Assembly (NCBI GenBank): GCA_001938485.1 | Contig: MQRK01244698.1 | Location: 12,202 to 65,602, forward strand | Source of the DNA: Girardia tigrina | Taxonomy: Eukaryota | DNA length: 53,401 nucleotides | Reading direction: 5' to 3' | In this document: positions 1 through 53,401 of the stretch, one piece after another | Layout: each line of letters opens with the position of its first letter | Numbering within the stretch: the stretch's first letter is position 1 | Program-made: the position numbers and the translations under genes | Notes under the pieces: model-generated | Database searches by the model: none | What the model was told of the DNA's origin: nothing | Seen by the model: only the letters and a program-made list of their open reading frames with translations

Positions 1-363
1 TTTGGGTCGAGATAATTAAATTAAATTAACAGGAAAATTTGTTTTAGAAATGTGAATTGTTATAGTAATAAATTTTGGTGTTAAAAAAATGAATTCTGAT
101 ATCGAGGTTGCAACCACTTCTCACAGCTTTAACACCATATTCAAATTAGATAAACTCATGCAAAAGATGTAAACAGTCCAAATTATCCAAGACCTTAGTT
201 GAATCGACCGGCAACCGACAAGCATTATAATATTGATCAAAACCCCCTATAAATTCNNNNNNNNNNNNNNNNNNNNNNNNNNNNNNNNNNNNNNNNNNNN
301 NNNNNNNNNNNNNNNAAATCTCAGCGGCCCCGGAGTGTAAGGGTGGCGCGCACCCAGTCTCAC

Positions 364-821
364 CTGGTGGTAGTTCTTGTAGGACGACACGTGCGTCATG
401 AGGCAGTGCGCCAGCTGATCGATCCAGTCCCATGCGCTCGTCACTTCCGTCGCCAACTTCTACAAAACAAAAAAAACCAGTCAAATCGAAAATCCGCCAA
501 AACAAAATATTCAGTCTCAATTCTGATCAATCGATCATAAATATCGACCTTCTTCGTCGAATAGAAATCCGGCAGCAATATCGAATTGATTTCCCGATGC
601 AATTGATCGATTGGACGACTTTCTCCCGTTATCGGAAAACAACTGAAATAATGATCGATTTCGTTGCTGAATTTGCCGAAATATTTCTCGATCGATGTTA
701 TTTCGAGACAATTTTTCATGACTTCTTCTCTCAACATATCCGAAACATCGGGTTCGATGTGTCGGTGTTTGGCGATCTCTTGCAATTCATTGAGAATATA
801 ATCGCTGTTGAAATGTAACAT
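364..821 (-). CDS. Plakin-domain (spectraplakin/plectin-like) gene, first two visible exons: 821-549 and 459-364; continues toward the window start
   Basis: The 96-nt exon 459-364 has a TTTGTAG acceptor and a CAG|GTGAGA donor and reads KLATEVTSAWDWIDQLAHCLMTHVSSYKNYHQ. This matches the plakin spectrin-repeat motif W-x-W-x-x-Q-L-x-x-C-x-x-x-H...Y-H/F-Q seen in Shot/dystonin/plectin. An 89-nt phase-0 GT..AG intron (548-460) joins it in frame to the ORF starting at ATG 821. Confidence 0.7.
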
Positions 822-1537
822 GATTCAATAAACAATTATTAATTCTCGTTTTTTTTTCAGGAATGTTTTTTGTCGTTAAGAATTCATTTGTAGCAAATAC
901 ATAAACAAATAATTTGAGGTCAATGTAATATTGATTCGTTTAAACAATCGCGTTAGTGTGAAATTGGAATGGATTTTTGTATCATGAAATTTAAAATTTT
1001 TCTATTTCCTATAGGTAATTTTAGTTTTTTTGAATTTATTTTGTAATTTTTTTTCTATGGAAAAAATTAAAGTTTTAAATAAGTTTTATATTTACTCTTA
1101 AATGAGTGATTCTTAAATATTTCGTAGAAAAAATAAATATATGTAAAATATATGTAAATTATATGAAAATATATGTAAATTAAAATCGGTAATATTTTTA
1201 TATTTCCGAAACAAAGACAAAAATTGTAAAATTTTGATAGTATTATTTTTTAATCATTTATTATTTAGATTACGATTTTAACAAGTAAACTTGAAATTCT
1301 TGTGAAGGTTATGTTAATAAATTTACTGATATGTATATAAGAAAATCGGTTCATGGAAGCTACACGGTAGATAATTAATATATAAAAGCTAAAACATGGA
1401 TTAGCTTTCTTTTTTTTGATTTAGAAAATATAAAGTTAACTAATTGATAGATGACAAACAATTAAGTTAAAATAATGACCAATTGTTAGGGTATTGGAGT
1501 AAATTAAATTTGTATTCAAATAAAGAAAACTATGAAT

Positions 1538-2335
1538 TGTAGCAATATAGTTGATATTGTTTTTGTTTAAATGATCATAAATGCGCGCAATTTGACTTGA
1601 CTGAAATCTCGCAGTGACATTGAATAAATATCTCGGTGTTGTTATTGTTTTTGCTCTTACAAGCTATCATCGGAATTATGTTGAAAATTCGTAAGTCGAT
1701 AAAAATTTTCGACGGTAAGAATTATGATGGGGTGACCTGGATGGAAAAATTAACGATCGTTGCGAAAATTACGAAGGAATGTGTAAGAGTCAAATATTTT
1801 ACGAGTTTAGGTCACCAAAGGTGGTTTTAGCAGACAATGAGAAAACTTTCATATCTGAGGCGTTTCAGGAGCTGTGTTAAGAGTGGAAAGTAAAGTTGCA
1901 TTTTCGATGCGCTTACAAGCCGAGCGGCATTGGCGTGGTCGAACGGGTGCATCGGACGGTAAAGAGAACAATGGCGAGAGCAGGCATAAACTCACGTGAT
2001 GCCGTTTATTGGTACAACGTCGCCCCTCGAACTGGAAAGAGGACATCTCCACAGGAGGAGCTGTTCCGGTACGGATGGAGGATGTTAAGACAGTGAGAGG
2101 TTCCACCGAATGTAGGAGACATCGAAGTGGGTTACACTATTGGTGAGCGGGTATACGGGAAACCTCCAAATTTTCGCTGTTCTGAAGCGTGGCAAAAAGG
2201 GACAATAACCGGCGTGAATTCCAATTTTAGCGTGAATGTGGACGGAATTCCTCGACACGTGAGAGATATAAGGAAAGTGAGCGTACCGATCAAGGATGCC
2301 GCTGAGTCATATCAGAATCAGAGTTGTTCCATTCA
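1538..2335 (+). mobile_element. Internally deleted Ty3/gypsy LTR element: short 5' LTR (1538-1661), atypical PBS (1662-1673), gag start, integrase C-terminal part
   Basis: TGTAGC...CTTACA LTR, then AGCTATCATCGG. gag N-terminus MLKIRKSIKIFDGKNYDGVTWMEKL. Integrase core end AYKPSGIGVVERVHRTVKR..AVYWYN. C-terminal GERVYGKPP..W.KGTIT..VDGIPRHVRDIR. Confidence 0.8.
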
Positions 2336-2672
2336 TTAATACGAAAATATATCAAATCTTTCAAGGAACGAAAAATTCATATATCTCCTGCTTGTAGATA
2401 AGGTGTCAATCCTCCTGGGATCAGGATCATTTCAACATTTCTCTTAATACAATGTTATTTTACTTGTAGGCCTAAATGAACTCGATGCGAATCCCCAATA
2501 ATACACTTACTGTTGCTTAAATCAATCAAAGGAAACATATTGTCGATCCACTTTATAATTAATTCTTGGTTAACCCAGTATTTTGATTGAGTAGTATGCA
2601 AGATACGATTTTGTTTACAAATAGAACTTCCATCCTTTCCTTTATGGATTACCAAAGGCATTGTCTTCCTAC

Positions 2673-4548
2673 TGTTGGATTCAATAAATTTCATTTTAAT
2701 TAAAGTAACTGTGGCTTCAATATCAACATATTATTTCGACATAAACCCCATCAGGTACCTCTTCCTGATATTGATAGATGGTCTATGCCATACCCAATTA
2801 TGTTCATCTGGCCCCATCCTTTCACCAGTGAACAAAATCAAGTATCTACCGGGTTCCTAATGATTGAAAATTTTGTTTGTTTTTTTTTGATCGGAATTCT
2901 GTTTCTTTATGTTCTTTAATATCATATGTTACATTCATTTATGAGTCCTTACCTAATTTAATTGATTATTTATTTGTTATTGAGGTTAGACTACTTATTT
3001 TTATCTTTTATATTTTTATAGATAGACCACAAGAGAAAAAACGCAATCAAATTCTAAATTTTGTTATTTGTTAATCAATCAAAAGAAAAATAAAAAAGGA
3101 AGAATCTGTTCATCGACATTAATCATCCGAGTCGGACGAAACCACAAATTTTTCGTTTTGGCCAGTTGTGATTGATCGGCACAAAAGGCGGTCACGATCT
3201 TCCTTCCATGTTTTGTACTTGGCTTCCCGATCTAACCATTTTTGCCTCCTGATCACTTCTTCAATACCAATCTTTGAAAGGGGTACGGCAATTTTATTAT
3301 CCATGCTGGGCTGTGGCGATCGGTCAATCCTCTTAAAATCGACACCACTTTCGTCCAGGATTTCTTGCTCTCCAACCACTGTGTCCAAACGCGTATGGGT
3401 TTTGATAAACTCCACTTCAATTCGCGCTTGTTAATCCAGTTGGGCTTTTCGTTTCCTTTGTTCTCGCCGTTTCTGTGTTCGGCTGATGATGCTCGGAGAA
3501 GAGGATGCCATATCTTCTCTTATTATTGAGGCGTAAACTGTTGATTTAGAGGTTGTAGGTTTGTTTCTTGGATCATCGACTATCTTAGTTTCCATGTTCC
3601 TAGCCGCCTCAACAATTAGCTCCGGGTGCTCTTGAGAAATTCGTTGGACCATTTTACGTTGACCGCTCATAATATTTTGTTGGATTCTCTCTTCATCAAC
3701 GTCCATTTGAAGTTTTTTATTTCTTTGTTGAGATTGAACATATTTTTCAACCATGGGTCGATGTACCGACATTGGGACTGACTGTCTTCTGTAGTCCTCA
3801 AACTCCGTATTGAGTCTCGATAATTTGGTCATTTGATTGCTTCAATACCTGGATTTCCTGAAGGAGCCGTTGATTTTCTTTCGATAGGGCTAGAATCTGC
3901 GACTCCTTTTTGCTCACCATAATTTGCATTCCTAAGAGAGAAGAGCGACAATGACGATGAATATTTCCTTTAACCATCAACACAAAAGAAAAACAAAGAG
4001 GAAAAAAGGTTGATAGAGGTTGGCGAGTTGAGCTCTTCATGGTAATATTATAGAATGTTTTGGGGAGTATTTCCTCCTCTTCAGCTGCCAGATCGTCAAC
4101 AGTCGCGGCAGGCACTAAAAGCACCTGCCGTTACCTGTCGACGGATCAGCGGCCATCAAAACCTCAACTCTCCATCCTCCATAAAACAAAAATTTTACCA
4201 AAAAAAAGGAATACATTTATTTTTATTATATTTCTACAAAAATCGAGCACATAGTTATACAAGAATCAAAACCCATCAAACCAAAATCAAGACATTCTCA
4301 TGAAAAAGAATACGTTACATGTCCAAAAATGTTACTGCAAGTATAACCTTACAGAAATTTAATAGGTACCCTTGTTAAATCAAAGTCTTTAGGTGTCCCA
4401 GAAAAATGATAATTAACAAGTACAATTAATTAAACAAGGAATGCGTGGGCGTCTATTAATTAATTTCTTCCATTAATTAGGTCATTACCATTAATCAATT
4501 AATTAAATAATTAAAATTGACGCCCAAGCAAATCCTGGGATCCCAACA
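2673..4548. mobile_element. 1.9-kb solo-LTR-like insertion with 4-bp TSD (CTAC)
   Basis: Termini TGTTGG...CCAACA. CTAC at 2669-2672 and 4549-4552. The flanking transposase frame is restored on removal. No internal direct repeat and no gag/pol motifs seen. Confidence 0.85.
3119..4156 (-). pseudogene. Spliced, coiled-coil/basic protein gene inside the solo LTR (exons 4156-4135 and 3931-3119; one frameshift, one stop)
   Basis: ATG GCC GCT GAT CCG TCG ACA G|GTAACG donor and CTCTTAG|GA ATG acceptor are both phase 1, giving MAADPSTGMQIMVSKKESQILALSKENQRLLQEIQVLK. The reading continues through ORFs 3832-3431 and 3415-3119. Confidence 0.6.
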
Positions 4549-5229
4549 CTACCATATATCCAAATAGAAATCAGTGCTGTTACTTTCATTGAAATGAAAC
4601 CAGTTGATTTCCTTACTACATGGCGTGCTCCAAGTAAATTCACAGTATGTGTTCTGGCATCCTCAAAAAATACTGCAGTTTCATCCATCATTAAAGTCTT
4701 TTTAATATTTAAATGAGGAAGACGATTTTTTAAATATTTCAAGTGATTTTTAAAAACTTAAATAGTAATACTAATAGGGTCGTGATACTATTTAAATAGT
4801 ATCACTAAAAATTTTTTAAATAGGTGATTATTATTTGGGTCGTGATACTATATGGGTTGGTGATACTAATTGGCGATATCCGTTAATAAATTTGATTTAA
4901 TTCTTGTTTCTTCTTTATCTTTCTACTCTTCTTTTATAATAGGCGATGATGCTGATTAGAATGTAATTCTAACTCCTTTCACACTCTTAATTACTTTAAA
5001 ATTCTTCTTAATTTTTTATAATCAAATTATTATTTTCATTTTTTAAAATAATTCTTCTAAATTTTTCCTTAATTATTTACATTTTAATTCTTAATTTATA
5101 TTATTATTTACTTGTTTTTAATAATTATTTTTTACTACAAAAGTAAATAAAAGAACTTCTATTTATAAATTAAAACAGATTTTAATATTTTAAATTTATT
5201 ATATTATATACTCAACACATTAAACAAAA

Positions 5230-5730
5230 ATGCAACAAATCACGAGAACAAAATCTGAAATTGATAAATGTTTAGAAGGGAATAATTAATGTTATTTTAG
5301 AAATCTATCACAAGTTATTAATTATTAAGAAGTGGATTAACATCGCCCTCAGTTAACCTTTAAGGTAGAAATTTGTTAGAAGTTGGTAACTTCGTAAAAA
5401 GTTGATATGGAGAATATAGTACAGTAAGAATAAATAATTGTGTATTTTCAGATTACCATGATATGAACTGTTGAAGAGGATATTTCTTAGAATGTTTTTA
5501 TAGATTTGCATCACGATGACAGAGGACTTCAATGGCTACGTGTAGAGGTTTCAGCGTTTGAAAATTTTTAGAAATTAACTGATAGTTTAACTGATCAGTT
5601 TTCTGATCAATTAGCATCGGTCATCCGCTCTTCAGTACATAAAAGAGACTTTGAAACTATGGACTCTAGTATCGCACTTTTAGAGAAGTGTGATTTTCTT
5701 CTCCAACCAAACAAACTTAGATTTGAGTAA
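5230..5730 (+). pseudogene. Decayed small two-exon gene remnant of unknown type
   Basis: ATG at 5230 after a TATA-like tract, and a GTAAG..TTTCAG intron near 5423-5451. The second part reads VFIDLHHDDRGLQWLRVEVSAF..LLEKCDFLLQPNKLRFE with internal stops. Confidence 0.3.
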
Positions 5731-5749
5731 CTGATAAAGCATGAATACG

Positions 5750-7600
5750 TTACATGATTTTCAGGTGGAGTGTGGTGTATCTAGATTGATGAAACGTTTT
5801 CAGGCTATTTAAAGATGAAATCGGACGGTGGTGAGTCGTTGAATACCATGTCATTGACAAGTGTGGGGTTGCAAACAAAAACACATTTAAGATGCTGAGC
5901 ACCCGTGACGGCTTCTGGGAATGTTTTGCCATCCGAGATAGATATATGGTAATTATTTGGTCCATTACTGTTCAATTGATATAGCGTGGGGTGAGTTTTT
6001 AAAAGTTTTGGAAAGTGCTCGACTACACAGTCTGTTTGTGGATGGAATACGGTTGTTCACAGTTTTTGTGTACCAAGGCTTTTCAACAGGTCCTGGAAGA
6101 GCTTGGATTCAAACTGTCTTCCTTAGTCTCTTAAAATACGCATCGAAGTGCTGAATTTTGAGATCTAGTTTTTAACATGTAATTTGAAAATTGAGTTTGT
6201 GTTGATGTTTCTCATAGGGAAAGCTTCCGGCCTGCGCGAATTTTGGTCTACAATAGTGAGTAAGTAAGTGTATCCTTCGGAATTGACTACGATTTGATCG
6301 GAAAGAATTTGTGTCGGGATAGTTTTTTTTGTGCCTGTAGTCTACCAGTAGATTTTAACTATCTAAAAAATATGCTCCAAGAATTGGTTCAGTGACTGAA
6401 GTTACTATGAAGGACCAGTCAAATGATTTATTGAGGTTGAAACTGGAGAACCATTGGCAGCGGTGAACAGCATTGTATTCTGTATAACATGTGGAAAGAA
6501 TTAGGTGGTAGGACGGAAAAGGATAAGCCTCTGTCAACAAGAAACACGGTTTGACTAGTGAGAGTTTGTACAGTGTTGCAGTGACTGTGAAAAGACTGCA
6601 GAAAGAAATCACATTCTGTGCATCTGCTGCAAACGATGAAAGGAGCTCTTAGTTTTTCGAAGTCTAGTAGGTACATATATTGATTCACTTATGGGTTTTT
6701 TTCTCGTTTTGGTGATGATAGATACTCATGGAACTTTCGTCAAAGGTCCTCGATCCACTAGCATCCGAGTTGGTATTTGCGAGCTTTGTCTCCAAATTTG
6801 TGGTGATAAAAGCACAATGTGCGAGGTAAACTGGTTGAACGTCCTATTCTGAATGCTTATCATGTGTGTTTGGGTCTGGAAAAGAGTGTTCTCAGATTGG
6901 TTACTTCCATATTTTTACCAATATTTGTGCCGTTAGAACTGCGATTTGATCATTTGCTAGAGTTTTGAGCTACTGTAGTCCATTAATGACCGTATCGGAT
7001 AATTTGGGTTCTGTGATGCACTGTAAATGAATTTTTTGGCGAATGAGTAACCATAATATTGCTTACTATTGTGACCAGTTCCTTCAAGTCCGTAATTGTG
7101 GTACCCACCAGTACCGCTTGGAGGAGGGAAGGAAGTACCTTGAGGAAAGATCTCTTTAGGACTGCTGTGTCCTTTCCACCTGTTATTCCCAAATGCAAAA
7201 CTTCGAGATCTAAGGTGACCCTTTCTAGGGATTTCGATGGTGTACTATTTCCTAAGAATTGTGATGTGAAATATTTAATAAAAATATCCTCGAAACTCGG
7301 CACAAGGACAGTAGTAGATGATGTTTCAGTTTCTTGTGTTGGGTATTCCAAAATATTCTTTTGTTAACCACTTTAAATAAGTTTTCAAATATAATCTGAC
7401 TATATTATCTGACTCCTTTTCAAACGGTTCTTCCAACTTTGTAATGAATGTATTAATTTGTTTAACCCTCTCTTGAAGGTTTCAATCTGACTCCTTTTCA
7501 AACGGTTCTTCCAACTTTGTAATGAATGTATTAATTTGTTTAACCCTCTCTTGAAGGTTTCAATTTCTTTGAATGAATCTCGTCAGAGATTATTTTTAAA
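5750..7600 (-). mobile_element. Degenerate CsRn1-like Ty3/gypsy element (gag, CHCC knuckle, protease, start of RT)
   Basis: Minus-strand CFYHHKFGDKARK(Y)QLGC near 6757-6816 fits the C-x2-H-x9-C-x3-C gag motif of the CsRn1 clade. gag-like ORF 7351-6983. Fragmented protease/RT-like segments down to about 5760. Confidence 0.65.
7407..7562. repeat. Perfect 78-bp tandem duplication
   Basis: ATCTGACTCCTTTTCAAACGG...GAAGGTTTCA occurs at 7407 and again at 7485. Confidence 0.95.
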
Positions 7601-7929
7601 ATAATAACAATAGAATTAAGTCAAAGGAATTCTTTTTAAAAAACTTTATTCGTTTGAATCACAAAATTCTTCTGATTAATACAAAGTATAACTAACAATG
7701 GAGGATTCCAAAAAAATCTTTTTGATTTAAATTTCACTTTCAAATTATGTGTGAGTTTTTTTTTGGAGTTAAAATATTTTATTTTGGGGTATTTATACCC
7801 ATTTTGAAAATAAAAAAATTGTCAGTGGGCACAATTGCCCAAATCATTTTTAAAATTTATTTTTATTAGTGCGGTGAGTTATGTTTTATTTTTTTTTGAA
7901 TTATATTTTTTTATAATATATGATATTTT

Positions 7930-8105
7930 TTTAAATAATAATAATTTTACTAATAATAATAATATAATAAAAATAATAATAATATTATAATAATAATGAT
8001 AAAAATACAAATACAACAAATAGTAATAAAAATAAAATAAATTAATATAATAATAATAATTTAGTAATAATAAAAATAATAATCATAAATAATAATCATA
8101 AATTA
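7930..8105. repeat. (AAT)n-rich low-complexity tract
   Basis: Degenerate AAT/AATAAA runs. Confidence 0.85.
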
Positions 8106-9396
8106 TTTCCTAAGCCTACAACGGCTTTTTCTAACTAAGCAGGAGTGCCTCCGTAATGAACGGGTCCCCTGCAAAGGAGGAAANNNNNNNNNNNNNNNNN
8201 NNNNNNNNNNNNNNNNNNNNNNNNNNNNNNNNNNNNNNNNNNNNNNNNNNNNNNNNNNNNNNNNNNNNNNNNNNNNNNNNNNNNNNNNNNNNNNNNNNNN
8301 NNNNNNNNNNNNNNNNNNNNNNNNNNNNNNNNNNNNNNNNNNNNNNNNNNNNNNNNNNNNNNNNNAATGAATAATAATATTATTTATATTGGAACTATTT
8401 TTTACAGGTAAAAGTTATCCCTATTAACTACCTGGAGTCCCTNNNNNNNNNNNNNNNNNNNNNNNNNNNNNNNNNNNNNNNNNNNNNNNNNNNNNNNNNN
8501 NNNNNNNNNNNNNNNNNNNNNNATCCACATTTTATTTTAATTATAATTTATTATTTTTTTATAATTTATATATTTTTGTTTTTTAGGAGAGTAAGTTTAC
8601 TTATTTATTTATTTTTAAAATTTGTTTTTTAAAATATTTTTATTAATTTCAGGACCTTAACACTTGTAAGGTTCTATGGTCTTACCAATGTCTGATATAT
8701 TTTGAGCGATAGATTTTGTCACATCGGCTGGGAGGATTGCAAGGGTGTAATGGAAAAGAAACTCATGTGATGTGATGCATTAGGTCTTGAAATGTAATTC
8801 CAGTAAATCGAACTTACATTTGAGACTGTCTCTCGCGTCTAAGAAATACAGAGAGGGGATGAAAGGAGTGAGATGAGGTTGTTCGTGTCTTCAGTCGAAA
8901 CAGGAGCATTCATTTCTCCTTGCAAATAAGGGTGGGCAAAAATATGAGCTCCTTCACTAATACTGTAGTCACTTAGAAAAAGATGTGATCGTAGAGGCTT
9001 TGGTTATTTAAGGAGCAAAAAAACGATTTACAGATGAATCAAACGAAGGAAGAAGAGAAAAAACAATGTTACTTTCATTCTGCGAGTAAATTTCGCAATT
9101 TGAAAGCTCATGTCATAAAAGAAGCGGTCGATAAATTCGAATGCGCTTACGATAAAATCGAGGAAAACCTTCAAATGTGTTCAGAAACTCCATCAATTGC
9201 TAAGAAAAATTTTTGTGATAGCACATCTTTGGGTAAACTATATTCTTTTCGCTCCTTGAACAGTGATTCTCACCAGTCCAATCCTAACAGTCCTTCTTTA
9301 CTTAAAACTCCATACAGAAATTCGAGTGAACTTGGCATAAAAACCATCGTCAATGGGCCTAAAAGAAAAACTGAAGTTCTTTCTGGTTCTCAGTAT

Positions 9397-10820
9397 TAAG
9401 TGGGGGCACGGTTTCGGCAATACTGATAAATTCTCTTGCTTATGTTAATATACAGTATATATAGGAAATAAATTATTGTTTTAATTTTTCTGCGTTTTCG
9501 TGAACGTTTTAAGTTTTGGTGGTCTGTTTTATTGGTGAATTTATCTGAAACAATTATCTACTAATTAATTAGAAACCTTGATATAAGTAAGTATTTCTTT
9601 TTTTCTTATTCAATACTAGAGGAAGCTGACACTGTCTTATTTATTCCAGGAAATTGTTGTGTCAAGTCTTGCTCCCAAAAGAAATAAAATTCCAACTACG
9701 AGGCAAAGTGCTTTCTATCATATATTTGTTAATGTATCTGAACTTGCTGAAAATACTCTTGCCACATATTGTGACGTCATTAAATATTATCTGCTTGTGA
9801 GAATAGAGCCTAGCGTACGTCATTCAAATGTTATAATAAAAGTTCGATCATTGTATAAAAAAGCTTCTATCCCAGGAGTGTCATATAAACCGTGTGTGGA
9901 TATACTACAGAATTACCATGAGAAATACAAGAAGATGCTAAAAAAATTACTGGAAGTTGAAAAATGAATAGAGTTAAAAGTTGAAGATATGGAATATTTT
10001 TTTGCAAATTCAAAGAGTTTCGTGCCTGTAAATGTGGAAAACCATTTATAGTTCCACCTGCAGAACAAGTTTTCTTTGTAAATTAGCGTACTGAGCGCAA
10101 TATGATCATTGAAAGCATTGATCCTGTAGGAACAAGGCTACTACGACAATAGAAGGAAAGAATGATGGAAGAAAACGGCAGATATTTTGAAAACAATACA
10201 ACAAGAACCTCATGCAATAAACAAAATGATAGTTCCTGCTGTTCTCAAAGTTCTAATGAAGAAATAACTTTCCATCGGATCCATCAACTTCAACAACATA
10301 GACTTTAAATGTAGCCTCTTAAAACAAGCTCAATTTATCCAAATTAGCTGCAACTTATGACATATATGGTTTTTTAGACAGAGCAGCTGCATCAATCACA
10401 ACCTCTGTTTTGAAAGATGTTGGTTTCGTAACGGAAGAAACACGGCACATTGTCACTGATAGAAGTAAAATCAAATGAGAAAAGAAGGGAAGAAGAGAAG
10501 ACATGAAAGAAATAACTAAGTACCATATTCTCCATGGACTTTACTTTGATGGGAGGAAATGTTCAATTAACTTCAAGGAATCTCTTATCACCGCACAAAA
10601 CAACAAGAGGAGCACTATACTATTTTCTCTGAGTCTGGTTCTCGTTATTTAGCACATGTGGTACCTGCATCTGGTGTCACAAAGAGTATTAAAAGTTCCA
10701 TTTCTACCTTCCTTGAAGAGAAAAAGGTTGATTGTGATAAGTTGGTTGTAGTTGAAAGTGATGGAACTACCACGAATACAAGAAGATTTGGTAGAGTAAT
10801 AACATAATAATTTCATACCG
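9397..10820 (+). mobile_element. Degenerate hATm-like transposase remnant
   Basis: Fragments read LYKKASIP, DRAAASITTSVLKDVG, LYFDGRK, EEHYTIFSESGSRYLAHVVP and VESDGTTTNT, matching the FDGRKD/EEH/DGTxxNTG motifs of hATm transposases; many stops. Confidence 0.7.
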
Positions 10821-10963
10821 AAATATGCCTCCATATACTAAAGTAGTCTTTTTTTTCTTAAAAACTTCAGGGTCCTCAAGACTCCCTAGGATGTTAACAG
10901 AGATCAACGAAATTTTTACTATCCAAAGTATCTCACTAGTTCCAAACTTTTTAGGTTTACCCA

Positions 10964-10986
10964 TATATATATATATATATATATAT
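10964..10986. repeat. (TA)n microsatellite
   Basis: Direct reading. Confidence 0.9.
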
Positions 10987-11174
10987 GTATACTTCGCTCC
11001 ACTCTCTTAATAAATAAAAGATATTCTTTATTTATAATAAAACCATATTAATTTTGTTTAAAGTATTTCATATTTTCTACTTTTTTGGATAATCAATGCA
11101 AGAAAGTCATCATTTATTTTAATTTAATTCTAGAAAAATTATTTTGAATTTTTAAATATAATATATATATTAGT

Positions 11175-11744
11175 GGCATATCCCCATAACAGTGAATCCC
11201 AAGACAGTGAATTACAAAACAGAGAATCTCAAAACAGCGAATCCCAAAACAGTGAATTACTTTCCAAATAGTAAAAAAGTCAATGAGATAAAAAATTTTA
11301 TTTTAAGGAAATCCCAACTTTAAATACACTGTCAAAATGTAATTGGTGTGCTTAAACCGAAAGAAATTCCACGAATAAATTCCATTACACAGATTTCACC
11401 ATTATCAAAACGCATTTGCAAGTTTGAAATAGGTTGACTTATTAAATTATAAATTTTATTTGCTTTGTTAATAACTTACCCTTTCTGTAAATGCTTGTTC
11501 CTTTATTATGCATGATATTAAATCATAAATATTCGGGTGATGCTTAACAACTAAATTATTGAAAAGGTTGTACCACCCTTCAACATCATTGTTAGTGCAC
11601 CATCTAATGCCATACATATTCCACATTTCTTATCAACATAAATATTTCTCCAATTTAAATGTCAAAAATCTCATTTTAAAATAAAAATTCCTTTCGCTGT
11701 TTTTGGATTCACTGTTATGTAATTCGCTGTTTTCGTGTATAACC
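11175..11744 (-). mobile_element. Internally deleted MULE (Mutator-like) element with 15-bp subterminal tandem repeats and 8-bp TSD
   Basis: GG...CC ends. TSD ATATTAGT at 11167-11174 and 11745-11752. Repeat units like AAAACAG(C/T)GAAT(C/T)(C/A)C in inverted orientation at the two ends. Minus-strand remnant CTNNDVEGWYNLFNNLVVKHHPNIYDLISCIIKEQ is the MULE transposase C-terminal motif. Confidence 0.85.
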
Positions 11745-12379
11745 ATATTAGTATCGGAATCTTTTTTGTATGTCTTCCATTTGAATTTGTATAAATAATA
11801 TTCAAAAAATATTTATACAAAATGATAAAATTTTTATTAGAGGCCAAACAGACACAAGCCAAACGTCGTTAGGCAAAACTGCGGTGGTCAAACATAGAGT
11901 ACCGAACTTTCTTGAATTATTGTTTGAAATAATAAAAAAATTATTCTATAATCGCTAGGCGATGTAGAGTTAAAAGGAAAAGGAGATAATACAAAATAAT
12001 TTTTTTATTTAAAGAAACTAATTAAAGGTTTTTTAATATAGTTGTGACCCATAAAAATTTACAATAAAGGAAACATTACATTGACTATCAGTAATTCTTA
12101 TTGGTTTAATTATATACCTTTTATTTAAATAAATTAATAAATATTCGGTGGTCAAAGACATTATAGTAAAGAGACAATGACTTTAACCCCCGGATGCAAA
12201 TTTATATTCAAACTTGTAAGTCAATCCCAAAATTAAAAGGCAACAAAATATATGTATTCACACCTGAATAACATTTTACATATTAAAATACAAAGTTAGA
12301 TGCTTTTGTTTATGGTATTAAATATTACAAATGTATAAAATCAAACATAAATACAAGCAAACTCAGACCCAACGTCTAA

Positions 12380-12610
12380 TTACTCTTTATCAATTAAAAG
12401 CCAATCGATTTGAGTATACTTTCTGCTTTTCCAGTAGTCATATAGTTGTTGAAATGTAAAACAAGCAAGAAGTAAAGTTGCAATTAAACCAACAACTAAA
12501 ACGATAATAAGACTCATTTTCGTGAAATGATTAATCGTCTCTAATTCAAACGTGGTTCCACTTGTAACCAATTTTTCTTTTAGAGTTTCCTCTAAAATTA
12601 AATAATTCAT
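12380..12610 (-). CDS. Small single-pass membrane protein ORF, probably a Maverick-associated accessory gene
   Basis: 76-aa intronless ORF with hydrophobic segment LIIVLVVGLIATLLLACFTF, next to a penton remnant. Confidence 0.35.
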   Translation of the reverse strand: MNYLILEETLKEKLVTSGTTFELETINHFTKMSLIIVLVVGLIATLLLACFTFQQLYDYWKSRKYTQIDWLLIDKE

Positions 12611-12669
12611 TTAAAAATTATAAATTTAGATATTTAATTTATGTTGCTATAAAAAGGATTTACATAATT

Positions 12670-14551
12670 AATAGGGGGAAAATGAGAGTTTTACATCAAT
12701 CAATAATTTTTCCAATAATCTTGATTACCATGGAAACAGTAATGTCATTATGGCAACGGACTACGGTAACTAATGAAATTACTCGGTTACTATGGAAATC
12801 GGTACAGTAACCAACGAAAACGTGAAAAATGAAAAAATGTTTTGAACCATCTATCCAAACACATTTTAAAAGAGGTACTCGATCTGATCCAACCATTATT
12901 GGCTCTACAGTACTAGAATAGATATATATCTGATTGAAGGCATTATTAAATTTTATTTGGAATACGCCTTTATCATCTTTGAGATTGAATTCGGCTTTTG
13001 TAAAACCTAAAACCATTGCTAAATGTTTATCAAAAACAGCTTTCTGTTCATAATCTTGGAATTTGAATGATAGGAAATTATTTTCTTCCAATTCGATGGT
13101 CTTGAATACTTTTTGACATTGGGTTTTGAGATGACTTTCAACTTTCTCACAATTGTTTAGATTTATATCCTCTTTAAATACAAATGTTTCCAAATTGAGA
13201 CCATTAACCATATTAAATTTTATGGAAAGTGTTGTGTTCGAAACATCTTGTTCTAAAAGTTCATTAGAGGATTTTACTATAAATTCCTCTTTGAATTTTC
13301 TTTGAATATATTCTTTTTCGATTTGGTGAAAGGAACTATATGTTGTTTATGGTCATTGTAAAATTCTTCAAAACTAGTTCTGTACACTATCTAACATATT
13401 GGACATAAAATATTCTTGTGAAGAGAAATTGTATTTGTAGTATTGGATTTGTAGTATAAATGTGAATTCTAAAAAAAATATTTATTTACGGAGCTGAAAA
13501 AAAACTCACCATTTTCTTAACAGGATTTTGAAATAATGACAGGTGTCTGATTAGAAATTTAAAATATTGATTAAAATTCAAATTTCGTTAACATAATGAA
13601 TGCAATTCGTTGACATAATGAATGCATAGCAAGGGCATGTTGTTATGTTTGTTGTCTAGAAAGCCTATCCATGTTTTTAGTATATTATAGGTTTTTAATG
13701 GTTATGTATCATGGTTACGGTAACCATGGTACTTGTGATTGTTAATGGGGTACATTAGGCGATTCATGAGGTATTGTTTGATGGTAAATAACATACATAT
13801 ATCAAAGGGGTTTCAGATTTATACAAAAAAATCGATTTTTGAGCTCTTTTTAGAGAATTTCAGAAATGTTCGAAAAAATTGATTTATCAGCCCTTTTTCG
13901 AAAATATTGATGTGGAATCTGAATGTGAGTATATGGGTTTTTATACAAGTGCATCAGCACTTTTTTTGATATTTAAAAAAAACCTCTAAAATCGATGTGC
14001 ATTTTGTGTAAATTTGCACATTATTTTAATTATAGGAAAAAGTAACCAATATATAAAATTTCTAATTGCACATTCTGATAGAGAATTAAAATCTGCATCA
14101 AAAACATGATATCTATTTGTGACACTAGCACTTTTAAAAAATTTTATGAATTGATTTTGAACTTTTGCACATGTGCAACTTAAAAATCACTGCGCTAGCA
14201 CATTGAAAATGTGCGTCACAATGTGCATTATCGATTAACACTTAAAAAATATCGATTATCACATTTGTGCACTGTGCAGCAATTGATTAGTACTTTTTTC
14301 TACAGTTGCTATGGAAAAGGTCACAGTTGCTATGGATACGGTCACCGTTACCATGGTTACAACCACCTTAAATCACTGTATCTGTTGCTAATGAAAAATG
14401 TTTCTTGTTTGCCGTTGATATGGTAACTAAGACCTTGGTTAACGTTACCAAGTGAACCGGAACCGTTTCTAGGGTGATCAAAACCGTTGCCATGGCAATG
14501 GGTGACCCCCAAAGGGGGTCTTGTGGGGAGAATGCCCATTTTCCCCCTATT
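12670..14551. mobile_element. TIR-bounded non-autonomous DNA element or paired element ends, rich in GTT(G/A)C(C/T)ATGG motifs
   Basis: Perfect 15-bp inverted repeat AATAGGGGGAAAATG (12670-12684) / CATTTTCCCCCTATT (14537-14551). No TSD identified. Confidence 0.55.
12830..13400 (-). pseudogene. Maverick/Polinton (adintovirus-like) minor capsid (penton) gene fragment
   Basis: QIYIYSSTVEPIMVGSDRVPLLKCV matches the penton motif (F/Y)-I/V-Y-x-D/S-x-I/V-E-P-x-x-V-G-x-x-x-x-P-L-L-R/K. Preceded by HLAMVLGF (typical LAxxLGF). Confidence 0.7.
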
Positions 14552-15753
14552 TGCATCACTATAAATATTTATGAGTGTTTTAAGCTTCTCTCATTATTTA
14601 TATCACATGATAAAATTTTGAATTAATTTTAAAACTTTGTTATTTATGTAATAAAAATAAAATCTAATTAAATAAATTTTATTTAAAACTCCCTGCGTAT
14701 GACGCAAGCAGCTTAAAAGAGAAGGACAAAAAGATCATTCGGAAGACAATCAAATTACTTATCCATGAGGTCGAAATGCTGACAGTATCGAAGTCAAAGT
14801 GTATCAAATACCAGATCAAGACAAGTTAATTAAGAATGATAGAGAATTTAGGTGTAATGTTCTTTAAAATGAGATATTCAAAATGTAGAAATGAAATATA
14901 TGTATTAATGAGTGTTGGGGTTTTGAGAGATGCATATGAATACTTGATAAAATATTATGTAGAAAAAATTTAAAATAATTCTTTTGGTAAAATTATTAAT
15001 TTCAAACAGAATAATATTTAGTTTAACAAAATTTGGAATTGAAAATTAAAAATATTTTAGTCTTTGTTTTATTTGATCAATTTTCAAGGCTGATGAAAAC
15101 CACTATATAAACAGCAGCAAATTTAGTTTAGTTGGCCCAAAAATTCTCTTAACAAGAAAATAAAAACAAATGAGTCAAGTAAATTATAAAAATTTATTTT
15201 TATTCTTTAAAACATTTTTTTAAAACCAAAAGTATCCCGTATGGGAGAAAAGGGTTTGTATTAAACATTAAAACTATCGTTCGTTTTGGAGATTCAGTTT
15301 TTACTGTAATCTGTTAACTCGTACGAAATATTGATTTGTGTTTGTGTTCTATCATCAAAAATTGAATTATTATTATTATTTTTGACGTGTTAATTTTTGT
15401 TATTTGAAATAAAGTTTCATAAAAGAATTTGTGTTCATTATATAATATATTTATGTTGGAAGTCCTTACTGATTAATTAGAGTCAGATTAAAGATTAAAG
15501 ATTTGTTTTTAAAAAGTAAATATTTAAGATTAAAGATTTGAATACCCAACGTGAGACTTCAAAAAATAAACGTTATGTTTAAATCAAGGGAAATGAAGGG
15601 ACGAACGACTAGCCACCGAAAACCTACTAGTAATATATAATTTATAAAATATCTAATTATATAGCTTATTTTATTATTCTTCATTGAGAAGAAAGTTTAT
15701 CCATTGTTGCTTTATGATTTTTAAGCTTTCTTGTAAATAGTATTCATATTATA

Positions 15754-18700
15754 TTAAGCATTTCTAAACATCAAATATTGAATGTTAATTTTTTGAATTT
15801 TATTACTTTTATAGTTCTTCAAATGAATAACAGTGGAATTCACTTTAGCATTGATATTTTGCTGGCACTTCTCGATTTCAAAACACTGCATCAGTTTACA
15901 TTGCCAAAATTCAATTGATTCAATGTTAACGAAAGTGCAAATATCTAGAATCAAAATTACGACTGTAATTAAAAATTATTTATTAATAATATAGTAAAAT
16001 TCATATAAAATTTTAATTATTTTAAATTATAACTTTTGAGTTCTTGATCAAAAGACGTTATCATGAACACAAAACTTTATTTCTACCACAATTTGAGTTT
16101 TTTTAAACAAATATTTCCGAGGAACTTTTGCACTTTCTTTTTACACAGACCCATTATAAATAAGAATTGATATAAATATAGATATGGTTATTGTATTTTT
16201 TTACGAATTAAAATTCTATACTTTTTTTAAATAAAAAATTATAAAGTGAATTAAAATTTTGTCACAAAGATTTTGTCTCGTCTTTCATTAAATTTCAATT
16301 GTATTGTACCTTGAAATTTACCTGTTTCTCAATTAAATTTCCCAATTCTATACAATAGCATTTTTCATTTCGTTTTCATAATAAATTTAAAAATTACTTT
16401 GGATTTAATAATATTTGAAAATAGAATTTAAAATCGCAATTTCGTTTAAATTAACATTTTTTAAATTACCCCTTTTTTTACATAAAAAATAAAATTATAT
16501 TTCCATTAATAATTACGTTTTCCAAAATAAAATTAAAACCGCAGTTTCATTTAAATTGATTTAATTGTTTTACAATTATATTTTGATTCCAATTAAAATT
16601 TCCAAAAAATAAAATTATAGGGACATTTTTAATTTACTTCGATTTAATCGTGTAAAATAAAAGAAAGTTACAAAAATATTTTAGTTTACTTTTATTTCGC
16701 AAATAAAATATTAAACTTTATATTACTTTTGATTTTATTTCACTTAAATATTTTCATCAAATTTGAAATTAACTTTTTTACTTTATAATAAATCTTTTAA
16801 TAAATCTACCGTAAAATTTATTTTATTTCTTACATGAATTAATTTTTTACATTAAATTTCTGAAAATCTTATTTTAACATATCTATAACAATATTTTACG
16901 GAATGTAATTGTTTAATTATTAATTTGATAAGATTGTAACTTCAAAAATTTTATGAACTCAACAACGCTCCCAACAATGACTTTAAAATAAAAACAATCA
17001 TCAAATTCTTTGAGTTTCTTTTTAATAATAATAATTCAAATTTAATCAAATAAAGTAATAATATTTCTTAATTTTACTTAATTTTTTAAGCAAACGAATA
17101 TATTTTTCGACATTTTTATTAATAAAGTTGAATTGTCTGTTAAACATGATTTCTTTTGATTTGTTTTATCACTAGTGGATAAATCTGTTTGTTCGGGATG
17201 CTTTATCTCAAAGGAAGGTTTTAAAGTTAAATAAGCAACAGAATCGTGAGAAACCATTTGATTTATAGAATATTTCTGTATTAATTTTACATCTGCAGCT
17301 GTTAAATTATTATTTGTCCCTGTACAGCATCTATAGGAGCAAACCCAATCACTATATCAATGGGAAAAACAATAATTCGCAAAATTATTTATAAATAATT
17401 TCTTTTCGTTGGACAAATTCAAATATTCATCGCAAATCAATAGATCTCAAGGATTTAACGATTCACAGATTCCACATTTCCACTGATCGGTCTCTTTCGA
17501 ATTTGTTGAGATAATTACGACATTATCACCTCCATCGATATTTATATTGTGACTACTATAGAAGCTGAACGAATCTCTAAATTTTCGATATTCATCTAAG
17601 TTCAATTTCAGCGCATTTTTCTCTTGATTATATATATGTATTTTTTTGATTATATATTTTTCTCTATCTTTAGTAATTTATATCAACTAATGAGTGAAGA
17701 TAATGTTTCGACTGTTTCTCTGATCGTATTACCAGCGATCATTGTAGATTTTGCACAAAATCGATTATACGTGTTTTGAATTCAAATTTCAAAAAAAACA
17801 AAAGGAACATCTCTAAATTTATTTTATATTAAAATTGTGACACATAATTTATTAATTATCTTGACCAAACAAACTTCAAGGTCCCAGTTACAATTAAAAA
17901 AACAATTTTTTTCAATCAATTTCACTTTACATTTTTATAATTATATGTATATATATATATTTATTTTTTATGAATCCGCAACATTTTCCTCAAGATAATC
18001 ATTAACAAACCTCTCGTAGGTTTACATCGTTTTAAATTGAAATCCGTATCCAATTTTATCTGAAGAAATTTGTCACTTAAATATTTGTCAGGGATTTCAT
18101 TGACCGATGTAAAATGAATATTAATTTTTTTCAAAAATAAAATTATTTGGATATATTTAAAATTTCAAATTAAATATATTAAACATATTTAATTAAAAAC
18201 CAAGTTAAACATTAACACTAGAAGGACGACACATTTGAACTACCTAAAAGGACGGATGTGGTCATTTTGACCACATACATAACTATTAATGATTTTTCTT
18301 CTCATTTTTTATTTTTACTTACAGAACTGTGTCAAGTCAATAATTCGATTAAATGTGGGATATATAGTCATTTCCAGGATCACACACACGTATATTATGG
18401 AGGGGTAGTACTACATTAGATGTTATTTTTCGTTATTGGCAAATCCAACTTTTGAGTCCGATAAGCAAAAAATTTTAAACTATTATTCATTATAGATACC
18501 CACTTTTGAAAATGAAAGTATAAATTTTCGAGAAAAAAGTTATTTGATTTTTTGATTAATACAGGTCCTCAATTATATGAATAACATGATTCGTTACTTA
18601 TTGTTGTCAAATTATTTTTATTGATCCACGAATGAAATTTAATTTTCAAACATTTATTGATTATTGAAGTTTTATCAAGCTTAGCTATACATAAAGTATT

Positions 18701-21700
18701 CACATTTTTGCTCTTATTATAGGCATAGATAGATCATATGCACAATCATTATTTATTCCATGCCTCGTCGTCACATACCAGTTCAGTAATATGTTGAGAA
18801 GAGCGAGTCATCAAGGGTAGATGAAATCATGCCATTGAGAGAGAGAATAAAGCGTGGAATTCTACCAACCAAGGGAAGTGGATGCGGTCTGTTGGAAGCA
18901 AATTCAAGCCTCATGGGTGTAGTTCCTGGTCGTGGTCTGTTATTAAAGAAAGCATCAAGTGGCGAGGGTGGAATTCTTGGACGTGGCCTTTCATCAAAGA
19001 AAACATCATGCGAAAAACGAGGAATTCTTGGAATGGAAGCTGACGGACGTGAAAGAAGATCAGCTGCGACAAAAGCCTTAAGCTCACTATGGAATATAAA
19101 GGATGATGAGTCAGGGGACGATGATCTTAGCACAGATAATAGCTGTGAAGAAAACGTATATAAATCAGACAGTAGTGATTTGAAGAGAATGATGAAAGTG
19201 TGGACGATAGCGACTCGTGTTTAGAAGAGATAATTTTCACAGAGGAAATGCAAGGGAAAGATGGAACACTCTGTTAATCGGTTGCTATGAATGACGGAGT
19301 GAGTGATAAAATCCCAGGTTACAATGTTTTCACTGGAAAAAGTGGATGCACACTCAAAAACAAGGAGTTCTATCAATTCTTCTGACGAATACAGTGCTTT
19401 TAATATTTTATTTGATGACAGCATGCTGCGTCACGTTTCAAAATGCACAGAGAGAGATGCACAAAGACGACTTGGAGCTGACACTTGGAGAATTTCAATT
19501 GGCGAATTACAAACATTTATTGACTTGCTGTTCATTCGCGGTGCATGTTGTGCCTCCAACATTCCACTAACCAAATTGTGGAACAGGAATTGGGGAATGG
19601 CAATTTTTTTCTTCAACCATGTCACGCAATCGATTCAAGCATATAATACAATATCTACGTTTGATGACAAATCTACACGAGGCGAAAGATTGAGAATGAT
19701 AAGTTTATCATGATTTCATGGCTTTATGATCGATCTATAGAAAATTGTCAATCTGCTTTCTATCCAGGCGTGGAGCTTACGATCGATGAACAACTCTTGC
19801 CTAGCAAATTCTGCTGTCCGTTCATACAATATATGGCCAATAAGTCTGACAAGTTTGGAATAAAATTTGGGCTCTTATGTAATACAGCAACTAAGTACGT
19901 ATTGAATGCTCAACCGTACTTGGGAAAAGATAACTTCAGACCACCCAACAAACAACTTAGTCATCACGTAACAACGGAGCTAATCAGACCGTATGTAGGC
20001 AAAGGACACAACCTAACAGCGGATAACTTTCTCACCTCCTTAGCTCTCGCGAAGGAGTTAAAGGCAAAGCGAACTACTCTTGTTGGGACTTGTCGATGGA
20101 CCAGACGTGAAATACCAAATGCAATCCACACCATGCATTGTAAAATGAAGAGGTATGACTCTCTCTTATTTTGTGACCAGTCTCAAACAGCAACACTTAC
20201 ACTGTACAAATCAAAACCGAAAAAGGCAGTCCTTCTAAGGTGTGTCCACTAAAAAAGTGCACAGGTTTTAAAACAATCATAACTTTTTAATGTAATATTA
20301 TATAATTTCATAAATTTGGAATTTAAATATTTATTTTAATAGGTTAGAAATAGTAAAGCAGGTATTTAAAATTTTTGGTTTAATATGTTTTATTTTAGAG
20401 ACAATTATAATGATTTCAAAACGACATGAAGATATAATCAATTTTTTCAAAACGCACAGTAAAAGTGAGACTGTGACAAAGTTAACTGGCATTCATTTTT
20501 CCAGAAGAGGTATATAAGCAATAATACAACGCTATGAGAAGACCGGCAGCATTGAAAGAAAAGTAGAAAGTGGAAGGAAACCTGTTAAAATGACGTCAGA
20601 CAAAAGGAAGAGACTTCTGCAGCGTGAAACTTTGACTGTTGGACAAAGTGTGAGAAAGTTAGGTAGAGAAATGAATGTTTCAAAGTCTTACGTGCATAAG
20701 ATGCTCAAGACTAAAAACATAGTGTTTCAAAAGAGGAAAGAAGCCCCAAAAGTTATTCCGACACAGATTATTCGCCAGAAAGCCAGGTTGCAAAATCTCG
20801 CTAATATTGTTGTGGAAAAGACCAAAATCGACTTTGTACTTGATGATGAGTCATATTTTACACTCACCGGAGCAATGACATCGGGTTATTATGTGGACCA
20901 AAAGAAGTTCGGTGATGTACCTGATAATATTCGCCTTAAATTTCGAGAGATATTCACAGTAAAAGTTTTGATTTTGGCAACTGTTTCCAGACGAGGCATT
21001 TCAAACCTGTACATCAGCAAATGGAAATCTGTAGCTTCTAATTCGGATATTTATATCTTCGAGTGCTTAATGAAGCGTTTGCTTCCTTATCTGAATGAGA
21101 AATACCCAGCTGGTCACTTCATCCTCCGGCTAGATCTTGCTTCTTGTCACTACGCCAAAGCAAGTCTGAAGTGCTTAGAGGACAACAAAATTCCATTTGT
21201 CAAAAAAGATTCGAATCCACCTTGTGCTCCCCAAATACGCCCAATTGAAAAGTTTTGGGCTCATTTAAAGGAGAAGGTGTATGAAAATGGTTGGACTGCC
21301 GATTCTGAAGACCAGTTGATTCGCAGAGTCAAACTAAAGCAAAGCATTTTAACAATTTATATTTTAGGACATTATTTGCAAATTTTAGACAAAGAATAAT
21401 GCTTGCTAACTCTTATGGCCTTAATAGTTTGATATAATAAAATAGTTATTGTGTTATTATGATCTAGTCTTTGTTCAGATTTCCGTCAATTTGAAGGTCT
21501 AATTAAAAAGTTATGATGGTTTTAAAACTTGTGCACTTTTTTAGTGGACACACCTTACTCAGTTTTGTATTGTCAAAAAAAGAGGAAAAAGCTCTTGCTC
21601 TTGTTTTGAAATATTGTAGGGATTATGGGTTACCGATTGATCGTGCTGACTTGAAAATGATGTTTCGAGAATATTGAATTCTAAAGATCAAAAATGGTCC

Positions 21701-24700
21701 AGGAAATGACTTTCTGAAATCATTTGAAACGCGATGGTTTCATCGATTACGAAAATGCAAGCCAGAAGTAATTACCCTTGATCAACGGCAAGAATATATA
21801 TTTGCTATACTAGAAGATTTTTTGTGTCGCGTTAAGCAACTTTATGACCAAATATTCTTTGCATGACAAGCCAGAGCGGATATCCAATGTCGATGAAAGT
21901 GGATTCACGACAGATGAAAACTCAACTGCTTGCTTTTATCGGAGAGGTACTCGGAATTCTAATATTATCAATCCTACTGGCAGAAAAACAATGTTCACCG
22001 TTCTTTTTTGTGGAAATGCCTTAATGTTCTTCCTTCCTTCGTTTCAAGGCTACAAATCTTCATATTACGTGGAGTCAAGTGGGACCCCGAAAAACCGCTT
22101 ATACTGTAACCAAATCATGATGGATGGAGATACTTCATTTTGCAAATGGATGGAAAAAATAAATTGTGAATTTTTCTGTAACAAGAAATATCAAAAGATG
22201 CACGTGACTTTTAGGTCTTTATAAGGAATGAATTGGATCTATTTATGAATACACAGGTGGTTTAGTTTATGGATGGGATCGCAGTCATACAAGCTACAAA
22301 ACTGTGAAACTGGCAATGGATAATTATGTAAGAAAACCTTTTGTCAAAGAAATTTGTAAAATGCATTCTGAACCTTACTAACTTTAGACAATCATGCAAC
22401 GTTTGCTCAAAATACTTCCTTTGCTCTCCAACCACATGACGTCGGTTTTTTTTGGTTCAGTCAAAATACTTTTGGAAAAGGTTTTGCATCAGAAGAACAG
22501 AGAATCAGGGCTAAAAAGGAGGAAAAGACTGTATATTCAACTCTTCTGGCCCGATAATGGAAAAAATCAAGGCCGATAACTTATGATAGATGCTAAAAGT
22601 TATCAATCAGAATCTGCAGAAGATGCCTCCATACTTTTTGTTTAATAGACAAAAATGTAAAACACAGTCTAAAATTGTCCTAACCTATCAGTCATATGGA
22701 TGGAAGAGACATTCCAAAATCAACAAAAAATCAACAAAAATAGTTTATAAACATCATAAAATCGAATACAACTATTTATTATTTTGCAAATTGATAATAA
22801 TGTAGCAATAATTATTTTATTTGAACAAATATGATACATAATATCCAATATTTAATTACATCCCACTATATTCTCAAGATCAAATTACAAGATGTTTAAG
22901 GTGTTTCCGTACCAGTTTTGGTAGTTTCGTAGAATCTTAAACTATTTTTTATTGTAAAATCATAGTTCAATCTTGTATATAACTCTTTTTTAATTGCTCT
23001 GGCAAGCTGTGAATGAACAACATTGTACAAAAGGAATCAATCGGATCATGATCTCCAACCTCAGTCTTGATCCTTGTTTGATTTCACTCGCTGAAACATC
23101 AAATCGATCACGTGGTAGAATTTCTTTTTTACAAAACTGTAGCCACGCATCTAATTTACCTAAATTGATAGCACAACGCAATTCGCTTTTAATTTCCTTG
23201 ATATTAAGGTGAGTCATAAGTTGTGGGGCACTCTTTCCAAAGTAATTATCTTTAATTACAACATGAATTGTCGAATCGATATTAATTGAATTTGTATATC
23301 GTAATAAAGCTCATAAACTGAAGTTTCAGTATTTGTAAGAAAATCATGATTTTATGTTCATTCTAATTTATTAAACATTTTAGAAAATTATGGAAAAATT
23401 TGAAATTAGAATACTTTTGAATTTTTTCTGGAAAAAAGGTCTGAGTTCAAAGTGTATCACTCCCTCAAAGTTCCAAGGGCTGCCGTAAAGGAAATTTCCC
23501 AAGTTGAAGGGGAGGGCTTTGTCTCCAAATCTTCGGCAGCAAGATGGTTTAAAAAATTTAACGAAGGTGACATAAGCCTCGAGGATCAAGNNNNNNNNNN
23601 NNNNNNNNNNNNNNNNNNNNNNNNNNNNNNNNNNNNNNNNNNNNNNNNNNNNNNNNNNNNNNNNNNNNNNNNNNNNNNNNNNNNNNNNNNNNNNNNNNNN
23701 NNNNNNNNNNNNNNNNNNNNNNNNNNNNNNNNNNNNNNNNNNNNNNNNNNNNNNNNNNNNNNNNNNNNNNNNNNNNNNNNNNNNNNNNNNNNNNNNNNNN
23801 NNNNNNNNNNNNNNNNNNNNNNNNNNNNNNNNNNNNNNNNNNNNNNNNNNNNNNNNNNNNNNNNNNNNNNNNNNNNNNNNNNNNNNNNNNNNNNNNNNNN
23901 NNNNNNNNNNNNNNNNNNNNNNNNNNNNNNNNNNNNNNNNNNNNNNNNNNNNNNNNNNNNNNNNNNNNNNNNNNNNNNNNNNNNNNNNNNNNNNNNNNNN
24001 NNNNNNNNNNNNNNNNNNNNNNNNNNNNNNNNNNNNNNNNNNNNNNNNNNNNNNNNNNNNNNNNNNNNNNNNNNNNNNNNNNNNNNNNNNNNNNNNNNNN
24101 NNNNNNNNNNNNNNNNNNNNNNNNNNNNNNNNNNNNNNNNNNNNNNNNNNNNNNNNNNNNNNNNNNNNNNNNNNNNNNNNNNNNNNNNNNNNNNNNNNNN
24201 NNNNNNNNNNNNNNNNNNNNNNNNNNNNNNNNNNNNNNNNNNNNNNNNNNNNNNNNNNNNNNNNNNNNNNNNNNNNNNNNNNNNNNNNNNNNNNNNNNNN
24301 NNNNNNNNNNNNNNNNNNNNNNNNNNNNNNNNNNNNNNNNNNNNNNNNNNNNNNNNNNNNNNNNNNNNNNNNNNNNNNNNNNNNNNNNNNNNNNNNNNNN
24401 NNNNNNNNNNNNNNNNNNNNNNNNNNNNNNNNNNACAATGTATTGAACATAATGGACTTTATTTCGAATCATAATCTTTATTGTGCGTTGCTTTATGAAC
24501 ATTTTAATTTTTAATAAAAAGTGCCCCACAACTTATGACTCACCCTAATATTTCTTTGATAATTTGACAATAACCCCTGCACGTGCCAAATAACAGACCA
24601 CCTAACGTCATAAACAGATTTGGAACCTTTTTCTCTAATTCCGCATCTGTGGAGAACTCAATTTTGTCAATCAAACGCTAGACATTCTCTCCATCATCGA

Positions 24701-25232
24701 TTTGTTCGAAATTCTTAATTCCTTTCATTGTCACGATAGCTTATTACAAATCGATTATGAGACGTTTAAAAGAAATTTATTTATATCTAAAATATCTGTT
24801 TTATTTAAACAAATATAAATATTTTCAACAAATATTCAATAGTCAATATTTAATTATAGAGAGTGGGTAAAAAATTTTTTTTAATAAAGTATTAATTAAG
24901 TAATTAATTCTTAATGACATTATATCAATATTTAAATTAACTTTCTTAAGCAGAAAATTTTTAATTTTACCAATTTTGCAACATTTAGATATGCACATTT
25001 GTATCGCATTTTGTTCCGAATTTTCTTTGGAAAAATTAAATGTTTTGAAAATGTTCCAATGGGAATTGTTGGCTGATGTTATATTTTCATAAGAAATAGT
25101 TGAGTTTGAATAAGACTTAATGATTTCACAGCTCGACAGAGAATCCGATTCTTTGGAAAGATTAAGAATAAGATAGAAAATAAATATCCAAGTAAGACGA
25201 TTATTGAGGAAATATAAAATACAGTCAGACAT
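15754..25232 (-). CDS. Secreted MANEC/MANSC-domain protein: exon 1 25232-24971, ~9-kb intron, exon 2 from 15944
   Basis: Exon 1 has a signal-peptide-like N-terminus and ends QMCISKCCKI+G|GTAAAA (phase 1). Exon 2 after TTCTAG completes D-ICTFVNIESIEFWQCKLMQCFEIEKC. The join gives C-x3-CC-x3-C...C-x4-C-x5-C counting Cys-to-Cys offsets, the MANSC cysteine pattern of KIAA0319/HAI-1/LRP11. The 3' end is uncertain: stop at 15754, or a further 43-nt intron. Confidence 0.75.
17085..17800 (-). pseudogene. Pseudogene fragment with RanBP2-type zinc-finger-like motifs, nested in the MANEC intron
   Basis: One long frame with four stops, containing QWKCGICESLNP*DLLICDE and DWVCSYRCCTGTNN. Confidence 0.4.
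18216..20237 (+). mobile_element. piggyBac-family element, 5' part with frameshifted transposase
   Basis: TTAA at 18212-18215 followed by a CACTAGAAG terminus. Catalytic motifs LTIDEQLLP, QYMANKSDKFGIK and LTADNFLTS. KAVLL|LS continues for a few bases after the DD37E insertion. Confidence 0.9.
20238..21555 (+). mobile_element. Full-length ITmD37E (DD37E) Tc1/mariner transposon, transposase 20410-21400 inactivated
   Basis: ~54-bp near-perfect TIRs (AGGTGTGTCCACTAAAAAAGTGCACA...). TA TSD at 20236-37 and 21556-57. Triad VLDDESY / LDLASCHY / RPIEKFW with 37 residues between D2 and E. In-frame TAA near 20516 and a C-terminal frameshift. Confidence 0.93.
21565..22600 (+). mobile_element. Degenerate pogo/Fot1-like transposase (CENP-B HTH + DDE_1)
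   Basis: LSKKEEKAL..YGLPI..GPGNDFLKSF, ISNVDESGF, FMDG and LQPHDVGFFG motifs. Confidence 0.8.
22990..24830 (-). mobile_element. Ty3/gypsy remnant: short LTR (24830-24742), atypical PBS (24741-24730), gag remnant interrupted by a mariner
   Basis: TGTTG...TGTAATA LTR, then AGCTATCGTGAC and ATG at 24728. gag-like MKGIKNFEQIDDGENV..IKSELRCAINLGKLDAWLQF, the same gag type as at 1678, 29461 and 36509. Confidence 0.65.
23204..24548 (+). mobile_element. mariner transposon (centre in assembly gap)
   Basis: TIRs TTA(A/G)GGTGAGTCATAAGTTGTGGGGCAC with TA TSDs at 23202-03 and 24549-50. N-terminus MEKFEIRILL..ARWFKKFNEGDISLED and C-terminus QCIEHNGLYF. Confidence 0.93.
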
Positions 25233-25831
25233 ATTCCAGTGATAATAAAAGAAATGTTAATGAGTAAGAGGCACTGGTGAAGCGGACAGAGCAATTAATC
25301 AATAATCAATAGTGCTAGCAACACATTTTCCTGGAATCACATGAAATGAAATTTATTTCTAAAACAATTATGCAAACGAATTTAGACAAATGTGGCGACC
25401 ATGTTTGCCATTTAGCGGACTTTGCTTCAACCACTGAAAATATTCGAGAATATTGATTTATAAAACTTCTCTTTTGAGCAGATGCATTCGTTATAATATA
25501 GAAATAAATTATTATAGTAATTAAATTATAATTGATTTGTCAAAGTGAAATTTTAAAATAATTATTTTACGAACATTAATTACAATTAGATAATTAAAAT
25601 ATTATTTATTTTATAATTTTTATAGCAATTTTTAACTTATTCCAAAAATATTTTATCAAGTTATCAACCAAGAGAAAAATTAAATTTTTATTTAAATTTT
25701 CCTATTTTATTTGTATTATTGGTGAGATATGACAATATGAGTTGTTTTAATGTTATAAAAAAGTTATGTCACTTGGAAAATAAAATTGTTCTTGCTCGAT
25801 TTTGTGATAATTTATTATCCATAATCTAACA

Positions 25832-25960
25832 CAGTGGTTCTCAACGTTGGTGATATCGCCCTCAGGGATGTTTTCTAATTTCCAGGGAGCACTATGAGGG
25901 CCAGGGGCATTAGGGGTGCGATGAGAGGAAAAGTTTGGATTTAATGACCAATTATTTATT
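25832..25960. mobile_element. hAT (Charlie-like) MITE end
   Basis: CAGTGGTTCTCAA terminus after TCTAACA; the other end was not found. Confidence 0.5.
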
Positions 25961-26301
25961 TCCTATATCATATGATATGGATCAGTCAGACGAGTAACTT
26001 AAAAAATAACAGTGTAAAATCTTCTGTACTCCACTCAACCAAATTTAAATATTTGCAAATTTCTTACCGTTTTTAAAAATATTCGCTTCAATTTTCTTAT
26101 CACCTAGTTCGATGGTTTATGAAAAATTAGAATTCTGAAGATCTAATTAACTAAATATTAATATTATAACTAACTAAAATATCCATTGTTTATATAATAA
26201 TTAATTAAAATTTAATTTTTCAAATTTGTACAATTTTTAACATTTTTAAAACTGTAAGTACAGTAATTTATTTTTTATTTTATTGATGACTTGGTAAATA
26301 T

Positions 26302-26760
26302 ACAGTTGGGGAAGAATAATAGTCACCTCCTTAAAATTTCAGGTTTTTTACTGAAAGTTTTGCTTGAATGTTTAAAATCCGAATGTGCATATAAAATTTC
26401 TGACTTTTACAAAGAAAGAGATATTAAAAAACAGTAACAACTATTTAATCATTTTTATTTCCAAGGTTTAGAAAAAAATTATACGATAAATATCCGTTTA
26501 TTAAATATTACATAAAAGTCAAAATTTAGTGTTACTACCTTTTGCTGCAATAATGGATTGCACCCTCTGTGGCATTGACTCAATCTACTTTCGACAGATA
26601 TCCGTAATAAAGATCTTCTTGTTACCAAGCCATGAAAACTTCCATGATGAGACAAATATTAGTTTTTGTGCGAAGTTATTTGCTATGTGAACAGTCAATT
26701 AATTGGTAAAATTTATCATTTTTGTTTCTTGATATTATGATTAATATCATCTTTTTTGTT
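26302..26760 (-). mobile_element. Tc1-like element 3' end
   Basis: TA+CAGTTGGGG terminus. The minus strand encodes ESMPQRVQSIIAAKGSNTKF*, a typical Tc1 C-terminus. Confidence 0.7.
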
Positions 26761-26795
26761 CCTTCCGTTGAATTGTTATGATTTACTTTTATTTA

Positions 26796-29461
26796 TGTAG
26801 CGACAATAAGACCAACGAAAATATATTTTTTAATTATACAAGAATAACTCGATTTCAATAATTCTGCCAAACGTTAGTTCACTTAAACAAAATCTCTTTT
26901 TAAATCAAAATAATTAACTCTATACAACATCCCCACCAGATTCGTCAGAACACGAATCTTCATCAACCACATAATCCTCTAAATATTTGGGTCTTCTCCG
27001 CAGGCGTTTCATGTCAATACTCCTTGAATCATCAACTTCGAATTCCTCTTCCCAAGATACAGATTTGTCATTAACGTTCTCCGGCTCAACTCTCCTCGGC
27101 CGTAAATCACCGACATGCCAAGGGAAACTCGATCCATTGCATTCCACTAAATATTTACAGTTCGAAAGTTCTTTCAAAATCTGGCCTCTTAACCATTGCT
27201 GCGTGCAACTTGTACTACTCATTGGTTTCACCCAAACTAACTGATGATCACAGTACTTCGCACCTTTTTTCCTCACTTCGAACATATTGTCGCTTTCGCC
27301 ACAAAGCGGTTTCATACATCTATAATTATAAATCATCCAACTCGGCGGTTCCTTACCATTCGATGGAGTATTGTTATACCACCAAACTGCTTCTCCTATT
27401 GTGATATTCGATCTCGCAGCAATTCGTTTAATCGTGCGATGACTTCTTTCCACGACTCCGTTCCCGCTTGGTCGGTTGATTGCNNNNNNNNNNNNNNNNN
27501 NNNNNNNNNNNNNNNNNNNNNNNNNNNNNNNNNTTAATCGTGCGATGACTTCTTTCCACGACTCCGTTCCCGCTTGGTCGGTTGATTGCACGATAAATTA
27601 CCTCGACTCTCCAACCGTTGCAAAGTTCTATAAAGTCGTTTGAATAAAAAGTCGTATAATTATCCACAATCAGTTTTCTGGGCGCTCCGCGCTCCAAAAA
27701 CACAGAAGTTACTGCCGCAGTGATAGAAAGCGAACTTTCATCCCGGATTTCTTTCCATATCGCAAATCTGGATGGTCCGCAATCGATGAAGCTTAAATAC
27801 TTATCTCCATTGAATTTGGTGACATCTATTGCTAATCTTTNNNNNNNNNNNNNNNNNNNNNNNNNACCGTGATCCCATCTAACCGGTGCGGGATCAATTG
27901 ACTGGCATTTCTGGCACTTCGCAATCATGTTCGAAATATCTTTATCTGTGACATTAATATTTTCAATTTTGCAAAGGAACTTCATACTTTTTGCTCCCCA
28001 GTGGCACTTCAAATGAAGATCGTTCAGTCTTTCAATTTCACTCACCAAAGCAACACCGCATACACTTTTAGTCAGCTCCTTCGGAATTCTCGTCAGTACA
28101 TCTGCTTTATTCAGCTTGCTCGGCACAAACTCTATTCTAATAGTTAAATAAAATCCTCGCAAATTTCTTTAATAATAGATAACCGCCGTCTGATGAGCAA
28201 TTCTGAAAAAGCACTCGTGTTTAGTCGAGACTTACTTGTTAACACGTCATTCACCCAGGCAACCACAGATTTGTTATCACACTTCACTGTGATGTCTATC
28301 ATTCCTCATTTCACACATAAATTCAAACCCCTTACAACCGCTTCCAACTCCAAGAAACAGTCCACACTTTATCGAATCGAATATTGAAATTATACTTATT
28401 CATGCCACCACTTTCGGTGATAACTGCCTCTGATGAACCCCCTCTTTCACCAGACATACAAAAACTTGCTGAACCAGTGTCCACCCCAAATTTCACGCGG
28501 CCGTTATTGAGCGTCACCCCCCCCTAATTTCTCGATCATGTCAATACCCAATAACACATCAAAATTTTCGGGCAACCTGTTCATAACTGTACAATTTAAA
28601 GTTACTTTTTTATCATCCACCTCAAATACAACGGCACACATGCCTACTGGCACCCGCAACCCTTTGGCTAACGTGACTTTTTCCTGCTGCTGTTGTATTG
28701 ATTCTTCATCCACAAGACATCTTTTCACAACCGAACGAGAGCATCCGGTATCCACTAACGCTCTGCAGCTTTTCCCGTTCACAACGCATCGAATCACCGG
28801 AAGCGCCTTAAACCCCCTGAGAAGCCGTTGGCGCTGACGACCCCTCACTCGCGTTTCCCGCTCTGCAAAATCTCGCTATATGTTCTTTTTGATGACATTT
28901 AAAATATATCATGTTACTCCTTTGGGAAAAATTTTTAGAGTGACCCTCGTCCGCATTTCAACCACCCGTATCGACGCCCTCACCTGACTTCTTAAAACGG
29001 TGGTTGTCGCGGACGCTACCGTCATCTGCTCCTTTCAAACGATTGGATCTCTCAGAATCATTTAAACTCACCATCAACGTATTACATGTGCTCTGCATGA
29101 TACTCATATATGTTCGACTTACTTCCACAATTTCGTGCCATTCTTGAATCCCTCGTCTCTCGATTTCCAACGCAATCTCCAATGGCAATCCAGCTAGAAA
29201 TGCGGCAATCTCTAGGCTCTTCACCGTCTTCGCCAACTTCGACACTTCCGCGGCATACTCGTCGATGGTGTGATAATCAGAATATTTAATATTCTGTAAT
29301 CTGCGATACGCCTCCCGCGGTCGTACGCCAAACGCCAAATTCGTTACATGGAACACTTCCTCAATGTTCGTTTGTTGCTTCTCCGACATCTCCATATAAA
29401 CGCTAAGGGCCTGTCCGGTCAACAAAAACGGGAATAGCATGGCGGGGCACAATATGAACAA
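26796..29461 (-). mobile_element. Ty3/gypsy element: gag-knuckle, aspartic protease, RNase H C-half, integrase, PPT, 134-bp 3' LTR (26929-26796); RT absent
   Basis: Motifs FKCHQKEHIARFC; ALVDTGCSRS; LELEAVVRGLN..CDNKSV..NKADVLTR; H..CHWG..CQKC; LAIDVT..IVDN..NGVVERSHR. PPT TGGTGGGGA followed by TGTTG...CTACA. Confidence 0.92.
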
Positions 29462-30112
29462 TCGTACGCGGCGGTCCTGGTCCTAGTCTCTAAACCTACC
29501 TGAGTTATATGCAATGAAACAAGAGGCTCAAGCTCAGCAGAACCCATTTGATCATTTGTCTGACGGAGATTTTAAGATTTATAAATATTTTTTATGACAA
29601 CATTTTTTGTTTTGTGTTTTTTTGCATTCAAATTATCCCCCTACCCTGGTATCTCAAATTTAAACATAAACCATTGTAGCGGGAGTGAGAGCTTTGGCAA
29701 AGAAAACTCAAATTTTATCGGATCCAAACGTTTCATTGTTTAATTATTAACTTTCTCAAGAGTTCAATAATCTAATGAGCTATAAGTCCATATTCTACTG
29801 AACTTATTTTGTTTAGAGACATTATAAGAAAATACACAAATATTTTATACCAAACGTTTAGTCTTTCTACAGTAAAAGCTCACAACATTATATCTGTTGG
29901 TCAATTATTTCAAAAATATTTTATCATAGAACAATAGCATTTGGCATGCAGCTTAAGAATATGATAAGGACGTTACCAAAATTTTTGATAGAAATAAACA
30001 TGGTAGAAAAAACGTTAAGGCCAAAAATGTAGTATTTTGAAATGAATCTGCTATAATTTATTTAATTTTTAGAAAGTACTTAATAAATGCTGTTTAGAAA
30101 TATCCTATTTTA

Positions 30113-30400
30113 TACAGGATGATCCAAAAGTATGTGAAGGGCTAATTTTTTCGAAAACTAAAGTTCAAAGAAAAAACCTTTTATACAAAAGTTTTAAGAA
30201 ATTAAATGTTATTTTACACCAATGTATATTCCTTATACACGGTGTACCAAAAAAATAACATTTTTTCAATTGAAATGTCCTACATATTTTTGCATTTTTC
30301 GAAAATAGACTAAAATCTAAGAACTTTTTCTTTTATAGACCAAATGTCTCTATTCAATTGTTGTCGAACTACATACAGTTGAATATCGTAAAGTGTATCA
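30113..30400. mobile_element. Non-autonomous Tc1/mariner-like element end
   Basis: TA+CAGGATGATCCAAAAG terminus and internal TATACACGGTGT repeat. Confidence 0.4.
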
Positions 30401-30959
30401 TAAATAAATAAAGTAATGTAAGAATTTTGATTAGCTACTGTGCAGAACGTTAATGATAGAGCAAACTTATTTTATTTTCCTGTCTTAGTTTTTTAGGGTT
30501 ATTTCATTATAAAACTAAAACTCAAAGTGACGTAAGTACCATGTAAAGCAATTAACTTATTTTTTAAAGTTTATTGTACGGATATTACATTGTGATAAAA
30601 GAACACTAATTGTTTTGTGTACCAGTTGTTGGGCATTTGTGTAAAATAAGATTTTACCTGAAGGTATTCTATATTTATAATTATATTTCTTTAAGATAGG
30701 CATTTTTCTTAATTTTTTTGATAATCATAATTATTCTTTAGAATTTGCGATCATCCACCACGTCAAACTATTTACAAATTATTTTGTTTTGCAAATTAAT
30801 GCAGTTTAAATTTTTTAAACTGTCAAAGAATATTAATTCAGTTTTTTTATTAAGATATCTTTATATTTGTGTAAATTGCTTAAAGGTGTGTGAGTGTAGA
30901 TGTGTCGACGTTATGCAAATCCTTTAATAAAAATAAATGTTTTACTCTTCGGGAACAAT

Positions 30960-31995
30960 CAAACTACAGGCATCTCGTAAAAAAAGTCAGTTTTTAAGAG
31001 CAACCTGGATGTCGAACTCCGACGACTATTGAAACAAATATGTGGCACAGTCCAGAACTCCTATGCTGAATACTTTTATTCAGATAAGACTCTTGGAGGA
31101 CTTGGACTTGTGTCAGTGAGAGACGAATAAGCAATGCAATCGGTAATGCAAGCATTTTGAAATCTCACTTGTTCGGACTCGACATTTCAGGAATTAACAC
31201 TAATTAATTTAGCAAAAACGCTAGATAACTACAACAAAACAGATAGAGACTGGACGACTGTCTGATTGCTTAGACTGGTTAAATCAAAGCGACAGAAAGA
31301 ACGGATACAAATTGCGGTGGTCAAGGATTCGTAACTCAATTAAATACCTCGATTCTATTGGGTTGTGAGCAAGATTCACCACGAACAAACTTGGAATCCG
31401 TTTAAAGATCAACACCAATATGGAATCGGTGTTGATTTCTAAAACTCCCATACACTCAATCTCCTCCCAGTCCCGTCGTTTGTATGCAAAACTAAAATTC
31501 AGAAAGTGAAGCAAAAAAACGGTGGCTGGAATCTCTGCAGTTTCAATTACAGACAACAAAGTTACAGTTGATGTCCTGTATAGTGAAAACATTATAAACG
31601 AAGAATCGGAATTCCTTCAAAGTGCCAGAACAAAAAATCTCTCAACTAATTACAAACCGAGAAAACCACGCAATAAAACACTCTGCTGAGTGTGGGGCAA
31701 AGGTACAAAGACACAGATACATGTCTTGTGTCTCAGCAAAAAAAAAGTCCGATGATTATTGACAGACATAATGAAGTGATGCAGTTTGTCGAGGAAACAA
31801 TATCATCGGAAAAATCAATCTTACAAATAATTAAAGACCGTGAGTGCACGAGGTATAACTCGAAAAGCAGAGTTGACTTACAAATATTCAATAAAGGTAC
31901 AAAAGAACACTGGCAGATCGATGTCAAAACATCATACAATACGCTTAAAATTCTTAAGAAAACAAGATAAGACTGCTGGGGTTCCTTTTGGTGAA
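30960..31995 (+). mobile_element. Degenerate RLE-type non-LTR retrotransposon 3' part (NeSL/Utopia/R2-like)
   Basis: RT thumb YFYSDKTLGGLGLVSVRDE; decayed CCHC (C*VWG..TQIHVL); IIDRHNEV; restriction-like endonuclease RVDLQIF..IDVK. Confidence 0.75.
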
Positions 31996-33224
31996 CTTTA
32001 AATTTTTGATATTTTTAAATTTTTGATATTTTCAAATTAAAAATCATATTTATATTTTAGATAAATTAAAAATAATGTTCGACTAATTAAAATGAAATAA
32101 GATTTTAAAAAATATATATTTTATAGGTAACATTTCTACCAATTAAATTGAAATAATTTTTGTAAAAATTATATTTCAAAGATAGTATATTACTAATTAA
32201 AATGAAATAAGTTTTGTAAAAATTTAGAGTAATAATAATATTTTAATTAAATTGAGACAAATTTTTATAAAAATTAAGTTTTAAAAATTCACAATTAAAA
32301 TATCATCTTCGAAGTTAAAGAATATTGTAAAGAAAATTTTGATATATTTTGTAACACTATTTAAAATAAAATTAGAATGTTTATTGTGCACGGAAAGTTT
32401 TATTAAAAAAAATAATTTAAAATGGAATGATTTAAAATTAAAGAAAATAATTTAGGAATTGAATTTTTTACAGATATGTCCATCAAAATATTTCTAAAGA
32501 TATAAATTTATAAACTTTGTAAAAAAATTAATAAAACAGAAACAAAATAAGATTTATGCAAAATTGAAGAAAATAACATATATATATATTTGTACATCGA
32601 TATTATTATTTATATTTAAAATTTTTAGATCTTGATTATGTAATTGAAATATTGTTCCTCATAAATTTGTTTCAATACTGAAAATTATAGTAGAAATAAA
32701 GTTTACAAAATTATGACTTCGAATTTTAATCACGAACCTAATAAAGACAATTAGGCGAAATATAAAAAGCTGAAAGAGGAGGCCAAAAAGCACCACAAAG
32801 GATAGAAAGTTCGACTGGACACCATTGTAGTAAATTGTTTGGGTTCCTAGCCGAGTAAAAAAGAAACAATACTCAAAACATTTAAGTTTTTAGAGACGAC
32901 AACAAAAAATCTGAGACGCATGTGTATTGTCTCCAATTTCAAGTATTGTACTCTGACATGGAGCAAAAACGTCAAATGCAGCGACTATTGCTCCTACAAC
33001 GGTTGCGGCAGATGCACCAGAAGTAGGATAGAGAGAAGATACAAGTAATGTACTCCAATTAACGACTCTTGCTCGGAGAGTTCGCCTATTATCCGAGGAT
33101 AACGATAAGTATTCCCGAACAGGAATGTGGTTTTCTACATGTACTTTGATAATAAAATACTTTAATCGGACTCCTATAATTTTAGTAATTTTATTTATAA
33201 AAAATTACCTCCCAGACTTGTCCA

Positions 33225-33240
33225 CTGGATCCGCCCTTGG
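33225..33240. mobile_element. PIF/Harbinger-type MITE terminus
   Basis: CTGGATCCGCCCTTG terminal motif; partner end not found. Confidence 0.3.
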
Positions 33241-33400
33241 TTGCTCTGTATTTGTAATATTTAATTAAAATCAAAATTCATTATTTTTAAAATGTTTTAT
33301 CAAGCTTTTTAATAAAAATAATTACTTTGAAGTGATGACCTTTCCCACACTGATCCATATCGGTTAATAAAGTTTCTGATCAAGTCCGCTATCTATGTAT

Positions 33401-33485
33401 CGGTGTATGGACACTTAATACCGTGACACTTAATACTGCGGTACTTAATCACTGACATTTTAATCCTACTACAGTTAATCCCTAT
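33401..33485. repeat. 15-bp periodic repeats (GACACTTAATACCGT-like), probably a MULE subterminal array
   Basis: Five degenerate units with TTAAT at ~15-bp spacing, the same architecture as 11175-11744. Confidence 0.55.
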
Positions 33486-36329
33486 GTATCAAGTTTAAGT
33501 TTAAGAACGTTAAATCATTTCGTACCACCATCCAAGAATTTGTAAGGTAACTACGTCGTATGTATCAACAATATAGACAGATCTCTTCATTTTAATTTGT
33601 ACTATTTTACTTATGTACACTTATCTATTATTAATATTCTTATAATTATGAGTCGAAGATTAATTACATAACAAAAAATGATCATAAATAAGTATTGTAA
33701 AATAAATAAAGAATTATTTAAACATATTTCTAAGTATAAAAACTCGTATCAAATAATTCTTAGTTCAGTTCAATGCAATCAGTCCTTATTGATTGGATAT
33801 CATAATAACCTTGGCTGAAGTTATAATTATTAATAATTTCGATTGTTGGAGCGATACATGTCTCCAGATCTGAAGCGAAATATCAAATCAATATTTCTAT
33901 GAACTCCCTTTCTCTTCAGACTTCGACGCAATTTGCTTCTTAGTTGTAGTTTCATGTGTGTGTGTCAATTGGCATGTCGGCTTGAATTAAGCAGTTTGAC
34001 GGTGTGTATTGACACACAAACCGGTTTCTCCACTTCAACGCAAAGAATAAATTTATTTTTCAAATAAAATGTGTGTTGCTTGAGTTCATCACTAGAGATT
34101 CATCAATAATATATCAAAGTCGTTTTTCTATATATTCTTTTTTTTCGTTACAGTTAGCATAGGAGAGCATCGAGGAGGCTAGGAAATTCTTTTATTTAAA
34201 CTAGTTCCATAAATTTTTATAGAACAAATGCGATTTTATATTTTTATTATATGTCAGACAAAATGTATGATAATTTTTCTTTGAATTTTTCGATAATTAA
34301 CCTAATTTTTTTATTTTTGGAATAAATGTAATCAAGTAAGTTGATTATTCATTTTATTCAAACAAAAAAAAGGAAGTAAAATTTTCATGTGGCAGTCAGA
34401 TGTGCCTTTAACGTGTGGCTTTAGTAAAAAGACATTGGAACTACTAAGGCACGCGGTGAATGCTTATTTGAATGTCGAATTATCGAAATTTGTTGATCAT
34501 TTTGAAAATTATATTTTTTTTAAAGTTTTGATCTTTTGATAGGCATCTGTATTAAAAATCGATTACATGTCGGCTGTTACCTAACAAATGTTCAAAGGTT
34601 TCTAACTACTTCATTCAATACGTTTCAATGTACAAAGCTGGCCATTAGATTATGATATGTGCTCTTAAAGTCTTTGTTTATTATATCTGGATTTTAAATT
34701 GTTGATCTTTATGGTAGGTATTGTTTTTAAAGGTATAATTCATACTTCATTAATCGACATAATTGCGTAATTTCATTGTAAATTAAAACTTATTCGTGAT
34801 TTATTTTGCTTCTTATTTGTATAAGATAGTGCGAAAGAATTGTGATATAACATCCGAAAATTGGCTCGATTTATTGTTTCACTTAACGAAGAACTTACCT
34901 AAATTCAAATAACTGACTGTCAAATATAATCCGACAACGTTTTATTAGGTATTGTGACACTGGAAGTTAGTCATGTCGCAAACTTACAACTAGGAAAAGA
35001 TGTACTTCCGATATAAAGGACAATCTTATCAAATGTTTTGAAACCATCAACCCAAATATCTCTTCGTCCTTCATTTCATCACCATTACTCCCAGATGTTC
35101 AAGTCAGAAATCGAACTTTCAGGTGTCTTCTACAAGTCGACTTCTAACTTCGAGCATATCATCCTGATCCAATACCAATATTGCCTAAAAGAAATGTTGA
35201 GGATTAGCTAACTTTTTCCAGGCAATTAAGACTAAACATCAGAGGATTAAAGTAAAGCCATATTATATAAATCAATTTTATTGTATTTAACACATGTTCG
35301 TCGTCCAAAAAGACAACTTTACAGCCAAAACTACAATGTTCCTCGAGTAAAAAAGTCACCAAACAAATACTTATTGTAGTTTATAATTTTAAATTAAGTG
35401 TTCAAACGATTTTACGTGCGTTTATGATAATTGAGTTTTTGTTTTCTTCATGAGTTGGTTGAAAAATATAATATCAAGTAGATTTATTTTACTTTTTCTT
35501 GATTGCTCGAATCTAAATGCAAGCATAGTTTATTTATAATTAAAAACAATAACGAAAGTAGTTTAAAGCTTTAACAAAAGGATTAGAGAAAAGTTGAAAA
35601 TGTCACAAACAACGTCTATTATAATGTAAGTTCGATCCACCCTGGAGGAGAAACAGATAGGATGACAAAGGCTTAATCAAGAATAATCAAATATTCATTC
35701 ACAAGAATTCGATTTTGTGGTTTTTGTATTGATTTTATCGAACTGGACAAACTAAATGGTTGCCTATCGTTTTAAATATTCTCAAAAATTCAAATCCCTC
35801 TTCATTTAATTGAAATCTTTTCGGGCAAGTTTGATTAAAGCTTTTAAATTTAAATTATTCAATTTCAAATCCTAATAGTTTACAATTCACAATTTATTTA
35901 ATACCTTTAACAAGATCCATAAAACTTAACAAAATTCACAAACTCTGAAAATTTGTAACCTATTTCTCGAAAAGTCAAGAGTATATTACAAAGGGTTGTC
36001 TGAACGATTTAGTACGGGATTCGAGACAGATCCGATATGTCAAATGTCCTCCGACATGGCTATTATGAGCAGAGCAAAAGTGCAATCGCTATGAGGCAAA
36101 GTTATTTGGAACAAGATAACAAGATTTATTGTTTCTGCAATGATTTCGATGGGTACAATTCAAGCAATCGATTGTGGAGTATTTTAAGCAACATTTTAAG
36201 TTTATTATTTGTTGTAGTAGCTATCTAGGCTTTTGAATTTATTTCATCTTTTTAAAATGCACAAAACATATCGAACGTAAATCCATAATGTATAAAACAT
36301 AATTTCGAATACAAAGTTTTTATTAATAA

Positions 36330-36800
36330 TGTGATAAGGAAAATGACGATTAAATTAAAATATTTTGTTTTAATATTCTCGTATATGGGCAGAATTTTGA
36401 AACTCGTGAATCTTGTGTGACGAAATTTGTGTTTGATCAAATATTCGTTTTAATTTGTGTCTTTTTTGTTTTATAGTGTTCCAAATTACAAGCAATCGCG
36501 ACGAAATCATGTCAATGAAGCATGGAGATATTATAGAACGCTACAATGGAACAGAAAATTTCTCAGAGTTACTGGTCACATTCGAGTTGGTGGCACGTCT
36601 TCAAAAATTGTCCGAGCTAGAAGTCATATTGCCGTTCTTTTGGTTAAAAGGAGCATTTGTAGTATACGATAAGTTTTGGGACGAAGAGAAGATGGATTAC
36701 GAAAGTTGAAGCTCACAATGGAGAAAGCTTTGTAATTGACCGAGCTACTATGGCAGATAAAAAGAAATTAGTTCATTGATTGCTTCCAAAGTAGTAGGAA
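36330..36800 (+). mobile_element. Ty3/gypsy 5' remnant: LTR 36330-36490, atypical PBS 36491-36502, gag start
   Basis: TGTGAT...ATTACA LTR, then AGCAATCGCGAC. gag MSMKHGDIIERYNGTENFSELLVTFELVARLQ..ILPFFWLKGAFVVY. Confidence 0.75.
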
Positions 36801-37019
36801 TGTTTGGTATGATGTGTCGTATGTTGTATAGTATACTGTCTCACCCAAAAGTAGTTGCCGAATTTATAATATAACTTTTAAAGGGTTCGATGAAATTTAA
36901 TTAAATTTAACAGAAGTTAAGTGTAATTATTAAAATTAAATCAGAGTTGTTTAAATAATATAATTTGGCAATTATTTTAAAAAGCATTCAATTGTGGAAA
37001 ATATATCGATAATTCAAAG

Positions 37020-37940
37020 ATCCCAAATGCGAAAGAAAATTACAGATTTTTATGAGAATCAAAGGGTCGAAAAAATGTTAGTCAGGTTATGATGATCACC
37101 ACTAATAATTTACAAAACGGTGTAGTGGTGTTGAAAGAGACGACCGGGAATAAAAGCAAATCCTACATAAGAATAAAATCAGATCAATTGAACAAATTCG
37201 CGGTACTAGCAAATATCAAAGGACGAAGCCAAGAATACATCGAGTTTTGGTGGGTAAATAATATTGTATACTACCCCGTAACCAACCAACTGGAAACAAC
37301 AATGGGGAGATTGAACAAGTCGATCGACAGGAACCAACAGCAAAAATCAAAAATATATAATCCGATTTATTTGTCGTGCACTCAACAAAAAAGAAAAAGG
37401 AGAAGTGAGTTAAGATCAATAAAAATACAAGACGATTTCGAAAGAATTATATACCGGGCGTGCACTGAATATATGTTAAGAGAAAGGACGAAACTCGCAG
37501 AGGAAACAATGCAATATTCTCTATTAATACCAGAACCACCAAAAGGCAATAAGATTGAAAAGTACTATCATTATAGTGTATATAGAGAGAATCCCTATGC
37601 GGGATTGTACAACCGAAAGGGACCGAAATTAGAAAATTTCCTATATAAAATATACAACGACCAACAATCTATCAAAACTTCAACGGAGAAAAGTCGTTTC
37701 ATCAGCATTGATGAGAAGAGGATGCAACAAAAAACTGAAGACCCAATCGATTTTCTATCAGACAATGGTTACAACGGAAGTCCAAGAACAGGTTGAAGAC
37801 AGTTAAGATAACCCCGAAGTCGCGACCGAAAAAGCCATAGGACCACGGCACCTTGATAACAATACTCGCCGTGGTAAGCATCTCGTGGTAAGTAATGGCG
37901 TCCGCAGTAATCACCGTCGAAATTGTAATATGTATTGATG
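37020..37940 (+). pseudogene. env-like type-I membrane protein A (5'-truncated, disrupted)
   Basis: 235-aa ORF, then after frameshifts a stalk and hydrophobic TLITILAVVSIS..VMASAVITVEIVICI. Intronless and A-rich. Confidence 0.5.
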
Positions 37941-37987
37941 GTTCATCAGGAATGGTTTCACACGACAATCCAACTTACCAACCGTCG

Positions 37988-40049
37988 ATGATGTTAACAA
38001 GTATGATAATGGCAGCGATGATGATAAGCATCAGCGAAGCTACGGTATACCAATTCGCGTGGGGAAAACTAGTAGCCAGGTACAACCAGGTACATATGGA
38101 CACGCAATCAGAGATATCCCCACCCTAACGGATATGTGAAATAGCAAAACGACCGAAATGTAAGAAGCCGTCCACGAAATGGAGAGCAGCTATTCCCACA
38201 GTTTTAATGATTTTACGAACAGTCCCTTCATCTAGACCTACATTGGAACGTGAAATACGCACTATCGAGTGGCACACTAGTATAAAAGTAACTCAAAAGG
38301 AAGTGGAGTTGGATATGACCCCATGGTATCAGAACACTCGCTATTGCTTACCACTTTGGTGTCCAACAACCACATTTCTATATCTACCAGAGAAAGCAAG
38401 GGACATCGTAAAAAGGGTCCAGGGACAAGTACAAGTAGAAAATATATTAATGAACAAAGAGGGAGTAAGGGTATTATTGAAAGAGGGATATCACGGACAA
38501 TCGTCATCAAAAGGAGAATGTACACTTCCATTAAAAAATCGTAATAACATGAAAGCCCGGCTCGCAGTAGTAAAAACTCGAAAAATGAATGGACGACGGT
38601 TTCCTATACATTATCAGGAATAGGATATAAACGAATCACATGTTACAGTCGAACGAAACATGCAAATGTTGCGAATGCTATTGAAAGTACCGTTCAGACA
38701 TGTCACCTTATGAACTACTTCGAGGAATGACCGAGATTAGTAAAACAAATGTGGGCGAGAATCCCAAAGTAACCGAAACAGTGGGATCGAATTACGAATC
38801 ATATCTACACTTGGGTTTCGTAGAGGATTACGAGATAACGATAACCTCGAAAAGTGTTCAAATTTTGCGACACCTCAAGAAAAAAAATCGAGTGATCATC
38901 GTAATCTGCGGAACAGAAACAGGCACGAGCATGGGAACAGACCACCAGGAAGGAGCCATATGCCAAAGGAAAGGTGTCTACATTTGGATCGGTATGTTAG
39001 AAGTCCAAGTCGAAAAGAAAAAATCAATTATCAGAGATTATAGAGCGGTCCTTATTTATAATGAAACGATATTTTACCCGGTTGTGACTCGACTTAAAGC
39101 AACAGTATATCGGATCTATTATCATAAATACCATCGATCGCTTCGAGAACGAATAAACAGAATAATCAAATTTCAGAGCATTGTCAACGGACAAGCCAAC
39201 ATATTGCGAGAACCCTTTATATTGAATTGTCAAACCTTTGATCAGAAACGGGAATTAATATATCGTACACGACCGGCATCCTTAATCAAGCAATGTCGAA
39301 GTTATATGCACGCTGATACGGATACACCGACAAGATTAACAGTTACTTTTATGACTAGATACCAAGAAGCGAATTTTGCGATATACCATCAGGAATATTT
39401 AGTCCAAGGGAATCAAACGCACGTGATATGCCCACAGTACGGTGACAATGTGTACGAATGAAACCTAAAAGTTGCTAAACCCACTAGAATACTGATATAT
39501 CGGCATGAGTATAGAGGAAGACAAAGTAATAGTACCTACAACAATTTCAAAGACTAATATGAGAAATACCACGAATCAACCAATCCAACGGACAACTTGA
39601 AAAATCACAAAGATTCAACGGATAAAGAATAAAACGAGTTATCCTATATTTGTAATAATTATTGCAGGAGCCCTTGGCACCCTAGTCGCCCTGACAGGCA
39701 TCAATTATATCTCTACTATCGACGATATCAACTCAGAAAGTGAGAGTACCGAAAGAAAAGACTGACCGCAGGTATAACCAACACACCACCGAAAGGCCCA
39801 CAAAATCTAATGCAAACCGAAATCGAGAGAGAAATCAAAGAGAACGCACAAGCCAGAATCGACCACGAGTTACGAGATATCGCCACGCGAGATGGGACGC
39901 TTATCGAATTGACAAACCTGCCGAGATTGTCGACTCGACTGAGAACTCTTCATCATCTTGAGTTTCAACGGCCGACGTGGGCGAAAAATGCCGAGACGAT
40001 AACGCCGCGGTTCGGACACCGACCGAACACGATTGGAACATTTGTATAG
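37988..40049 (+). pseudogene. env-like type-I membrane protein B (signal peptide, ectodomain, T-rich stalk, TM, tail; disrupted)
   Basis: Signal-like MMLTSMIMAAMMISISEA; ORFs 38207-38623 and 38700-39461; TM YPIFVIIIAGALGTLVALTGI at about 39640-39702; basic tail. Confidence 0.55.
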
Positions 40050-40288
40050 TACATCGTAATTGAATGGGACAAATGTAAATAAACAAACTATAATCGACTT
40101 GCGCGCGTATATCAAACAATTTACTATATTTTGTGAATGGATCAATGTGCATGTAATATTACAATCGAACTTGATGAACCATACCGATTTTATTATTTAT
40201 AATGCGTGATTATTGTATTTATCAACTGCATGTATTTTCTATTTTCTCATTCTATTATGTATCTTTCACCCTGTGTATATCTTTCCTA

Positions 40289-40325
40289 AAATCTCAGGAC
40301 GAGATTTCAACTGTGGTGGAAGGAA
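40289..40325 (+). other. Ty3-type pre-PPT hairpin and polypurine tract
   Basis: AAATCTC-AGGAC-GAGATTT followed by GTGGTGGAAGGAA resembles the TCTCG(G/A)GGACGAGA + PPT signature upstream of Ty3/gypsy 3' LTRs. Confidence 0.7.
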
Positions 40326-41050
40326 TTTTAGGATGAGACTTTTCATTTAACACCAAAGACAAGGGAATAGTCTAACTCGACTATTCCCCAGTAAGTTTAG
40401 ATAGGCCCCATCTGACACAGTTAACGTGATGAACCGTAGAGGTCCAGGAATACCATGCCAAACGGAGCCAGATTCGTTGTAGCATTGTCTCATCGTCCCA
40501 GTGAGCCTTTGTAGAACCCTTAAAAAAATTCAATTAAAAAACCCTTAATTAATTAACTAAATTACCCCGATGACTCAGCGTGAATCATACCACCGTCGAA
40601 CTTTCCGAAGGAATCAGCAGACCTGAAACAGAGATAATTAAAACAGAATACCTCCACGAAATGTTTACCTGAATAACAGATGTCACCTGAATGCCGATAC
40701 AGTCGCGGAGATTGGTGAGCCGGTCTTCAAACATCCTGTGTGATCCACACGAACGACGATGCAACGACATAGCTATCTAAAATATAAACTAATTAAATGG
40801 CAGCCAGGAACGAATACCAGTAACAGTTGCTACCCGCAGTCTCCCTTGAAAAATAAACATCCGAACCTAGACATAGAATCCTGACAAACGAATGAGATAA
40901 ATAATGAGATAAGCAATCATTCTACAGAATATCGCGATTACAGTCTTACATAAACAATGCGCTAACATACAATCACTTCCCCCCTTTCATCCTGTCTTTG
41001 GAGAATCACATACAGAGATACCCGAGTGTGTCAAGTGCATCCAACCGGGT
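40326..41050 (+). mobile_element. Putative long 3' LTR (right end undefined) with antisense intron-exon structure
   Basis: Starts directly after the PPT (TTTTAGG, where TGTAGG would be expected). Minus-strand GT..AG introns at 40817-40777, 40668-40623 and 40565-40519. Confidence 0.55.
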
Positions 41051-42333
41051 AAAAATAACCGAGGTAATTTTGCATAGACATAAGTGGTAATTGCACATTT
41101 TCACAATTTTATAATTTGATTGACGAAATTTTGAATATTTTTAAGAGCGATACAAATTTGTATACTATTTCTTTTCGACAATTTTACGAAGGCACAGTTA
41201 AACGCGAGTTATTTACAACAGTGTTACGACCAGCGAATTATTATTTACGCTTATTATTTTTCCGTACGACCAGTACTCCTGAACTATTATCTATGTAGTT
41301 TTATTGTTTTATCGCTGTTTTTTTATTTATTTTATTTTTGAATAATTTTATTTGTTCTTCCTTTTTAGTTTTGAATGATCTTTCTTTACAATAATCTTTA
41401 TATATAGGAATGGTGCTTTATTAGTAAACACGAATCTATTTAATGGGTTATATTTTCTCACGATTGGATAAATATTAGCATTGATTTTAATATATATTTT
41501 CAAACCTTACGTTTTATTTTGTTTTATCGGACTGTAACTAATGCTGTTTATAATAATTATTATAATTTTATAAGTTTACCATAATTTTTGTAATTAATTA
41601 TAATAATAAACTCTACAACAATTCTGATCCTCTACAGTACTCCCTGTCCCGAATGGAATGTTAAAGGGGTTCTCTTGATCACCGAAGGTCCGAATACGAT
41701 GGTTAGGTTCGTCGGGGTTGTGATACAACAAGTCGAGTCAGAGATGGATAGGTGTGGAGTGAGGATTCCGAGAATGACTGCCGTGTGAGGGATGTGGAGT
41801 CATTTGTAAATATCGTGTATAGAGGATCGTGATTGTTTGGAGATGGATGATGATATTGAATGGAGTGTTGTGAATATAATATAACTTTAGTATAATATAC
41901 AACAATTTTAGATGAATTAACACTTGATTTTAAATTCCACGAACGAACTTAGTATTTCTTTTGTTATTTATTGACAATAAATGTAATCAAAACTTTTATG
42001 ATATCATCTGAACACTTTTATTGAACCCATTTTGAAAGTATTCTGAAGTTCTTTAAATGGTTCAAGATATAACATGAGAATATAATATAACTGCGATTGG
42101 GTACGAACAAATTAGTTGAATTGTTTTTAGTTGTCCTAAACTCAATAATGCGATAACTCGAAATTTAGAGATGAATCAATTTTTCCACATAATTTTTTTA
42201 ACTTAAAAAAAACAAGTAATTTAGAAAACTAAACGAAAACATTTAATTATTAAAATGAAAAATATAAAAAAGCACCAAATAAGCCTGTTTTTTTTCTGTT
42301 GCCAATCATCTCAACATTGTTGACCGTTTATAA

Positions 42334-42843
42334 CAGTGGTGCCCAACTTTTGTGTACGTAAGATCGACTTTTTTTCTTAAAAATGTGTCGCGATCGACTT
42401 GTTGTCATAGTTGTAGTTTAAGGGGAGATTGGGAAGTTAGCAATACATACTATGTTTTTACATTATGTTATAATACAAGATACACTACTGCAAAAATTCC
42501 GTGTTTCCACATTTTGAAGATAAATTTAAAACAATATGAGTAATTAACAATATTTGATTATTCAAATTAGCTACAAAAAAGACAGACTAAGAATTTATTT
42601 TTAAATATTAAGGAGAAGATTGTGTTTACATGTCTCTAACCAAAGAATCCTAATTAGGCGTATATCCTGTCAAAGATAATAATAATGAGTATGGGAATCA
42701 GTCAGGACAGAACGTTGTTTTAATTTTTTTTAATATTTGTGTTTACAAAAAAATTTTTTTTACAAACATTTTTTTTTCATTTTCAGTCTGTAGTAGAAAA
42801 TCGACCCAAAGTCGTGTCGCGATCGCCTGGTTGGGCAGCACTG
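42334..42843. mobile_element. hAT (Charlie-like) MITE, 510 bp
   Basis: TIRs CAGTGGTGCCCAAC / GTTGGGCAGCACTG. 8-bp TSD GTTTATAA at 42326-42333 and 42844-42851. Confidence 0.93.
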
Positions 42844-43109
42844 GTTTATAATAAGGAACGAAGTTTCGAAGAAATAAATTTACAATCATAATAAATTAAT
42901 TTCAGATAATAAGAATTTAAATATTATTCAGCTTATTTAAATGGTTAGGAGAACCACAATCCAAAATCAACACACAAACGATCAACATTCCAAATATTCG
43001 GTAAATACTTTTTTAGGATAATACATCTAAAAATTATCACAAAAAAGTTAATAAAAATATCAAAAAAAGTAGAAATCAAAATAAAAATTAAGTCAACGTT
43101 TATTTAAAA

Positions 43110-43651
43110 TTATTCCACTACTAATTGCTCTTCTTTCAAAATTGATCGAATCTTTTCGGCACGTTTCTTCGAGGTCTTTTCTAAAGGAAGATTCTCAATC
43201 AAGTACATTAAAAATCGATAATTTCTACTTGAATCTTCCGCTGAAATGATTTTTTCGCACTCCTCAGAAACTCTCACTCTACAGCCGCCTTTCAGGCCTC
43301 TCACGTATTTCTGGACGATCTTAAATAGCGCTCGATCACACTAAATCAATTCTGATTATCGATTATCGGATAAATCAATCGCACTTTGTCTTTAAAGTAC
43401 ATATTTTGTAAGACTGCTTTCTGGCAGATTTTACTGAACTTCCAATCCGTATTCTCATTGTAAGACAACAAATAATTTCTGATTCTTTCGCTAACATCAA
43501 TAGGATCAGCTGTTGTCTTAGATTTCCGATTATTCTTTTTCTTATGTTTATTTCTGATTTTCACTTGTTTCTGTTTGTTATTATTTTCATCTTTGTTAAT
43601 CGTTTGTTCATTCGGAACGTCTTCATTTTTTTTGGTTTTGACTTTAGTCAT
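43110..43651 (-). CDS. WKF-domain protein (C7orf50/YCR016W-like), two exons 43651-43385 and 43340-43110
   Basis: Lys-rich N-terminus, then YLLSYNENTDWKFSKICQKAVLQNMYFKDK|CDRALFKIVQKYVRGLKGGCR. A 44-nt GTGCG..TTTAG intron (43384-43341) joins the two ORFs in frame. Confidence 0.88.
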
Positions 43652-44732
43652 TTTTTTAAAAAAAGAATTAATTAAAAGGTATTATTTAAACAAACTTTTT
43701 TTTTGATTATTGAAATATAATTTTGTTTCATGAAAATAAGGTAATGGAAATTGTGAAATTTCAATTTAACAGTTTAAAATTAATTATTTTTAAAAACAGT
43801 TTTCCGAAAAGTTAATTTTCAGTTTGTGTTTTAGATATTTATTCTATATTTTAGGTCAGTGAATGTTAAGAAAGCTGTTTAATTTTTTTTGTGATCATTC
43901 AACAATGTATTGATTCGGAAACCAAAAATGGCTACTTTTAAGTTTATTTTCATTGTTTGTTTTCGTTGATGAATCTAAAAACAGGTAATAAAAAATGTTT
44001 TAGTTTAATTTTTCTTTAAAAAACAATTGCAGTTGATTTAGTGAGTTAAATTTAATTCTCATTATTTTCATAATGAAATAGTTATAAACAGTAATTATCC
44101 AATTGAAAATATACACCTACATTGTTTAATGTAGGTTTTATTATGAATGTGAAAAATTTATCATCATCATAAATATCTTTATTCATCAATTTTTTTACAC
44201 CCAGCAATATCACCTAACCCACCAATGTCTCAATCACAACTCTATCGACCACGACATGGATACTGCCTAGTATCGTGATATTGTCTACTCCCAAAAGCAT
44301 CTCTCCTTCTATTCTGCAAAAATCTTGCACAAGTAGTATCCACCTTCCAACATGAGGACCACTCGGTTCGAGTTCTACTCAAGCAGCGCGTTTCACCATG
44401 GTTAGATCAAGAATTTTCTACAGCCTCTAGGATGCTCGATCTACTTGATCTAATCTTACTGACCGCAGCTTTTATATTGACATTGGACATCTGTGTTTGT
44501 TGGTGTGTTGAGTATGGAAATATTAATAAAGTTTTAAAATTTAAATTTTGTTTAAATCAGTAAAATAAGAAAATTATTTACTTTTTACTATAAAATCAAT
44601 AATAAAAACAAATTAATAATTAGAATAAAAATGATTAGAAAAATAGAATATTTACACAAAGAATAAAAACATTAAACATCAAATTGTAAATAAATTCATT
44701 GAAAATGTTAAAAAGAAGTATAAAAAGGAAAG

Positions 44733-47698
44733 TGTCACGACCCTCTCGAGTGAAAACATTTTTGCAAGCTCAAGAGCCCCCAGTGATTGTTAAGGGTCAA
44801 CCAAAACCCAATGTTATTTTAAGAAGTTGTTTACTCTTTTAGTAGATTCGTCAATAATATGGTCGGACGCCTCTTCTTACTCGACATCTGACTGGCAGTG
44901 ATGAGCTCGAAGGGCCTTCGGGTCCAGTTCAAGATGGGATAGGCTATGGGCCCCCCACCTGGGTCAGTATCGATAGGGAATGATTTTACGCATCTACTGT
45001 AATGTCTGTCACTATTATGATTGTCGCGCTGCCGGTTTGTCAGTTGTATTGTCATACTTGCGGCATTGTACTTGTACGGTTGTGTGATATATCTTGTCGA
45101 ACTTCGGTAGTGTTGCGGCTGCATGCGGACTAGTAGTGTTGATGAATTTCTAAAGAAAATTATTAAATACAGTACTCATTATATTGACCCTTAAATTCTA
45201 TTGCACTGTCGTTTTATTGGATGGCGTCTTTCTCAATCGCATTTTATCTAATTCGTATCGATTCACCTTAGGATCACTTAGCAACGCTAAAAGTCCATCA
45301 TTAGAGTATTGTTATTAGAATATCATCAGTATATTTGTCTTAGAGTAACATGAACTTACCAACAACAGGCTTATAAACTGATTCATTTAAACTTCCCTAA
45401 CTTATCAATTATTTATCAATCGATAATGTATTAGGATAGAAACTAAACCCGGAAAGCCAATATCTATTTTCGTGTCTTAGGAGTGAGATCATGGTCAGAA
45501 GTTTTCCTCAAAGAAAATTCTCAACTACATTTAAAATTTCTTTCGATAATAATGTCGAATTTAGTCAATTACAACTCATAACAACTCCCATTAACAGCTC
45601 GTAAATCCCAATATATCATAAATCCATTACAAATTGCTAGTAACTATTCATTAATTCTTATAAAATTGATAATTTCATAAAATCATTTCATTATAAAATT
45701 AATAAATTCATTATAAAATTAATTCCTTATAAAATTATAAAATTCCAAATATTAGTTGGCTGAGATTTTTCATTAAGATTCGCGATTGGGCTTAGATCCA
45801 GGTTAAACTAAGTTAAAATCAAACTCTCAATCAAAATTAACTCAATTAAGTTATAAAATTAAATAATTTCTCCTAAAAAAATTTCACGTTTGCTGATTAA
45901 ATATTTGTTAATTTAAAGATTTACTAATAATGATTATTGTAAAAATTCTATTTTATAATTCCTACTGATAAAATCAATTATTATAAAAATTCTATTTTGT
46001 AACAAAATCCTGTATAAAACCGCTAATCAGTAAAATTTAGTTCTCAGAAAATTTTATTTGTTTTAGTTTGCTATTCTGGATCCCCAACATGACACTCGGA
46101 TTTGAAATGAAGTACGAATACGGCTGATCGCTGAATCCCACACGGAATTGCGTGAGAAAACCATGAGACGGCGACGACGACTGGAAAGAAATCCGCCTAG
46201 ACCGGGGCGCTAGACGGTCTGGACTTGAATTTACAGGTTATTGATATTTAAAAAAGAAAATCATCATCATAGAACACATTTATTCAGATTAATCAATTAA
46301 GCAATAATAGATAAATGACCACAATAAAAATAATTACAGGTAAAAAGGCGTTCGATGGGATCCGGAGAATGTCTCAATAAACGGTGTCTGTCGATTTACT
46401 CGTCCTCTTCGCTCATCGACACGTCGGTTACACGAAATGTCTTTTTCGGTCGTTCTCTCGGTGCCGTAAATTCGTCAATTGATTTTCCTCTTGGTGAGGT
46501 CGCCGGTCTTCACTGATAATCTGTCGTTCCTTTCGTCTGCGGGATGCTCGTAGATCAACTGTTCTCGCTCGAAGTTTCTTTGGTAACGTGATATCTCGAC
46601 GTAACACGTAAGTGTAAGTTTTGTTTTGTTTCAAAAATGTGCAAACTAATTGCAAAAATGATTCTCTTTTTATACCGTAGATGGATTATTCTGTTGTCTC
46701 TTCTCAGTCAATTTCCTTCCGCCAGCAAGAAGTCTGCAAAATTCTACGATGCTGGTTGGTCGGGCTTGTCCGTGTGTCTCCAAAAATTTTTGGTAATTTT
46801 TGATTTACTATAGAATTTCGTAATGGTGCGTTGACACATACGTTAATATTTTTCAGAACACACGCGCCGATTATTCACCGGTGATTCATACGGAATCATC
46901 ACCTGATGCCTATTCTCGGAGTCACAGCTGACTCATGGTAATTTTAATTAATTCTCTATATTTCTTAATTAATTATTGGATCTTTCAGGGGCTATATCTG
47001 GGCTCGGGAATGTCCCATAGTGCTGCGGGGTTCACTCCTGGATTATACTCAGAGAAATCTATTTGGAGAGGGTCGGATGACCCCTTAATTTTATTGAGTG
47101 CCTCCGTAAGGAACTTTGTTGTTTTCTGTCTGATTCTTAATTAATTATTACTCTTTCAGGACCGATAACTTCTTTCGGGGATCTGTCGTTGTCTCACGAG
47201 TTCCACTCAGGGACTCGTCGTGTGAGGGGCTATTCGGAGATGGTCGGATGACCCTCCAACTCTACTGGGTATTCCGGTAAGGGGCTTCATCATTTTCGAT
47301 CTATTTATTGATTAATTTTTTATTCTTTCAGGGTTTATACTTCTTCTCCGGGTGATGTGGCCAGCTGATGATTTATCGTCACGAATTCACTTATCGATGT
47401 TCCATCTCGAGGGCAATGTTTGTTCGATTTCTTCTATCAATTGCGTTTTTATTTAATGTCGTCTATTTGTTTTAAGTTATGTTTGTAGTTTCACTGCTCC
47501 GTCAGACTACGAAGGTATCAGAAATGGTCTCGGGATTTATCTGGTTATGACTTTTATCGGGGTATGATCTATCTGGTATCTTTTGAATATATGTATTAAA
47601 ATTTTACTGTCTTTCTTTTTCTTCTGTTTGCTGGGTGCTGTGTTTGCGTGTTTGTGTCAATATGCTAGAATGTGTAAATAGGCTTGTCTACCGCAACA
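44733..47698. mobile_element. ~3-kb solo-LTR-like element with 4-bp TSD (AAAG) and an internal multi-exon unit on +
   Basis: TGTCACG...CGCAACA ends. AAAG at 44729-44732 and 47699-47702 (A-rich flanks, so the TSD is weak evidence). GT..AG introns at 46793-46856, 46938-46988, 47106-47159 and 47277-47331. Confidence 0.6.
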
Positions 47699-48950
47699 AA
47701 AGAAAAGAATAAAAAAGTACAACAAAAATTAATTAGTTTTATACTTTGATCCAGTTGATTTATTTTAAGTAACTGCCCTTTGAGAAATCACGATCTGAAC
47801 TTTGAATAATTCGTGCAAGTCGAATTCATATAAATTGACGGTATCAATCGACCGAAATAAAAAAAGAGAAATTGATTGCGAAACTGATAATTTACGAGGT
47901 TATCAAAAAATTTTCAAACTTATTTATTATTTTAATATCAGAAGGTCATGAGGATATATTATCCCACCGCTTATGATAAATTTAAATAAGTTTTTTTTAA
48001 CTTTTCGTAATTTGTAATTGGCATAAAGATTTAATATAATTTATTTTAATAATTTCCTTTTGTTTTGAATTAAATATATATACCTATATACAAATTGTAA
48101 TATCTACCCAATACCCCAACAGGTGTATCGAGGTGATTTCGGTTTATAAACGAATGTGGAAATCTGGAGTGTTGGCAAGGTAGCGAGTTTTAGCGGTAAA
48201 AAAATTTACCATAATTTGATGACGTTTGAGAGTTTTGTGGGCCGCCATCACAATCATACACGATATGGATAGATACGGTTGGGAATGAAGTCACAGGACT
48301 ATGAGTGATGTAGAGGAACTTCATTAATTGATCAATCAGTTTGATTTATTTGTCGATTTATGTATTATTAAATAATTGATTAAATCAAAATATTGCGCAT
48401 CGATTCAAAAATAGTAAAAAAATTGAGAATAAAAGAAATTGTCCATAATTTGTAAAACAAATATATTTTTACAAAAATCATTTTGAATTGGCATAATCAC
48501 TTTGAGAATATTTAAACAATTATTTCGGTTCAATACCTTTTTAGTAAAAATATACATAAGAATAGTTAATTTACTTTTTATAGATAGATAAAATATGTGA
48601 CTTTGATGTAAATAATAATATTAGTATTTTAATGTTAATAAAGATTTTTTTCTTATTAGAATTTTTAATTTAATTAAAAGGGACCACTACTACGAAGATA
48701 AAACAATTTAAGATAAAAAATTTATTTAATATGTTCCCTCTGTTTTACAAGCGAGTTTACTAAAATCAACCTTAACCTTGTCTTTGATTTTAGATAGTTA
48801 GGGAAGTAAATTTTACTTGCAGTAGATAAATTTAGGTATATAAAAATATATAATTTAACTATATAACTTATATCGTTTTGTACTTTGATCAAACAATATT
48901 CACTAGATGATCGTGGTTTTATCACAATCCTAAAGCCGTTTTTATACAAA

Positions 48951-50083
48951 TGTTGAGATAATAAAATAAAATTATTTTAAAAGTATTAATGTTTTAATTA
49001 ATAGTTAAAACAAGAGATTATTTATCTATTTACCATAATAAATAGTAATTATATATATAAATAATAGAAATAAAGTTTATAGAAAATGTAAATAATTAAA
49101 TTAAGAATTTTAATAAATTATATTAGTGTTGGGATATCGGGTGATTATAAACAAAATAGAAATAAAAACAAAAGATTATATGATATTTCAAGATTTATTT
49201 AATATGCACACTTTACAAAATAATTGATTTACAAAGGATGACTNNNNNNNNNNNNNNNNNNNNNNNNNNNNNNNNNNNNNNNNNNNNNNNNNNNNNNNNN
49301 NNNNNNNNNNNNNNNNNNNNNNNNNNNNNNNNNNNNNNNNNNNNNNNNNNNNNNNNNNNNNNNNNNNNNNNNNNNNNNNNNNNNNNNNNNNNNNNNNNNN
49401 NNNNNNNNNNNNNNNNNNNNNNNNNNNNNNNNNNNNNNNNNNNNNNNNNNNNNNNNNNNNNNNNNNNNNNNNNNNNNNNNNNNNNNNNNNNNNNNNNNNN
49501 NNNNNNNNNNNNNNNNNNNNNNNNNNNNNNGTTATTTCACTCTTAATTATTTATACCTTTAATTAAATTAAATCTAATTATTTATATATATTTTATATTT
49601 ATTATTGTAAAAGGATAAATAAAGTTTTATTTTATCCATTAATTAAAACCAAAATTGTTATTATCTCAACATTAGAAAGGGAAATCAAACTTTAATTTAA
49701 TAAATATAATCAAATTAAAAATATAGAAAGTGTATAAAAAGAAAATGATTTTACAAAAAAAGAGAGCCCTTAATTATATTTAGAGTATATATGAATAGGG
49801 TTTGAGTGAAATTAAATTTAAAAGAAGGTAGTAAAAGAAAAAAAAGGGAAGCACCTTAATTATTTGAAAGCAAAGAAAAAGAACAAGAAAAGAACAAGAA
49901 AAACTTATTTATTAATTAAGAAAAGGAAAGGTGAAATTAATTAAAAAGTACAAGAAGAATCCTAAAAGTACAAACAAGGAAAGGATTGTTTACTTAGTTG
50001 ATTGCCAATTGTTTACTTACTTGAAGCAGATTATTTACTTTAAATTAGTCGAATAAATAACTGTCTGTATATTTTCTCCAACA
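48951..50083. mobile_element. Solo LTR A (TGTTGAGATA...CTCCAACA) containing solo LTR B
   Basis: TG..CA ends. Shares its terminal sequence with B and C, and the GAGCCCTTAATTAT segment with C, in opposite orientation. Confidence 0.6.
49127..49671. mobile_element. Solo LTR B with 4-bp TSD TTAG
   Basis: TGTTGGGATA...TATCTCAACA; TTAG at 49123-49126 and 49672-49675. Confidence 0.85.
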
Positions 50084-50391
50084 ACAACTGGCCTTGTTGA
50101 ATTATTTAAGCAAACAATCCCCGACGATGTAAGTCATCAAGGGTGATCCGAAAATCAGAAAGAAAAGAAATGAAGAAAATAAAAGTGAAATAATTGAATC
50201 TAGAGCAACGTTTGTTTACCGAGAATATCTTACAAAGTACGAACTAACATATAATTATATATTTCAGTAACATATTCGTTATATATTTTAAAATCACTTT
50301 TGGGGCAAACGAAATCTGGTTTCTCCATCTACCCACTTTATAAATTCCAAATATAGGATTAAGAGCTTATAAAATATTCTTGTAAATATTG

Positions 50392-50880
50392 TGTTTGATA
50401 AATAAATATTTTCGATAAAACCACTCTATCTTTTTGATTTTCGTTTTTAATTCTTATTATCACATAGTTACGCAAACTCCAAGGTGTAAAAGAAATGAAC
50501 TTCGATGGTAGTTAATTTATTCGTTCGAAAACAAATTCTTCGAATTCTTGAATTCACATTCAATTAATTAACTGCTAATTGCTTTCTATTTGGTCTTTAA
50601 AACTAATTCTTGAGATAAATAATTAAGGGCTCTTTCCTTTTAAATCACATCCTTTTATAGCCTTCTTTAATTTTTTTATCATTCTTATTTAAAACTTTAA
50701 TATAATTGCTTATTATGATCTTATAAATCTTTCTTTATTTCTTCCATATTATTTATATTTTTATTCAATTGTTTATATATAATTTATATTTATTCAAATA
50801 TAAAGGTAAACAATTTGTTTTACCCATTTAATTAAAATAATATATTTATATAAAATAATTTTATTTTTATAACATCAACA
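50392..50880. mobile_element. Solo LTR C of the same family, inserted in a decayed ORF
   Basis: Ends ...TTTATAACATCAACA, homologous to the B end and the reverse complement of the A start. The left boundary is approximate. Confidence 0.55.
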
Positions 50881-51600
50881 TGTTTACCAATGCCTTTACC
50901 GACTTCCCTGATAGTTACTCCATTTCTCTTCCATGCATTAAATGCGCCCAGATAGAGGTGGTAGCTACTCTTTTCCGGAACATCGATTGCGACGGGATCA
51001 AATGAACTGGGAAATGGTTTCTTAAGAAAAAATTGAAGTATGATCCTCTTCTGTTTGTACAGGAGGTGATCTCTCTCGGTAATTTGAAATTTTGATGCAT
51101 ATAACCCATATATTCGCATAAGTAGCACAAATCTACCTCTCTGTGGTTTGGCTAATATAAAGCGACTTCAGAATTAAATAAACAATACAGTTTATAATTT
51201 CCTGATCTTTGAAGATTATTCTTTCAATATTTTTGCAGAAAGGCCCTCAAGGAAATTTTTCCAAAATTTTTTTCATGTTGATCTTGACCTAGACCGACAG
51301 AAGTCACAAGTCATCACTGAATTTAAATGAATTGTTTGATCGATTATCCATGTCGGAAGGTTCGCAAGTGGAGCTCCTCCAAAAAATTAAAGTTTGTTAG
51401 ATACGTAAACCCACTATAGCTCATTTTTTGGATAAAATGTTCTGTTCCTCACTCATTATTATTGGGAACACTCCAACTGTCTGCCTTTCGAGGAGCATTG
51501 ACAATGAAGCCATCTTGTCAATGTCACAAACCACCGTAACAGCCTCAAATTTGCTGCACCATGCTTTAAAACTCAACATCCATAATTGATTCATTCAGTA
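50881..51600 (-). pseudogene. Decayed transposase-like coding remnant (Sola-like D-x-C-x2-C motif)
   Basis: Fragmented frames including HREVDLCYLCEY; family uncertain. Confidence 0.3.
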
Positions 51601-52497
51601 TCGGTAAATTTAATGAGATTCAAGATATTTTTAATCAAATTTTAATTATTCACACCACAAATATAAATAAAACGGATATAAATAAAATTTTAGTTATTAA
51701 AAATATTAATCATAATATCGAAATTTTAACGTTTTAAATATTTAGAAACTTGAATTAATTTGTTTACAGTCCATAAAAATATTAATCAGCCACCAGGATA
51801 GAAGAGAGAATATAAAATATATAAACGCTAAAGATGCGACATTATTAATATTTCCCCTCATCACTAAAATATAAGCCTATATATGTATTATTTATCAATA
51901 GTTCATTTCATTGGTTTCTTATTATGTGACTCAATTTTTTCTAGTCTAATATCTCAGTCACTTTCACGGGAACAAAATATTTCAATTTAGAGAAAATAAA
52001 TTCATTTAAAAGTTAAAATAATCATTGAATTTTACTGAAAATACAAATAAGTCGAAAAAAATTAGTATTTAAAAAAACAATAAACTTAAACATAAATTTG
52101 TAAATATACAATTGAGTCTTAATTTATAAACTTTCAATTTTGAAAATAATAAAATAGTAATTTGTAAAAAGTTTATTGTAAAAAATCCTATCTTAACAGA
52201 TGATATAAAGTCTCCAAACTCACCGCTAATTTATTAATAAACACGAAATTGTTTAAATCTTTCAAAGTTACATTTCAATTAAATATTATTTTTAAATGAA
52301 ACTTATTTTCATAAATGAATTACAAATTTTGTAAACTAAAAAATCCAAAGTGATTTTCACTTTTATCGTCATGTCATTCAGTTCCTACAAAAAAGATTTT
52401 TATACATCCCCTCGACATTTGTCGATATTACGAGAAGTGAGTTGATTTTCATATGAATTAGTTATTAATGACAATCGATACCAATCGACTCTAACAG

Positions 52498-52951
52498 AGT
52501 CCCGAGGACATGTTTCTCAACGGAGAGCGATCAGAAGACGTCTATGTGAATTTCGAGGACCGGTCGATCGTAAATAACACCGTAAATTAGTTTTCACACT
52601 GTTGAATATCGATTGACGCGTCTCTCTTTTGCCAGTGCTCATCCTTCGTCAAGCCGCTGCCCGCGCGGCCCTCCAAGCCGCCTCCTCCGCTGCCCAATTC
52701 CGCTTCAACGTTCATCCAGCCGATCCACCCGCCGATTCCCACGAGAGTCAACACGAATTTCGTCACCATGGTTACCACATCGACCCAGACAATCAACAAC
52801 GCCGCTCGCGCCACTTGCATCGAGGGAACCGTGCCCGACATCCTTGCGTTCACGCTCAACAACCAGTCGGGCATCGACAACTCCGCCAATCTCCACTCGC
52901 CCACCTACCACCAGCACAGCGCGCTCCCCGAGGCGTTCCCGTTCCACAACA
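52498..52951 (+). CDS. Two internal GC-rich exons (52498-52569, 52636-52951) of a probable signalling adaptor/docking protein
   Basis: CTAACAG acceptor, 66-nt GTAAAT..GCCAG intron, A|GTAATT donor. Reads SPEDMFLNGERSEDVYVNFEDRSI|CSSFVKPLPARPSKPPPPLPNS..HPPIPTR.. with strong C/G third-position bias. Confidence 0.7.
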
Positions 52952-53269
52952 GTAATTGTTGATTGTTCAGTATCACTTCTATATAAATGACAAGACTTCT
53001 ATAAATCTATTTCTACACCCGTTCTCGATTACCGATGTGACAAAGGCCTTTGATCCAGTAATAAAATATCTGCAAATAAGTAGGAAAAAGTAATCTAACC
53101 AACGACAATGATGTGAGGGTCATTCTGATAAATGAATTATGTCAGATTTTGTAGAAGAGGTAGACAATATCCGAAGAAACCTTATCACATACCTACAACA
53201 CTTACAAAAGTTCATTCTGATACATACAGAATTTGTGAGCATTTTATATGGCACTTGACAAATTAAAAA

Positions 53270-53401
53270 ATAATTAATAAATATTCAGAAATAATCACAA
53301 ATTAATTCATAAATAATCACAAATTAATTCATAAATAATCACAAATTAATTAATAAATAATCACAAATTAATTCATAAATAATCACAAATTAATTAATAA
53401 A
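53270..53401. repeat. 22-bp minisatellite ATAAATAATCACAAATTAATT(C/A)
   Basis: About five to six copies running to the window end. Confidence 0.95.

Follow-up and report, generated by a model that had tools for sequence, protein, structure and literature searches.

A hallmark of complex retroviruses is that a protein controls the export of their unspliced RNA. Rev, Rex, Rec and Rem combine an arginine-rich motif for RNA binding and nuclear localization with a leucine-rich CRM1 export signal, and genes encoded by an LTR are mainly known from MMTV (sag). In the available parts of two accounts of these systems, the RexRE lies in the 3′ LTR, the RmRE overlaps the 3′ LTR, and the RRE is removed by splicing (PMC12789967, PMC2661877). 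MMTV proviruses without the rem intron exist, according to part of a third account (PMC11998498). Outside the retroviruses, the giant gypsy-like Burro/GYPSM1 elements of planarians (PMC6431247) and the GAG-ENV-POL errantiviruses of Platyhelminthes (PMC13524379) are described, in the parts available, with the order CCHC Gag, mononegavirus-type fusion glycoprotein, protease and integrase, the same as in the element reported here; those parts make no mention of an LTR-encoded gene or intron. A literature search, with most subscription papers outside its reach, returned no paper describing, within the LTR of a retrotransposon, a gene with an intron or a system resembling Rev. Here we describe such an LTR gene, starting from a 53,401-nucleotide stretch of Girardia tigrina DNA (contig MQRK01244698.1; hereafter the window).

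The solo LTR and its parent element

The 1,876-bp insert in the window is a solo LTR (Table 1). The preliminary description had claimed TG..CA inverted ends and a CTAC target site duplication (TSD), and both are present, with TGTTGG at 2673 and CCAACA at 4548. Its solo LTR assignment is borne out by a 4-bp TSD at 26 of 31 distinct full-length copies and by the primer binding site (PBS), gag, env and integrase associated with other copies. The empty site was rebuilt in silico, and the transposase-like frame is open through it; contigs of two public runs (X2 and X3) join 2668 directly to 4549. The restoration of the interrupted frame therefore stands. The pogo label is presumptive and based on motifs; a Pfam search of the transposase pieces returned no recognized family. 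A genome search for the LTR gave 1,379 candidate copies, 40 of which were scored, yielding 46 matches with 87–100% identity. The copies split into subfamily A, which is star-like and includes the window copy, and a younger subfamily B.

Table 1. Features of the insert and its surroundings, in window coordinates
Feature	Position	Strand	Basis
Solo LTR (family A) of an env-bearing Burro-type Ty3/gypsy element	2673–4548	− (element sense)	Copies, TSDs, PBS after the 2673 end, gag/env/PR/IN
TSD CTAC, left copy	2669–2672	none	Sequence
TSD CTAC, right copy	4549–4552	none	Sequence
Pogo-like DNA transposase remnant, 3′ part	2300–2672 (left limit approximate)	−	Open frame, contig joints
Pogo-like DNA transposase remnant, 5′ part	4549–4760 (right limit approximate)	−	Open frame, contig joints
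Putative non-coding exon 1, possible promoter region	4199–4548	−	Homology to intron-less family D copies
Putative 267-nt intron, GTAAAA...CTCTTAG	3932–4198	−	Homologous stretch precisely removed in three family D copies
203-nt intron of the preliminary description	3932–4134	−	Donor in an internal loop of the rod, absent in D; at most an alternative donor
Rod-like RNA structure inside the intron	4012–4182	−	Predicted fold; inner hairpin ~4155–4085
LTR protein gene	3119–3929	−	~260–270 codons in the families; first ATG 3929, second 3920; broken here
Arginine-rich motif SRTQKRREQRKRKAQ	3440–3484	−	Near-invariant in four families
C-terminal motif RSITTG-x-x-EEF-hydrophobic-SD	3122–3179	−	Conserved; SIM-like in families C and D
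Candidate polyadenylation hexamers AATAAA, ATTAAA	2957–2974	−	Weak, DNA AT-rich
Short non-coding block common to families A and C/D	2789–2859	−	Between-family conservation

Several other repeats lie in the window. A Tc1/mariner-type element (20236–21557) with 56-nt TIRs and a 293-codon frame (DDE_3) adjoins a piggyBac-like DDE_Tnp_1_7 remnant (19668–20249), and a type of small LTR element with gag and integrase is present as two decayed copies, at 1624–2340 and 26923–29482, on opposite strands. Three plus-strand frames of 164–258 codons at 37056–39458 gave no Pfam match over the cut-off.

On the window-minus strand, the LTR end is followed by a 9-nt spacer and then by TGGGGGCTCA(A/G)C(C/T)GGGA, a PBS of the tRNA-Pro type by comparison with rows of the PMC13524379 supplement. 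This pattern has nine matches on seven contigs and none in the control; no PBS-flanked LTR of families C or D was found, and no tRNA-Pro gene was present in the loci examined. On contig C214937, the PBS is followed on the same strand by a weak gag match and a Monjiviricetes_fusion glycoprotein (E 1e-37), and a second, interrupted LTR lies 12 kb further. The paired LTRs that the preliminary description proposed to look for do occur: this pair encloses gag and env on C214937, a gapped and rearranged contig, and in locus L139 an integrase lies 1.1 kb ahead of the 3′ LTR. A protease is located 3′ of env in four loci (L211, L213, L215 and L253), and a related gag carries CCHC knuckles. These fragments indicate that the parent is an env-bearing Burro-type Ty3/gypsy element with the order gag-env-pol. 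Its LTR measures 1.9–2.1 kb and its internal region approximately 12–13 kb as estimated from fragments, smaller than in the Burro/GYPSM1 elements as far as their account is available; the fragments look compact, with no BIR, MATH or BCL2 cargo in those examined. No intact full-length element was found among the loci examined, whose contigs are gapped.

The LTR gene is oriented in the sense of the element, since it shares the window-minus strand with the PBS, gag, env and integrase. The preliminary description had supposed that, if the gene were antisense to the element, its intron would survive reverse transcription. The shared strand rules out that orientation, which therefore cannot account for intron survival.

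Further features of the element and its relatives were observed. On C214937, LTR 3′ ends with a PBS occur three times in tandem before gag (L031:2436–7390), reflecting rearrangement or an assembly artefact. A strong polypyrimidine tract with CAG is found at the start of the gag region (L031, ~9430–9460), and gag-env-pol may also come from spliced RNA. No polypurine tract precedes the 3′ LTR; its place is taken by a conserved C-rich motif, TACGATTCCGGG...AAACCCCCCAGTAA, an imperfect inverted copy of the tRNA-Pro PBS. This motif is located just 5′ of the 3′ LTR TG in L139 (3885–3944), L149, L184, L189, L196, L198, L201, L202 and L204, and occurs in all families. Judging from these sequences, plus-strand priming of the parent element may be unusual. 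Larger relatives of Burro size (L246, L254/L255, L259/L260 and L262) possess open polyproteins of 3,000–4,000 codons and the same tRNA-Pro PBS, with a second PBS-like motif inside the LTR end (L245:60–140); a profile of the LTR protein gave no match to these relatives in the gapped genome data. A different gypsy-like element encodes a DEDDh exonuclease (L032:5749–6501, minus; Pfam RNase_T, E 2e-7) downstream of its integrase (8421–9230, minus). Duplicated intronless RING plus MATH (TRAF-like) coding pieces are present in L035 (4459–4896, minus) and L036 (1741–3160, minus). Many repeats (L263–L268 and L272–L276) fuse a ubiquitin domain and a fragment with presumed Hsp90-like motifs to an apparent Bel/Pao gag.

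The intron and the structured RNA within it

Three of 49 family D copies precisely lack a GT..AG stretch that maps to window positions 4198 to 3932, namely one of the 16 first seen, two of the 15 chosen for a suggestive frame length and none of the 18 unselected, with four fetched regions lacking an ORF start left out of the count. The intron-less copies (L236, L285/L339 and L286/L340) lie on different contigs and have the junction TAG/CATG in common. They are 354 nt shorter than L241, and only a 2-nt AG is common to both ends of the missing stretch. L236 is a solo LTR with a CGTT TSD. In a weakly supported tree, L236 and L286 are placed among intron-bearing copies and are not mutual sisters (L285 was not placed). 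These copies constitute natural proof of splicing within the LTR, which, as observed in family D, contains a real GT..AG intron preceded by a non-coding exon 1.

The donor GT belongs to a second GGTAA, directly upstream of the structured region, that all families carry. It is retained in 35 of 37 unspliced D copies and is found at 4198 in 30 of 31 A/B copies, 13 of them 1–2 alignment columns off. Since no intron-less copy occurs in A/B (0/41) or among the C rows (0/49), we infer the donor at 4198, and with it a family A intron of 4198–3932, from homology to family D. One A/B-type copy has a longer deletion, which is not GT..AG.

The preliminary description had proposed a 203-nt intron (4134–3932) downstream of a phase-compatible coding exon. 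The GT at 4134 and the AG at 3932 are both present and the acceptor is upheld, but the intron-less D copies correspond to a donor at 4198. The sequence AG/GTAA at 4134 occurs in 24 of 28 A/B copies and the ATG at 4157 in 23 of 30, both inside the rod, and the 4134 donor may serve family A as an alternative or minor site. A coding exon 1 is contradicted by the spacing between the acceptor-like YAG and the ATG, which is 2 nt in A and part of C, 3 nt in the rest of C, and 1 nt in D, and by family D, in which both the exon-1 ATG and the hairpin GT are missing. Taken as a whole, the model of two exons on the antisense strand, the first of them coding and joined from the 4134 donor, retains the conserved donor and ATG of A/B in its favor and is nonetheless barely credible, given that the gene is sense, that phase and exon-1 ATG vary between families, and that the intron-less copies use the upstream donor.

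Other routes to the protein were considered and rejected. A longer N-terminus translated straight through the intron, where L015 has an open frame, is incompatible with a 1-nt indel shared by subfamily B and with families C and D, which have no such frame. MMTV-like splicing from a donor at 2952 was discarded, with AG/GTAAG in only 19 of 31 A/B copies and absent from C and D. Spliced-leader trans-splicing at 3932 is unnecessary given the cis junction in family D. The single metagenome match to the spliced-spacing pattern (L278) is unrelated DNA. Contigs of five public runs (X1–X4 and X7) contained no GT-AG joint; these contigs also cover the flanks and look DNA-like, and part of the pyrimidine tract was skipped, so the result does not bear on expression.

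The intron is predicted to contain a conserved RNA rod of approximately 170 nt, the strongest-folding window of the LTR. The predicted sense fold (4182–4012) has an energy of −81.3 kcal/mol (z −7.85), compared with −66.7 kcal/mol (z −5.42) on the opposite strand. Every one of the 28 A/B copies free of N shows z < −3, and the sense strand is the more stable in 27. Families C and D exhibit the same long-range closing stem, with the inner hairpin as 1–3 (up to 4) tandem units. Across 59 hairpin units, a biased set in that they were chosen by stem motif, the majority of pairs are kept, some as G-U, and one pair runs through the series C-G/U-G/U-A. A ribozyme or known RNA family was rejected as an identity for the rod, with no Rfam match near threshold. 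Between families C and D, identity reaches 93% over the first 380 nt of the LTR and 87% in the tail, and falls to 71–81% in the rod region and 61–63% in the ORF (pS 0.83). Since the two families differ far more in the rod region and the ORF than in the 5′ part or tail of the LTR, the rod and the gene have been exchanged, or have diverged, jointly within a common LTR frame.

The LTR protein

The window copy of the gene is a broken relic, with a frameshift near 3825–3829 and a stop at 3433–3431; spliced as first proposed it encodes 51 codons, not the claimed ~280 amino acids. A natural copy has 274 open codons, against at most 178 in 5,000 shuffles. Homologous ORFs occupy the same place in two more LTR families of the genome, C and D, and a fourth family with such an ORF is represented by P0011. 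Pairwise protein identities among families A, C and D are 98/259, 100/259 and 118/254 (38–46%). The claim of a protein-coding gene in the LTR, for which a consensus-based selection check had been suggested, is sustained by the comparison of 12 A/B copies, selected as free of frameshifts, with 22 C copies: pS is 0.76 (saturated) and pN 0.40. Identity by codon position 1/2/3 is 54/65/38% for A/B versus C, and the A–D and C–D comparisons follow the same pattern. The ORF is evidently under purifying selection in the replicating lineages, across three LTR families. Subfamily A versus B gave a ratio of 0.72 (CI 0.37–1.47), which is not significant. Since private changes are spread evenly over codon positions (142/131/141), the solo LTRs decay neutrally. 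Stop-free copies number 2 of 12 in the frameshift-free A/B set, 8 of 22 in C and 4 of 19 in D. With most copies broken, the idea that each solo LTR leaves behind a self-contained gene is not supported: solo LTRs are not maintained as working genes, and expression from one would depend on where the promoter lies.

Three blocks of the protein are conserved: N-terminal helices, the basic stretch SR(T/S/A)(Q/K)KRREQRKRKAQ, and the tail RSITTG-x-x-EE(F/Y)-hydrophobic-(S/T)D. Around the arginine-rich motif, 11 of 15 residues are identical in three families, as are 10 of the last 15 residues and none of 45 in the linker that follows the motif. The protein was initially called basic; its composition (K+R 49, D+E 42) confines the basic character to one patch. 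The AlphaFold model consists of long helices and disorder and is weak (pLDDT 62, pTM 0.22). The structure and profile searches suggested for finding relatives yielded coiled-coil noise and nothing usable from Pfam, PDB, Foldseek-viral or Atlas, and large homology searches returned just 2, 5 and 9 family members, from public assemblies. Compared with the SIM pattern, an hhXh or hXhh core followed by acidic or serine residues, the tail agrees well in C and partially in D and A. A leucine-type export signal pattern occurs in C and D and is not at the same place in A/B. A ubiquitin/SUMO-like domain in the polyprotein, considered as a partner for the tail, was rejected when the ubiquitin-like segment before env failed confirmation; a PF11976 search gave ubiquitin-type sequences and no SUMO among the 15 loci examined.

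Possible function and comparison with known systems

A sense intron in the LTR must be kept in the RNA that is copied and yet be spliced out for the protein to be made. The regulatory role first suggested for the gene remains the best guess: with a probability of roughly one half, by analogy and from the sequence features above, the LTR gene works as a Rev/RRE-type switch inside the LTR. RNA from a promoter upstream of the donor, either within the first 350–450 nt of the LTR or within the 1.1-kb stretch following the integrase, would be spliced to give the LTR protein. The long helices of this protein would mediate oligomerization and its arginine-rich motif would contact the rod; the rod-bound protein would restrain splicing and allow the unspliced RNA to be exported or packaged, so that as a rule only intron-bearing RNA would be copied by reverse transcription. 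The persistence of a sense intron and the rarity of intron-less copies would follow, since only intron-bearing RNA would be copied under this switch. A structured intron element combined with a basic-motif protein made from spliced RNA would match the logic of Rev/RRE and Rex/RexRE as outlined in part of PMC12789967. The joint change of rod and gene is counted in favor of the switch. Against it, the arginine-rich motif may be only a nuclear localization signal, and the CTE, according to part of the same account, exemplifies an RNA rod able to act without a viral protein (PMC12789967). Also weighing against the switch are the missing conserved export signal, the missing homology to Rev-type proteins, the absence of spliced joints from the DNA-like run contigs and of intron-less copies from A/B and C, the non-significant A versus B ratio, and the size of the protein. 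We put forward more tentatively the wider proposal that a Ty3/gypsy element evolved, independently of retroviruses, a complete Rev/RRE-type switch in its LTR, with the intron as response element followed by its reader gene, and that the pair was swapped between families as a cognate cassette and lets a sense intron pass reverse transcription.

The same features can be read in other ways. The protein might be a nuclear anti-silencing factor, its basic motif an NLS and its tail a DAXX-like SIM acting as a decoy of SUMO-dependent transposon silencing, with the rod alone, in the manner of a CTE, serving in export, packaging or the control of splicing. In favor of this, the tail of family C, FIVLSDSEN, shares six of eight residues with the DAXX SIM IIVLSDSD, as given in part of PMC8616421, the last residues are strongly conserved in three families, Burro is silenced by PIWI in planarians according to the available part of PMC8532177, and the C/D ORF exchange could reflect an arms race. 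However, families A (FVVS) and D (FVNL) have a less convincing hydrophobic core, degenerate patterns are the rule for SIMs, and conservation reaches upstream (RSITTG), past a SIM. The decoy also leaves the joint change of rod and gene unexplained, and we regard it as rather unlikely; it is compatible with the Rev-like reading, and the two are not mutually exclusive.

The pairing of a basic motif with a hairpin also fits a Tat/TAR-like mechanism. The main promoter would then occupy the first 350 nt, nascent RNA would carry the rod close to its 5′ end as part of a long R, and the bound protein would favor elongation or help transcription past the poly(A) site of the 5′ LTR. Such a mechanism would suit the tandem amplification of hairpin units in C and D and the need of ORF translation for a promoter upstream of the donor. 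It is nevertheless improbable: an R plus U5 of at least 1.5 kb would be required, the protein has no cysteine-rich Tat-type domain, and a rod exactly within the intron is better suited to splicing or export functions. An adaptor for structure or packaging, a coiled-coil scaffold linking genomic RNA to Gag or the particle with no part in splicing or export, would make sense of the long helices, the lack of an enzyme fold and a rod that is a good packaging signal limited to unspliced RNA. With CCHC knuckles already present in Gag, and with basic and acidic-tail motifs that look nuclear, we give this adaptor very little weight. If the Rev-like switch is the correct reading, invertebrate env-bearing gypsy elements would also be "complex", and the natural protein/RNA pairs of families A, C and D would offer a ready specificity test. 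Thousands of solo LTRs spread the promoter-intron-ORF unit, its promoter being a candidate, through the host genome.

Among known LTR genes, MMTV sag is likewise a selected accessory ORF in the LTR and prone to recombination, and the intron-less D copies resemble the rem-intron-less MMTV proviruses, to judge from the available part of PMC11998498. In contrast to the situation in MMTV, the donor, intron and acceptor here all lie within the LTR, and whereas Sag is a type II membrane superantigen in that source, the LTR protein has no membrane segment after the ATG. The additional ORFs of plant LTR retrotransposons are also conserved extra ORFs of unknown origin, but they sit internally, for the most part 3′ of pol and ahead of the 3′ LTR, and are often antisense, as stated in part of PMC7264820. 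The Rev/RRE, Rex/RexRE, Rem/RmRE and Rec systems, as far as PMC12789967 and PMC2661877 are available, resemble the LTR gene in combining an accessory gene expressed by splicing and a basic motif with a structured cis element, which here is predicted. By sequence, the Rev-type features comprise a spliced RNA (in D, and by extension in A), the arginine-rich motif and a predicted cis structure limited to unspliced RNA. The LTR protein, at ~260 amino acids over twice the size of Rev (116 amino acids), could not be connected by sequence or by fold with Rev, Rex, Rec or Rem in our searches and has no conserved export signal. It is thus not a member of the Rev family and may still work like one, with gene and putative response element united in a single LTR and with a Ty3/gypsy element, not a retrovirus, as their host.

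Follow-up and report, generated by a model that had tools for sequence, protein, structure and literature searches.

Twin predicted membrane-anchored ectodomains follow the integrase in the reading frame of giant gB-bearing Ty3/gypsy elements of Girardia tigrina

Two large ectodomains, here called A and B, were found after the integrase of a giant Ty3/gypsy retrotransposon of Girardia tigrina, where they are parts of the reading frame of pol. The window, that is, the whole stretch of 53,401 nucleotides that was analysed, contains a decayed, 5'-truncated 3' end of this high-copy, Burro-type giant, and the layout of the element was read from relatives in the same genome. A and B are distinct from a gB-type glycoprotein encoded upstream in those relatives and may well be accessory attachment proteins acting beside this separate fusogen, a reading that we regard as evenly balanced. 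The element class is already published whereas the twin post-integrase cassette is, provisionally, new.

The end of the element was organized in the window as follows.

37052..37846, + strand: C-terminal part of ectodomain A (modules 3-4) and stalk, from sequence and homology to copies
37847..37939, + strand: TM1, predicted membrane anchor of A, a hydrophobic segment
37940..38041, + strand: predicted short loop on the cytosolic side, then the internal signal peptide of B (37988-38041), continuing the frame of TM1; cleavage site placed by eye
38042..39645, + strand: ectodomain B (four predicted beta-rich modules) and stalk, from sequence, model and junction comparison
39646..39702, + strand: TM2, predicted membrane anchor of B, a hydrophobic segment
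39703..40049, + strand: basic stop-transfer stretch, then a cytoplasmic tail (~110 aa) up to the stop of the polyprotein, from sequence
40293..40325, + strand: conserved hairpin (40293-40311) and purine-rich tract (PPT) before the 3' LTR, from a scan of relatives
40326..42181, + strand: 3' LTR, with ~87-94% identity to other LTR copies

Homology started abruptly at 37052 in this copy, which retains only residues ~290-468 of the 522 of A. Three-frame translation revealed a frameshift near 37720-37765 and a stop at 37838 in A, a stop at 37889 in TM1, stops at 38126, 38621 and 39459 plus one in the stalk in B, frameshifts near 38689 and 39470-39482 in B, and a further frameshift immediately 3' of TM2. 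No Pfam family matched the A/B open reading frames of the window. The hairpin-PPT was present in 16 of 30 sequences scanned, with TG next in 14 of these 16. Homology to other LTR copies began at 40325-40328; the window LTR, which carries TT where relatives have TG, parted from other copies at 42181 and extends at least to that position. The sequence-only reading of this DNA had described a duplicated, intronless, membrane-anchored family in a giant Ty3 LTR element, and this description stands: the ordered motifs shared by the two ectodomains were recovered in three-frame translation (NNIVYYPVTNQLETTM at 37257, NETIFYPVVTRLKATV at 39060 and both cysteine-containing pairs), as were both TM helices, a signal-like peptide of B starting at ATG 37988, and the location of the cassette just 5' of the Ty3 hairpin and PPT.

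A and B had also been taken for two tandem genes, a view that the junction between them contradicts. TM1 reads in a single frame into the second signal (in the window the frame is kept, with a stop), and among 36 loci matched by a junction probe, 25 spanned the junction without a stop, five (the window included) kept a single frame with a stop at differing places, two were split and four were partial; two separate genes were thus ruled out. The integrase is followed by a linker, a hydrophobic segment that is basic on its N-side and ends like a signal-peptidase site, A (~520 aa) and TM1; then come a short basic loop, the second signal, B (~550 aa), TM2, a basic cluster and a tail of ~105 aa. 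The hydrophobic segments carry basic flanks on the expected side. The second signal was weakly hydrophobic in the two ORFs scanned from the sister lineage, below the threshold of 1.5; the third lineage presented the same layout with a clear second signal.

In sister copies, Pfam matches appeared in the order Ty3 capsid, CCHC knuckle, ubiquitin-like domain, PF24664, protease, dUTPase, RT, RNase H and integrase, several of the smaller matches lying below curated cut-offs. PF24664 (Monjiviricetes fusion glycoprotein, gB-type; E 2.9e-83 and 1.3e-84) lies in frame upstream of the protease and is itself preceded by an internal signal. The ubiquitin-like PF00240 before env (E 4e-4 and 1.8e-3) and the dUTPase PF00692 between PR and RT (E 0.002-0.017) were below the curated cut-offs. 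The PR-RT-RH-IN order with Gag upstream was seen in relatives, and it is deleted from the window copy. Long open frames covered 4142 codons from Gag into integrase in C249044 (this stretch contains N), 2568 aa from the end of gB via integrase and A into B in C227859, and 1906 aa from RNase H to the terminal stop in C229382; because no copy examined was open from end to end, we infer a single polyprotein of ~5,500-5,700 codons from these overlapping frames.

The linkage of the cassette to pol and to paired LTRs was confirmed in relatives. C227859, a sister copy and the only one with both LTRs, measured 28,717 bp including them and contains N runs. Its LTRs, at 60179-57707 and 33990-31463 (2473 and 2528 bp), were 97.1% identical over 748 bp and 99.7% over 606 bp of readable sequence, and the copy displayed TG...CA paired LTRs, a 4-bp target-site duplication, a PPT and a PBS which we take to resemble tRNA-Pro. 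In the window lineage, nine of the 22 contigs examined had a collinear integrase (six) or gB (four) upstream of A/B, the remaining ones being short, N-filled or truncated, and in the sister lineage integrase was found in 7/7 contigs and gB in 5/7. Some window-lineage copies (C232571, C219371 and C219800) carried internal deletions joining gB remnants or RT to A, with much or all of pol lost. C227859 (57097-54572) and C249044 (11185-13724) share three or four short, helical-looking ORFs (140-166 aa) in the interval that separates the 5' LTR from gag. A segment located just before the gB signal peptide of C249044 (about residues 1870-1950 of the frame from 18001) gave no Pfam match, and by eye we take it to resemble a BCL2-family motif.

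Searches of the own genome (1.43 Gb) with A/B queries yielded at least 49 and at least 41 DNA matches, and at least 117 and at least 150 protein (tblastn) matches. These comprised the window lineage and a sister lineage at 32-36% identity, the latter with long open frames. A third lineage was recognized in two of 10 gB-bearing contigs, chosen from 68 scored gB candidates, that carry A/B; its A gave 81 matches, mostly >85% identical. An integrase tree of 12 rows, from which four shorter matches had been dropped, grouped the three A/B lineages with 100/100 support and set them off from more distant elements. A PF24664 search of the same genome produced at least 104 matches from 68 scored of 4311 candidates, indicating that gB-type retroelements are abundant and form several clades. 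Host genes with introns, which would have spoken against the sequence-only reading, were ruled out by the multi-copy nature of A/B, their collinearity with pol and their long open frames.

A homologue search among 1.84 billion representatives returned only four fragments, three of them 43-69% identical to the window query and the fourth 71% identical to the sister lineage. Further homologue searches gave none, the eukaryote genome covered being the own one, and the ESM Atlas gave no usable match for A/B. Contigs from two RNA-labelled metatranscriptome runs, and from one run guessed to be RNA, matched the sister copy in integrase, A, B and the LTR, and none of the 15 rows listed crossed a joint. 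We did not count them as evidence of expression, since DNA carry-over of a multi-copy element is possible.

Profile comparisons identified A and B as paralogues. The window pair alone was barely significant (BLASTP, E 0.014), profile comparison gave E 1.8e-4, and profiles of two lineages gave E 7.7e-5; in a local rerun of the latter the real score was reached by 0/200 column shuffles and 2/150 block shuffles. With three lineages, hhalign reported 96.4% and E 1.2e-9 over 353 collinear columns, and in the local rerun the local score was reached by none of 150 column and none of 150 block shuffles, so that the similarity proposed by the sequence-only reading held under shuffling. When the third lineage was left out of the profiles, the B profile still matched its A (E 7e-5) and the A profile its B (E 0.007). 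The signal was carried by module 3 and module 2. Within the domains, the resemblance of B2 to B4 (E 1.9e-5, and 5e-4 on rerun, both significant) points to internal repetition, A2-A4 and A2-B4 were weak (E 0.03 and 0.01, respectively), and module 1 displayed no significant internal-repeat match.

Pairwise Nei-Gojobori dN/dS values, calculated on natural stretches chosen as stop-free and with dS near saturation in the window lineage, showed both A and B to be under purifying selection. The median ratio was 0.13 in the sister lineage (21/21 pairs for A and 15/15 for B) and 0.20 in the window lineage (27/28 pairs for A and 21/21 for B), with a median of 0.03 for integrase (6/10 pairs kept). Across lineages, four Cys columns were conserved in A and six in B (17/19 to 22/22 rows), three of which occupy matching positions in the A-B alignment; such cysteines fit a lumenal or extracellular location of both domains. 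Sequons numbered 1-5 per long row. Identity between lineages was mostly 25-45% for A/B and mostly 55-77% for gB, and ~65-84% for RT/integrase. A/B have thus changed much more quickly than either pol or gB, which is what one would expect of proteins facing the host.

AlphaFold2 models of sister A and B, built from two-lineage alignments with a mean pLDDT of 54 and pTM of 0.34-0.36, agreed in showing four beta-rich modules separated by helices. In these low-confidence models, A 117-207 (Z 7.0, rmsd 2.5, 72 aligned), B 124-221 (Z 8.4, rmsd 2.4, 82 aligned) and B 275-356 (Z 8.1, rmsd 2.7, 78 aligned) matched FnIII/Ig-like sandwiches, and Foldseek placed fibronectin and cytokine-receptor arrays among its matches with low TM-scores. 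The models suggest that A and B are strings of FnIII/Ig-like beta-sandwiches; this fold is a lead only, because single-domain Z values of 7-8.4 are at the chance level of the tool for common folds. Of the unknown fold proposed in the sequence-only reading, "unknown" is probably too strong, since a common sandwich is what the models offer. Pfam gave no match of note on A/B and none to fn3, the best PDB sequence match was an Ig-fold chaperone (E 0.013-0.024), and all BFVD matches had TM-scores <0.2 by query, with no fusogen named and many rows unnamed.

The position of the cassette had led the sequence-only reading to consider A and B the env of the element. By domain content they are very probably not its fusogen, because the gB-type PF24664 glycoprotein (E ~1e-84) occupies the frame upstream of the protease. 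No known fusogen profile or fold was found for A/B among the Pfam, PDB-sequence, BFVD and PDB-fold matches listed, the models being of low confidence. The layout of signal, ectodomain, TM, signal, ectodomain and TM recalls the glycoprotein precursors of alpha-, bunya- and hepaciviruses, and A and B might on that ground constitute a second fusion machine of their own, comparable to an E1/E2 or Gn/Gc pair but with a new fold. This is very improbable given that the element already has a gB-type fusogen, that A and B are paralogous and conserve only four and six Cys, unlike the cysteine-rich class II fusion proteins, and that no shared furin site was found.

If A and B are instead attachment proteins, the polyprotein would be threaded three times through the ER. 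The internal signal that follows integrase would direct A into the lumen until TM1 stops transfer, and the second signal would do the same for B, with TM2 and the basic stretch as its anchor. Cleavage by signal peptidase would set A and B free, and Gag and Pol, initially tethered between membrane segments, would be released by the protease of the element. A, B and gB would be made 1:1:1, in equal stoichiometry also with Gag, and would reach budding particles or the cell surface together, where attachment to a host receptor or matrix would fall to the FnIII/Ig-like arrays and fusion to gB. The fullest version of this scheme, which we put forward tentatively, is a three-glycoprotein entry system made from one polyprotein of an infectious retroelement, in which two FnIII/Ig-like paralogues choose the target cell or trigger fusion by the gB fusogen, a herpesvirus-like division of labour evolved independently. 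Herpesvirus gB is accompanied by gD and gH/gL, so that a class III fusogen works there with other surface glycoproteins. The likeness is one of working only, with no claim of shared ancestry, and the matches listed for A/B included none to gD, gH or gL by sequence or fold.

The same topology would also tether Pol through the internal signal after integrase, and A/B could then be intracellular anchors or chaperones which keep Pol and gB at an ER assembly site without being displayed; the few sequons of the third lineage (1-2 per row of A) agree with this. Nevertheless, two multi-domain ectodomains of 500 residues each, kept by purifying selection and yet turning over rapidly, are more than an anchor would require, and we consider such a role improbable.

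Another alternative, rather unlikely in our estimation, is that A/B are cell-surface cargo manipulating the host (receptor decoys, superinfection block, adhesion) and acting on the host cell, not on particles. Burro elements carry apoptosis and ubiquitin modules (PMC6431247), the IAP region of Burro1 has been reported, second-hand, to protect stem cells (PMC13465017), the structural neighbours of the low-confidence models include cytokine receptors and fibronectin, and post-integrase cargo varies between clades. On the other side, no host homologue of A/B was found in the sequence searches run, and the fixed stoichiometry with Gag and gB expected from one polyprotein would suit particle components.

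The variation in cargo was observed in a distant gB-bearing clade of eight contigs, in which those with post-integrase sequence showed other cargo, unmatched by the A/B profiles. gB-type elements hence persist without recognisable A/B, which argues against a strict need for them. Such cargo in C178456 (L092:5792-9541 and L093:2-1480) and C238894 (20703-18323), with gB ~29% identical, included a weak ankyrin match (Ank_2, E 0.0046), a short ectodomain with its own signal and TM, an additional TM, and an ORF that looked exonuclease-like by eye, with no corresponding Pfam match. In C252468 (L101:2703-3821, minus strand), also a distant gB element, integrase was followed in frame by a signal peptide and repeats FnIII-like by eye, for which no Pfam or PDB match was obtained. 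It may be that this distant clade generally places membrane-anchored beta-sandwich cargo behind integrase.

The sequence-only reading had raised the possibility of an undescribed infectious Ty3 lineage; as a type, the lineage was already on record, since both GAG-ENV-POL gB-type elements and Burro giants have been published (PMC6431247, PMC13524379). In Burro/GYPSM1 a single very large ORF encodes Gag, CCHC knuckles and a ubiquitin-like domain, with an in-frame env separating gag from pol and a dUTPase located between PR and RT; the LTRs are kb-long and accessory ORFs lie upstream (PMC6431247). The present elements share the one-ORF layout, here a predicted one, Gag with CCHC knuckles, the ubiquitin-like domain, the in-frame env, the dUTPase, the near-30-kb size, the kb-long LTRs and the upstream accessory ORFs. 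In contrast, the available part of that account names no post-integrase extension of the signal-ectodomain-TM-signal-ectodomain-TM kind, and gives 4,873 and 5,140 aa for Burro vs. a coding span of ~5,500-5,700 codons here (PMC6431247). Burro exceeds 30 kb in total length vs. 28,717 bp in our single copy with both LTRs, which holds N runs, and the BCL2-like, BIR, MATH and ankyrin modules of Burro had no Pfam match in the sister-lineage stretches scanned.

HSV/gB-type GAG-ENV-POL errantiviruses occur in Platyhelminthes, Nematoda and Bryozoa and likewise carry a gB-type env upstream of pol, but no extra post-integrase membrane proteins were found in the available part of their account (PMC13524379). 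It lists six gB-type elements of S. mediterranea with coding spans of 14.5-18 kb, whose gB rows look alike by eye, and the two longest (16.9 and 18.0 kb) could hold a similar extension (PMC13524379). LTR elements of bdelloid rotifers resemble ours in having a dUTPase and captured extra 3' ORFs, including small TM proteins; as far as the available part of that paper goes, these are separate ORF3s replacing env, whereas here two large in-frame ectodomains are additional to env (PMC5408684). No description of the post-integrase A/B cassette was found in the literature searched, although the 2018 genome paper, the 2026 Dev Cell Burro1 paper or supplements may hold one.

Conserved and yet fast-evolving, and predicted to be translated together with gB in three lineages of a single genome, A and B are candidate attachment factors. 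They bear on the question of how gB-type retroelement fusogens find a target cell and get triggered. To our knowledge, env-bearing retrotransposons carry one envelope protein, and the attachment reading, if true, would imply an unusually elaborate entry kit for a retrotransposon; if A/B act on the host instead, surface proteins would join the cargo used on host cells. About 1,300 residues of a giant polyprotein would also gain an annotation, and an unusual membrane-threaded Gag-Env-Pol topology is predicted. The transmission mechanism of gB-type errantiviruses has been called elusive (PMC13524379).

Other mobile elements were present elsewhere in the window. A separate decayed Ty3 element with gag, protease and integrase Pfam matches lies at 26920-29482 on the minus strand; it was ruled out as part of the A/B element because of the opposite strand and the absence of any match from the pol probes of the family. 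The remnant of a piggyBac-like transposase and two Tc1/mariner-like elements bearing terminal inverted repeats were located at 19303-20252, 20236-21557 and 23201-24551.
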